Shown here: positions 1 through 43,469 of the stretch, in pieces
Position numbering within the stretch: the stretch's first letter is position 1
How the letters are laid out: the number at the start of each line of letters is the position of its first letter
Origin: Candidatus Parcubacteria bacterium
GTDB lineage: Bacteria > Patescibacteriota > Minisyncoccia > Phycocordibacterales > JAKAEA01
Length of the DNA: 43,469 nucleotides
Assembly (NCBI GenBank): GCA_019661945.1
Contig: JAIFWI010000004.1
Span: 1-43,469 of the forward strand
Direction: 5' to 3'
Program-made: the position numbers and the translations under genes
Notes under the pieces: model-generated
What the model was told of the DNA's origin: nothing
What the model saw: only the letters and a program-made list of their open reading frames with translations
The model's database searches: none

Positions 1-1
1 A

Positions 2-490
2 TTACCGTCCAGAGCGTACAGGACGTGGCGGGTATGGCGGTGGGCTGCCATGCTGCCTGTGCACACTGTTTATGAAGCTGTGTGCAACAAGCGTTAGGTT
101 GAAGTAGTCGTAGATTGCCGCCACAACCACTGCAGTCGCTGACCACTCCAAGAGCATCATGCCGGTGACTGTGTTCTCCACAGTGCCGAACCATGCCTCG
201 CTCATCGAGGTAATCCGCCGGCCGTTCGCCGTGAACTTCTCATGCGTGTCGCTAGCACCCGGCGCCAAGCCGTAGGCCAGGATCCGCCCGAGGGTCTGAG
301 GATTCATCCTCACCACCCTCATAAGCACATCCTGGAACACCTGCTTGGAAAAGGACTGCGGCGAGAAGTGGTTACGAACAGTGTCGAGGGTGATTCTGCA
401 TTCACCCGCGATCTGCTTCGCGATGTTCTCGAGGTACAGCTGGTTCATCTGCTCTTGAGTGCGGACGGATGCCGTTAGTGCAGTTCTCAT
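2..490 (-). CDS. Hypothetical protein
   Basis: ORF track gives 2..547 (GTG). ATG at 490 has a strong SD (GAAAGGAGAAAAA-ATG), so I prefer it. No recognisable domain; Pro-rich C-terminus. Confidence 0.65.
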   Translation of the reverse strand: MRTALTASVRTQEQMNQLYLENIAKQIAGECRITLDTVRNHFSPQSFSKQVFQDVLMRVVRMNPQTLGRILAYGLAPGASDTHEKFTANGRRITSMSEAWFGTVENTVTGMMLLEWSATAVVVAAIYDYFNLTLVAHSFINSVHRQHGSPPPYPPRPVRSGR

Positions 491-606
491 TTTTTCTCCT
501 TTCGGGAGATTCTCGTCACCACTATGGATGTAGATATCGAGAGACACCTACATAAGAATCCGAGATAGATTCTTTGACGACCCGATCGTGCCCAATCGAT
601 GCCAAT

Positions 607-635
607 ATAATATCATACTTCTAACGCAGGGTCAA
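607..635 (-). promoter_or_regulatory. Sigma70-type promoter for the 2..490 gene
   Basis: Minus strand reads TTGACC-17 nt-TATTAT, with TG-n before the -10 box. Confidence 0.55.
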
Positions 636-648
636 GTATTGAGATAGC

Positions 649-678
649 TTTGCTCGCTCTACAGGACGATTTTCGAAC
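649..678 (+). repeat. att-like motif copy A (TTTGCTC-N16-TTCGAAC)
   Basis: TTTGCTCGCTCTACAGGACGATTTTCGAAC. Same anchors and spacing as the copies at 1502 and 2008; resembles the antisense tRNA-Asn 3' end GCTC-N11-TTCGAAC at 3006-3027. Confidence 0.65.
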
Positions 679-746
679 TATTAAATGGGAGGAGGAATGT
701 CCTTTTCCAAGCATTACGTTAAAAGAAATACAGAGTTTATTAAAAT

Positions 747-777
747 AAAAAAAACACCCCAGGGTAAGCCGGGGTGT
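747..777 (-). terminator. Rho-independent terminator after the HExxH gene
   Basis: ACACCCC(754-760)/GGGGTGT(771-777) stem, followed on the minus strand by a T-run. Confidence 0.7.
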
Positions 778-809
778 GAGTGTGCCATGAAATACTGAGT
801 AGCCATCGA

Positions 810-1418
810 TTAAGCCTGGCGGTACATCCGGCGGATTTCTGCAATCCACTCGGGATGATCGGCACTTCGGCCGCAGGCAACCCACTTCTGGTAAAGTTTT
901 ACTTGCGATTCGAGGACGGGTTTGCGGGTTGTCGCAAAGTGCTCAAGTGTGTGTTCGCAGGTTTCGCCATGTGCCAACCGTTCGAACTCAATCATTTTTT
1001 CGTAATCGAGATCCGCCCCAATCCAACCGTTAGCCAGGTGTTCCATTTCGTGCATCATCCCGATTACTACAACCGCCTCAAAAGTAGCATTGATGAGGTG
1101 AGGGTCCTGAGTCAGAGATCGAAGCTTGTTCATCCCTGCCATGAAAGCTTGGATAAACACCGCAACGAGCGGTTTGCCATTTTCGATTTTGCACGCAATA
1201 GGATTGTACTCCACTTGCTTACCTGCCAGCTGGATAGCAGTGTTGTATGGTTGGACCAAGTAGCTCTGACTGTACCGCTGCACGATTCTGTTTGCGTTCA
1301 GGGTGTACCGTTCTTGGACTGGCCTCAAGCTGTACTTACCAGTCATGAGCTGGCTTACGTGGGGTTGAATCTCATTTTCCCAGAATGCAGTTGCCTCTTC
1401 GTGACTTGGCTGTTGCAT
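810..1418 (-). CDS. Hypothetical protein with HExxH zinc-metallopeptidase-like motif
   Basis: HEMEH plus a downstream ExxA (FERLAH), as in gluzincins. GGAG SD, upstream TTGACC-17-TATTAC, downstream terminator. Confidence 0.7.
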   Translation of the reverse strand: MQQPSHEEATAFWENEIQPHVSQLMTGKYSLRPVQERYTLNANRIVQRYSQSYLVQPYNTAIQLAGKQVEYNPIACKIENGKPLVAVFIQAFMAGMNKLRSLTQDPHLINATFEAVVVIGMMHEMEHLANGWIGADLDYEKMIEFERLAHGETCEHTLEHFATTRKPVLESQVKLYQKWVACGRSADHPEWIAEIRRMYRQA

Positions 1419-1501
1419 TAATGTGCTCCGGTATGAAGATCGTATTCAATGTAAAAGGACGCCATTACTGTAATAACATGATCAGATAGATAGGTCAAAT
1501 A

Positions 1502-1531
1502 TTTGCTCCAAGGGTTGGGAGCTGTTCGAAC
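1502..1531 (+). repeat. att-like motif copy B
   Basis: TTTGCTCCAAGGGTTGGGAGCTGTTCGAAC. Anchors and N16 spacing are conserved; the interior has diverged. Confidence 0.55.
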
Positions 1532-1538
1532 GTATCTT

Positions 1539-1961
1539 TTATATGGAAAATTCAATTATCCACTCAATGCCATATTTATCTCTAAACATGCCCGCATATG
1601 TTCCCCAAGGACTATCCCCCATTGGTCCTTCTACTTTTCCTCCAGCTGAAAGGCCACTAAATAATTTGTCTGCTTCTTCTTTGCTTTCGGTGTTTATTAT
1701 AATCTTACTTCTGTTTTCATTCTCATTTACTTTTCCCATTATTTCTGGAACATCATTTGCCATTAACATATTATTTTTACCGATGGGCAAAGTAATAAGC
1801 ATTATTTTATTTTCCTCGTTTTTTGCCACCGGGAATTCAGTACTTGCGATATCCTTGAAACGTATCACTTTTGCGAACTCTCCGCCGAATACTGATTTGT
1901 AAAAAGTAAAAGCTTCTTCAGCATTACCATTAAAGTTAATCCAAGGATTTATTGTTGCCAT
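1539..1961 (-). CDS. VOC family protein (PhnB/YjdN-like)
   Basis: INPWINFNGNAEEAFTFYKSVFGG at the N-terminus; WG..AGMFRDKYGIEWII at the C-terminus. Confidence 0.9.
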   Translation of the reverse strand: MATINPWINFNGNAEEAFTFYKSVFGGEFAKVIRFKDIASTEFPVAKNEENKIMLITLPIGKNNMLMANDVPEIMGKVNENENRSKIIINTESKEEADKLFSGLSAGGKVEGPMGDSPWGTYAGMFRDKYGIEWIIEFSI

Positions 1962-2007
1962 ACTTCAATGATATCAAATTAAATTAATTTGATGAAGCGT
2001 TTTTTAT

Positions 2008-2037
2008 TTTGCTCGCCCTGGTGGATGATTTTCGAAT
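2008..2037 (+). repeat. att-like motif copy C
   Basis: TTTGCTCGCCCTGGTGGATGATTTTCGAAT, close to copy A (shared GCyCT...GGAyGATTTTCGAA). Confidence 0.65.
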
Positions 2038-2072
2038 TTTTTTAATACGGAAAGAGTAATGGTGCCTGTTAT

Positions 2073-2978
2073 CTACTGGTCATTAAAGCAATTTTCAACT
2101 AGATCTACTGCTGTTTCATATACATGGATTTTTTCTGTCGCCATGGCATACCTTTTGCTGAGGAAATTTACAACAGACCCTATTCTTTCGGGGTTATGAA
2201 CGGTGACATAAATTTCTGAAATTGGGTTCCGAATAGTCAGGTTATTTAGGTTTACTTCTAAGCCGGCGCCGAGACCTATGATATATAGCTGTATAGCTGC
2301 AGTAATGTCATGTGTACTAAAAGTATGACTATGGCTTTCATGGCATGACACTGCATCTATATATTCACCACTATTTGTTTTATGAGTTTCCTGAACTCTG
2401 AATATGTGAGCCGAGTTTGTTTCCAGTTCGCGGTACAAACTGCCATGTGGGTATAGTGCATTTACTATCACATCTGATAACTGACTCAATCTACCGCGAC
2501 GAATTGAAAGACGGTCTTTTTGTGGTAAAAAACTAAAGTCGAGGAAATTATCCTCCAAAACGCGGTCATAGTTATAATTCACAAAAGCAATTTTTCCGTC
2601 GAGGTTTGGCTTAGTAAGAATTTTAACATTCAGTCGCTCCAACCATCCATTTTCGGGAGCTCGATACTTTTCCTCAAAAATATCCCGCATTACTTGGAAT
2701 ATGTCGTTCTCAATATCAAGACCGGTTGAGTGATACTTTTTTGCGCGAGATTCAATGCTTATACAAACATCGATTGTCGGATGGTCCTTACCACTTCCAA
2801 CTTTTTCCACCCACTCCGAGATGGCCTCTTTGTGTTTATAACGATTCACTGTATCGCGCTTCATATGCTCAAGAATTAAATCCTGTAGTTCATCCCAAAC
2901 TGGCAGGCCGTAGTCTACAGATGCTCCAGCTCCAAGAATGACAAGTCGTTTTACATTACTATTGGGGCGAAAATGCAT
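2073..2978 (-). CDS. SIR2-like (SIR2_2-type) NAD-binding domain protein, candidate defence effector
   Basis: LVILGAGAS..YGLP.W, FVNYNYDRVLE, YPHGS and YIIGLG match the motif series of bacterial sirtuin-like domains. Confidence 0.8.
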   Translation of the reverse strand: MHFRPNSNVKRLVILGAGASVDYGLPVWDELQDLILEHMKRDTVNRYKHKEAISEWVEKVGSGKDHPTIDVCISIESRAKKYHSTGLDIENDIFQVMRDIFEEKYRAPENGWLERLNVKILTKPNLDGKIAFVNYNYDRVLEDNFLDFSFLPQKDRLSIRRGRLSQLSDVIVNALYPHGSLYRELETNSAHIFRVQETHKTNSGEYIDAVSCHESHSHTFSTHDITAAIQLYIIGLGAGLEVNLNNLTIRNPISEIYVTVHNPERIGSVVNFLSKRYAMATEKIHVYETAVDLVENCFNDQ

Positions 2979-3006
2979 TGAATGTCATTATTAAAAAACT
3001 CTAGGG

Positions 3007-3078
3007 CTCCCCCGGCAGGATTCGAACCTGCGACCAATCGCTTAACAGGCGACTGCTCTACCGCTGAGCTACAGGGGA
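3007..3078 (-). tRNA. tRNA-Asn(GTT)
   Basis: TCCCCTGTAGCTCAGCGGTAGAGCAGTCGCCTGTTAAGCGATTGGTCGCAGGTTCGAATCCTGCCGGGGGAG folds as a cloverleaf with anticodon GTT. It is followed by CCC, so CCA is not encoded. Confidence 0.97.
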
Positions 3079-3156
3079 ATGTAAGAAAATAATATCAGAA
3101 TTTGCTGAATTGTAAACGCCGTGGTTGAGGTGAGCATACCTTGCTATACTAATAAT

Positions 3157-3321
3157 ATGAGTTCGAAATCGTTGATCTGGCTTTGTATGGTCATTGGTTC
3201 CACTATCGGCGGAGCTATTCCAAATCTATGGGGCGCGACTTTCCTATCAATGTCCTCTGTCTTTCTAACTGCCCTTGGCGGTATTGTCGGCATCTGGATT
3301 GGTTTTAATCTCAGCAGGTAA
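3157..3321 (+). CDS. Small membrane protein (two predicted TM helices)
   Basis: Hydrophobic, Gly-rich 54 aa from ATG 3157, which lies 6 nt after TGC-TATACT. The track start 3121 is a GTG. Confidence 0.7.
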   Translation: MSSKSLIWLCMVIGSTIGGAIPNLWGATFLSMSSVFLTALGGIVGIWIGFNLSR

Positions 3322-3433
3322 AATACTCTGCCGCTTTTTTATTCGACAATCTTATACATTCTAGTTATAGTACCTCCAGAGCTGTCTATTGTGGACAGCG
3401 TTTTTTGAGAAATTTTTTAGAGAGGAATAGACC

Positions 3434-4894
3434 ATGATCTCTGCGACCTCGGCCTTTCGGATTTACAAGTCGCCGCTGACGAGCCGTTACACGGGTGCAG
3501 CCATGCAGGAACTCTTCGGTGATCAGAGAAAGTTTACCACCTGGCGAATTCTCTGGTACAAGATGGCGTTCTGTCAGCACCGGCTTGGAGTGTCACGTGT
3601 GACCATGCCTCAAGTTGAAGAACTTGAGAGACATGTGAACATCACCGACGAAGAAATTCGGGCGGCCATGGCACTGGAGAAAACGCTGAAGCACGATGTC
3701 GTCGCTCACTCACAAACGTATGGAGTCGCCTGTCCCCTTGCGGCGCCGATTATCCACCTTGCATGCACCAGCATGTTCGTGTGCGACAACACCGATCTCA
3801 TCATCATGCGCGATGGCCTTGACCTCCTCATCACCAAACTCGTCCGATGTATCGATCGGATGGCCAAGCAAGCTGAGAAATGGGCACACCTGCCCACTCT
3901 CGGCTGGACTCATTTACAGCCCGCTCAACCAACAACGGTCGGCAAGCGCATTGCGATCTGGATGCAGGATCTGGTGATGGACCTTGAGGATCTTGTTTCG
4001 GTCAGGGATGGCATGAAGTTTCTCGGGGCCAAGGGAGCTACTGGTACTCAAGATAGCTACCTCAAGCTTTTTGGCGGAGATGACGAGAAGGTGCTGCAGC
4101 TCGACAGAATGATTACAAATAAGTGTGGCTTTACGTATACCATGTCTGCTGTCTGCGGGCAGACCTACACTCGGAAAGTTGATGCCAAGATTCTCTCAGT
4201 GCTCGGAGGTATCGGATCAAGCATCCACAAAATGATGCAGGATCTACGCCTACTTCAGCACATGAAAGAAATCGAAGAGCCGTTCGATGAAAGCCAGGTC
4301 GGCTCAAGCGCTATGGCCTACAAGCGCAATCCAATGCGTTCAGAGCGCGCCTGCGGTTTGGCTCGGCACAGTATCATGCTTCCTCTGGAAGCCCTGATGA
4401 CTCATGCCACGCAGATGTTTGAGCGAACGCTCGATGACAGCGCTCCCCGGAGAATTTATATTCCGGAAGCATTCTTGGCGGCAGATGCCACCTTGACGAT
4501 TGTCCAGAATGTCTTCGAGAGACTGGTTGTCTATCCGAAGATGATTCAAAGGAATCTGGCCGAGGAGCTACCTTTCATGGCCACCGAGGACATCATCGAC
4601 GCCGTGGTCAAGGTGGGCAAGAATCGCGCTGAATGCCACGAAAGACTGCGAGTCATTGCCCAAGAATCCGGCCGACAGGTTAAGGAAGAAGGCAAGGACA
4701 ATCCATTCATTGAATTGATCAAGGCCGATCCTTACTTCGAAGATGTCACAGAAGTTGTCGGCCAAGCTCTCAAGGGTGCAAACTTCATCGGCCGGGCCCC
4801 AGCTCAGACACGAACTTTCTTGAATAATGAAATCAGACCGGTTCTCAACCGGTACCGTGATCAACTCGAAGGCAGTAGCGAGCTTCGAGTTTAG
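3434..4894 (+). CDS. purB: Adenylosuccinate lyase
   Basis: YKSPLTSRY, KHDVVAH, GWTHLQPAQPTTVGKR and the signature SSAMAYKRNPMRSER; GAGG SD. Confidence 0.95.
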   Translation: MISATSAFRIYKSPLTSRYTGAAMQELFGDQRKFTTWRILWYKMAFCQHRLGVSRVTMPQVEELERHVNITDEEIRAAMALEKTLKHDVVAHSQTYGVACPLAAPIIHLACTSMFVCDNTDLIIMRDGLDLLITKLVRCIDRMAKQAEKWAHLPTLGWTHLQPAQPTTVGKRIAIWMQDLVMDLEDLVSVRDGMKFLGAKGATGTQDSYLKLFGGDDEKVLQLDRMITNKCGFTYTMSAVCGQTYTRKVDAKILSVLGGIGSSIHKMMQDLRLLQHMKEIEEPFDESQVGSSAMAYKRNPMRSERACGLARHSIMLPLEALMTHATQMFERTLDDSAPRRIYIPEAFLAADATLTIVQNVFERLVVYPKMIQRNLAEELPFMATEDIIDAVVKVGKNRAECHERLRVIAQESGRQVKEEGKDNPFIELIKADPYFEDVTEVVGQALKGANFIGRAPAQTRTFLNNEIRPVLNRYRDQLEGSSELRV

Positions 4895-4909
4895 TTCAGT
4901 TCTTTCCCG

Positions 4910-4934
4910 ACGGAGTAATGTTGCTCCGTTTTTT
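4910..4934 (+). terminator. Rho-independent terminator of purB
   Basis: ACGGAG...CTCCGT stem followed by a T-run, just after the stop codon. Confidence 0.7.
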
Positions 4935-4968
4935 ATACCCAAATTTTTAAGTACATTTTTTGCTGCCA

Positions 4969-4995
4969 TTGACAATACATAGATTTTGTTATAAT
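4969..4995 (+). promoter_or_regulatory. Sigma70-type promoter
   Basis: TTGACA (4969-4974) and TG-T-TATAAT (4990-4995); the spacer is short at 15 nt. Confidence 0.55.
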
Positions 4996-5050
4996 ATACA
5001 TACCAGTTGCACTGATTCCCTGTTCCCCATTCACACCAACGAGGTGAATC

Positions 5051-5389
5051 ATGACAGAGATACTTGCCTTCGTTGCTCTGGTTGTCCTGGCAGTCGGTAT
5101 CTTCCTCATCCTCTACGGCATCAGGATGATCCGTGAGCTTCGTCAGCTGGATATGATGTTCAAGATGACCGGCGAATGGGTCAAGCGCCAGATGCTGACA
5201 ACTCCTCTGTATGAAGGTGAGCCGACGTACATGAGGACATACCGCGTCGCCAAGGATGAAAGCGACGAGCAACTTGGCCGAATTGCGATCAAGGTCAACA
5301 CCGCGGTTTACTGCGGTGGCTCGATCCTTCTCGGCCTTGGGCTCTGCATCGCCGCTCTAATCTGGTTGACACAACTCGCCGCCGCGTAA
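5051..5389 (+). CDS. Hypothetical membrane protein (two predicted TM helices)
   Basis: GAGGTG SD, hydrophobic N- and C-terminal segments, own promoter and terminator. Confidence 0.75.
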   Translation: MTEILAFVALVVLAVGIFLILYGIRMIRELRQLDMMFKMTGEWVKRQMLTTPLYEGEPTYMRTYRVAKDESDEQLGRIAIKVNTAVYCGGSILLGLGLCIAALIWLTQLAAA

Positions 5390-5400
5390 TGAGCGAGCCG

Positions 5401-5434
5401 AAACACCCCCACAGTGAACCACTGGAGGGGGTTT
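5401..5434 (+). terminator. Probable terminator hairpin
   Basis: AAAC-ACCCCC-ACAGTG/CACTG-GAGGGGG-TTT imperfect stem followed by T-rich sequence. Confidence 0.55.
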
Positions 5435-5484
5435 ACTGTTTTATATAATTAAACTCTCTTTTTTATCAATGCTACTATATATAG

Positions 5485-6096
5485 ATGCTTAACCTTACTA
5501 AAAGCGAATTAGCGATTCTACGGAAGCTTAATACTCCTATTAAGATACAAGACTTTTTAGATACACTTCCAATTAATTTCGAAAAAAAGGGCAACACTAA
5601 TATGTCACCACGAAGAGTTCTTCGAGAAAAAAAAGCTCATTGTATGGAAGGAGCACTTCTGGCAGCGGCGGCTTTATGGCTCAATGGCCAGTCGCCGCTT
5701 TTGCTTGATCTTAAAGCCATGCCTCATGATGATGACCATGTAGTCACTTTGTATAAAATTAATGGCCTTTGGGGAGCAATCTCAAAAACAAATCATGCCA
5801 CATTGAGATTTCGCGATCCAATTTACAAAACAGTGCGCGAATTAGCCCTGTCATATTTCCACGAATATTTTCTCGAGAAAAACAGTAAAAAAGTCCTGTA
5901 CAGTTATTCCAAGCCCTTTAATTTAAAACGCTTTGGCCAAAATTGGATTACTTCTGAAGAAGATCTCTGGGATTTAGCTATAGATCTCGATGACTCACCT
6001 CACACCAGGCTTTTCCCTAAGAAAAATAAAAAATACTTCCGTAAAGCTGATGCCATGGAACGTAAAGCCGGCAAGCTTCTTGAATGGAAAAAATAG
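5485..6096 (+). CDS. Transglutaminase-like (Cys-His) domain hypothetical protein
   Basis: AHCMEGALLAAAAL and DDDHVVTLYK resemble a transglutaminase-like core. Confidence 0.65.
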   Translation: MLNLTKSELAILRKLNTPIKIQDFLDTLPINFEKKGNTNMSPRRVLREKKAHCMEGALLAAAALWLNGQSPLLLDLKAMPHDDDHVVTLYKINGLWGAISKTNHATLRFRDPIYKTVRELALSYFHEYFLEKNSKKVLYSYSKPFNLKRFGQNWITSEEDLWDLAIDLDDSPHTRLFPKKNKKYFRKADAMERKAGKLLEWKK

Positions 6097-6113
6097 AAGT
6101 GTATAATAGCTTT

Positions 6114-6599
6114 ATGCAAAAAATAGTTCCATCATTATGGTTTGATAATCAAGCAGAGGAAGCGGTGAAGTTATACACGTCACTGTTCGAAAATTCTAAA
6201 ATTTTAAGTGAAGCTCGGTATAATGCCGAAGGAGCTAAAGTTGCCGGTAGGCCTGAAGGTTCTATTATGACTATGGAATTTGAATTGAATGGTCAAAAAT
6301 TCATGGCATTAAACGGCGGTCCAATATTTAAATTTACCGAAGCTGTATCGTTCATGGTTAGCTGCGAGACACAGGAAGAAGTGGACAAATTTTGGAATGC
6401 CCTGACGGCAGACGGAGGACAAGAAAGTCAGTGTGGCTGGCTCAAAGATAAATTTGGTCTATCATGGCAAATTGTTCCCACAGCCTTAGGTAAAATGATG
6501 AGTAGCAAAGATCCCAAGAGAGCCCAACAAGCGATGCATGCCATGTTTCAAATGAAGAAACTCGATATTGCCAAGCTCCAAGAAGCATACGACAAATAA
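6114..6599 (+). CDS. VOC family protein (3-demethylubiquinone-9 3-methyltransferase-like domain)
   Basis: MQKIVPSLWFDNQAEEA, FMALNGGP.FKFTEAVSF and CGWLKDKFGLSWQIVP. ATG 6114 lies 6 nt after TATAAT. Confidence 0.92.
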   Translation: MQKIVPSLWFDNQAEEAVKLYTSLFENSKILSEARYNAEGAKVAGRPEGSIMTMEFELNGQKFMALNGGPIFKFTEAVSFMVSCETQEEVDKFWNALTADGGQESQCGWLKDKFGLSWQIVPTALGKMMSSKDPKRAQQAMHAMFQMKKLDIAKLQEAYDK

Positions 6600-6625
6600 A
6601 AGGATATAGGTGTATACTATGGGTA

Positions 6626-8197
6626 ATGGACAGACTTCCCATACGCCTTAGTCTGTGGTATTTAATACAACTCCTTTTCCTTTGTAATGCATACTTTTTC
6701 ACGGCTCGGCTAGGATTAAGCCTTGACGCCGTTGGTGGTTTTGCCACTCTTGTCTGGCCGCCAACCGCTATTGCCCTGGCAGCTCTCTATCTGTATGGAT
6801 ATCGTCTCTGGCCAGGAATTTTTCTTGGAGCATTTCTGGTAAATTTGTGGACTGGCGCACCAATCCTGGTTGCACTTGGAATAGGCATCGGAAATACACT
6901 CGAAGCAATTATCGGTATATATCTTTTACATCGTTTCGATGATTCACCTCACCTGTTTGAAAATGTCCGCAGTGTTGTCAAGTTCATATTTCTGGTTGCA
7001 TTTATTGCTACGCTCGTTAGCGCCACTATTGGAGTATTCAGTTTATGGCTTGGAGGAATAGTTCCCTCTTTAAATATACCAATTACTTTGTCCGCATGGT
7101 GGGTTGGAGATATACTCAGCGCCCTGATTATTTTTCCCCTACTCATCATTGTACTTTCAAAAAATTATACCAATACAATAAAATCAAATCCTTGGGAAGC
7201 AATTGGCCTGTTACTTATTACTACTATAATTAACGTTATAATATTTTGGTCACCATCTGGTGAATTGCGCGAAGCATCACTTTTATATCTTGTCTTTCTG
7301 CCGCTTACCTGGTCGGCATTTCGATTTGGTGTTTTTGGTACAGTTATAAGCATTTTCCTGACATCGAGAATTGCCATTTGGAGCACAGTGTATGAGCATG
7401 GTCCATTTGTTCAGATGTCTCTGAGCGAAGGGCTTACCTATTTACAATTATTTATGGCAGTAATTGCTATAACATTTTTGGTTTTTTCGGCAGTGGTTAG
7501 TGAACTGAAAAAAGCAGTAGCGACGCGAGATACTTTCATGAATATTGCCAGCCATGAATTAAAAACACCGATTACTAGTCTCAGACTTTATACACAAGTT
7601 ATAGAAAAACAAATTAACGGTCGTGAAGATATACCTATCCTTACCTCATCCCTATCGAAAATAAATAGGCAAATTGATAAATTAATGACACTTATTGAAG
7701 ATTTACTTAATGTTTCCAGAATTCAGCTGGATAAATTAGAATTACATCAAGAAGCATTTGACCTGCAGGTGCTTGTCCAAGAAGTAGTCAGCGATATTCA
7801 GGTAGATTCCTTACATCATACTATTGTCACCAAAGGGACACTTTCAAAAAATATATTTGCTGATCGAGATCGGATTGGACAAGTTTTGATTAATCTTCTG
7901 AATAATGCAATTAAATATTCTCCGCATGCCGATACAGTGCTTATTGTATTAAAAGATGAGAAGGACAAGGCTCGAGTTATTATTCAAGATTTTGGCATCG
8001 GCATTCATCCTGATCACCATCAGATAATTTTCAATCGCTTTTATCGGATAATAAGCGCCAATAATACTGAGATTCCCGGACTTGGAATAGGCCTCTTTAT
8101 TTCTCAAGAAATAATCCGCCGCCATGGAGGGCAGATAGAAATTAAAAGTGAATTAGGGAAAGGCTCTGAGTTTAGTTTCTGTTTAGCGTGTACATAG
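6626..8197 (+). CDS. MASE1-domain sensor histidine kinase
   Basis: MASE1-like TM region (VWPPTAIAL, WWVGD), H-box ASHELKTPIT, N-box NLLNNAIKYS, G-boxes DFGIGI and GLGIGL. Confidence 0.92.
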   Translation: MDRLPIRLSLWYLIQLLFLCNAYFFTARLGLSLDAVGGFATLVWPPTAIALAALYLYGYRLWPGIFLGAFLVNLWTGAPILVALGIGIGNTLEAIIGIYLLHRFDDSPHLFENVRSVVKFIFLVAFIATLVSATIGVFSLWLGGIVPSLNIPITLSAWWVGDILSALIIFPLLIIVLSKNYTNTIKSNPWEAIGLLLITTIINVIIFWSPSGELREASLLYLVFLPLTWSAFRFGVFGTVISIFLTSRIAIWSTVYEHGPFVQMSLSEGLTYLQLFMAVIAITFLVFSAVVSELKKAVATRDTFMNIASHELKTPITSLRLYTQVIEKQINGREDIPILTSSLSKINRQIDKLMTLIEDLLNVSRIQLDKLELHQEAFDLQVLVQEVVSDIQVDSLHHTIVTKGTLSKNIFADRDRIGQVLINLLNNAIKYSPHADTVLIVLKDEKDKARVIIQDFGIGIHPDHHQIIFNRFYRIISANNTEIPGLGIGLFISQEIIRRHGGQIEIKSELGKGSEFSFCLACT

Positions 8198-8214
8198 TAT
8201 AGTATACTGATCCT

Positions 8215-8505
8215 ATGAAAATTCGTAAATCAAACATTGGTTTAGTTTTATCACTCATATATATAGTAGTATCGATATTCTTTATTTCGACTCAGGGACT
8301 ATTGGGAGAAAGTTTCATTACCCTCATTCTCGGCTTGCCGTGGAGCATGATTCCAGCTTTCTTTGAATATGCTCATTCTACCAGTATTATTCTCTATATC
8401 TCGCTTATTGTGCCGCTTATTGTTAACGTATTTGTGCTCTATTGGATTGGCTCATTTTTTGACCGGAAAAAACCTGAGGCTACATTCCCACCTTCCCATC
8501 TTTAA
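8215..8505 (+). CDS. Hypothetical membrane protein
   Basis: Hydrophobic 96-aa ORF with TATACT 6 nt upstream of the ATG. Confidence 0.7.
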   Translation: MKIRKSNIGLVLSLIYIVVSIFFISTQGLLGESFITLILGLPWSMIPAFFEYAHSTSIILYISLIVPLIVNVFVLYWIGSFFDRKKPEATFPPSHL

Positions 8506-9671
8506 TTACCGAAGTATAGTTCCGATGGAGATGGTTTACCTAAGAGTTTATGAGCAATATGCTCCCCGGCCATAAAGCAAACAACCTGCGATCCAGCACC
8601 AGAAATTGTTGCTTCGTTTTCAGAGACCTTAATAAAGGGCCCTTGTGACCAATGTTTATTAACTCCAAAATGTCCAGACCAGGTATATTCTATTTCAAGA
8701 TCTAAGTAAGGAAATATTCTTTTTATAAATCCCTGAAGCTGTTTTAAGTGAGGGAAATGTGGATCAGTCTTTCGATGTTTTTTATGTACTACAATACCAC
8801 CAAATCCAAGAAGGATCCGATTATCTTTTGTCAGTTTAAAATAATTCTCATTCTTGCGTGAATCCCAGACGACTTTTTTTCTTTCAGCAAAACCAATTTT
8901 CATGACTTCCTCCGAAGTAAGCGGTCTTGTGACGATAATTGTCGTCCGCAAATTCCTGATATCATCAGATGGATAATCGACATCAATTGCCCAAATAATT
9001 TTTTTGTATTTTATAGTGCCATGATTTGTCCGAGCTATACCATTGATAGCTTGTACCACAGCAGTATTCTCGTATATCCTGACTCCATTCTTCTCAACTA
9101 CCCCGGAAAATCCTTGAACAAATCTTAAGGGATCAACACATAACCCATGTTGCGCAGACAAAACACCATGATTGAAGAGTGGAGAATTAATTTCCTTTTT
9201 TAATTCGTCACCCTCAAGAATTCTTGTCGTACTTTCTATTCTTTTCTCTGCTTCATATTCTTCATATAAATTATTGTAATTCTTGCCTGGGAAACCACAA
9301 ATTAAGGTATCCTGTGACTCTGCATCACAATCTATTGCCTCTGTAGCAATGATCTGTCTTAATGCTCTCAGTGCCTCATGAGTTTTATTCCAAAGAAGAT
9401 GAGTCTTTTCTAGACCATACTCTTTAATCATATCTGTTAAATCTCTCTCGCCCCGGGTTACAAGTGTTCCGGCCGCCTTGCCTGTAGCCCCACTACCGAT
9501 ATACTGTTTTTCTACTAAAACGACATTTTGAGCACCAAATTTTGTTAAAAAATGAGCGGCTGAAACCCCCGTTATTCCCCCGCCGACTATTAAATAATCA
9601 CACTCGATATCTTCCTTGAGCTCTGGACGGATAACATACCCTGGATTTTGCCAAAATATTTCATGTTTCAT
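8502..9671 (-). CDS. FAD-dependent oxidoreductase (DAO/PuuB-like)
   Basis: DYLIVGGGITGVSAA dinucleotide-binding motif, GSGATGKAAG and YTWSG. Likely start is MKHEIFW at 9671 (track start 9716). Confidence 0.88.
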   Translation of the reverse strand: MKHEIFWQNPGYVIRPELKEDIECDYLIVGGGITGVSAAHFLTKFGAQNVVLVEKQYIGSGATGKAAGTLVTRGERDLTDMIKEYGLEKTHLLWNKTHEALRALRQIIATEAIDCDAESQDTLICGFPGKNYNNLYEEYEAEKRIESTTRILEGDELKKEINSPLFNHGVLSAQHGLCVDPLRFVQGFSGVVEKNGVRIYENTAVVQAINGIARTNHGTIKYKKIIWAIDVDYPSDDIRNLRTTIIVTRPLTSEEVMKIGFAERKKVVWDSRKNENYFKLTKDNRILLGFGGIVVHKKHRKTDPHFPHLKQLQGFIKRIFPYLDLEIEYTWSGHFGVNKHWSQGPFIKVSENEATISGAGSQVVCFMAGEHIAHKLLGKPSPSELYFGN

Positions 9672-9690
9672 GTCCCTAGCATACCATAAA

Positions 9691-9720
9691 CAACATACCG
9701 CCCGTAAGGGCGGCATATTG
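9691..9720. repeat. GC-rich intergenic hairpin (REP-like)
   Basis: CAACATACCGCCC-GTAA-GGGCGGCATATTG. On the minus strand all 13 stem positions pair, two of them as G-U. Confidence 0.5.
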
Positions 9721-9893
9721 AGGCTCTATTCTACATTTATCTTTCGTTAATGAGTAATAGAATTTGATTTTTTCGGTCAAGCTGTACGCACAGCCTGTAG
9801 CAAAAACAATACACTATATACATGAAAATAGTATGAACTATTCCGAGCTCAAGTTTGTGATATACTAAACACGTAAGCTAATATACAAAAATT

Positions 9894-10058
9894 ATGAATA
9901 ATTCATGCGCTACCTGCGGCAAAGAAACCAAAGGTTTTACCTGTAAAATCTGCAATAATCATTTTGAAACAACAGAGACAGCACATGCTGACTGCGAAGG
10001 AGTTATGGAAGCAAAATGCGTCGGCTGCAGCCAAGCCGAGAGCACATGTAGCTGCTAA
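9894..10058 (+). CDS. 54-aa Cys-rich metallothionein-like / metal-binding small protein (not in the ORF track)
   Basis: Manual translation: MNNSCATCGKETKGFTCKICNNHFETTETAHADCEGVMEAKCVGCSQAESTCSC*, with 9 Cys and 2 His. TGA-TATACT lies upstream (9858-9866); the ORF ends 12 nt before the ZIP gene. Confidence 0.8.
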   Translation: MNNSCATCGKETKGFTCKICNNHFETTETAHADCEGVMEAKCVGCSQAESTCSC

Positions 10059-10070
10059 TATCCACCGTTC

Positions 10071-10793
10071 ATGCCTATCATCATAAGCATCGCTACATTC
10101 GTCTTTACGTTTCTCGGAGGTCTGTTTGCTTTGCGGTTTAAAGATAAGCTTCATCTTATTTTAGGCTTTAGTGCTGGCGCAGTTATTGGTGTAGCTTTTT
10201 TTGATTTAATTCCTGAGGCAATTGAATTGGGCAGTTCTGCGTATGATATCGCTACTATTACTTCAATCACTGCATTAGGTTTCATTAGCTACATGATTCT
10301 CGATCGATCTATCATCATGCACAGCCATGTTCACGAAGAACACGATCATGCTCATTCTTATCGCGGCAAATTAGGAGCAGCTAGTTTAGCTATTCACAGC
10401 TTTCTTGATGGCGCAGCCATCGGTTTAGCCTTTCAAGTTTCAGCGGCAGTTGGGGTAATCGTGGCCACAGCAGTGCTCGTCCACGATTTTTCTGATGGCC
10501 TTAACACTGTTAATTTAATTTTAAAAAACCATGGCGGCCGAAAACAAGCCCTGCGCTGGCTTCTTATTGATGCTATCGCTCCTGTTATCGGAGTTATCTC
10601 TACTTCATTCTTTACTCTACCGGAACATAGTTTGGGAGTCATCCTGGCCCTTTTTGCAGGATTTTTCTTATATATCGGCGCCAGTGACCTTTTACCAGAA
10701 AGTCACCACAGTCACCCAACAATTTGGACAACGGTCATGACTATTATCGGCGCAGGCATATTGTATGTCGCTATTCACATCGCTGGTTTCTAG
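10071..10793 (+). CDS. ZIP family metal (zinc) transporter
   Basis: GFSAGAVIGVAFFDLIPEA, His-rich loop HSHVHEEHDHAH, HSFLDG, HDFSDG and LYIGASDLLPE. Confidence 0.92.
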   Translation: MPIIISIATFVFTFLGGLFALRFKDKLHLILGFSAGAVIGVAFFDLIPEAIELGSSAYDIATITSITALGFISYMILDRSIIMHSHVHEEHDHAHSYRGKLGAASLAIHSFLDGAAIGLAFQVSAAVGVIVATAVLVHDFSDGLNTVNLILKNHGGRKQALRWLLIDAIAPVIGVISTSFFTLPEHSLGVILALFAGFFLYIGASDLLPESHHSHPTIWTTVMTIIGAGILYVAIHIAGF

Positions 10794-10846
10794 TTTGTAT
10801 CCAAGCTCGACACTATAGTACAATATAAAGTGTAATACACGCTCAT

Positions 10847-12283
10847 ATGCGAAAGCTTTTTATCATTGTACAAAGTCTTACTCTCATTTTCATTCTATTG
10901 TTCTCATTTCCCCTGGCAATCTTCGCTCAGCAAGTCATTCAGGCTAATCCCATAAATCAAAAAGCGACTGTGTTTATTACTCCCCGAAGCGGCACCTTTC
11001 TTGAGGGTTCAACATTTGAAGTACCAATCTTTCTTAATACCCATAATAATAGTATTAATGCTCTTCAGCTTGAGGTGAAATTTGATCCAAAAAAATTATC
11101 AATCGTGAAGCCATCAGGTGGTCAGTCAATTATTGGCATTTGGGTTGAGCCACCAAGTTTCTCAAATACTCAAGGTTTTGTCAGAATTGTTGGTGCCATT
11201 CCAAATAGTATTACTACTGAGAGTGGCTTGATCACGACCATTACCTTCAAAGCTATAGCTTCCGGTCCGACCACAATCTTCATTTCAAAAACCACAAAGG
11301 TTCTGGCTAGTGATGGTTTTGGTTCAGAAGTGCCTACAAGTCTCGATCAAGCTGTCTATACTATTATGCGCCGACCACCGGAAGACGTAAAAGTTTTTTC
11401 TGAAACCCATCCCTTTACTGACCAATGGTACAACAATGACAGTCCGATTGTTTCTTGGGAAAAAAATCCTCAGGTAACTGATTTTAGTTTTACCTATGAT
11501 AATAAGCCGTTCACTATTCCTGACAATATTCCAGATACTGAAGAAACAACAATATCATTTCCAGATTCAGCTGAGGGTATTAGCTACTTTCATATAAAAT
11601 CACGGAAGAAGGATGTGTGGGGAGCAACAACGCACTTCCCGATTCGAATTGACACTACTGCACCTGCAGGTTTTACTCCTCATGTTGAAAGTTTACAGAC
11701 TAAAACTGATGAAGAAAGTAGTCGAGCTATTGTCTCATTCTTTACTACAGATAATCTTTCAGGTATTGATCATTATGAAATTGGTATCATTGATCAGAGC
11801 ACACCCGCAGATGTTTCACCGGCTTTTGTTCAAAGCGAGAGCCCCTTTCTTTTACCGGTAAATACTGAGCATGGTTCGCGCCTTATCGTCAGAGCTTTTG
11901 ACCGAGCCGGCAACGTTCGAGATGTTTCAATGAATGTATCAGTGCCTTTTGCTTTGACTACAGCTATCAGAAGCAACGTGGTTTGGATTCTAGCTCTCCT
12001 TCTTATTATTATTTTAATTTTGCTCCTCATTCACTACCTTATCGGTCATAAGATTTTGGCTAACTTCAAGAAAGCCCTGAAAATTATTCACGATGAAGAA
12101 CGCCAGCCATTTGCAATCGTACCAAGACTTCAACCCCAAGGCGTTTCTGAGCATTTTGAACCCCAATTCCAACAAAAGGCCATGCCTCAACACATTCAGG
12201 TTCCAGAAATTCAGATTCCTGTAGTCCGGCTACCTGAAGATCATATCTACACCCCTAATGCAGATAGCGCCTTGAATCGCTAA
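10847..12283 (+). CDS. Secreted, membrane-anchored cohesin-domain protein with Ig-like modules
   Basis: Signal peptide, cohesin-like INALQLEVKFDPKKL...VLASDG, Ig-like RAFDRAGN and a C-terminal TM helix. Confidence 0.75.
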   Translation: MRKLFIIVQSLTLIFILLFSFPLAIFAQQVIQANPINQKATVFITPRSGTFLEGSTFEVPIFLNTHNNSINALQLEVKFDPKKLSIVKPSGGQSIIGIWVEPPSFSNTQGFVRIVGAIPNSITTESGLITTITFKAIASGPTTIFISKTTKVLASDGFGSEVPTSLDQAVYTIMRRPPEDVKVFSETHPFTDQWYNNDSPIVSWEKNPQVTDFSFTYDNKPFTIPDNIPDTEETTISFPDSAEGISYFHIKSRKKDVWGATTHFPIRIDTTAPAGFTPHVESLQTKTDEESSRAIVSFFTTDNLSGIDHYEIGIIDQSTPADVSPAFVQSESPFLLPVNTEHGSRLIVRAFDRAGNVRDVSMNVSVPFALTTAIRSNVVWILALLLIIILILLLIHYLIGHKILANFKKALKIIHDEERQPFAIVPRLQPQGVSEHFEPQFQQKAMPQHIQVPEIQIPVVRLPEDHIYTPNADSALNR

Positions 12284-12302
12284 GCTTTGGTATAATAGAT
12301 AG

Positions 12303-14747
12303 ATGAGGCAGTTTAGTACCCCGATGATGCGGCAGTATGCTGCCATCAAACAAGAATATGCAGATTGTCTGCTTTTTTTCCGTTTGGGTGATTTTTATGA
12401 ACTTTTTCTTGAAGATGCTCTAATTGGAGCAAAAGTCCTTGATATTGTTCTTACTCGCCGGCCACGCGGCAAAGACGGCGATGTGCCGATGGCTGGTGTA
12501 CCCTTTCACGCTGCTGATGCTTATATTGCAAAATTGGTGAAAGCCGGTCATAAAGTTGCTATTTGCGAGCAAACAAGTGAACCAAATGGCCGAAGTTTAG
12601 TCGAAAGAGAAGTAGTACGTATTGTTACGCCGGGCACTATTCTAGATGAGAAAAGCCTATCTTCAAAAGAGCACAATTATACGATGAGTCTGGCCATCGC
12701 TGAAAATATAATTGGTATTGCTGTAGCTGATATTTCTACTGGTGATTTCGAGACTCAAGAATATGAATATACCGATAATCTGGCTCATATTATTGCCAAT
12801 GAGTATGCCCGCTTCCGGCCTGCTGAGTGTATTGTCAATTTCGCTGTCTATAATAATCCTACTCTTTTAAAACTTTTGAAACTTGAGAGAAATATCAATA
12901 TTTATTGCTTTGAAACTTGGGATGAGTCAGCCGAGCAAGCCGAAAGATTATTAAAGAGACACTTTGAAGTAAAGAGTCTGCGCGGCTTTGGCCTTCATGA
13001 CAAAGAACATGCCCTTCGAGCTTCGGGAGCTCTTTTAGCATATTTGGCAAATACTCAAAAAAATAATATCGGTCACATAAAAAAGATAACGAGTGTTGCC
13101 TCAGATAATCATGTTGGCCTTGATGCATCAACGATAGCAAATCTTGAACTCTTCGAAACAATTCGAGAAGGTGAAGAACAAGGAGCTTTTATTGGCAGTA
13201 TTGATAGCACTAAGACTGCTATGGGCGGCCGAATGCTTCGAACCTGGATTCGTGAGCCATTGAGAAACAAAAAAGAAATTGAAATGCGATTTCAGGCTGT
13301 GGAAGGCTTGCTTCACGAACGCAGTATCAGAAACAAAACACGGGCAGAGCTTCAAACTTTGTATGATATTGAAAGAATTATCTCGCGGCTTTCAGTTGGC
13401 ATTGGTAATCCCCATGATCTCATTAATTTAAAAAACACTCTTTTTGCTATTCAAAAAACTCATACCCTGCTTTCAGCTATTTCAACTTCCTCGATCCAGG
13501 AGCTCATTCGCGAAATTCCTGATGCCAAACATATCGCTGAACAAATTGATACCTACATTATCCAATTCCCTGCTCTTGATCCTAAAAATGGCGACATTAT
13601 TAATGAAGGAGTTGATAAGGAACTTGATACATTACGCGAAAATATCCGTGATAGCAAACAATGGATTGCCAATTTAGAAACACTCGAACGAAAACGCACC
13701 GGTATCGGCTCACTCAAAGTAAAATTTAATAGTGTTTTCGGCTACTATATTGAAATTACCAAGTCTAATCTTGATTCTGTGCCCGCAGATTACATTCGCA
13801 AACAGACAACCGTTAATGCTGAACGATTTATTACTCACAAGCTTCAAGAATACGAAGACACAGTTTTACGCGGTCAAGAACTGATTAATAAACGTGAGTA
13901 TGAACTTTTTATTGACTTGATTAAAAAAGTTCTGGCTGAAACGCATATGCTGCAGAAAATTTCAGAAAATATCGCTACCCTTGATTGTTTATTGAGTTTC
14001 GCTGATACAGCTGAGCGTGAGCGGTACACAAAACCAATCATTACTTCCGACGGTGAACTTACTATTGAAGACGGCCGGCATCCTGTGGTGGAACAGCTGC
14101 ATGAATCGTCATTTGTGCCGAATAATACCCATCTTAATCAAACTGATCATCAACTTCTCATTATTACAGGGCCAAATATGGCCGGAAAATCGGTGTATAT
14201 GAGGCAAGTGGCATTAATAGTACTCATGGCTCATATGGGCAGCTTTGTACCCGCGCGTCGTGCCTCAATCTCATTGGTAGACAAGATATTTGTTCGAAGC
14301 GGGGCTGCAGACAACATTGGCCGTGGTTTATCAACTTTTATGGTAGAGATGGTTGAGACAGCCTATATTTTAAACCACGCTACCCGCGACAGTTTGATTA
14401 TCATGGACGAAATAGGCCGTGGTACTTCAACATATGATGGCATTAGTATTGCCTGGGCTATTGCTGAATATCTGGTCACTCATCCAGATCACGCCGCAAA
14501 AACTCTTTTTGCTACTCACTATCACGAACTCCAGCAACTAGAAAAAGTCCATCCAAAACGCATTAAAAATTTCCATATGGCCATCGAGGAATCAAATAAT
14601 GCGCCAATATTTTTATATCGCCTCATCCGCGGCGGCGCCCTCGGTTCCTACGCTATTGCCGTTGCTAAACTCGCTGGCGTACCTCAAGAAGTTACCAACC
14701 GCGCCGCCGCACTACTTTTGACATTTACCGAGAAAAAAGAAAAATGA
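12303..14747 (+). CDS. mutS: DNA mismatch repair protein MutS
   Basis: TPMMRQY, FRLGDFYELF, Walker A GPNMAGKS, STFMVEM, DEIGRGTST and ATHYHEL. Confidence 0.97.
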   Translation: MRQFSTPMMRQYAAIKQEYADCLLFFRLGDFYELFLEDALIGAKVLDIVLTRRPRGKDGDVPMAGVPFHAADAYIAKLVKAGHKVAICEQTSEPNGRSLVEREVVRIVTPGTILDEKSLSSKEHNYTMSLAIAENIIGIAVADISTGDFETQEYEYTDNLAHIIANEYARFRPAECIVNFAVYNNPTLLKLLKLERNINIYCFETWDESAEQAERLLKRHFEVKSLRGFGLHDKEHALRASGALLAYLANTQKNNIGHIKKITSVASDNHVGLDASTIANLELFETIREGEEQGAFIGSIDSTKTAMGGRMLRTWIREPLRNKKEIEMRFQAVEGLLHERSIRNKTRAELQTLYDIERIISRLSVGIGNPHDLINLKNTLFAIQKTHTLLSAISTSSIQELIREIPDAKHIAEQIDTYIIQFPALDPKNGDIINEGVDKELDTLRENIRDSKQWIANLETLERKRTGIGSLKVKFNSVFGYYIEITKSNLDSVPADYIRKQTTVNAERFITHKLQEYEDTVLRGQELINKREYELFIDLIKKVLAETHMLQKISENIATLDCLLSFADTAERERYTKPIITSDGELTIEDGRHPVVEQLHESSFVPNNTHLNQTDHQLLIITGPNMAGKSVYMRQVALIVLMAHMGSFVPARRASISLVDKIFVRSGAADNIGRGLSTFMVEMVETAYILNHATRDSLIIMDEIGRGTSTYDGISIAWAIAEYLVTHPDHAAKTLFATHYHELQQLEKVHPKRIKNFHMAIEESNNAPIFLYRLIRGGALGSYAIAVAKLAGVPQEVTNRAAALLLTFTEKKEK

Positions 14748-14768
14748 CATCCCTGGAAATTCAACAGC

Positions 14769-14844
14769 TTGGGAATTGAGTTCCCAAATTCATAAATATT
14801 TTATCTCGCAATGTATATAATCTATTTGGGAATTGGATTCCCAA
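14769..14844. repeat. REP-like palindromes upstream of the transposase
   Basis: TTGGGAATTGAGTTCCCAA (14769-14787) and TTGGGAATTGGATTCCCAA (14826-14844). Confidence 0.85.
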
Positions 14845-14846
14845 GT

Positions 14847-15500
14847 ATGCGAAAAACACCTCTTGTAAACGGCCAGTATTATCATATCTATAATCGAGGT
14901 ACTGAAAAGAGACCAATATTCCTTGATAATTCAGATTTAGATAGATTTTTTGAAGGTATGATTGCCTTTAATTCAGTTAAACCAATTGGTAGTATCTTCG
15001 AATACTCCTTACCCAAAAACAAGAATACCGCTGGGCTTGGGAACTCAATTCCCAAGCTGGCAAACATTATTGCCTATAGTCTTAACCCGAATCATTTTCA
15101 CCTAATCCTCGAGCAAATTTCTGACCAAGGGATTCAAAAGTTTATGCATCGACTGAGCTTAGGCTATACGAACTTTTTCAACCTAAAATATAAAAGATCC
15201 GGGGCTCTTTTTCAAGGAAGATACAAGGCAAAGCATATAAATTTTAATTCTTATCTCCTGCATTTAAGTGCTTATATAAATCTAAACAATAAGATCCACT
15301 ATTACAGGAAAGGTGTTTTTTACAAATCTGGTTGGAGCGAATATGTAAAACTAAGTAAGGATAACTCTATTTGTACTTCAGATATTATACTTCAGCAATT
15401 TAAGAATATTGAGGATTACATCGACTTTGCATATTATTCTGTCCAAAATACCATCGAGCTACGACAAGACGAAGCCTTACAAGGTTTATTCCTAGAGTAA
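14847..15500 (+). mobile_element. REP-associated tyrosine transposase (RAYT, IS200/Y1 HUH family)
   Basis: YYHIYNRG, HUH motif NPNHFHLIL, GALFQGRYKA and YINLN; flanked by palindromes. Likely start ATG 14847 (track start 14811). Confidence 0.9.
15035..15057. repeat. REP-like palindrome inside the transposase ORF (inverted copy)
   Basis: GCTTGGGAACTCAATTCCCAAGC, translated in frame as LGNSIPK. Confidence 0.85.
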
Positions 15501-15529
15501 TTCCTTGGGAATTGAGTTCCTGAGGAATT
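15499..15529. repeat. REP-like palindrome downstream of the transposase
   Basis: AATTCCTTGGGAATTGAGTTCCTGAGGAATT, an extended hairpin containing the same core. Confidence 0.8.
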
Positions 15530-15549
15530 TGATATACTGATTATGTCTT

Positions 15550-17289
15550 ATGAAAACCATTCACATCCTGCCGCCGGAATTGGTGGCTAAAATTGCTGCA
15601 GGTGAGGTGGTTGAGCGACCAGCTTCGGTTATAAAAGAACTTATTGAAAATGCCCTTGATGCTGGAGCAATGCACATTGATGTGGAAGTTGAAGAAGCCG
15701 GTACGAAAAAGATTATTGTCCGAGACGATGGCAAAGGCATGAGTAAAGAAGATCTCGAAATATGCTACCGGCCGCACAGCACCAGTAAAATTTTAAATGC
15801 TGAGGATTTAGTAACCATCCGATCATTTGGCTTCCGTGGCGAGGCACTTTCGAGTATTGCGGCAGTAAGCCACCTGGCAATCAAAAGTCGGCAGTCTAAT
15901 TCCGAATTTGGTCACATTATTGAACTCGGAAGTGCCACACCCAAGGGTACAGTGAGGTGGCCGGCAGAACCCACGCGCGACTTGAGCCTGCGAAACGAAG
16001 CGCGTGGGTCTGAAGGCCCACAAGCACATCCAATTGGTATGCAAGTAGGAACTGAAATAACTGTCGAATTCTTTTTTCACTCAACCCCAGCTCGTAAAAA
16101 GTTTCTGAAGGATGTCAAAACAGAACTCCGGCTAATTACTGAAGTCATGACTCAGTTTGCTATTGCCTTCCCCGCTGTTGGTTTTACCTTGACTCATAAT
16201 GACAAGCAAATTTTAAATCTTTCTGCCGGGCAAAATCTTCACGGAAGAATCCGATCTGTTCTCGGTGAGCATTTGAGCAGCTATCTCATTCCCATCGAAC
16301 ATGAATCCCGTTATGGGGAAATTTCCGGTTTTATTACCAAACCTCAAGCGGCACATGAATCAAAACAATACCAGTATCTTTTTGTAAATAATCGCGCTGT
16401 TACTGATAATCATGTAGGGCGGACCCTGAAAGAGAGCTATGGCTCACTACTTGAACCCCGAGCTCAGCCGCCATTTGTCTTATTTCTGACACTTCCCTAC
16501 GAATCAGTTGATGTCAATATTCACCCGCGTAAAGAAGAAGTGGCTTTTGCATATCCAAAAGAAATTTTCGCATTGGTAAAAGAGGGCTCTTTAGAAACCC
16601 TCTCGAAGCACAATTTAATGTACACCCACTCTTCCCGACCTAAAGACATGGATTATCACACTGCAGATTTCCTCAAAAGCATTGTCACACCCTGGAATGT
16701 AAAAAATATTGCTCTAGGAGAAATTCTTCAAATTCATAATATATATCTTCTGGCTGGGACTGACGATGGTCTTTTACTTATTGACCAACATGCAGCACAT
16801 GAAAGAATTCTCTTTGAACAATTTAAAGAAGCGTATGAAAAAACCCGGTATCTTCAAAAGTCCCTTGAACTGACCGAACCAAAAATGTTTGAACTCTCAG
16901 CCTCAGATGCTCAGGTTTTGCAGGAACATCTGGAAACATTAAGGAAAATTGGCTTTGACCTCGAGCATTTTGGAAAATATAGTTTTAAACTCGCTGCTGT
17001 GCCAGAAATATTTAAAACTCGAGATCATATCAAACTTATCACTGAAGTTTTACATGATTTGAAACTCGGCAAAGGAGTAAAGCATCTTGATCGAGAGACT
17101 GAAAAGACTCTCTCGTATCTCGCCTGCCGTTCTGCCATCAAAGCTGGTGACGCACTAGAACCTGAAGAACAAAAGAAGCTTGTAGATAAGCTTCTTTTGT
17201 CTCCTTCTTCATATACTTGTCCGCACGGCCGGCCGACTCATATCGAGATTTCACTTAAAGAGCTCGATAAGATGTTCAAGCGCCGTTAA
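15550..17289 (+). CDS. mutL: DNA mismatch repair endonuclease MutL
   Basis: KIAAGEVVERPASVIKELIENALDAGA, GFRGEALSSI, DVNIHPRK, endonuclease motif DQHAAHER and CPHGRP. Confidence 0.97.
   Translation: MKTIHILPPELVAKIAAGEVVERPASVIKELIENALDAGAMHIDVEVEEAGTKKIIVRDDGKGMSKEDLEICYRPHSTSKILNAEDLVTIRSFGFRGEALSSIAAVSHLAIKSRQSNSEFGHIIELGSATPKGTVRWPAEPTRDLSLRNEARGSEGPQAHPIGMQVGTEITVEFFFHSTPARKKFLKDVKTELRLITEVMTQFAIAFPAVGFTLTHNDKQILNLSAGQNLHGRIRSVLGEHLSSYLIPIEHESRYGEISGFITKPQAAHESKQYQYLFVNNRAVTDNHVGRTLKESYGSLLEPRAQPPFVLFLTLPYESVDVNIHPRKEEVAFAYPKEIFALVKEGSLETLSKHNLMYTHSSRPKDMDYHTADFLKSIVTPWNVKNIALGEILQIHNIYLLAGTDDGLLLIDQHAAHERILFEQFKEAYEKTRYLQKSLELTEPKMFELSASDAQVLQEHLETLRKIGFDLEHFGKYSFKLAAVPEIFKTRDHIKLITEVLHDLKLGKGVKHLDRETEKTLSYLACRSAIKAGDALEPEEQKKLVDKLLLSPSSYTCPHGRPTHIEISLKELDKMFKRR
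15957..16021. repeat. GC-rich palindromic insert within mutL, in frame
   Basis: Perfect 10-bp arms ACCCACGCGC (15969-15978) and GCGCGTGGGT (16000-16009), extended by CAG/CTG and GGCC/GGCC. Confidence 0.7.
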
Positions 17290-17295
17290 ATAAGA

Positions 17296-17970
17296 CTACC
17301 TAAGTTGTGGAGGATTCAATTCGATTTGAGTAGCATTAAATTTTTGCTCATCAATGAATGTTCCTGTTGCCGCAATTTTTGCATTCTTTACAAGCTTTGC
17401 TCGAGTAATTGGTTTGCCATTTTGATCTGAAAGTTGAATTTTTGAATCGAGAGTGAGCACAATATCAAGTTCTCGTGATCCGCCATTCGATAATCGTAAC
17501 GTATTACCTGAAAGTTCCCGAACTAAACCAAAAATAGTCATCTGGACAGGTGCGGGCCATACAGCACTGGCAATTGCTTCTTTACCCTTCTGAGGTAGAG
17601 CACGTTTACCAGCCTCACTATTTTCTGTGTTATATGCTATAGCATAAATCTCGGCAATTGGTCTTTTTTCAGTCTCATTTGGTGTGGCCAATATCCATGT
17701 CTGCTCGCCAGCATCATTCTTTTCAACAAGCTCCATAGTACCTAGATTGAGGCTATCCTTGCCTAATTTTTTACCCTCGAGTACTCCCAATACTTCTATT
17801 TTTGAAGCATTTTTGGCATTAGCTACAAAAGTACCCTCTTCTACAGTAAATGCAGATAGAATGTTTTCTTGGGGTCCTAGGTATTTTGACCATACAATAC
17901 CTGCTACAATGATAATAATAATACCAACAATAATAAGTGCATTTCTCTTCATATGAGGATATCTTATCAT
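17296..17970 (-). CDS. Membrane-anchored hypothetical protein
   Basis: N-terminal TM helix (start may be MKRNAL near 17952) and a beta-rich C-terminal domain. Confidence 0.7.
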   Translation of the reverse strand: MIRYPHMKRNALIIVGIIIIIVAGIVWSKYLGPQENILSAFTVEEGTFVANAKNASKIEVLGVLEGKKLGKDSLNLGTMELVEKNDAGEQTWILATPNETEKRPIAEIYAIAYNTENSEAGKRALPQKGKEAIASAVWPAPVQMTIFGLVRELSGNTLRLSNGGSRELDIVLTLDSKIQLSDQNGKPITRAKLVKNAKIAATGTFIDEQKFNATQIELNPPQLR

Positions 17971-18004
17971 AGTAAATTCATTATTCCAATGGTACTATTA
18001 CGCC

Positions 18005-18604
18005 ATGATTATTAATGACGATTTTATACCAAAGCGAAAGACGAGTTCAAAGTTGCCGCCAGGCCAATATGAAGAGCGTGGCTTTCCGGTGCTTTCGCTT
18101 GGCCCGACGCCTGACATAGATATTAATACATGGAAATTAGAAGTAACTGGATTAGTTGATAATCCAATTTCTTGGACCTGGCAAGAATTTAATAAATTAT
18201 CAAAAGAATTAATTATTAAAGACATTCACTGTGTCACCAAGTGGTCAAAATTTGATTCAAAATGGGAAGGCGTGCCGATGCAGGAGATTTTTAATATTGT
18301 AAAAGTTCAGCCAGGTCCGACACATCTTATTGCCCATTCATACGATGGCTACACAACCAACTTACCAATTGAAGATATTTCAAATGGCAAAGCTTGGGTA
18401 GCAACAGCATATGATTCAGATGAAATAGAAGCCGAACACGGCGGTCCGGCTCGACTTTTAGTTCCCCACCTTTATTTTTGGAAAAGCGCTAAGTGGCTCA
18501 ACAAATTAGAATTCGTTGACCGCGATCAGCCGGGCTTTTGGGAAACTCGCGGCTATCACAACTACGGCGACCCGTGGCAAGAGCAACGCTATTGGAATGA
18601 TTAA
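18005..18604 (+). CDS. Sulfite oxidase-like molybdopterin-dependent oxidoreductase (YuiH-like)
   Basis: LPPGQY, DIHCVTKWS, HGGPARLLVPHLYFWKSAKW and GFWE.RGYH. Confidence 0.92.
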   Translation: MIINDDFIPKRKTSSKLPPGQYEERGFPVLSLGPTPDIDINTWKLEVTGLVDNPISWTWQEFNKLSKELIIKDIHCVTKWSKFDSKWEGVPMQEIFNIVKVQPGPTHLIAHSYDGYTTNLPIEDISNGKAWVATAYDSDEIEAEHGGPARLLVPHLYFWKSAKWLNKLEFVDRDQPGFWETRGYHNYGDPWQEQRYWND

Positions 18605-18608
18605 TGAA

Positions 18609-18683
18609 GCAAAAGTTACTAATTTTTATGGTCTGGCCCGCGCAGACGGGAGATCCGAGGACCTAAAAATTAGTAACTTTTGC
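18609..18683. mobile_element. 75-bp MITE-like inverted-repeat element
   Basis: Perfect 20-bp terminal inverted repeats GCAAAAGTTACTAATTTTTA, a GC-rich interior, and GAA directly on both sides. Confidence 0.6.
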
Positions 18684-18693
18684 GAAATGTAAC

Positions 18694-19452
18694 ATGATAA
18701 AAAATTGGCAGGTAGGGACATTGCTAAAAAAAGAAATGGTAGCCGACAATGTTATGTCTCTGACTTTTTCACTGCCTCAGTGGCAGTCGTTTAAAGCCGG
18801 ACAACATTATGATATCCGTTTAACTGCACCGGGCGGTTATATGGCCGAGCGAAGTTACTCAATTGCCTCATCTCCTGAAGATAAAGGTATTGTAGAATAT
18901 GGCGTTCAGCTTCTCGAAGACGGTGAAGTATCTCCTTACCTTTGGAAATTAGCAGAGGGAAAACAAGTCGAAATGCGCGGGCCGATAGGCGGACACTTTA
19001 TTTGGGATGTATCCGTGCCCGGCCCGCTTATTTTAATCGGCGGAGGTTCGGGTATGGTCCCTCTTATGAGTATGCTTCGACATCATGCAAATCATTTGGA
19101 TGACCCGCCTTCGCCTGAGGGCTTCGGCGAGGCGAAGCGAGAAATTGTCTTTATGATCAGCGCTCGGACATACGAACACATCTTATACAGACGAGAATTA
19201 GAAAGAATCGGCAGCCAAGATAGAAATATAAATGTCGTAGCAACTATTACTGACAATGCCCCGGAATCTTGGTCAGGCTACAAACGCCGCATTGATAAAG
19301 AAATGCTAGAAGAAATTCTTGGAAAATATAAGAACACTGATGCTAAAACATTTATCTGCGGGCCGACACCCTTTGTCGAAGCTGTAGCCAAGCATATGAA
19401 AGCTTTAGGATTTAAATCCTCAGATATTAAAACCGAACGCTTTGGCGGCTAA
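18694..19452 (+). CDS. Ferredoxin reductase-type FAD/NAD(P)-binding oxidoreductase
   Basis: FKAGQH, RSYSIASSP, GEVSPYL, GGGSGMVP, FICGP and a terminal ERFG. Confidence 0.92.
   Translation: MIKNWQVGTLLKKEMVADNVMSLTFSLPQWQSFKAGQHYDIRLTAPGGYMAERSYSIASSPEDKGIVEYGVQLLEDGEVSPYLWKLAEGKQVEMRGPIGGHFIWDVSVPGPLILIGGGSGMVPLMSMLRHHANHLDDPPSPEGFGEAKREIVFMISARTYEHILYRRELERIGSQDRNINVVATITDNAPESWSGYKRRIDKEMLEEILGKYKNTDAKTFICGPTPFVEAVAKHMKALGFKSSDIKTERFGG
19104..19136. repeat. Short palindromic insert in the reductase, in frame (PPSPEGFGEAK)
   Basis: CGCCTTCGCC-TGAGGGCTTC-GGCGAGGCG, a GC-rich hairpin inside AT-rich coding DNA. Confidence 0.7.
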
Positions 19453-20408
19453 TGCGATCTTCTGGCGCTGTCTTTTAAAGATTTGAGATCCTTTTCAAGG
19501 TACGCCTCCGTATCTTTTATGTTATGTCTGAAGTAACTTATGAATTTTTGCTCTTCAGCCGAAAGTGAACGCGTGCCGCGAGCCTGTTCAAGTTCATCAA
19601 TATGTTCTGCTATATCATCTCGCAGGAGATGAAAAGCGCGATGGAAATCAGAATCAAATTTAGCCAGCTGATGTCGCAAATCACCTTTCAACTTTCTGGT
19701 CATATACCACATATACAGCAAGAACAATAGAAGCATCAGTAGAAATGCTAGAAGCAAGGACCAGTACTGCTGCCACCAGCGGAGCTGGCTTGTTGATACT
19801 ACGGATGTTACAACAGCCGGTACAGGTGTCGGAGTTGGAGTTGGTGCTTCTCCAGGAGTTATCGTTGCAGGAGCTGGTGTGGCCGTAGTAATTGGTACTT
19901 CAGGTGCAGGCTGCAATGTATATTCGGCATTGGTAAAATTTGTTAAAATGTCAGTCCCTTCGCCATCATTAGCCAGAACGGAAGCATTGGTATAAATTAC
20001 CGGAGCCTGACCAGTAGCAATAGCTTTAAAGTAAATTGTTATTATTTTTCCGCCTGGTCCTGTATAGCCTGGATTTGGAATTACTCCTTCAAAGTGAATA
20101 GTACCGTCTGCATTTGAAAATACAGGCTCGGCCGCCCACAGTTGAACAACTGAACCTGCTTTTGAAAGCGTCACTACCTGCAGTTTATTTTGAGGAAATT
20201 TTATCGTTCCGGACATAGCATTTGCTGACTGAGCCGATGAAGCCATCAAAACTGTCACCGCAATTGTTTGACCAACTGTATAGGTACCAGATGGAGGTGT
20301 TACCGACATTACAGCTGCATATGCCGGAAGTACTTGCAGACCAAAAATAGCTACTACCAGAGCAATAACAAAATATTTTGCAAAATAGTTAGACGGTCCC
20401 TTTAGCAT
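19449..20408 (-). CDS. Cohesin-domain membrane-anchored protein
   Basis: Signal peptide, cohesin-like ANAMSGTIKFP...VLANDGEGT, Pro/Thr linker and TM helix. Probable start MLKG at 20408 (track start 20459). Confidence 0.78.
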   Translation of the reverse strand: MLKGPSNYFAKYFVIALVVAIFGLQVLPAYAAVMSVTPPSGTYTVGQTIAVTVLMASSAQSANAMSGTIKFPQNKLQVVTLSKAGSVVQLWAAEPVFSNADGTIHFEGVIPNPGYTGPGGKIITIYFKAIATGQAPVIYTNASVLANDGEGTDILTNFTNAEYTLQPAPEVPITTATPAPATITPGEAPTPTPTPVPAVVTSVVSTSQLRWWQQYWSLLLAFLLMLLLFLLYMWYMTRKLKGDLRHQLAKFDSDFHRAFHLLRDDIAEHIDELEQARGTRSLSAEEQKFISYFRHNIKDTEAYLEKDLKSLKDSARRSH

Positions 20409-21285
20409 GCTTCTTATATATATAGTATACGCTATAGATGAGCAGTGCGCTGACAGCAATACACAGGAGAGTAAGTATAATCCAGGTCACCATTCCAAAT
20501 CCTTTTGGCGGGATTTTTTTTACGATCTCATTACCTTGATAATCAACGGCTTTGATAAAAACGAAACTGCCTCGTGATTGGTCTTTAAGAATGTAGGGAC
20601 TTTCGGTCACAGCCCATGCGTTTTGATCAGGTATATCGTCATCCGATTCTTGAACTTCGTACTGTTTCAAACCCGAAGCTTTATCCTGAGTTTGAAAGAG
20701 TAAAACCCATCTACCTTCATATAGAGATGGATCTCGGGTAATAATAGGTAGGAAATCTTCCGGCCGCTCACTATCAGAAACTTCGGTAATATCTTCATTC
20801 TTTTCTGAAGTAACAACAATAGTTTTTATCCTGAATACGGGCTTAGCATCTTCTGTTCCTTGGCCGTCATTCAAGAGTATTTTACTCTTTGTTGTGTCAA
20901 AAGAAATGCTGAGTGAGCCTGCTGTAGTCGCTTTTAAAACAAGCTGAACGATTCTACCCCCTTGTCCCTGAAATCCTCCAGGCACCACCCCAGATAATGA
21001 AATAGTACGATTTGCTGAATTAAACACTGGTTTCTCAACCCAGAGGCTAACAATAGAACCACTATCAAGAATACGTACCACCTCAGCTCCTTCATTAACA
21101 TGGATGCCAAGTTCAACAACATTAATTGATTGCTCTGCATCAAGGTAGATATCAACAACAAGTTCCTGGCCAATACCAAATGTATTTTCAGGTGTATTCA
21201 CATACACGGTTGAAGCATGCACAACTCGAAAACCTGCACTACACATCGTCACAACAATTACGATAAATAAAAGTATTTTTTTCAT
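20389..21285 (-). CDS. Cohesin-domain membrane-anchored protein
   Basis: Signal peptide, INVVELGI...SLWVEKP...ILLNDGQGT, Ig-like KAVDYQGN and a C-terminal TM helix. Confidence 0.75.
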   Translation of the reverse strand: MKKILLFIVIVVTMCSAGFRVVHASTVYVNTPENTFGIGQELVVDIYLDAEQSINVVELGIHVNEGAEVVRILDSGSIVSLWVEKPVFNSANRTISLSGVVPGGFQGQGGRIVQLVLKATTAGSLSISFDTTKSKILLNDGQGTEDAKPVFRIKTIVVTSEKNEDITEVSDSERPEDFLPIITRDPSLYEGRWVLLFQTQDKASGLKQYEVQESDDDIPDQNAWAVTESPYILKDQSRGSFVFIKAVDYQGNEIVKKIPPKGFGMVTWIILTLLCIAVSALLIYSVYYIYKKHAKGTV

Positions 21286-21286
21286 A

Positions 21287-22606
21287 TTAGCCGGTCCAAT
21301 AGTAAGCCATGATACTAAAATCGACGAGATCTATCTTATTATCACCATTCAAGCGCTCTTTTTCTTTTTCAATAAATGCGCCGACTAATGGTCTCTTATA
21401 CCAGAATGCGGCAATAGAGAAATCTATAAGATTAACGAAACCATCATCATTTAAATCACCTTTCAAGAACTTTTTTATGCCCTTAGGAATATCTTTGTCG
21501 CCAACCTGAAAAGCTACACTTCGGCTGAAAGGACTGATCTCACCACCAACAATTGATTTTGATTTAGCCGAGTGCTGGCCAAGTTCAAGAACAGATGAAT
21601 CAAATTGATGCAAATATATTCCATCTTCATCAGCCTGGGTTTGAACAAAAAATTCTTGCTCGGAATTGACGGTAATAGTAACCTGGCTTTCTGAGGCCGC
21701 CTGGCCGAAAAATGTTACTGCACTGCCTTTTTTAACAAACTCTTTATCAACATCAATTGTTGGAGCTAAAAATATACCGGTAACTCTAACCGTCACTCCG
21801 GCCGTAAGGGTTACAGGAAATGTCAAAACACCGGAGCGGATGTCATTTTTATCCTCTCCATATATTGAAAAAAGATAACTTCCAGAACCCAAACCTGAGA
21901 GATCTATCTGAAAATGACTATCGGGGCTAGCATTAATCTTAGCCACAAGCTGACCATCTCGGAGAAGTGTCACAGGTGTGTCTGGATAAGCTCGACCACT
22001 AAAAATAACTGAAGCAGTTCCAAGTTGTTGACCACCTCCACCTCCACCTCCTCCACCGCCACCCCCTCCGCCTCCCGAAGGGGCTGTCGGTTGCGACGAA
22101 ACTTCTGATGATGTAGCAATAGCATTCCCTAAAGCATCATGAACTCGAATAACAAAATAATATGTTGTACCGGCTGTCAGCCCTGTTCGAGTGCTGGCCA
22201 AGACAGCTCCGACATTAGTAAATGAATATGGACCACCTGATACTTCGGCTTGACCGATATGATAACTACCGACGGTAAAACCAAGTCCGGCTGAGGCACT
22301 TGTCCAGGTCAATGCTACCTGATTAGCTCCTGGTGTAGCCGAAACAATGGGTGTCGTTACAAAAGGAAAGTAAAGGAAACCAGGATTAACTCCAAAATTT
22401 GTTATAGAACTTGTACCAAGAGCAGGCTGTGACAATACACCATACAATTGGTAATTAGTTGAAGTAGCATATACAGCCGGAAACATATGCGGTGTCGTTA
22501 CCTCAAAGTTAGTGGATTGTTGAGCTGAAAGAGCTGCTGGTATGAGAAGAGAAATAAATGCCAGTATCAGAGTATAGAAAATAACAGTGCTGATTTTTTG
22601 GAGCAT
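21287..22606 (-). CDS. Secreted FnIII + Ig-like + dockerin-like protein
   Basis: FnIII (VALTWT...GLTAGTTYYFVIR), a 15-Gly linker (22031-22075), and duplicated Ca-binding loops GDLNDDGFVNLIDFS / LNGDNKIDLVDFS. Confidence 0.8.
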   Translation of the reverse strand: MLQKISTVIFYTLILAFISLLIPAALSAQQSTNFEVTTPHMFPAVYATSTNYQLYGVLSQPALGTSSITNFGVNPGFLYFPFVTTPIVSATPGANQVALTWTSASAGLGFTVGSYHIGQAEVSGGPYSFTNVGAVLASTRTGLTAGTTYYFVIRVHDALGNAIATSSEVSSQPTAPSGGGGGGGGGGGGGGGQQLGTASVIFSGRAYPDTPVTLLRDGQLVAKINASPDSHFQIDLSGLGSGSYLFSIYGEDKNDIRSGVLTFPVTLTAGVTVRVTGIFLAPTIDVDKEFVKKGSAVTFFGQAASESQVTITVNSEQEFFVQTQADEDGIYLHQFDSSVLELGQHSAKSKSIVGGEISPFSRSVAFQVGDKDIPKGIKKFLKGDLNDDGFVNLIDFSIAAFWYKRPLVGAFIEKEKERLNGDNKIDLVDFSIMAYYWTG

Positions 22607-22646
22607 TGATTCCTATAGTATAACCTGCTTTAATGAGCTAATCCAT

Positions 22647-23888
22647 ATGCAGAAAAGCCTGATTAAGAGGAAAAAATGCCTTATTTGTGGCTATAAACCG
22701 TTGAAAAAATACCTGGATCTCGGCAAGAGCGCTCTGGCAAATTCATATCTAATAAGATTAGATTCTAAGAAGCCAGAGCCCAGATATCCTTTGCGAGTAT
22801 TTTGTTGCTCCAACTGCCACCTAGCCCAGCTCATAGACATTGTAGATAGAAAACAACTCTTTGATGAGTATGCCTATTTTTCTTCAACCTCGCCCGAGCT
22901 CGACCTTCATTTTAAAGACTTCGCTCGACATATCTCCCAGAGATTTCCGGATCAAACCAAAAGAATGGTTTTGGATATAGGTAGTAATGATGGCGTCCTT
23001 TTAAAACATTTCAGGAAATTGGGATCAACCGTACTTGGAATTGACCCTGCAAAAAATGTTGCCGAAACTGCTCAAGAAAATGGCATCCCGACTTTGCCAT
23101 TATTTTTTGATCATCTCCAGGCTGAGAAAATTCTCAAAAAATATGGTCCTGCCGGTATTATCACCTCTAACAATACCCTAGCTCACACCGATAATCTTCA
23201 CAATATTTTTAGTGGAATTAAAAAACTTCTTGATATACATGGAGTGTTTGTATTTGAAGTCCATTATGTTGGTAATATTTTAAAGAAAAAAGAATTTGAT
23301 AATACGTACCATGAGCATATTTGCTACTATTCACTCGCTCCAATTCTGACACTCTTGGCTATGCATACCATGAATGCCTTCGATGTTGAAAAAGTCGAAA
23401 CTCATGGCGGCTCCATTCGAGTCTACGCTAGTCATCCTAATGTATTCCCTATTAAACCTTCAGTCAAAAAACTTTTTGACCAGGAAAAGAAACAGGGTTT
23501 ACATACTTTTTCTACATACAAAAAATTCAGTAATGTACCACAAAAAATCAAAAAGAATCTGACTGCCCTGTTACAAAAATATAAGAAACAAGGCAAAAAG
23601 ATAGCTGGCTACGGCGCTTCAGCTAAAGGCACTACCTTGCTGCAGTATTGCCAATTAGGACCCCAAATTATCGATTATATAGTAGACAATGCGCCCTCAA
23701 AACAAGGGAAATACACTCCTGGTTCGCACATACCAATTAAAGCCCCTGAGCATCTGAAGAAAGACATTCCTGATATCGTTGTTATTTTTGCCTGGAACTA
23801 TGCCAATTCTATTATGAAAAAAGAGGCTTGGCTCAAAAAACAAGGAGTGAAATTTGTCATCCCAATTCCAGATATAAAAGTTATCTGA
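22647..23888 (+). CDS. NDP-sugar C-methyltransferase (zinc-binding, class I SAM-dependent)
   Basis: CLICG and CSNC zinc motifs, DIGSNDG, YHEHICYYS, HGGSIR and GYGASAKGTTLL. Probable start MQKS at 22647. Confidence 0.9.
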   Translation: MQKSLIKRKKCLICGYKPLKKYLDLGKSALANSYLIRLDSKKPEPRYPLRVFCCSNCHLAQLIDIVDRKQLFDEYAYFSSTSPELDLHFKDFARHISQRFPDQTKRMVLDIGSNDGVLLKHFRKLGSTVLGIDPAKNVAETAQENGIPTLPLFFDHLQAEKILKKYGPAGIITSNNTLAHTDNLHNIFSGIKKLLDIHGVFVFEVHYVGNILKKKEFDNTYHEHICYYSLAPILTLLAMHTMNAFDVEKVETHGGSIRVYASHPNVFPIKPSVKKLFDQEKKQGLHTFSTYKKFSNVPQKIKKNLTALLQKYKKQGKKIAGYGASAKGTTLLQYCQLGPQIIDYIVDNAPSKQGKYTPGSHIPIKAPEHLKKDIPDIVVIFAWNYANSIMKKEAWLKKQGVKFVIPIPDIKVI

Positions 23889-24615
23889 ATAGTTTCGTTT
23901 TAAATCCAATTCGAGCTAAAACATATTTGCCCAAAACTCCAAAGGTTTTTAAAGCATAGACAATAGATTTTTTCATACTAATAGAGGTATGATCTTTGCC
24001 ATAATCAGCCCGTTCAGATACTTCCCCCACTTTAAGATTATGATATCGGGCCTGGGCAATAATTTCAAAGCTGTATAAATAATCATTAGAAGTATTTTTA
24101 AAGCCTATAGTTTCAATAAGCCGGCGACTGTATATTCGGGCGCCATTATGAAATTCTGTTAGCCGCAAACCTAACACCAATCGATCAATAAAGCTCAAAG
24201 AAATATTTGCCAGATATCGCGGCACGGGCATTTTATCCCGCAACGGCTGGCGGATGTCTGTGAATCTCGAGCCTAATATAAAGTCATAGCCTGATTTCAT
24301 CTTCTCAAGTCCTGGCACAATAAATTCAGGACTAAATTGGCCATCGCCATGAATTTCGACCATATACTCTGCACCCATTTCAAGCGCTTTGGCCAGACCT
24401 AATTTTATATTTCCTCCGTATCCGGTATGTTCGTGTTTGAGACATTCAATACCTAACGTATACGCAACTTTTTGGATATCATCTTTCGAACCATCATCTG
24501 TAATAAAAATACTGTCAAAAACATTCTTTGGTAGACGATTATATATCCCTTCTACCAGATGGGCACAATTATAGGTCATGATAATACCTATTACTTTTGA
24601 AGTATTACTGGGCAT
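23881..24615 (-). CDS. Glycosyltransferase family 2 (polyprenol-phosphate glycosyltransferase-like)
   Basis: ITDDGSKD, GYGGNIK, HGDGQF, ILGSRF and LTEFHNGAR. Confidence 0.9.
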   Translation of the reverse strand: MPSNTSKVIGIIMTYNCAHLVEGIYNRLPKNVFDSIFITDDGSKDDIQKVAYTLGIECLKHEHTGYGGNIKLGLAKALEMGAEYMVEIHGDGQFSPEFIVPGLEKMKSGYDFILGSRFTDIRQPLRDKMPVPRYLANISLSFIDRLVLGLRLTEFHNGARIYSRRLIETIGFKNTSNDYLYSFEIIAQARYHNLKVGEVSERADYGKDHTSISMKKSIVYALKTFGVLGKYVLARIGFKTKLFR

Positions 24616-26572
24616 TTTTTGCTACATTAAGTATATTAAGCCATTCCTTGCCATCTGGGCTTTCTGGATTTATATCTAATTCTTTTTTTACTGCGGCCTC
24701 TGCTTCTTTGAAGTTGCCCATTCTGAAATACGCCAATGCTATATAACTATAAACCTCCGGTGTTTTCCAACCGACCCTCAAAGCATTATCTAAATATACC
24801 AATGCGCGCTTTGGATTTGATTGGGTCTTTTGACCAAGTTCCATTTGACCAAGGATCATCCAAATGATTCCCTGCTTGGGGTGTTCTCTAACAATATCAA
24901 AATATGTATTCATAGCTAGGTCTTCCCGGCCAATAATGTTAAACAAGTCCCCAGCCGCTATTTGATCAAATACATGTGAGGAAGTCACAAGATGATTCAG
25001 TTTTTGTTCTGCATTCTCAGCAGTTATTTTGAATGCATTGATAATTTTTTGATTTTCAAGATTATTTCTTAAAAAAATGACCGCATACGGATCTGCGTAG
25101 ACTAAGACCCATGCTGGATCATGAGTTCTGGTATATAAAAATCTTCGTCCACCGACAATATTATCATAGTGATAAAAATAAATGGCATTGAAATTATATT
25201 TCTGAACCATTTCCTGCCATTTCGCTTGGTCTAAAATCATGGCTTGATAGGTATCTTTAAAGAACTCTGGCGAATATGCATCGCCAAAACGATTATCAAC
25301 AAACACTTTTTCTTTAGGATACAAGTGATAAATAAGGTAACTGCCAATATCGGCATCATTAAAAATCGGTCCCTTCAAATCATTTGCTTTAAAAAATTCA
25401 GCCGAACTATTTGCGTATGTCGTTAACCCAAGACCAAACTGTTCACGATAAGAGGTTATATCACGACCCCAAATCATAAGATAGAAAATAATGATGATGA
25501 GGGTGACCATCAGTGCCTGCTTGAATATATGTATGTAATAGAAATGTGTATTGAGATACCTTTTAGATTTTTCAAAAATAGTACTAAAATTTGTTGAAAT
25601 AGCGGGTAGTAAAATAAGCCCAAATAATGCCTGACTTCTAATGACAGAAAAACCAAGGACAGTAGTTCCAACACCTGCCAAAAAATAGAAAATAGGTTTT
25701 CGCTTTATGCTGACAATAAAACTTATACCTAAAAAAACAGTCATTATCATAAATACCACAACGGGCATATCAAATGCTATTGGCTGAAGTGTAAATAATT
25801 CAAATGCCGAACGATTTTCAGAAATGGTAATGGGGAAATCTTTCAGTACATTTAAGCGCAAAGCAAAAAGCGCACCCTTTGGACCATATGGATTTATCAT
25901 GCTCACTAAAACAAGAGCCCCAAGGAGCATGGCAAGTTTTTTAATAATTTTGTTATTCCATAGATTCTTGTAATTTACAATTATCTTTTCAATCATAAAC
26001 CCACCAACGAGTAAAATACCGATGCCGAAAAACAGATGGAGATTAACCCATAAAAGCTGTGCAGGAATTAACCACCAGATTCTCTTGTGGTTAGGATGTT
26101 CTTCGAGATCAAATAGAAAATAAAGAAATAAGACAATAAAAAAATAACTGAATATTTCAGGCCTTGTTGAAGACCGGCCTGATAAAATAATAATGGTAGG
26201 AATAGAAAAAAATGCCACCAGCCAAAAGTCAGCTTTTTTTAGGGCCAACCAAAACAATAATGAGAATGCAGACAGCAGTAAGATAACCTTAAAAATAACT
26301 ATCCCCGTAAAACCAACTGTTTGATTCAAAAGATAGAAAACAACGCCAGAAAGCCAATGATGATTAGCAAATGGCTGATCGGGCTCAGTGTACGAATAGA
26401 CATTCTTTGTTAAAACATCTGAATTTTTGAAAACATCTTCACCATTCTTGATGATCCGTGCCAAATCTTCCGCAACCGGTAATGGTATTTTATGGATCAA
26501 GACTGACGCATAAAAAACCAGGATGAGGATAAAAACAAGAGTTTTAAGATGTTTACTAAGAAGGGTTTTCAA
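24605..26572 (-). CDS. Polytopic membrane protein with C-terminal TPRs (possible GT-C-type glycosyltransferase)
   Basis: Many TM segments, NHHWL, RPEIFS, LWVNLH, INPYG, VFVDNR and TPR-like helices. The GT-C assignment is inference. Confidence 0.7.
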   Translation of the reverse strand: MKTLLSKHLKTLVFILILVFYASVLIHKIPLPVAEDLARIIKNGEDVFKNSDVLTKNVYSYTEPDQPFANHHWLSGVVFYLLNQTVGFTGIVIFKVILLLSAFSLLFWLALKKADFWLVAFFSIPTIIILSGRSSTRPEIFSYFFIVLFLYFLFDLEEHPNHKRIWWLIPAQLLWVNLHLFFGIGILLVGGFMIEKIIVNYKNLWNNKIIKKLAMLLGALVLVSMINPYGPKGALFALRLNVLKDFPITISENRSAFELFTLQPIAFDMPVVVFMIMTVFLGISFIVSIKRKPIFYFLAGVGTTVLGFSVIRSQALFGLILLPAISTNFSTIFEKSKRYLNTHFYYIHIFKQALMVTLIIIIFYLMIWGRDITSYREQFGLGLTTYANSSAEFFKANDLKGPIFNDADIGSYLIYHLYPKEKVFVDNRFGDAYSPEFFKDTYQAMILDQAKWQEMVQKYNFNAIYFYHYDNIVGGRRFLYTRTHDPAWVLVYADPYAVIFLRNNLENQKIINAFKITAENAEQKLNHLVTSSHVFDQIAAGDLFNIIGREDLAMNTYFDIVREHPKQGIIWMILGQMELGQKTQSNPKRALVYLDNALRVGWKTPEVYSYIALAYFRMGNFKEAEAAVKKELDINPESPDGKEWLNILNVAKNAQ

Positions 26573-26927
26573 TATTGAGCGGCGCTACATCTATAATCTT
26601 GTCAGCTACTGGGTCATAAAGAATCACTCTTTGCGCTTTTGAATAGATAAGTACTTTGTCTCCTTTCTTTGCTTTTGTAAAAAATGTCTGCTCTTTAAGT
26701 GCCTCAGGGTCTGAAACTGTGGCTACAGTTGGTTCCTCACCTTGAGGCAAGACCATAAGCTGTCCTACAGCCTTAACGACTAATGCTGCTTGTTGCTGGG
26801 TACTCTGAGCACTGCCAGTTGACCATAATTTATAGGCTAAAAACCCTGATGTACCGACGGCTAGTAAGGTAATAAGGAAAAGACCCGTCCATATGATTTT
26901 GATTCTCTGTAGATTGGGCATACCCAT
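26556..26927 (-). CDS. Membrane-anchored hypothetical protein
   Basis: N-terminal TM helix followed by LP.GEEPTVATVSD...FF..AKKGDKVLIY. Confidence 0.75.
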   Translation of the reverse strand: MGMPNLQRIKIIWTGLFLITLLAVGTSGFLAYKLWSTGSAQSTQQQAALVVKAVGQLMVLPQGEEPTVATVSDPEALKEQTFFTKAKKGDKVLIYSKAQRVILYDPVADKIIDVAPLNIENPS

Positions 26928-27018
26928 ATGATACCGAGTTCAGCATTTTAAATCAAATGACGATCCCCACTCAGAAATCAACCTATTTTAGCGGTATAAT
27001 ATATTTATAAATAGTATC

Positions 27019-27056
27019 ATAAAAAGAAAAGACCCCTGAGGGTCTTTTCTTTTTAT
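27019..27056. terminator. Perfect 17-bp inverted repeat, bidirectional-type terminator
   Basis: ATAAAAAGAAAAGACCC-CTGA-GGGTCTTTTCTTTTTAT at the stop of the serine hydrolase gene. Confidence 0.8.
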
Positions 27057-28057
27057 TGAATTCGTCTCGAATCTACTTCTTCATAGATCATTCTTGAGAT
27101 ATCTTGAATAGTTTGTGCAAGTTTTTGAAAATTGTTGCCGCGAGTCATAATACAAATAAGATAGGGGTTTTGCGGATAGTACACAATACCGCAATCGTGA
27201 AGCTGATTATGATCTTTAGAATTAGGTATGCCTGAACGTTCACCATATTTATGAGCCACTACAATCTCAGCTGGAACACCAGCCTTGATGCCTTGATTAA
27301 AGGTTGTACTGGCAAGCAGAGACAGAGCCTGAGTTGATGCCTGCGTTGTGTTTAAAAAAGAAACATTATAGAGTGTCCTAAAAATCGAGGCATATGACTT
27401 CACGCTTATCGTTTCATCTCCTACATTCTGTGGATTCACAATACCAAGATCAAGAAGTGTCTGATATAAAACATTTTGTTTAGGATAGAGACTCTCTAAA
27501 TAACTCTTGAGCACTTCTGCAGATGCATTGTCAGAATAAGTAATCATTCGCTTCAAAAGATCATCAATACTGTAGGGCATTTGTTCCTTAATAGATTCAG
27601 GTGGAGTAATCCACTGAGCTCCCTCAACAATATGCTTGTCAGTGTGATACACCAATTTTGTATTCAGTAATTGTGGATTTTCTTCGGATAGCCGTAAGTA
27701 TGTTAATAAGACGGGTAATTTAAGCAAACTGGCCGGAATAAATTTTGCATCTTCTCTAATACCCATAGTTGGACCATTTTGAAGATCCCGAAAATAAACA
27801 GAAACTGCCGAAATATCACCCGCTTGAGTTTTGAGCTTTACAAACTCATCAATCTTACTTTTAAGAACAATATAATCATGCTTTTTAATCACCTGTTTCT
27901 CAGGAAGATCGGCAAGTTCACAGTTAACATAGGAAAATTCACCATCACTACATGAGGTCTTAGCTCGAGCAAGAAAAAATGACCAGGTTATTGCCCCGAT
28001 GGCAAAACCAATTACAAGCGAGATTGTAATAATAATTCGATTTCTTGAGTTACCCAT
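27053..28057 (-). CDS. Class A beta-lactamase-fold serine hydrolase, membrane anchored
   Basis: PASLLK (SxxK), YSDN and VAHKYG motifs; N-terminal TM helix. Confidence 0.85.
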   Translation of the reverse strand: MGNSRNRIIITISLVIGFAIGAITWSFFLARAKTSCSDGEFSYVNCELADLPEKQVIKKHDYIVLKSKIDEFVKLKTQAGDISAVSVYFRDLQNGPTMGIREDAKFIPASLLKLPVLLTYLRLSEENPQLLNTKLVYHTDKHIVEGAQWITPPESIKEQMPYSIDDLLKRMITYSDNASAEVLKSYLESLYPKQNVLYQTLLDLGIVNPQNVGDETISVKSYASIFRTLYNVSFLNTTQASTQALSLLASTTFNQGIKAGVPAEIVVAHKYGERSGIPNSKDHNQLHDCGIVYYPQNPYLICIMTRGNNFQKLAQTIQDISRMIYEEVDSRRIQ

Positions 28058-28106
28058 CTTTATTAAGGCTTAAAACTAATTCTTATGTAGTATACACTAG
28101 ATCATT

Positions 28107-31100
28107 CTACTCGGAAACTGTAGCTGCCGGCACATCAGTAATTTCTACGACTGGTTCGGTAGGTTGTACTTCAGGTTCAGTTGCTTCATTGTCGACTTCT
28201 TCTACTGGAAGCTCCTCTTTGGCCGGCTCTTCTGTAATTTCTTCTTTAGGCTCTTCCTTCGGCTCTTCAGCAGGAGGTTTTTCTTCGACTACCGGCTGTT
28301 CGACTGGAGGCGGTGGAGGCACTACCACTGCTTCAGTTGAGGTACTTGTTTTTGCACCCTTCACGGCAAGCGCTATCCAGCTAAAGGTAATATCTTCAGG
28401 GGCTGCTTTATTCAGGGTAATCCTGAAACCATGAGTAGTCTTCTTAGAAATGAGGTGCCGAATATCATTGCCAAAGAGCGCATCTTCGAGAGCCTCATCA
28501 GTACTTGAAGCATTTTCTAGAGAAATAGAAGCATTGATAATTGGCTGCTCAAGATATTCTCGTCCAAAGGTGACATCAGCGAATTTCGCTCCCTTTTTAA
28601 TCAGAGCAAACCCAGCTGTATCAGTGGTAAAGTATGGCCGGCCGATGAAGATAAGATCTGATTGAAATGCGAGCATTTCGCCTCCGGTACCAATGCTATC
28701 TACTTCGAGACCATCCCAGATCGTAGCTCGGTTTATAGTCAAAGCTTTTCCTATTGGAGTTGAACTAGCAATTTGGGTCTCAAGCGCTGCAAGACTCGAC
28801 GCCAGATTTACATAGTGCTCTGAAGATGAAGCAAGTAATGCTTTTGTTTCATTAACAAATCCAAAGACTGAAGCAAGCTGGGCACTAACACTCATAGAGC
28901 TCGATGCAGTACTTGTAGCCAAGCTTTCCAATCTATCGGTCAGAGAGGAAATTGAATCTGTAAATATTTCAAGACCCTCTATTTGCTTAGCTACAACTTT
29001 ATTTGCGGTGACCGTGCCAGCAAAGACAGCATTACCATCTGCATCGAAGGTAATAACCGGTGTGCTTGATGCAGAAGCATCTTTAAATGTAGCTGACATG
29101 TCTTCCTTACCAGCCTTAGTTATAATCATCTTGCCACCTTGGGCAAGTTTTAGTTTTATATCATCTTCAACTGCTTCAATAGTATTTACTACCAATGTAT
29201 CAGTCAAAACTCTTGGTGTAATCAATTCAAGTCCGGCGACGACTCTGTCGGTAAAGACTTCAGAAATTGAACTTGAAGCTGTAATATTCTTTTTCTCAAC
29301 CATGAGCTGTGCAAGCATTATTCGGCCAATGTCTAAGCCTGCAGGTATATTATCGCTATCGATACCAGCTCGTTCCAAAAGAACATTCGTTCTAGCACCA
29401 CTTGAATATTGAGTTTGAACAAACATCATTACTTTTCCAGTTGAAGTAGCACCATCTGCTGGAGAAATATAATCTTCAAGAGCCGCACCAATAATTATGC
29501 CCGACTTCTCCATTTTAGCCGCTACGCCTGGAATAGAAGATGGACCAAGTAAATCTCCGGCTTTAATAGGACCGTTTTCCAAAGATACTTTCACTGGTGT
29601 TCGTCCAGCCAAGGCAATAGGTTGTGGATTTTTAGCATCCACACTTTCGCTAATCTTTCTACCCATAGTTATAGCCGGAGCAGTTGAGACAACACCAACC
29701 ACCTTGCTGTCAGGTCCAGCTTTCTCGAGTATTGAAATTTTTTGTAATCCCCATTCTGAGTCGTAATTAAATGAATCTTTACTGATTGAAACAATATCAC
29801 CAACTTCTACATCCTCTTTTGTTTCATACATTTCGGCAAGGTCAGATCCGTTTGTTCCCGAAAGTTCCCAGACGAGGACCATACCTCGAGCACCGGCCGA
29901 AGCAGCACCAGCAGATTCAGATCCACCACCACCTCCACCACCTGGAATTGCACCTGCTTGTCCAGCAGCACCAGTACCTCCAGTAGCAACTGCAGTACCT
30001 CCCATACCTCCCGCGCCTCCAAATGGTGCTCCACCACCATTACCTCCAGCAGCACCGTCGCCAGCTGCGGCACCAAGCGTGCTTCCTCCAGCTTGACCAG
30101 GAACAGTTATCGTACCACCAGAAGCTGTACCACCAGCACCACCAGTGGTACCGGAGTTTGTCTGGCCTGCACCACCGGTAAGAGTACCACCGCTCGCAGC
30201 AAAGCTTGAGGCATTTCCGTTAGCGCCGACAGTTGATGTTGCACCAATAGTCACAGTTACGTTTGCATTGACTGCCACTACTCCAGCGGCGTAACCACCA
30301 CCTCCACCACCTCCGTCAGAGTTGTTTGCGCCTGCAACACCTCCACCACCACCTCCTCCCCAAACTTCAACATAGACGTTATTAACGAAGGCTGGCTTTG
30401 TCCATGTACCGTTGACTGTATGAACTCGGACTGCTTCGACACCGAATCCAGCATCACCACTGCCACCCCCGCTAATACAAGTACCATTAACAGCATAACA
30501 GCCAGTTGTAATATTAAAGCCGACATCTGAGGTTGAAGTAGCTGAAGCATCAATATTCAAACCAGAGAGGGTCGTTGTACCGAAACCATTTCCGGCAACA
30601 GACAGGAATTTGACAGCATTTGAGGAACTGGCAACTTCAAAGACGGGGTTGGTCTGGAGAAGGTTACCTTGAACTGACAGTTTGGCATATGGACTTGTTG
30701 TGCCGATACCTACATTGTTCGCATTGGCTGTTGTTGTACCAATAACGATTGTTGTTGTTCCAGAAACGGCAGTGCCGTTTGCTCCGTAAAATGCAAGTTG
30801 TCCGAATACGCCAGTATTAACAGTACCTGATCCTCCTGAGCCACCAATACAAGTATTGCTAATAGCGTAACATCCTCCAGTAATATTCAAACCAACGTTT
30901 GAGGTTGAGGTTGCTGAACCGGAAATAGTTAAACCTGAAAGGGTTGTCGTGCCAAAACCTGTGGCAGAAACTGACAAAGCCGTAGTTGATGCTGAGGTAA
31001 CAACATTAAAAATAGAACCTGTTAATCCGCCCCATACAGTCAATTTTGATGTAGGTGAGCTCGTACCGATTGCAATACCGCTATTTTGAATACCACCTGA

Positions 31101-34100
31101 ACCATCTGACTGAGCATATACCGTCAACAATGGATTACCGTCAATTTGGGCTGAGTAACTTTGAACCGTGCTAGCTACAGCAGATGAAGTCACCGGCATA
31201 TCAATCCAGCTTAGAATACCACCATCACTATCAAATGTTGTGGCACCGAGAGCTAGATTATCAATACTTGTTAGTCCTGATGAAAAATCATGTCTCAAGG
31301 CTCCATTGCTGACATCAAGCCCACCGGCAAAGGTTGATGTCGCTGTTGTTGAGGTAGCGGTAATATTTCGGCCAACTATTTCTCCGACAACTGAGAGCTT
31401 GGCGTACGGTGAAGTCGTACCAATACCAACATTACCTGAAGAGTTAATTCTCATATACTCAGTCAGTGTTGCTAAGTTATCCGACAATGTACCAAATGTC
31501 AGTGATCCTGCAGTTGATGATGCATACCAGTGTTTAAGGTTTGAACCGGCACTGGTGTCAGTCAAAAGTAGCTGTGGAACAATACCGCTGGCTACTGAAA
31601 GCTTAGCATACGGTGTAGTTGTACCAATTCCAATCTTGCTTGCTGTTGAGGTAAACAGGGTTGATGTACCAACTACCGCTGTACCGTCTGCTGAATAGTA
31701 TGCAAACTGGCCCGTCGTACCTGAACTGACTGTGCCTGATCCGCCTGAACCTCCGACACAAGCACCTGAGATGGCGAAACAACCTCCCGTGAGATTAATG
31801 CCAACGTTTGAGGTTGATGTCGCAGAACCTGAAATAGTCAGACCGGAGAGAGTGGTGGTACCAAAACCATCTCCGGCTACCGTGAGAAATTTAACAGAAT
31901 TCGAGGAGCTCGCAACTTCAAAGACTGGGTTTGTCTGGAGAAGTGTACCCTGCACAGATAATTTTGCATATGGCGAAGAGGTGCCGATACCAATATTGTT
32001 GGCATTTGCAGTTGTAGTACCAATAACAATAGTGGTTGTTCCAGACACGGCAGTGCCGTTGGCTCCGTAGAATGCGAGTTGTCCAAAGATGCCCGTATTA
32101 ACAGTACCTGATCCGCCTGAACCTCCGACACAGGCACCTGAAATAGCGAAACAACCTCCCGTGAGATTAATGCCGTTAGCAAATGTTGATGAGGCATTTG
32201 AAGAGATGATATTAAGAGCATTTGCCTGAACTCCCCAAGCAAAAGTAGATGTAGCTGTCGTTGACGTAGCAACAAGATAATTAACTGTTGGCGACGTTGA
32301 TGCTGCTAATACACTTGTGCCGCCTGTTGAATAAAGCCAGCCTTGGCCAAATGATGTCGCTCCTGTTCCACCATAGAGAACTCCAATTGATGTCGTTGCT
32401 CCAACTACTCCATTTCGAGCATCAAGTGGTCCATTTAATGCGCCGATTGTTACACTACCGTTAAAAATACTCGAACCTGAAAATGTGTTGGTATCGGTGA
32501 ACGTATTAGCAGTGTAAAGTTTCGGAATCGTTGTTGATGCATGAATATAAGAATTAACTCGAGCATCAGTGTAATATAAATTTGTACCCTCAGGGATAGT
32601 AGTAGTAATAAGACCAAGAGATGTCGTCGCTACCTGAGTAATTGTGTTACCTGCCCCACCGATCAGAAGTTGGTTGTTAGTAATTGTCGATAATCCCGTT
32701 CCACCCTTCGTTGCAGCAAGAGTTCCTGAGATTGTTGCAAGTGTTGTTGTTGCCTGCCATGTTGGTACACCACTTACCAAGGCAAGGACAAAGCCATCTG
32801 TTCCAACTGATGTTGTGGCTAATGCTCCCGTACCATTACCAAGAAGAATACTATTTGACAGAATATTGCTCCAACCGGTACCTCCATACAAAACCCCAAT
32901 ACTTGTTGTAGCCGAGACTACTCCAGCATTTGCTTGAAGTGGACCATTGAGTGACCCGATAGTTACACCGCCGTTAAATATACTCGAGCCAGAAAATGTA
33001 TTGGTGTTTGTAAACGTATTAGTAGTATAGAGTTTTGGAATTGTTGTTGATCCGTGAATATATGCATTAACACGAGCGTCGGTGTAATAGAGATTTGTGC
33101 CTTCGGGGATAGTAGTGGTAATGAGTCCGAGAGATGTTGTCGCAACTTGAGTAATCGTGTTACCTGCTCCACCAATTAATAACTGATTGTTTGTAATCGT
33201 TGAAAGTCCGGTGCCACCTTTTGTAGCAGCTAATGTTCCTGAGATTGTTGCAAGTGTCGTCGTTGCCTGCCAAGTTGGCACGCCACTCACCAAGGCCAGA
33301 ACGAAACCATCGGTGCCGGCACTTGTTGTAGCTAAGGCACCTATACCATTACCTAATAAAATACTGTTGGCCTGAATATTATTCCAGCCTGTACCACCAT
33401 ATAATACTCCGATTGATGTTGTTGCTCCGACTACACCATTCCGAGCATCAAGCGGTCCATTTAATGCACCAATAGTTACACCACCATTAAAAATACTTGA
33501 GCCGGAGAATGTATTGGTGTTTGTAAATGTGTTGGCAGTATATGTTTTTGGAATCGTGGTTGAACCATGTATATATGAATTAACCCTGGCATCAGTATAG
33601 TAGAGATTTGTACCTTCAGGAATCGTTGTCGTGATGAGACCTAATGATGTTGTCGCAACCTGAGTAATAGTATTACCGGCACCTCCGATGAGAAGCTGGT
33701 TGTTGGTGATCGTTGATAATCCCGTTCCTCCCCGAGTTGCTGCTAATGTGCCGGTTGTGTCAGCTATTGCAATTCCCAATGTTGAAGTTGCCACGAGTGT
33801 ATAGCCACCTGTGCCATTACCTCGAAGAATTTCTCCAAAATTTGGCGCAGAGGTTAATCCTGTGCCTCCATATAATACTCCTATTGAGGAAGTTGCACTT
33901 ACTACACCTGCATTTGCTTGAATCGGGCCGTTTAGTGCACCAATTGTTACACCACCATTAAAAATACTCGAACCTGAAAATGTGTTGGTATTGGTGAACG
34001 TATTAGCAGTGTAAAGTTTCGGAATCGTTGTTGATGCATGAATATAAGAATTAACTCGAGCATCAGTGTAGTAAAGGTTTGTCCCTTCAGGAATTGTCGT

Positions 34101-37100
34101 GGTAATCAAACCTAAAGATGTTGTCGCTACTTGAGTAATGGTATTACCGGCACCACCAATAAGGAGTTGGTTATTTGTAATCGTTGAAAGTCCCGTTCCA
34201 CCCTTCGTTGCAGCAAGAGTTCCTGAGATTGTTGCAAGTGTCGTCGTTGCCTGCCAGGTTGGCACGCCACTCACCAAGGCCAGAACGAAACCATCGGTGC
34301 CAGCTGATGTCGTGGCCAGTGCTCCAGTACCATTTCCAAGTAAGATGCTATTCGCTTGGATATTGGTCCATCCTGTACCGCCATACAAAACTCCAATACT
34401 TGTCGTCGCTCCAACTACTCCATTCCGAGCATCAAGTGGTCCATTTAATGCACCAATAGTGAGCGTACCATTAAATATATTATTTCCACTGAAGGTGTTA
34501 TTGGTATATGTTTTTGGTATTGTTGTCGAGCCGTGGATAAATGTATTAACACGAGCATCCGTGTGATACAGATTTGTACCTTCAGGTATTGTAGTAGTAA
34601 TAAGACCAAGAGATGTGGTTGCTACCTGAGTTATTGTATTTCCAAGACCGCCAATTAATAACTGATTGTTTGTTATTGTAGATAATCCTGTACCACCTCG
34701 TGTTGCAGCCAAAGTTCCGGTTGTATCTGCAATGGCAATTCCCAATGTTGATGTTGCCACTAAAGAGTATCCTCCAGTATCATTACCGCGAAGAATTTCT
34801 CCAAAGTTTGGCGCAGAAGTTAATCCCGTTCCACCATAGAGTACTCCGATTGAAGTAGTAGCCGATACAACGCCAGCGTTCGCTTGGAGTGGACCGTTTA
34901 ATACGCCAATCGTTACACCACCATTAAATATACTCGAGCCAGAAAAAGTATTGGTGTTTGTAAATGTATTAGTAGTATAGAGTTTCGGAATAGTTGTTGA
35001 TGCATGAATGTACGCATTTACTCGAGCATCAGTGTAGTAGAGGTTTGTGCCTTCAGGAATGGTCGTGGTGATAAGCCCTAATGATGTTGTCGCAACCTGA
35101 GTAATAGTATTACCTGCCCCGCCGATCAAAAGTTGGTTGTTTGTTATCGTTGAAAGCCCGGTGCCGCCTCGAGTCGCTGGTAAAATGCCAGTAGTATCAG
35201 CTAGAGCTATTCCTAAGGTTGATGTTGCAACTAGTTCATAACCACCTGAACCATTTCCTCGTAAAATCTGGCCAAAGCTAGGAGTCGCATTTAAGCCTGT
35301 ACCTCCAAAGGCAACACCTATAGTATCACCCTGCCAGATACCACCAACAACCGTACCAACATTTGATTGAGTTGCTGTAAATCGTGGGAAGGTCGAAGTT
35401 GCTGTTGTCGTTGCAGTAAAGTATGCGCCAACTATTTCACCAACTACAGAAAGTTTTGCATAGGGTGATGTTGTACCAATACCGACATTACCGCTAATAT
35501 AGCTATTACCAATAACTTCAAGAGCTGCCAATGATGTCGTAGCTGAGGCACCAACCAGCACTTGATTTGTGGTTGTGGCCAATCTAATACCCGAACCATT
35601 AAAGAATGTCCAATTAGTATCAGAACCGCTGCCGCTGCCAGATCCACAATTCGAACCAGTACCGGTCAGAAGTCCGCCAGTGCTAAATTGTGCACAACCA
35701 GTTTGGCCGATAACATTAAATGAACCTGATACTGCGAGATTGGTAGAAGTAGCATTCGATGAAGTGGCATTTGTAAATATTGCTGTTGATGCTGAACTTG
35801 CTCCAATAGGAGTATTGTTAATTGTTCCACCTGAAATAGTAAGATCATTAGCAACTCGTGCATCCGCCAATGTTCCTGTCCATGTTGGCGTAAAGGTATG
35901 TGTTGAGCCTGAAGAAGTAATTGTTAATCCAATATTCGTGTCAGTTGATGTGGCAAATGTCTGACTTGCAGCAGTAAGCGCTGGTGAAAATTCCGCACCA
36001 AGTGATGTAATCGCTGTGGTCACTAACCCCAGCGACGACGTGGCGGTTAAGGTATATCCTCCTAGTGCATTACCCAGGAGAAGCTGACCATATGTTGGTG
36101 CAGTGCTGAGGCCGGTTCCACCATATAAAACTCCGATACTTGTTGTAGCGGAAACGACTCCCGCATTAGCTTGAAGTGGTCCATTCAATGCACCAATAGT
36201 TACTCCACCGTTAAAAATACTTGGGCCAGAGAATGTGTTGGTATTCGTAAATGTATTCGAAGTGTACAATTTTGGAATTGTAGTCGAACCATTGATGTAC
36301 GCATTAACTCGGGCATCCGTATAGTAGAGATTTGTACCCTCAGGAATTGTTGTAGTGATGAGACCTAATGAGGTTGTAGCGATCTGAGTAATAGTATTAC
36401 CTGCCCCGCCAATCAAAAGTTGGTTGTTGGTGATGGTCGATAATCCTGTTCCACCTCGAGTTGCAGCTAAGGTACCAGTTGTATCACCAATGGCTATTCC
36501 CAAGGTTGATGTTGCAACCAGAGTGTATCCACCAGTACCATTACCTCGGAGAATTTCTCCGAAGTTTGGTGCTGAAGTTAAACCAGTGCCACCATACAAA
36601 ACTCCAATTGATGTCGTTGCTCCAACTACTCCATTTCGAGCATCAAGTGGTCCATTTAATACACCGATAGTCACACCTCCATTAAAAATACTTGCGCCAG
36701 AAAACGTATTGGTGTTTGTGAAAGTATTAGCTGTGTAAAGCTTCGGAATCGTTGTTGACCCGTGAATGTAAGAATTGACTCGGGCGTCAGTGTAGTAAAG
36801 ATTTGTACCTTCGGGAATTGTTGTGGTAATGAGTCCAAGAGAGGTAGTCGCAACTTGGGTAATTGTGTTACCTGCCCCGCCAATCAAAAGTTGGTTGTTC
36901 GTGATAGTCGAAAGTCCGGTGCCACCTTTTGTAGCAGCTAATGTTCCCGAGATTGTTGAAAGTGTTGTGGTTGCTTGCCAGGTTGGTACACCACTCACTA
37001 ATGCAAGTACAAACCCATCGGTGCCGGCACTTGTTGTAGCTAATGCTCCCGTGCCATTTCCAAGCAAAATGCTATTCGCTAGGATATTTGTCCATCCAGT

Positions 37101-40025
37101 ACCGCCGTAGAGCACTCCAATTGATGTTGTTGCTGTCACGACTCCAGCATTTGCCTGAAGTGGGCCATTAAGTGTACTAATGGTTAAACCACCATTTAAA
37201 ATACTTGAACCTAAAAACGTATTGGTATTGGTGAACATATTTGAAGTATATAATTTCGGAATTGTGGTAGAACTGTGAATGTAAGAATTAACGCGAGCGT
37301 CAGTGTAGTAAAGGTTTGTCCCTTCAGGAATTGTCGTGGTAATCAAACCTAAAGATGTTGTCGCTACTTGAGTAATAGTATTTCCTAATCCACCAATCAG
37401 TAACTGATTGTTCGTGATGGTTGAAAGTCCTGTACCACCTCGCGTTGCTGCTAATGTTCCGGTTGTGTCAGCAATGGCAATTCCCAAGGTTGATGTTGCT
37501 ACCAGAGTGTATCCGCCACTACCATTTCCCCGAAGAATTTCTCCAAAGTTTGGCGCAGAAGTTAGTCCTGTTCCCCCATAGAGTACTCCGATTGAAGTCG
37601 TTGCTGTAACGACTCCAGCGTTTGCTTGAAGGGGACCGTTGAGTGAGCCAATAGTTACACCTCCGTTGAAAATACTCGAGCCAGAAAATGTATTGGTGTT
37701 TGTAAATGTATTTGAAGTGTACAGTTTTGGAATTGTCGTTGATGCATGGATGTAAGAATTGACTCGAGCATCGGTGTAGTAGAGATTCGTGCCTTCGGGA
37801 ATCGTTGTCGTAATGAGTCCGAGAGATGTTGTTGCAACCTGAGTAATAGTATTGCCTGGACCACCAATCAGTAATTGATTTTGGGTGATTGTAGATAATC
37901 CCGTACCACCTCGTGTTGCGGCCAAGGTTCCTGACCACGTTGGGGTAAAGGTATGGGTCGATCCAGAGGATACTATATTAAGGCCGATGTTTGTATCAGA
38001 GGTCGTGGCAAAGGTTTGGGTCGAATTAGTCAGACCATTAAGTGAAGTAATGGCGCTTGTTGGTAAACCAAGAGAGGATGTTGCTGTTAATGTATAACCA
38101 CCCAAAGAATTTCCGACTAGTATCTGTCCTAAATTGGGTGCTGAAGTTAAACCAGTGCCACCGTATAAGACACCAATTGAGGAAGTTGCGCTCACTACTC
38201 CTGCGTTTGCCTGCAATGGACCATGTAATGTTCCGACTGTCAGTCCACCGTTGAAAATGCCAGCGCCTGAGAATGTATTTGTATTGCTAAATGTATTGGC
38301 AGTATATGTTTTAGGAATTGTGGATGAACCTTGAATAAAGTCGTTGACTCGAGTTGGGGTATAGTAGAGATTATTAACACCTTCGGCTAAATTGTTTGTT
38401 GATTTGGTGGTTAACCAATAATCAGCTGATGTGGTCGAGTATGAGTTTGCTAAATAATAGGTTCCGTCAGCTCCATCAAAGGTTCCTGTCCAATTTCCAC
38501 TTGTATCAACTGTTAATGCCCCACCTGAAATCGTCAGACCAGCCCCAGTAATGTCTGTAATGTACTCAGAGCCAACGCCAAGAACTGTTGTCCTAAATGT
38601 AGTTGAAGTCGCATTTGTTGTCGTAGCATTTATAGCAATAAGATTTGCTAATGTTGTCGATCCTGTAAGATTAAGATTGCCGGTAATTGAAACATTACCG
38701 CCAAATTTTGAATTACCGACAACTTCAAAAATATTTCCGGTTGTAGTTGTGGCGCTCGTGCCAATAAGAACGACGTAACCAGTATCTGATGGATAAATTG
38801 ACAAGCTGTCACTTGATGTCGCCCAAGCACCTGCGCCACCACCACCGCTCGTTAAATCTGAACCCCAGGTTGGCACGCCACCGGAAATTTTAAGCACTGT
38901 TCCATTAGAACCTCGAGCTAATCTGGTTAATGAAGTAGTTGTATCAGCATACAAAAGATCACCAACAGCATACACAGTCTGACCAGTGCCGCCTCGAATC
39001 GCGTTTAGTGTTCCTAAAGTATCAGCAAGATTAATACCCAGAGTTGATGTCGCAATTTGAATGATAGTATTGCCTGGACCGCCGATCAGTAATTGATTTT
39101 GGGTGATTGTAGATAATCCCGTACCGCCAAAATCAGCAGCGATGGTGCTACCCTGCCAGGTACCGCCAACAACCGTACCAACATTTGATTGAGTTGCAGC
39201 CAGAAGTGGAAACGTTGATGTCGCTGTCGTTGAAGTTGCCGTAAATGTCGAGCTTGTAACATGACCACCGACTGCAAGGTTACTATACAAAGTTGTATCG
39301 CCTGTTATTTGTAATGTAGAAGATCCAAAAAGACCGCCATTTTGATTTACATAAAAGAGTGGATTTCCTGTCGAACTTTGAATTCTAAAAAGATGCGCTG
39401 CTTGGCCAAGAGCTGCTTGAATCGTAAGCCCAACAGCATTTGTTGACGTCGCCTGAATTGAGACAACAGAATTATTAAGCACTGTGGTTGTACCGAATGT
39501 TGATGAATCAGTACCACGGACTGATCGCGCCAGCTCGGCAAATGTTGAGGCGGTTATGAGCTGGCGTGGTGCAAGCGTCTCAAATGTTACATTGTCATCA
39601 GAAACTTCAATTTGAAGATAGATTGTGTCATTAGTGCCAAAATCATAGTCCAAGGTATTAGGATATCCGTTTGCGGTATCACCAATATTTACATTAAATA
39701 CACCCTGTCGAATTGTGGTAGTGACCGTGCCTGGTGCTGAGGATGGCCAAAGTTGAGTGCCACCAGGAACTGTCGGACTATTCCACAAGGAAAATTTAAA
39801 ATATGCCGGCGCGCCTGATCCTCCCAAAAGATTTCCATTTTCATCAGTCAGGCGACCTTGATAACTTAAAATTTTTGGCACACCGGCTGCAGCTTCAGCA
39901 ATGGTTGGCAGAAGTGGAGAAAAAGGAGAAATTAAAATCGAAATAATCAGAGCAATAGAAAGAACTTTCGATATACCAAATCGATAGTAGATATTTCTAA
40001 ATCTCATGTACAAACTCCTATTCAA
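28107..40025 (-). CDS. Giant (3972 aa) secreted Thr/Gly-rich repeat fibre/adhesin-like protein
   Basis: Signal peptide, LSYQGRL N-domain, ten long repeats, GNVGIGT motifs, a Gly-rich domain and a DLAEMY autocleavage-like motif. Start may be ATG 40007. Confidence 0.85.
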   Translation of the reverse strand: MNRSLYMRFRNIYYRFGISKVLSIALIISILISPFSPLLPTIAEAAAGVPKILSYQGRLTDENGNLLGGSGAPAYFKFSLWNSPTVPGGTQLWPSSAPGTVTTTIRQGVFNVNIGDTANGYPNTLDYDFGTNDTIYLQIEVSDDNVTFETLAPRQLITASTFAELARSVRGTDSSTFGTTTVLNNSVVSIQATSTNAVGLTIQAALGQAAHLFRIQSSTGNPLFYVNQNGGLFGSSTLQITGDTTLYSNLAVGGHVTSSTFTATSTTATSTFPLLAATQSNVGTVVGGTWQGSTIAADFGGTGLSTITQNQLLIGGPGNTIIQIATSTLGINLADTLGTLNAIRGGTGQTVYAVGDLLYADTTTSLTRLARGSNGTVLKISGGVPTWGSDLTSGGGGAGAWATSSDSLSIYPSDTGYVVLIGTSATTTTGNIFEVVGNSKFGGNVSITGNLNLTGSTTLANLIAINATTTNATSTTFRTTVLGVGSEYITDITGAGLTISGGALTVDTSGNWTGTFDGADGTYYLANSYSTTSADYWLTTKSTNNLAEGVNNLYYTPTRVNDFIQGSSTIPKTYTANTFSNTNTFSGAGIFNGGLTVGTLHGPLQANAGVVSATSSIGVLYGGTGLTSAPNLGQILVGNSLGGYTLTATSSLGLPTSAITSLNGLTNSTQTFATTSDTNIGLNIVSSGSTHTFTPTWSGTLAATRGGTGLSTITQNQLLIGGPGNTITQVATTSLGLITTTIPEGTNLYYTDARVNSYIHASTTIPKLYTSNTFTNTNTFSGSSIFNGGVTIGSLNGPLQANAGVVTATTSIGVLYGGTGLTSAPNFGEILRGNGSGGYTLVATSTLGIAIADTTGTLAATRGGTGLSTITNNQLLIGGLGNTITQVATTSLGLITTTIPEGTNLYYTDARVNSYIHSSTTIPKLYTSNMFTNTNTFLGSSILNGGLTISTLNGPLQANAGVVTATTSIGVLYGGTGWTNILANSILLGNGTGALATTSAGTDGFVLALVSGVPTWQATTTLSTISGTLAATKGGTGLSTITNNQLLIGGAGNTITQVATTSLGLITTTIPEGTNLYYTDARVNSYIHGSTTIPKLYTANTFTNTNTFSGASIFNGGVTIGVLNGPLDARNGVVGATTSIGVLYGGTGLTSAPNFGEILRGNGTGGYTLVATSTLGIAIGDTTGTLAATRGGTGLSTITNNQLLIGGAGNTITQIATTSLGLITTTIPEGTNLYYTDARVNAYINGSTTIPKLYTSNTFTNTNTFSGPSIFNGGVTIGALNGPLQANAGVVSATTSIGVLYGGTGLSTAPTYGQLLLGNALGGYTLTATSSLGLVTTAITSLGAEFSPALTAASQTFATSTDTNIGLTITSSGSTHTFTPTWTGTLADARVANDLTISGGTINNTPIGASSASTAIFTNATSSNATSTNLAVSGSFNVIGQTGCAQFSTGGLLTGTGSNCGSGSGSGSDTNWTFFNGSGIRLATTTNQVLVGASATTSLAALEVIGNSYISGNVGIGTTSPYAKLSVVGEIVGAYFTATTTATSTFPRFTATQSNVGTVVGGIWQGDTIGVAFGGTGLNATPSFGQILRGNGSGGYELVATSTLGIALADTTGILPATRGGTGLSTITNNQLLIGGAGNTITQVATTSLGLITTTIPEGTNLYYTDARVNAYIHASTTIPKLYTTNTFTNTNTFSGSSIFNGGVTIGVLNGPLQANAGVVSATTSIGVLYGGTGLTSAPNFGEILRGNDTGGYSLVATSTLGIAIADTTGTLAATRGGTGLSTITNNQLLIGGLGNTITQVATTSLGLITTTIPEGTNLYHTDARVNTFIHGSTTIPKTYTNNTFSGNNIFNGTLTIGALNGPLDARNGVVGATTSIGVLYGGTGWTNIQANSILLGNGTGALATTSAGTDGFVLALVSGVPTWQATTTLATISGTLAATKGGTGLSTITNNQLLIGGAGNTITQVATTSLGLITTTIPEGTNLYYTDARVNSYIHASTTIPKLYTANTFTNTNTFSGSSIFNGGVTIGALNGPIQANAGVVSATSSIGVLYGGTGLTSAPNFGEILRGNGTGGYTLVATSTLGIAIADTTGTLAATRGGTGLSTITNNQLLIGGAGNTITQVATTSLGLITTTIPEGTNLYYTDARVNSYIHGSTTIPKTYTANTFTNTNTFSGSSIFNGGVTIGALNGPLDARNGVVGATTSIGVLYGGTGWNNIQANSILLGNGIGALATTSAGTDGFVLALVSGVPTWQATTTLATISGTLAATKGGTGLSTITNNQLLIGGAGNTITQVATTSLGLITTTIPEGTNLYYTDARVNAYIHGSTTIPKLYTTNTFTNTNTFSGSSIFNGGVTIGSLNGPLQANAGVVSATTSIGVLYGGTGWSNILSNSILLGNGTGALATTSVGTDGFVLALVSGVPTWQATTTLATISGTLAATKGGTGLSTITNNQLLIGGAGNTITQVATTSLGLITTTIPEGTNLYYTDARVNSYIHASTTIPKLYTANTFTDTNTFSGSSIFNGSVTIGALNGPLDARNGVVGATTSIGVLYGGTGATSFGQGWLYSTGGTSVLAASTSPTVNYLVATSTTATSTFAWGVQANALNIISSNASSTFANGINLTGGCFAISGACVGGSGGSGTVNTGIFGQLAFYGANGTAVSGTTTIVIGTTTANANNIGIGTSSPYAKLSVQGTLLQTNPVFEVASSSNSVKFLTVAGDGFGTTTLSGLTISGSATSTSNVGINLTGGCFAISGACVGGSGGSGTVSSGTTGQFAYYSADGTAVVGTSTLFTSTASKIGIGTTTPYAKLSVASGIVPQLLLTDTSAGSNLKHWYASSTAGSLTFGTLSDNLATLTEYMRINSSGNVGIGTTSPYAKLSVVGEIVGRNITATSTTATSTFAGGLDVSNGALRHDFSSGLTSIDNLALGATTFDSDGGILSWIDMPVTSSAVASTVQSYSAQIDGNPLLTVYAQSDGSGGIQNSGIAIGTSSPTSKLTVWGGLTGSIFNVVTSASTTALSVSATGFGTTTLSGLTISGSATSTSNVGLNITGGCYAISNTCIGGSGGSGTVNTGVFGQLAFYGANGTAVSGTTTIVIGTTTANANNVGIGTTSPYAKLSVQGNLLQTNPVFEVASSSNAVKFLSVAGNGFGTTTLSGLNIDASATSTSDVGFNITTGCYAVNGTCISGGGSGDAGFGVEAVRVHTVNGTWTKPAFVNNVYVEVWGGGGGGGVAGANNSDGGGGGGGYAAGVVAVNANVTVTIGATSTVGANGNASSFAASGGTLTGGAGQTNSGTTGGAGGTASGGTITVPGQAGGSTLGAAAGDGAAGGNGGGAPFGGAGGMGGTAVATGGTGAAGQAGAIPGGGGGGGSESAGAASAGARGMVLVWELSGTNGSDLAEMYETKEDVEVGDIVSISKDSFNYDSEWGLQKISILEKAGPDSKVVGVVSTAPAITMGRKISESVDAKNPQPIALAGRTPVKVSLENGPIKAGDLLGPSSIPGVAAKMEKSGIIIGAALEDYISPADGATSTGKVMMFVQTQYSSGARTNVLLERAGIDSDNIPAGLDIGRIMLAQLMVEKKNITASSSISEVFTDRVVAGLELITPRVLTDTLVVNTIEAVEDDIKLKLAQGGKMIITKAGKEDMSATFKDASASSTPVITFDADGNAVFAGTVTANKVVAKQIEGLEIFTDSISSLTDRLESLATSTASSSMSVSAQLASVFGFVNETKALLASSSEHYVNLASSLAALETQIASSTPIGKALTINRATIWDGLEVDSIGTGGEMLAFQSDLIFIGRPYFTTDTAGFALIKKGAKFADVTFGREYLEQPIINASISLENASSTDEALEDALFGNDIRHLISKKTTHGFRITLNKAAPEDITFSWIALAVKGAKTSTSTEAVVVPPPPPVEQPVVEEKPPAEEPKEEPKEEITEEPAKEELPVEEVDNEATEPEVQPTEPVVEITDVPAATVSE
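32365..35190 (-). repeat. Intragenic tandem repeat block 2 (six ~155-170 aa units)
   Basis: Six copies of GGTGLSTITNNQLLIGG...IPEGTNLY...SIGVLYGGTG. Boundaries approximate. Confidence 0.9.
36110..37930 (-). repeat. Intragenic tandem repeat block 1 (four units)
   Basis: Four copies of the same core, plus a degenerate copy near 38150-38390. Boundaries approximate. Confidence 0.9.
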
Positions 40026-40059
40026 CTTTTTATTGAAATATCCTTATATTAATAGCTAA

Positions 40060-40068
40060 ATTATAGCA
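40060..40068 (-). promoter_or_regulatory. Extended -10 element upstream of the giant gene
   Basis: TGC-TATAAT on the minus strand. Confidence 0.5.
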
Positions 40069-40158
40069 TATGGCAGAGCCCGGAAGGCATGGTTTTGAAG
40101 CTAAAACTGTTGAAAACTCAGCATTCTAATTGTTGCAATGTATGGTATAGTTCAGGTA

Positions 40159-40554
40159 ATGAAAAACGTGAGATTATTTTCTCGCTTTGCTCTTTTTGTT
40201 ATCTATTTTTGGTTTGGAATTTTAAAAGTTTTTGATCTGAGTCCTGCTACTCCCCTGGTTAATGCTTTAGCTCAAAAAAGTTTTGTTATTCTGCCTGATT
40301 TTCTGCAAATTTTCTTATCCCCGTCACGATTTATTATTTTATTTGGTCTCATCGAAGTACTTATTGGCATATTGTTTCTGTTTCCTGCCTTGACCAAGCC
40401 GACAAAAATTATTTTCGGCCTGCACATGATCACTACTTTCCTACCACTCTTCCTCTTGCCCTCACTTGTTTGGCAATCCCTGCTCGTGCCAACCCTCGAA
40501 GGTCAATACATCATCAAAAATCTCGCCCTCATCGCTATAGTTTTACATTTGTAG
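40159..40554 (+). CDS. DoxX-like membrane protein
   Basis: RFALFVIYFWFGILK, GLIEVLIG and TLEGQYIIKNL. ATG 40159 lies 7 nt after TGG-TATAGT (track start 40138). Confidence 0.8.
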   Translation: MKNVRLFSRFALFVIYFWFGILKVFDLSPATPLVNALAQKSFVILPDFLQIFLSPSRFIILFGLIEVLIGILFLFPALTKPTKIIFGLHMITTFLPLFLLPSLVWQSLLVPTLEGQYIIKNLALIAIVLHL

Positions 40555-40660
40555 TGCTTGCTTGGACGCTTGCGGCATGTGACTCGTTTGCTACAATCAC
40601 GTTACTAGAACTCACTCAATACGTAGTTATAGTGTTATCAGTCGTTAGTCAATTTGTATA

Positions 40661-41953
40661 ATGGATAGTAGTGGAACTCTGTGGGATCTTGGTTTTGAAA
40701 CCATTAAGGAGCTTGAAGTTGAGCAAGGCATTCTGGCATCAGGCAAAGAAGAAATCTTTGGATGTATTTTTGGCCGAGATTCACTCATCACCAGCCTCAA
40801 ATTACTTCGGGTCTATGAAAATACAAAAGATCCGTACTTTTTAGCTCTGGTTAAAAAAATTTTACAAAATCTTGTAGCTCTTCAGGGCACCGAAGTCAAT
40901 ATTGAAAGCGGTGAAGAGCCCGGCAAGTGTATTCATGAATTCCGACCGTCAAATCATGAGCACTTAACCCGTGATCTAGAAATTCCTTGGTATTTGTACC
41001 CTGATAACATGATGCGTAACTATGACTCGGTTGATAGCACGCCGCTTTTTCTCATTACCCTCTACCGTTATTTTCAAGCCAGTGCCGACAATGCCTTTAT
41101 GCAAGAAACCCTGCCGAATGTGAAGTTGGGTTTAAATTGGCTAGTAACGTACGGCGATAAAAATGGCGATGGTTTTGTAGACTACGGCTTAAATCCTGAG
41201 CGAAAATTCGGCGGTTTGGCAACACAAAGCTGGATGGACAGCGGCGAATCTGTTTTTCATGAAGATGGCAGTGCTGTTGCCTTCCCCATTGCACCCGTCG
41301 AAGCTCAAAGTTATACTTTTTTAGCTCTGCGATTGTGGTCTGACTATTTCAAAAATTCTGACAATATACACAGCGATGCCCTAAAACAGCGCGCCGATAA
41401 ACTTAAGGCTCACTTCAATGAAGTATTTGTGACCGCAAATGACCAAGGTGTATTTCTGGCTACAGGAGTTGATGGCAATGGCAAGCTTTTAACATCGGTC
41501 CGCTCAAGCATGGGTCATTGCATTTGGTCATCACTTGAAAAAAGCCGTGACGGCGTTCAAGAATCAATCATTAAAGATGAGTTCATTCCAAAAATTATTG
41601 AACGATTGATGGCTCCTGATATGTTCGCGCCTAAAGCTGGCATCCGCACTTTAAGTTCGCTGTCAGTTTCATACTCTCCGAATAGTTATCACAATGGTTC
41701 AATCTGGCCGCATGATACAAGCATTATCGCTGAGGGTTTTGATCTTTTCGGCTACCACGCTGAGGCTAAGCAAGTTCGAGAAGCATTGCTGTATGCTTTG
41801 ACTCACTTCAATAGTCCAATCGAACTTTTCGTATACGAAGAAGATTACTCGGAGTATTGTTCTCCGCATGGTCAAAAAGCATGTCTCAAGCAAGCCTGGA
41901 GCGCTGCCACTCTTCTCAAGGAATTGGCTTCAACTCGAACAATTACTTCTTAA
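40661..41953 (+). CDS. Amylo-alpha-1,6-glucosidase-like (alpha/alpha)6 glycoside hydrolase
   Basis: FGRDSLI, EEPGKCIHE, YDSVDSTPLF, QSWMDS, SYHNGSIWPHD and QAWSAA. Confidence 0.88.
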   Translation: MDSSGTLWDLGFETIKELEVEQGILASGKEEIFGCIFGRDSLITSLKLLRVYENTKDPYFLALVKKILQNLVALQGTEVNIESGEEPGKCIHEFRPSNHEHLTRDLEIPWYLYPDNMMRNYDSVDSTPLFLITLYRYFQASADNAFMQETLPNVKLGLNWLVTYGDKNGDGFVDYGLNPERKFGGLATQSWMDSGESVFHEDGSAVAFPIAPVEAQSYTFLALRLWSDYFKNSDNIHSDALKQRADKLKAHFNEVFVTANDQGVFLATGVDGNGKLLTSVRSSMGHCIWSSLEKSRDGVQESIIKDEFIPKIIERLMAPDMFAPKAGIRTLSSLSVSYSPNSYHNGSIWPHDTSIIAEGFDLFGYHAEAKQVREALLYALTHFNSPIELFVYEEDYSEYCSPHGQKACLKQAWSAATLLKELASTRTITS

Positions 41954-43469
41954 GATGTCGGTGTATTGTTGCCGCTCTCAGATTTCAAATCAAGGTGGCT
42001 ATTAATATCAATCAGGTTATTCAAAAATTTACTGGCCCATTGATATACATTATTTTTTGAGACAGCCGCTTGAAGTTTTTCCATGCGCTGTTTCCTTTCA
42101 TCCTTGGGCATTTCAAGAGCGCGTTTAATAGTATCGGCTAACTGCTCAATGTCATATGGATTAACAATAAGTGCATCTTGTAATTCATCAGCTGCTCCTG
42201 TTTGCTCTGAAAGAATTAAGGCACCATCAGCCGGTCCTGCCGTGACATATTCTTTAGCAACGAGGTTCATACTCTCAGCCAATGATGTAACCATCATCAG
42301 GTTGGCGCTCTTATACAAACTATAGAGCTCTGTTGGTGTTTGAGTTTCTTTAATGACGTGAATAGGCTGCCAATTTGAGGTGGCATATTTAAAATTGACT
42401 GTTTCAATCAAGGTTTCAATTTCTTGATCAAGCTGTTCGTATCGTTTCAAAATAGTGCGCGATGGCTGTAAAACATTAATATGCACAAATCTTTCCTGAT
42501 ATTCTGGATATTTTTCCAAAAAGCGGTCAATAGCCTTTATACGTTCAACAACTCCCTTAATGTAATCAATACGCTCGACACCAAATGAAAGAAATTCATA
42601 TCGACCAGTGACAATTTGTTTAATGTGAGATTTGCCAAAACGCTTCGATTTCTGAGAAGCATACGAAATGGCCTGATAATCAATACTAATTGGAAAATGA
42701 CGAACATAGGTTACTCGATCATTATAGGTAATGGTTAAATTATCAAAATCAACTTTGGCCTCAAGTGTTTTTGAGACCGAAGTTAAAAAGTTTCGACAAT
42801 GTGAGTGCCGGCTGAAACCAATAAGCTGATTGCCGAGCATTCCTTCCAATACTTGCCTATCCCATGGAAAAATCCGAAAAATTTCTGCCACCGGCCAGGG
42901 AACATGCCAAAAATGTCCGACAATAATGTCTGGATATTTTTCCCGAAGCATTTGTGGTACTAAGGCTAAGTGATAGTCATGAATCCAAACTACTACTTTT
43001 TCTTTATGGTCAGGATCAATTTCTTTGAGCACAGCGTCGGCATACTGTTGATTGACAGCCGTGTACGCTTCCCAATCACCTTGTCTGAAAATCGGCCGTT
43101 CAAAAACAGAGTGGCACAGCGGCCAGAGGGCTTCGTTACACAAGCCATAATACCAACCCAATAAATTTCTTTTGGTAATCCATAAGCGCTTCAGGGTGTA
43201 TTGCCTACGTCCAGGCGGCATTTTTATTTTATCTTCTTCATTAACAACTTCTTTGTCAGAGGCACCGCGGCCATGAGCAATCCAGAGTCCGCCATTCAAC
43301 TTTATGATCGGTTCCATAGCGGTAATCAGTCCGCCGGCACCTCGAACAACCGTAATTTTATCTTTGTAATAACCGTGAGTGTACGGCTCAGCTGATGAAA
43401 CCACAATAAGTTTATAATCGCCGATGCGATCTCCCAACAATTTTTCAATGACTTTTTTTGCCGGTGACA
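41950..43469 (-). CDS. otsA: Trehalose-6-phosphate synthase-like GT20 protein (5' partial)
   Basis: GGLITA, YYG..NEALWPLCH, WIHDYHL, FWHVPWP, ERIDYIKG and MNLVAKEY. The frame stays open to the window edge. Confidence 0.85.
   Translation of the reverse strand, partial: SPAKKVIEKLLGDRIGDYKLIVVSSAEPYTHGYYKDKITVVRGAGGLITAMEPIIKLNGGLWIAHGRGASDKEVVNEEDKIKMPPGRRQYTLKRLWITKRNLLGWYYGLCNEALWPLCHSVFERPIFRQGDWEAYTAVNQQYADAVLKEIDPDHKEKVVVWIHDYHLALVPQMLREKYPDIIVGHFWHVPWPVAEIFRIFPWDRQVLEGMLGNQLIGFSRHSHCRNFLTSVSKTLEAKVDFDNLTITYNDRVTYVRHFPISIDYQAISYASQKSKRFGKSHIKQIVTGRYEFLSFGVERIDYIKGVVERIKAIDRFLEKYPEYQERFVHINVLQPSRTILKRYEQLDQEIETLIETVNFKYATSNWQPIHVIKETQTPTELYSLYKSANLMMVTSLAESMNLVAKEYVTAGPADGALILSEQTGAADELQDALIVNPYDIEQLADTIKRALEMPKDERKQRMEKLQAAVSKNNVYQWASKFLNNLIDINSHLDLKSESGNNTPTS

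What the first reader, a model, noticed from the sequence alone, without database searches (positions are those of the whole stretch)
649..3078. tRNA-Asn-anchored array of single-gene cassettes separated by att-like motifs
Seen: three intergenic copies of TTTGCTC-N16-TTCGAA (649, 1502, 2008), all in one orientation. Exactly one minus-strand gene lies between consecutive copies, and one between the last copy and the tRNA (HExxH, VOC, SIR2). The antisense tRNA 3' end is GCTC-N11-TTCGAAC; copy A shares CAGGA with it and differs by a 5-nt insertion. No integrase gene is present. Established: tRNA 3' ends are common integration sites. Inference: each motif is a junction left by successive integrations at this tRNA, or a site used by a recombinase acting in trans, giving an integron-like collection of accessory/defence genes.
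Basis: partly seen in the sequence, partly recalled or inferred. Interest (0 to 1): 0.85.

Follow-up and report, generated by a model that had tools for sequence, protein, structure and literature searches.

The report
Serine-recombinase att sites stacked beside tRNA-Asn
The three repeated motifs are most likely the element-side arms of attachment sites left by large-serine-recombinase mobile elements that insert at the end of the tRNA-Asn gene, so this is a small stack of captured accessory genes of a kind that turns out to be common in these tiny-genome bacteria.

Summary
TTTGCTC-N16-TTCGAA occurs three times in the 860-kb assembly, all at 649, 1502 and 2008. One minus-strand gene lies between neighbouring copies, and tRNA-Asn carries the same end motifs 11 nt apart.

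In relatives, large serine recombinase (LSR) genes abut the 3' end of tRNA genes: 26 of 30 best loci. The far end of these 8-12 kb elements carries TTC[TG]AA-N16-[tRNA positions 71-74] in 11 of 18 loci. Every other spacing or orientation gave 0-1 hits.

N11 in the tRNA against N16 in the element matches the published 5-bp shift of the zinc-ribbon-domain motif between attB and attP of serine integrases (PMC3783163). Homology between elements stops at GAGC(A).

The window's copies are therefore P-arm (attR/attP-type) junctions of serial insertions at tRNA-Asn. No cognate LSR was found in this assembly.

Arrays like this, with sites 0.3-1.8 kb apart, recur across the order. The arm consensus is found mostly in Patescibacteria.

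No recombination was observed directly. How single-gene cassettes arise is inferred. I rate it a new variant of a known kind.

The parts
3004..3079 (-). tRNA-Asn(GTT), the proposed attB. Its 3' end, read on the minus strand, is T-loop TTCGAA (3026-3021), 11 nt, GAGC (3009-3006). This is read as the B-type half-site.
   Evidence: ARAGORN and the sequence. In relatives an LSR gene ends inside or against this end of the tRNA.
2073..2978 (-). Cassette 1 gene: a 301-aa protein with a weak SIR2-like N-terminus. It starts 25 nt after the tRNA 3' end.
   Evidence: ORF. PADLOC SIR2, E 2.4e-7, residues 11-142. No Pfam, NCBIfam or PDB sequence match.
2008..2036 (-). Site C: P-type arm TTCGAA-N16-GAGCAAA, read on the minus strand. 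It is the distal end of cassette 1.
   Evidence: The inner part AATCATCCACCAG resembles the arm consensus found at the far end of LSR elements.
1539..1961 (-). Cassette 2 gene: a 140-aa VOC/glyoxalase-family protein.
   Evidence: PF00903, E 2.2e-10. It is 73% identical to genes at other positions of the tRNA-Asn islands of G007 and G004.
1502..1530 (-). Site B: P-type arm. It begins 8 nt after the VOC stop codon and is followed by TTGACC-N17-TATTAC.
   Evidence: Its subtype (..CCCTTGGAGC) also stands downstream of tRNA-Asn in G008, G009 and G002 (G002 is unpublished).
810..1418 (-). Cassette 3 gene: a 202-aa protein with HEMEH, a putative zinc metallopeptidase.
   Evidence: atlas lead. Homologues found in 8 of 401 genomes (G000 included), none beside a tRNA or an arm.
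754..777 (-). Terminator-like hairpin plus T-run after the HExxH gene.
649..742 (-). Site A: P-type arm (649-677) plus about 65 bp of conserved element end on its tRNA-proximal side.
   Evidence: About 80% identity over 86-92 bp with a metagenome contig and with G002. In the 5-row alignment, which also holds the end of the G043 LSR element, similarity ends at GAGCA.
2..547 (-). ORF beyond site A: 181 aa from GTG, or 162 aa from the ATG at 490. Function unknown. A sigma-70-like promoter lies at 635-607.
   Evidence: No family in Pfam, NCBIfam, PADLOC or PHROGs. Poor atlas model.

Best explanation
The three motifs are the element-side (P-type) half-sites of large-serine-recombinase (LSR) attachment sites. 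They are attR- or attP-like junctions.

Proposed mechanism. Elements of one LSR family insert immediately 3' of a tRNA gene. The crossover lies at or next to tRNA positions 73-74 (..GAG|C..). The tRNA therefore stays intact and serves as the B half-site. In it the T-loop TTCGAA sits 11 nt from GAGC. The element's own arm carries TTC[GT]AA 16 nt from the same four bases. Each insertion pushes older material outward. This leaves a direct-repeat series of P arms, each closing the DNA between it and the tRNA.

In this genome, three such arms close three single-gene units: SIR2-like, VOC and HExxH. No cognate LSR was found in the assembly, so the array is an orphan stack.

Shown: the motif statistics; the LSR-tRNA adjacency in relatives; the N11/N16 rule for six tRNA species; and the homology breakpoints.

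Inferred: which protein domain reads which motif; the exact crossover; and how single-gene units arise. The last is most likely excision of an LSR element with a nearer P arm as attR, which would leave distal cargo behind, or site-specific loss of the LSR module.
For: 1. Specificity. There are 3 of 3 genome-wide exact copies here. In 20 tRNA-Asn loci, TTCGAA-N16-GAGC occurs 13 times direct and downstream, against 0-3 at each spacing from 8 to 24 other than 16, and 0-1 at N16 upstream or inverted.

2. The recombinase. G043's 553-aa protein has Resolvase, Recombinase and Zn_ribbon_recom domains, all above cut-off. It matches the A118 integrase structure 4KIS at E 1.9e-7. Its ORF ends in the tRNA-Asn T-stem. 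Homologues are found in 245 of 401 genomes of the order. In the 30 best loci, 26 have a convergent tRNA at the LSR C-terminus: Asn for those at 55% identity or more, and Gln, Ser, Asp, His, Lys, Trp, Ala or Pro for the rest.

3. The far end of the elements. In 11 of 18 LSR loci, TTC[TG]AA-N16-[that tRNA's positions 71-74], with the inner consensus, lies 7.9-12.3 kb downstream. These are 12 hits at N16 direct, against 0-1 at every other spacing 10-22 or inverted. G043 has an N15 copy at +7701 that is nearly identical to site A.

4. The 5-bp rule. In LI integrase sites the ZD motif of attB lies 5 bp nearer the centre than in attP, at bp 11-19 against 16-24 (PMC3783163, passages read). With the centre at tRNA positions 73-74, TTCGAA falls at 14-19 in the tRNA and at 19-24 in the arm.

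5. Breakpoints. Related elements share the LSR end and a block of about 70-165 bp that stops at the arm, with unrelated cargo between. A-type arms align for about 90 bp and diverge right after GAGCA. Synteny between species stops at the tRNA end.

6. Tandem accretion with decay. In G006, one arm sits directly against an N-terminally truncated LSR remnant. In G004, an arm is followed by a copy of the LSR-side flank. G002 shows both (unpublished genome).

7. Generality. The same kind of arm lies 3' of both tRNA-Gln genes of this genome. The order-wide pattern hits 126 of 401 genomes, about 207 hits against about 35 for the reversed control. The Asp-type arm consensus gives 69 stretches in 185,579 species genomes, 51 of them labelled as Patescibacteria groups. 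28 of the 40 sites with an upstream tRNA in view match that tRNA's positions 71-74.
Against: No recombination product was seen. Only two soil runs hold 6-7% of the sampled words, and they show no joints.

No LSR of this family is in the G000 assembly. Its single LSR, on contig C1, is unrelated by BLAST and lies next to a ychF-like gene.

The arm was not found in 5 of 18 LSR loci: G155, G301, G384 (which has another site type, N8/9), and the short G258 and G049.

LSR rules do not readily allow repeated integration into an occupied site (attL). The right-hand half-sites of the three window copies show no clear conserved arm.

G048 has one copy inverted, 24 nt from the tRNA, which the model does not explain.

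The domain assignment (ZD reads TTCGAA) rests on analogy with one solved integrase.

The inner-consensus score used was derived from the instances themselves.
Confidence: 0.78

Rival explanations
1. The motif is a transcriptional control site: an operator or activator box, or an alternative-sigma promoter with elements 16 nt apart. It would serve the gene that follows it on the minus strand.
For: Sites A and B, and the copies in G006, G043 and G003, are followed within 2-13 nt by TTGACN-N16/17-TATAAT-like hexamers. One copy precedes each gene.
Against: At the far end of LSR elements the same arm is followed by terminator hairpins, not promoters. Its last four bases change with the neighbouring tRNA species. 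It is confined to the 3' side of tRNAs. Promoter-like sites in 1-3400 are no more frequent than in shuffles (7 against 6.5). The spacing to the start codon varies: 47, 84 and 102 nt or more.
Confidence: 0.06
2. The copies are decayed duplicates of the tRNA-Asn 3' end, left by classical tyrosine-integrase islands (displaced tRNA fragments).
For: tRNA 3' ends are the usual targets of tyrosine integrases (PMC4383910, abstract seen in a search listing). The copies share TTCGAA and GAGC with the tRNA.
Against: Identity with the tRNA is only 4-6 nt plus TTCGAA at another spacing. The 16-nt interior is conserved among copies and among elements of other tRNAs, and is not tRNA-like. 0 of 15 PF00589 matches in five array-bearing genomes lie in the arrays. 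G000 has a single tyrosine recombinase, on another contig.
Confidence: 0.04
3. The arms are LSR sites, but the single-gene units are plain deletion remnants of full 8-12 kb elements. On this reading there is no cassette-level mobility and the sites are now inert scars.
For: LSR remnants occur inside arrays (G006, G002 and G004). Distal parts of islands hold small genes without arms. No LSR was found in G000. HExxH homologues elsewhere are not beside arms.
Against: The units are compact and start right at the previous arm's crossover (47 nt from site C to the VOC start, 8 nt from the VOC stop to site B). Arms within one array are often identical: G047 with 5, G302 with 6, G338 with 3. Arm subtypes are 95% or more conserved between families while the cargo differs.
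Confidence: 0.3

Closest known systems
Dehalococcoides ssrA-specific genomic islands (McMurdie et al. 2011, PMC3146451; passages read)
   Same: A serine recombinase of about 540 aa sits on the reverse strand next to attL, at the 3' end of a tRNA-like gene. Tandem islands are delimited by direct repeats. Many islands lack the integration module; the authors discuss these as cis-mobilizable elements and accretion.
   Different: The target there is tmRNA, and the repeat is a 20-bp copy of its 3' end. Here the targets are at least nine tRNA species, identity with the target is 4-6 nt, the repeat is an element arm with a 5-bp offset, and units can be single genes of 0.3-1.8 kb.
Serine-integrase attP/attB architecture (A118 LI integrase; Rutherford et al. 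2013, PMC3783163; passages read)
   Same: The distal motif lies 5 bp nearer the crossover in attB than in attP. The G043 LSR matches the A118 integrase chain 4KIS.
   Different: Here the attB half-site is a tRNA T-loop to 3' end. The motif assignment is by analogy. Symmetry of the second half-site is unclear.
Integrons and CALINs (clusters of attC sites lacking an integrase).
   Same: Ordered stacks of mostly single-gene units, each closed by a conserved recombination site, are often found without the recombinase. The cargo is of the VOC, GNAT and SRPBCC type.
   Different: There is no IntI tyrosine recombinase. There is no attC-type imperfect palindrome. The anchor is a tRNA, not attI. The cassettes seem to carry their own promoters.
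Tycheposons of Prochlorococcus (Hackl et al., bioRxiv 10.1101/2020.12.28.424599; passages read)
   Same: tRNA-anchored hypervariable islands. New elements push older ones inward. Degenerate remnants and repeated att copies occur. A minority of the elements use a large serine recombinase.
   Different: 910 of their 937 elements use tyrosine recombinases, with partial-tRNA repeats. The offset arm and the single-gene stacks are not described in the passages I read.

Membership tests
LSR (serine integrase) attachment site, P-type arm | An LSR gene (Resolvase + Recombinase + zinc ribbon) lies next to one junction of the element. | tested here: met
   Met in relatives only: G043, and 26 of 30 best loci with a tRNA at the LSR C-terminus. 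Not met in the window or, for this LSR family, in the G000 assembly.
LSR (serine integrase) attachment site, P-type arm | The distal recognition motif lies 5 bp further from the crossover in attP-type than in attB-type half-sites. | tested here: met
   The tRNA has N11 and the arm has N16 for Asn, Asp, Ser, Trp, His and Gln. The rule is quoted from PMC3783163.
LSR (serine integrase) attachment site, P-type arm | A short common core, with homology between copies ending at the crossover. | tested here: met
   4-6 nt are shared with the tRNA end. Alignments stop at GAGCA and at the arm. Synteny stops at the tRNA end.
LSR (serine integrase) attachment site, P-type arm | Imperfect dyad symmetry: a second half-site on the other side of the crossover. 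| tested here: inconclusive
   By eye only, on the flanks printed. LSR-side flanks share T/G-GAC about 6-10 nt out and GC(G/A)AAA about 19-25 nt out. The window's three right flanks show no common arm.
LSR (serine integrase) attachment site, P-type arm | Recombination between attB and attP, or excision products. | not testable with these tools
   The runs found hold too little of the locus, and no joints were seen.
Integron | An IntI-type tyrosine recombinase with attI next to the array. | tested here: not met
   PF00589 matches only on C7 in G000. 0 of 15 matches lie in the arrays of five relatives.
Integron | attC sites: imperfect inverted repeats that fold as hairpins. | not tested
   No fold was run. 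By eye the two ends of the motif (TTCGAA, GAGCAAA) are not inverted repeats of each other.
Tyrosine-integrase tRNA island (Islander type) | A displaced fragment identical to the tRNA 3' part marks the far end. | tested here: not met
   Only TTCGAA and GAGC match, and at a different spacing. The interior is unrelated to the tRNA.

The most novel reading that the evidence does not exclude
Patescibacteria may carry a phylum-wide gene-capture system built on large serine recombinases. Each LSR clade uses the universal T-loop plus the last bases of one tRNA as attB. Any of several downstream P arms can serve as attR, so that single-gene cassettes are deposited, stacked, picked up and exchanged. This would be a serine-recombinase counterpart of the integron, and the main source of accessory and defence genes in these minimal genomes.
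Probability: 0.3. Interest if true: 0.85.

Novelty: new variant of a known kind. Interest (0 to 1): 0.68.

Why it matters
It gives a concrete mechanism for the hypervariable region next to tRNA genes in very small genomes, and possibly for how those genomes sample accessory and defence genes.

It offers a natural series of serine integrases whose targets differ by tRNA species while the element arm stays conserved. Such a series could test the attB/attP discrimination model: the same motif offset by 5 bp, with the T-loop as recognition element.

It also suggests that 'orphan' att-site arrays, analogous to integron CALINs, exist for serine recombinases.

Six literature searches listed no paper whose title or abstract start describes tRNA-targeting LSR cassette arrays in Patescibacteria or CPR. 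I read only the listings, and the library is incomplete.

Tried and rejected
Promoter or operator reading: rejected (see rivals).

RNA hairpin or tRNA-like reading of the 16-nt interior: considered by eye only. Stems fall at different places in different copies. No fold was run.

Crossover inside the T-loop: rejected. The tRNA next to intact LSR genes keeps its own N11 3' end, and the LSR ORF ends inside it. A T-loop crossover with an N16 arm would destroy the tRNA.

G000's own LSR (C1:13117-14745) as the cognate enzyme: no BLAST similarity to the island LSRs. A GCTC-N16-TTCGAA match just upstream of it lies in the end of an ORF and looks like chance.

Empty-site versus occupied-site pairs among 10 genome pairs: none found. 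Similarity simply ends at the tRNA.

Cassette sharing. HExxH homologues, found in 8 of 401 genomes (G000 included), lie neither by arms nor by a tRNA, except one tRNA-Ile in view. VOC is shared at 73% amino-acid identity, but the flanks are too diverged to place breakpoints.

More arms in the rest of the island (C2 joined to C22 by an 81-nt end overlap): none in 21.8 kb.

Sequencing runs. Two soil metagenome runs hold 0.06-0.07 of the sampled words. A few 151-nt contigs are identical to parts of the SIR2-like gene. There are no joints, so nothing can be said about excision or habitat.

The metagenome scan for the A-type arm gave a single contig.

Promoter and terminator scans are not above shuffles.

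Supplementary files of the papers were not opened. Those of PMC3783163 and PMC3146451 may hold att-site alignments that bear on the comparison.
Full report
**What is in the window**

The window is the whole of contig C22 of an 860,826-base, 41-contig assembly.

tRNA-Asn(GTT) lies at 3004-3079 on the minus strand. On its 3' side lie four minus-strand ORFs:
- 2073-2978, 301 aa;
- 1539-1961, 140 aa;
- 810-1418, 202 aa;
- 2-547, 181 aa.

Between them stand three copies of TTTGCTC-N16-TTCGAA, at 2008, 1502 and 649. These are the only exact copies in the assembly. Shuffles of the window expect 0.09 matches.

Read on the tRNA's strand, each copy is TTCGAA-N16-GAGCAAA. The tRNA itself ends T-loop TTCGAA-N11-GAGC.

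**The motif belongs to the 3' side of tRNA-Asn in relatives**

In 60 relatives the exact pattern hit 5 genomes. The reversed control pattern hit none of them. Three of the five hits lie 3' of tRNA-Asn.

I fetched 20 tRNA-Asn loci, with 207 kb downstream and 98 kb upstream in all.
- TTCGAA-N16-GAGC occurs 13 times downstream in direct orientation.
- Every other spacing from 8 to 24 gives 0-3 hits.
- At N16, upstream or inverted copies number 0-1.
- A relaxed pattern gives 26 sites in 11 of the 20 genomes, against 0-2 per control class. The inner-consensus score in that scan was derived from the instances, so the spacing and orientation contrast is the sounder part.

Upstream of the tRNA a gene block is conserved. 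Downstream almost every gene is genome-specific. DNA similarity between species, even within one genus (G008 and G011), stops at the tRNA 3' end.

**The recombinase**

In G043 and G012, a 553-aa and a 537-aa ORF on the opposite strand end inside the tRNA-Asn T-stem. The G043 protein has Resolvase, Recombinase and Zn_ribbon_recom domains, all above their cut-offs. It also matches the A118 serine integrase chain 4KIS.

Homologues occur in 245 of 401 genomes of the order at E ≤ 1e-20. Of the 30 best loci, 26 have a convergent tRNA at the LSR C-terminus:
- tRNA-Asn for the closest homologues (55% identity or more);
- Gln, Ser, Asp, His, Lys, Trp, Ala or Pro for the others.

Four loci showed no tRNA.

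Tyrosine recombinases are not involved. G000 has one, on contig C7. None of 15 PF00589 matches in five array-bearing genomes lies in an array.

**The far end of the LSR elements**

I fetched up to 20 kb on the element side of 18 LSR loci.

In 11 of them a site TTC[TG]AA-N16-[positions 71-74 of that very tRNA], with the interior ..ATCRTCCAC.., lies 7.9-12.3 kb from the tRNA. This holds for Gln, Ser (2 loci), Asp (3), His (4) and Trp. That makes 12 hits at N16 direct, against 0-1 at any other spacing from 10 to 22 or inverted.

Other loci:
- G338 (Ala) has three identical copies of a variant.
- G043 (Asn) has an N15 copy at +7701 that is nearly identical to the window's site A.
- Five loci gave nothing convincing: G155, G301, G384 (which has a different N8/9 site type, three copies), and the short G258 and G049.

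These sites are typically followed by a terminator hairpin.

Related elements in different genomes share the LSR end and a block of about 70-165 bp that ends at this site. The cargo between is unrelated: G027 against G286 and G197, and G361 against G342.

The site is therefore the right end of the element. The interior of the arm is common to elements of different tRNAs, so it is not a decayed tRNA fragment.

**Why N11 against N16**

For the A118 (LI) integrase, Rutherford et al. showed that the zinc-ribbon-domain motif lies 5 bp nearer the central dinucleotide in attB than in attP. [quoted passage not shown]

Suppose the crossover is at tRNA positions 73-74. Then TTCGAA occupies about 14-19 in the tRNA and about 19-24 in the arm.

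This places the crossover at the very end of the tRNA, which explains several things:
- The tRNA next to intact LSR genes is unbroken.
- Only 4-6 nt are shared between the tRNA and the arm.
- A-type arms from G000, G043, G002 and a metagenome contig align for about 90 bp on the element side and diverge right after GAGCA.

The domain assignment and the exact crossover are inferences.

**Tandem stacks and remnants**

- G006 has an arm directly against an N-terminally truncated LSR remnant, and three further arms.
- G004 has an arm followed by a copy of the LSR-side flank.
- G047 has five near-identical arms within 6.3 kb.
- G197, G338 and G285 have extra arms 0.6-1.5 kb beyond the end of an intact LSR element.

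Order-wide, a stricter Asn-biased pattern hits 126 of 401 genomes. That is about 207 hits, against about 35 for the reversed control. Many arrays have sites 280-1800 bp apart.

The Asp-type arm consensus gave 69 stretches in 185,579 species genomes:
- 51 are labelled as Patescibacteria groups;
- 9 are unlabelled 'bacterium';
- 9 are from other phyla.

By my arithmetic, about 17 hits are expected by chance.

Of the 40 sites with a same-strand tRNA upstream in the 8-kb locus, 28 match that tRNA's positions 71-74. Of those 28, 21 lie less than 1.6 kb from the tRNA, too close to hold an LSR gene. The 8-kb loci bias this count towards short distances.

**This genome**

No LSR of the family was found in G000. 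Its only LSR, on contig C1, is unrelated by BLAST and sits next to a ychF-like gene.

Arms of the same kind lie 3' of both tRNA-Gln genes.

The three window arms belong to three subtypes, each shared with other genomes. This suggests three separate insertions.

The units are compact:
- tRNA, 25 nt, SIR2-like gene, 36 nt, site C;
- site C, 47 nt, VOC gene, 8 nt, site B;
- site B, 84 nt, HExxH gene, terminator, site A.

The first 81 nt of C22 equal the last 81 nt of C2. The island therefore probably runs on through small SRPBCC, GNAT and TPR genes and peptidase genes, without further arms. It would reach the gene block that in most relatives lies upstream of tRNA-Asn.

**Mechanism and its limits**

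Best supported: serial LSR-mediated insertion at the tRNA end, with older material pushed outward.

How single-gene units without an LSR arise is open. I favour site-specific events. For example, an LSR element might excise using a nearer arm as attR, leaving distal cargo behind. My reasons are that the units begin right at the previous crossover, and that arms within an array are often identical. Plain deletion decay remains a serious rival (0.3).

Repeated integration next to an occupied site is not expected from textbook LSR directionality. It may need a permissive right half-site.

No junction reads could be examined.

**Comparison and novelty**

The closest known system is the Dehalococcoides ssrA islands. 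These have a serine recombinase at attL, tandem islands, and islands without an integration module (PMC3146451). Tycheposons and integrons or CALINs (recalled) are functional analogues.

The system fails integron membership: there is no IntI and no attC.

I rate it a new variant of a known kind. Its particular interest lies in the tRNA T-loop and 3' end serving as a serine-integrase attB, in the natural 5-bp offset series across tRNA species, and in the wide occurrence of orphan stacks in Patescibacteria.

Noticed in passing
G000 contigs C36:33948-33973 (+) and C39:1870-1895 (-): Arms of the same kind (TTCCAA-N16-CAGC) lie 0.4 and 0.9 kb 3' of the two tRNA-Gln genes of this genome. Each closes one or two small genes. 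No LSR is nearby.
   Followed up: partly
window 1-81 and G000:C2:21933-22013: There is an 81-nt identical overlap of contig ends. If the contigs are joined, the island is about 21 kb and ends at the gene block (C2:6-3644) that lies upstream of tRNA-Asn in most relatives. So tRNA plus island appear inverted, as in G005 and G020.
   Followed up: partly
G000:C1:13117-14745 (-): The assembly's only large serine recombinase (542 aa) is unrelated by BLAST to the tRNA-linked family. It lies directly beside a ychF-like GTPase coding sequence.
   Followed up: partly
L049 (G048:C10) 641-707 nt region beside tRNA-Asn: Two identical arms in inverted orientation flank one 195-aa gene. The inner one lies 24 nt from the tRNA and forms a 36-bp near-palindrome with the tRNA end. 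This is unexplained.
   Followed up: partly
relatives G010, G049, G037, G014, G054, G052; G155, G301, G083: tRNA-Asn genes are interrupted after position 35 by inserts of about 250-570 nt. ARAGORN calls them introns. Other tRNAs (Asp, Arg, Thr, Pro) in these genomes carry similar inserts.
   Followed up: no
L096 (G384:C2), +7850, +10567, +19368 from tRNA-Asn: A different repeated site type (TTCGAA-N8/9-GAGCAT, preceded by ..TTCGTC..) is stacked beyond an LSR that is 55% identical to G043's.
   Followed up: no
L042 (G006:C2), +392..+1300 from tRNA-Asn: A 302-aa ORF with a reverse-transcriptase-like YCDD motif lies in the first unit of the island. In G003 a 1020-aa ORF with an NPPY methyltransferase motif lies in the same position.
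   Followed up: no
G000:C3:19205-19753 (-): A paralogue (35% identity) of the HExxH protein lies near the end of contig C3.
   Followed up: no
L051 (G043:C1), +1.6 to +7.6 kb from tRNA-Asn: The cargo of the intact Asn-type LSR element is an HTH_36 protein, a BstXI-type restriction enzyme with an N6/N4 methyltransferase, an S24 LexA-like repressor and DUF3892. It is a small defence island, not a prophage.
   Followed up: partly

Follow-up and report, generated by a model that had tools for sequence, protein, structure and literature searches.

To our knowledge, few bacterial metallothioneins have been characterised so far, and we know of nothing on metal buffering in CPR bacteria or DPANN archaea. 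Metallothioneins are recognised operationally by a low molecular weight, a high Cys content, few aromatic residues and the presence of CxC and CxxC motifs. SmtA carries a Zn4Cys9His2 cluster within a zinc-finger-like fold. The title of a paper cited as Blindauer 2001 in a review describes this cluster, and one part of the same review names SmtA and MymT as the only examples that have been functionally investigated (PMC7387436). MymT, the Cu(I) metallothionein of Mycobacterium tuberculosis, is described there as small, Cys-rich and tied to copper detoxification.

The gene described here lies in a 43,469-base stretch of DNA (the window) and encodes a 54-residue microprotein just upstream of a ZIP-family metal importer. 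The microprotein resembles SmtA and BmtA in its length (~55 residues), in its Cys content (~16-17%) and in having His among its putative ligands, and its 9 Cys and 2 His equal the ligand count of Zn4Cys9His2. With 54 residues, 9 Cys (9/54, or 16.7%) and a family norm of one aromatic residue per core, it falls in line with the operational sequence features of metallothioneins. ArsR/SmtB-type regulators lie near some loci of its family, and a zinc-handling context is plausible. Unlike SmtA and BmtA, the family has a rigid core of 50 residues in which four CxxC/CxC pairs are placed; the Cys spacing differs from that of SmtA, as the original prediction had noted, and the window protein has no match to PF02069 (SmtA/BmtA) at E<=1. 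Like MymT, which we compare by description only, the family protein is small, Cys-rich and predicted to be cytosolic, and five family loci lie among copper genes. It differs from MymT in its conserved His and CxxC knuckles, and the copper context is confined to 5 of 56 loci and is absent from the window.

The microprotein gene and the downstream importer

The window is contig C22 of a 41-contig genome of 860,826 bases that is 97% complete. The features discussed below are collected in Table 1. In the translation, Cys occupies positions 5, 8, 17, 20, 34, 42, 45, 52 and 54 and His positions 23 and 31, giving CxxC-x8-CxxC, H31-x2-C34, C42-x2-C45 and a terminal C52-x-C54. The translated protein contains two Phe and is acidic by residue count (7 Asp/Glu versus 4 Lys and zero Arg), with neither a signal peptide nor a hydrophobic stretch in its 54 residues. 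Nine Cys are found in a single one of the 182 six-frame window ORFs of 40-80 aa, the runner-up having 7, and at least nine in 0 of 9,517 ORFs of this size from 50 mononucleotide shuffles. Because homologues keep the Cys positions and the Cys count lies beyond that of the shuffles, we conclude from sequence that 9894-10058 is a real protein-coding gene and not a chance ORF.

Table 1. Features of the microprotein-ZIP locus (window positions).
Feature	Position	Strand	Description
TGaTATACT, extended -10-like	9858-9866	+	candidate promoter, read by eye; the microprotein ATG lies 27 nt downstream
Microprotein ORF	9894-10058	+	ATG start, 54 codons, TAA stop at 10056-10058 included
TGcTAATAT, extended -10-like	10053-10061	+	overlaps the final codons and the stop of the microprotein gene, with 9 nt left to the ZIP ATG
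ZIP-family metal importer gene	10071-10793	+	240 aa, Pfam Zip match, His-rich loop at residues 84-95

The downstream gene begins 12 nt beyond the microprotein stop (gap 10059-10070). Its product matches Pfam Zip (PF02535) at E 2.7e-22 and 79.9 bits, over the curated cut-off of 35.1 bits, and has 6 His within residues 84-95. A score of 66.9 bits against the NCBIfam ZupT equivalog NF003243 is far under the 252-bit cut-off. By its sequence, the protein is therefore a member of the ZIP family, and a ZupT identity is not supported by the equivalog score. The original prediction had reported a 54-residue ORF with a Cys9His2 pattern and CxxC, HxxC and CxC motifs, an upstream -10 box and a stop 12 nt before a His-loop ZIP gene; every one of these details is present in the sequence, and the -10 box may function as a promoter.

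That box is a TATACT hexamer at 9861-9866 with a TG at 9858-9859 ahead of it. A consensus promoter scan of 9500-11000 in which both hexamers were required returned zero sites on the + strand; its 4 sites, against 3.8 expected, are all on the - strand. TGaTATACT is missed because the scan also demands a -35 hexamer. Several other long window ORFs also have a TATACT-like hexamer a short distance upstream. No terminator was found by scanning between the microprotein and ZIP genes, so read-through from the former into the latter is likely. The ZIP gene may also keep a promoter of its own at the second -10-like element, because the closest ZIP orthologue (in G003, of the same family and another genus; 77% identity) has a TATACT that ends 9 nt ahead of its ATG, at a distance equal to that of TGcTAATAT in the window. 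A Shine-Dalgarno motif was not found upstream of the microprotein ATG, which is of little information because such a motif precedes 4 of 22 long window ORFs. A palindrome, AATAGT-N4-ACTATT (9827-9842), was considered as a regulator site and rejected: with up to one mismatch it has 9 matches in the genome, versus 4 for the reversed control, and gives no regulon signal.

Homologues and their hosts

Single-sequence queries are nearly blind to relatives of the microprotein, and profile searches were needed. A word-index search with the microprotein alone returned the query itself and nothing else, and phmmer against 1.84 billion representatives returned one relative (P0002, E 6.3e-5). A clear homologue was found in G021 (BLASTP E 3e-8) by scanning 61 related genomes. 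The family profile retrieved 9 proteins from a collection of 5.8 billion and identified the family in 11 of 401 genomes of a phylum sample and in 12 of 251 genomes of an order sample, G000 being included in both counts. Among 66 pattern matches in GTDB species genomes, 44 were confirmed as family loci, and 41 of these have an intact ORF, encoding 40 distinct proteins. Metagenomes contain 6 family loci, 5 with an intact ORF. The search for homologues that the original prediction had proposed has thus recovered, by profile, Cys/His-rich relatives across dozens of genomes.

According to GTDB record titles, the Patescibacteria/CPR hosts comprise Zambryski-, Lipton-, Nomura-, Kaiser-, Taylor-, Uhr-, Andersen-, Berkel-, Vogel- and Wildermuthbacteria as well as Saccharibacteria. 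Record titles place further members in one Limnocylindria, one Woesearchaeota and one Aenigmatarchaeota MAG, and a Thermoleophilaceae protein lies inside one 90% family cluster. For every name found, the source annotation of family members is 'hypothetical protein', and no papers on the family were found in searches of open-access literature text.

Weak matches in G003, G045, G055 and G028 (E 0.014-0.15) were rejected, there being no ORF of the family pattern. The match at L017 has E 6.5e-4 over 23 residues and is not among the 56 loci whose neighbours were scanned. L057, L061, L062 and L080 have no intact pattern ORF and are excluded from the counts, and L078 duplicates L077. Two unpublished genomes gave no match: G001, of the same genus and 92% complete, with the single-protein query, and G002 with the A5 family profile.

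A 50-residue Cys/His core under purifying selection

The core, which begins at the first Cys and ends at the last, has a length of exactly 50 residues in 41 of 42 coding sequences; the same length holds for 52 of the 53 proteins aligned. Residue statistics refer to 52 distinct 50-residue cores and use window numbering. C5, C8, G14, C17, C20, C42, C45, C52 and C54 are invariant in 52/52 cores, and the eight Cys make up two invariant four-Cys sets (C5/C8/C17/C20/C42/C45/C52/C54). A variable central His/Cys site has H27, H31, C33, H37 and C38 as its usual set. Position 31 is His in 51 of 52 cores and Cys in the remaining one, and position 33 is Cys in 46, His in 5 and Asp in 1, an interchange that reads as a metal-ligand signature. 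His is found at position 27 in 45/52 cores and at position 37 in 42/52, and Cys at position 38 in 46/52.

A typical member is 52-58 residues long with 13 putative Cys/His ligands; 10 Cys are present in 40 of the 52 cores and 3 His in 29. The median core is 17.5% Cys and has one aromatic residue, and there is almost no hydrophobic core. His-rich insertions extend the central loop in L015, L077 and L079, and some members carry Pro/Ala-rich C-terminal tails. Four of the five ligands usual at the centre are missing from the window protein, which has T27, D33, V37 and M38 at these positions; it also has H23, where Glu is found in 47 others, and C34, where Gly is found in 51. The window copy is a divergent member in which both Cys4 sets and H31 are kept and whose reshaped central site is probably weaker.

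Across 820 pairs of coding sequences, the mean non-synonymous difference is 0.246, versus a saturated synonymous difference of 0.891. The median dN/dS is 0.24 in the 33 of these pairs with 0.1<dS<1.5. The sequences indicate that the family protein is under purifying selection, with strong non-synonymous constraint. Two points on which the original prediction had been staked come out in its favour: dN/dS is well below 1, and 8 Cys are invariant in all 52 cores.

Relation to known families and folds

The window protein has no significant match in Pfam or NCBIfam. Searching Pfam with 53 family members gave a best E of 0.003, and all matches are to sub-threshold zinc-ribbon or zinc-finger models. 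These include the TiaS ribbon (7/53), the LapB ribbon (Zn_ribbon_LapB; 6/53, best E 0.027) and Desulfoferrod_N (4/53, best E 0.067). HVO_2753_ZBP (PF07754) is matched under the cut-off by 2/53 members (best E 0.069), which does not place the family there. The family does not belong with the C2H2 fingers either: zf-C2H2_6 is matched by 4/53 members (best E 0.036), and the classical C-x2-4-C-x12-H-x3-5-H spacing is absent, the family spacing being C-x2-C-x6-H-x3-H. The 25 families listed for these 53 proteins do not include PF02069; the tail of that list consists of families matched by one member each, so that single weak matches are possible. The best match of the family profile among PDB sequences is a C2H2 finger (E 0.011), with 6ydh at E 0.25. 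In the ESM Atlas, unnamed clusters are found at 0.92-0.93 and the nearest named one, HVO_2753-like, at 0.85-0.86. A word-index search revealed no fused longer forms of at least 192 aa, which is weak evidence. A paper on a thioredoxin-metallothionein chimera deals with an SmtA-type domain and not with this family (PMC13578184).

AlphaFold2 models built with the family alignment have pLDDT 88.0 and pTM 0.67 for the window protein and pLDDT 95.7 and pTM 0.74 for a typical member. Neither model has a Foldseek match in the PDB at E<=0.001; the highest-ranked matches, all weak, are to multi-zinc domains and rubredoxins, with E about 0.7 for the rubredoxins and a TMq of 0.44 for LapB. VIA-align against 48,161 chains returned zero chains at Z>=2 for the window model, for which the small size of the protein limits power. 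For the typical member it returned one, the rubrerythrin rubredoxin-like domain 9fj2_A (Z 2.5, rmsd 1.8 A, 33 residues). SmtA chains are not among the fold matches listed for either model, again within the limits that small size sets on these searches. The weak rubrerythrin match hints that C17/C20 may pair with C42/C45, in which case C5/C8 would be left for C52/C54.

The family shares CxxCG knuckles after β-strands with rubredoxin, the C-terminal domain of rubrerythrin and the LapB zinc domain, which are its best, weak fold matches, and the oxidative-stress and thiol-redox neighbours at many family loci extend the likeness to rubredoxin. Unlike rubredoxin, it lacks an aromatic core and packs two Cys4 sets and a His/Cys site into 50 residues. 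The HVO_2753 type (PF07754, PDB 6ydh) likewise consists of microproteins of 50-60 residues with four CxxC-type motifs, whereas the present family has extra His/Cys ligands and other gene contexts. On sequence grounds the family is an unnamed one with no significant counterpart in Pfam, NCBIfam or the PDB. The suggestion of a possibly new family therefore stands, in that the family is conserved, unnamed and without a match in these databases; the metallothionein or metallochaperone label attached to it stays provisional.

Gene neighbourhoods of family loci

Neighbours were scanned with Pfam at 56 other loci: L002, L008 and L013-L016; 41 GTDB loci; L075, L076, L077 and L079; L088, L089, L092 and L093; and L084. 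For the 41 GTDB loci the scan covered 3 kb on each side and 298 ORFs. L009-L012 and L018 recur among the GTDB loci with identical protein sequence and are counted once. A Zip-family neighbour is found at 0/56 of these loci. When the window ZIP was compared with 93 loci by tblastn, the only matches were window copies and three loci that had been chosen for ZIP itself. At the G003 orthologue, 43 nt separate the start of the ZIP gene from a divergent gene, and this interval contains no small ORF. The ZIP proteins of the unpublished genomes are more distant (29% identity only in G001, 33% in G002). The arrangement of microprotein and ZIP genes is a one-off among the genomes examined and not a conserved module. 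The two-gene zinc uptake-and-buffer module of the original prediction accordingly does not hold, with no ZIP neighbour at the 56 loci and no upstream ORF at the G003 ZIP gene.

About 24 of the 56 loci have a metal or thiol context and about 32 do not, in tallies of family loci that are to be read qualitatively. The commonest setting, at 10 loci (L019, L020, L021, L023, L024, L025, L028, L034, L046 and L054), is a thiol-redox cluster with genes for DsbD/CcdA, TlpA-like redoxins, DUF3179, DoxX, glutaredoxin and a TrxR-like flavoprotein, to which an ArsR-type regulator, a DSP phosphatase and a G6PD-6PGD fusion are added at some loci. Often a few bases are all that separates the family gene from these neighbours. 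In L023, L025 and L028 it follows a TrxR-like gene and precedes a TlpA/Prx-like redoxin, which in L025 and L028 lies 6-8 nt downstream, and in L019 it sits between a redoxin and DUF3179. A truncated 45-aa variant in L016 is placed between glutaredoxin and desulfoferrodoxin in a Fur-peroxiredoxin cluster. DoxX alone is found in L088, and DsbA with or without VKOR in L036, L038 and L059. DUF3179 is encoded in 23/401 genomes of the phylum sample and co-occurs with the family in 2/10 other family-positive genomes (G064 and G180), in both within 4 kb; it appears in two papers on prokaryotic selenoproteins (PMC9312934, PMC13188914).

Metal-related neighbours include same-strand copper genes, coding for a multicopper oxidase, a cupredoxin or an HMBD P-type ATPase (L033, L037, L039, L042 and L043), and zinc uptake genes, namely a convergent ZnuA in L008 and ZnuABC 1.2 kb away in L036. 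The genome scan turned up one fusion, L084, in which the family domain and a PF14026 SCO4226-like nickel-responsive domain (E 4.6e-12) share a reading frame; SCO4226 is described as a nickel-binding protein (PMC4186839). ArsR-type regulators are present in L021, L024, L032 and L044, those of the last two being ArsR/MarR-type, and alignment of ArsR proteins of four loci and of this genome for metal-sensing motifs had no clear outcome. Other loci place the family gene next to an ABC exporter (ABC_membrane + ABC_tran; L035, L079 and L092), a convergent AdoMet decarboxylase gene (L002, L052, L056 and L089) or a subtilase (L048 and L054), among translation genes (L029, L045, L051 and L077) or beside MetRS (L013).

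No ZnuA, CDF, DsbD, DUF3179 or Fur-family protein over the cut-off was found in the genome that contains the window, and its one ArsR-family regulator and one P-type ATPase are both encoded on another contig. Because no ZnuA, CDF or Fur-family protein over the cut-off was found, ZIP is, as judged from sequence, the only recognisable zinc importer found in this genome. The window member is thus kept in a genome where the thiol-redox cluster characteristic of its relatives was not found.

Discussion

The microprotein is probably a small metal-binding protein, a prediction made because of the 13 conserved ligands, the Cys/His interchange, the lack of a hydrophobic core and the confidently modelled fold. 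A cytosolic protein that folds around metal and buffers it in the manner of a metallothionein seems to us a good possibility, if short of a probable one. Bound metal would hold the fold of this small acidic cytosolic protein. A typical family member would have ligands enough for about three metal ions, and the window copy would probably bind two firmly and a third weakly. In the cytoplasm, such a protein could buffer or store Zn(II), or else Cu(I) or Ni, at high capacity through its thiols. Transcription just ahead of the ZIP gene, and probably into it, would allow imported metal to meet a ready acceptor. We favour this reading because of the ligand density, the His-rich loops, the copper, zinc and nickel contexts and the position of ZIP here. 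Against it we count the ZIP adjacency, which is unique to this genome, the commonest neighbours, which are thiol-redox genes and not metal transporters, the roughly 32 context-free loci, the loss of four central ligands from the window copy, the rubredoxin-like nature of the few, weak structural hints and the possible separate promoter of the ZIP gene.

A rigid core with a very confidently predicted fold suits a structured zinc-ribbon better than a flexible metallothionein. The microprotein could accordingly be a structural multi-zinc-finger (zinc-ribbon) protein in which the metals hold the fold and which binds protein or nucleic acid as a regulator or adaptor, like archaeal small zinc-finger proteins, with ZIP incidental. 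The uniformly zinc-ribbon and zinc-finger character of the sub-threshold Pfam matches, the C2H2 finger at the top of the PDB sequence matches, the HVO_2753-like neighbour in the ESM Atlas and the loci without metal or thiol context, some of them among translation genes, all point this way. We nonetheless consider such a role rather unlikely: recurrent thiol-redox and copper contexts and a nickel-domain fusion are unexpected for a generic adaptor, as are the His-rich expansions of the central loop, and an acidic protein is ill-suited to nucleic-acid binding. The same thiol-redox contexts argue for a redox protein, either a zinc-thiolate redox switch or a rubredoxin-like protein with an Fe(Cys)4 centre that carries electrons between TrxR-like flavoproteins and partners of the peroxidase or superoxide-reductase type. 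The slot between glutaredoxin and desulfoferrodoxin, where the L016 variant lies, is often occupied by rubredoxin. Tight operon positions (L023, L025 and L028), the place of the L019 gene between redoxin and DUF3179, the weak fold matches to rubredoxins and the rubrerythrin rubredoxin-like domain, and DUF3179 itself, which lies close to the family gene where both occur and is named in the selenoprotein papers cited above, are consistent with this. However, this genome keeps the microprotein gene with no DsbD/DUF3179 cluster found, DUF3179 accompanies the family in few of the family-positive phylum-sample genomes, Zn or Ni would suit the conserved His ligands and the His-rich loops better than an Fe(Cys)4 centre, and the family is without the aromatic core of rubredoxin, the fold matches to which are far from significance. 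A redox function is, in our judgement, unlikely.

Two further explanations deserve very little weight. The small size, the many Cys and the ABC exporter and subtilase neighbours (L035/L079/L092 and L048/L054) could be expected of the precursor from which a modified or secreted Cys-rich peptide of ribosomal origin is made. This is highly improbable, as conservation spans the whole 50-residue core with no leader/core split and no signal peptide, radical-SAM, lanthipeptide and cyclodehydratase families are absent from the Pfam neighbour scans, and the His ligands are conserved in a compact, confidently predicted fold. A chance ORF in the intergenic leader of the ZIP gene, for which the missing Shine-Dalgarno motif and the empty G003 ZIP locus might speak, is scarcely credible given homologues in dozens of genomes with invariant Cys, dN/dS well below 1 and a Cys count reached by no shuffled ORF; the Shine-Dalgarno motif is in any case too rare in the window (4/22) to be informative.

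The microprotein gene at 9894-10058 merits annotation. The genome in which it resides is minimal, with no recognisable Zur, ZnuABC or CDF found. Members of the family are conserved, easily synthesised proteins of 52-58 residues that carry 13 putative ligands; their fold is predicted with confidence and has no match among the solved structures found. As such, the family offers a testable candidate for a metal buffer. A wider proposal, which we hold to be on the doubtful side, is that this is an undescribed prokaryotic metallothionein-like family, Cys10His3 with a rigid 50-residue core, about three metal sites and a fold for which no solved relative was found, present in CPR, DPANN and some Chloroflexota and Actinomycetota. 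It would link Zn, Cu and Ni buffering to thiol-redox homeostasis and would have been recruited here ahead of ZIP. Alternatively, the family may represent a new small redox or zinc-finger module.

Variant members of the family

The unnamed Cys/His-rich family to which the window microprotein belongs has several variant members (features are collected in the table below). One is the in-frame fusion at family locus L084, whose junction reads …KCAC-A-MSLFMGLH… and looks like the product of a stop lost between two neighbouring genes. The truncated relative at L016 is flanked by glutaredoxin and desulfoferrodoxin inside a Fur–peroxiredoxin cluster, a slot that is frequently occupied by rubredoxin. 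The His-rich insertions at L015, L077 and L079 contain up to 7 His per ~24 residues. In part of the family (proteins P0003–P0007 and the members at loci L002, L014, L052 and L089), the C-terminus is drawn out into a Pro/Ala-rich tail, with …APAV or …APAM as its last residues.

Features of the window, its genome (G000) and related loci
Feature	Location	Strand	Source
89-aa ORF, 9 Cys within final 42 residues	L068 1144–1413	+	G000, contig C32
Family domain fused in frame to PF14026 (SCO4226-like nickel-responsive domain)	L084 1261–1680	−	genome G504
Truncated relative, 45 aa, lacking first CxxC	L016 1513–1650	−	genome G264
Family variant, His-rich central-loop insertion	L015 1501–1698	+	
Family variant, His-rich central-loop insertion	L077 3460–3639		
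Family variant, His-rich central-loop insertion	L079 3995–4162		
Glucose-6-phosphate and 6-phosphogluconate dehydrogenase domains, single 861-aa ORF	L025 5031–7613		
Same two domains, single 796-aa ORF	L028 6961–9348		
GC-rich 13-bp hairpin, terminator-like	9691–9720	−	window
Perfect 6-4-6 palindrome AATAGT-ATGA-ACTATT, upstream of microprotein gene	9827–9842		window
Single ORF, 3,966 aa	about 28.1–40.0 kb	−	window

Genomic neighbourhoods

A recurrent CPR gene cluster (L019–L028, L034, L046 and L054; for example, L021 3361–8168) lies beside family genes and comprises an ArsR-type regulator, glutaredoxin, DsbD/CcdA, TlpA-like redoxins, DUF3179, DoxX, a TrxR-like flavoprotein and a DSP phosphatase. 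Both two-dehydrogenase ORFs adjoin this thiol-redox cluster. In G000 itself, the sole clear ArsR-family regulator (L068 1453–1749) is encoded directly downstream of the 89-aa Cys-rich ORF. The N-terminal half of that ORF is hydrophobic.

Upstream elements and translation starts

The hairpin overlaps the first codons of the FAD-oxidoreductase ORF (8502–9716, −) in its longest reading; the true start of this gene may be a downstream Met. The palindrome has one further exact copy in the genome (contig C5, 1534–1549), and a genome-wide check for a regulon gave no signal. An SD-like motif is present in just 4 of the 22 long ORFs of the window. TATACT/TATAAT-like hexamers lie 5–25 nt 5′ of many of their ATGs (e.g. 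6626, 12303, 15550, 20408, 22606 and 24615), which points to leaderless or short-leader mRNAs.
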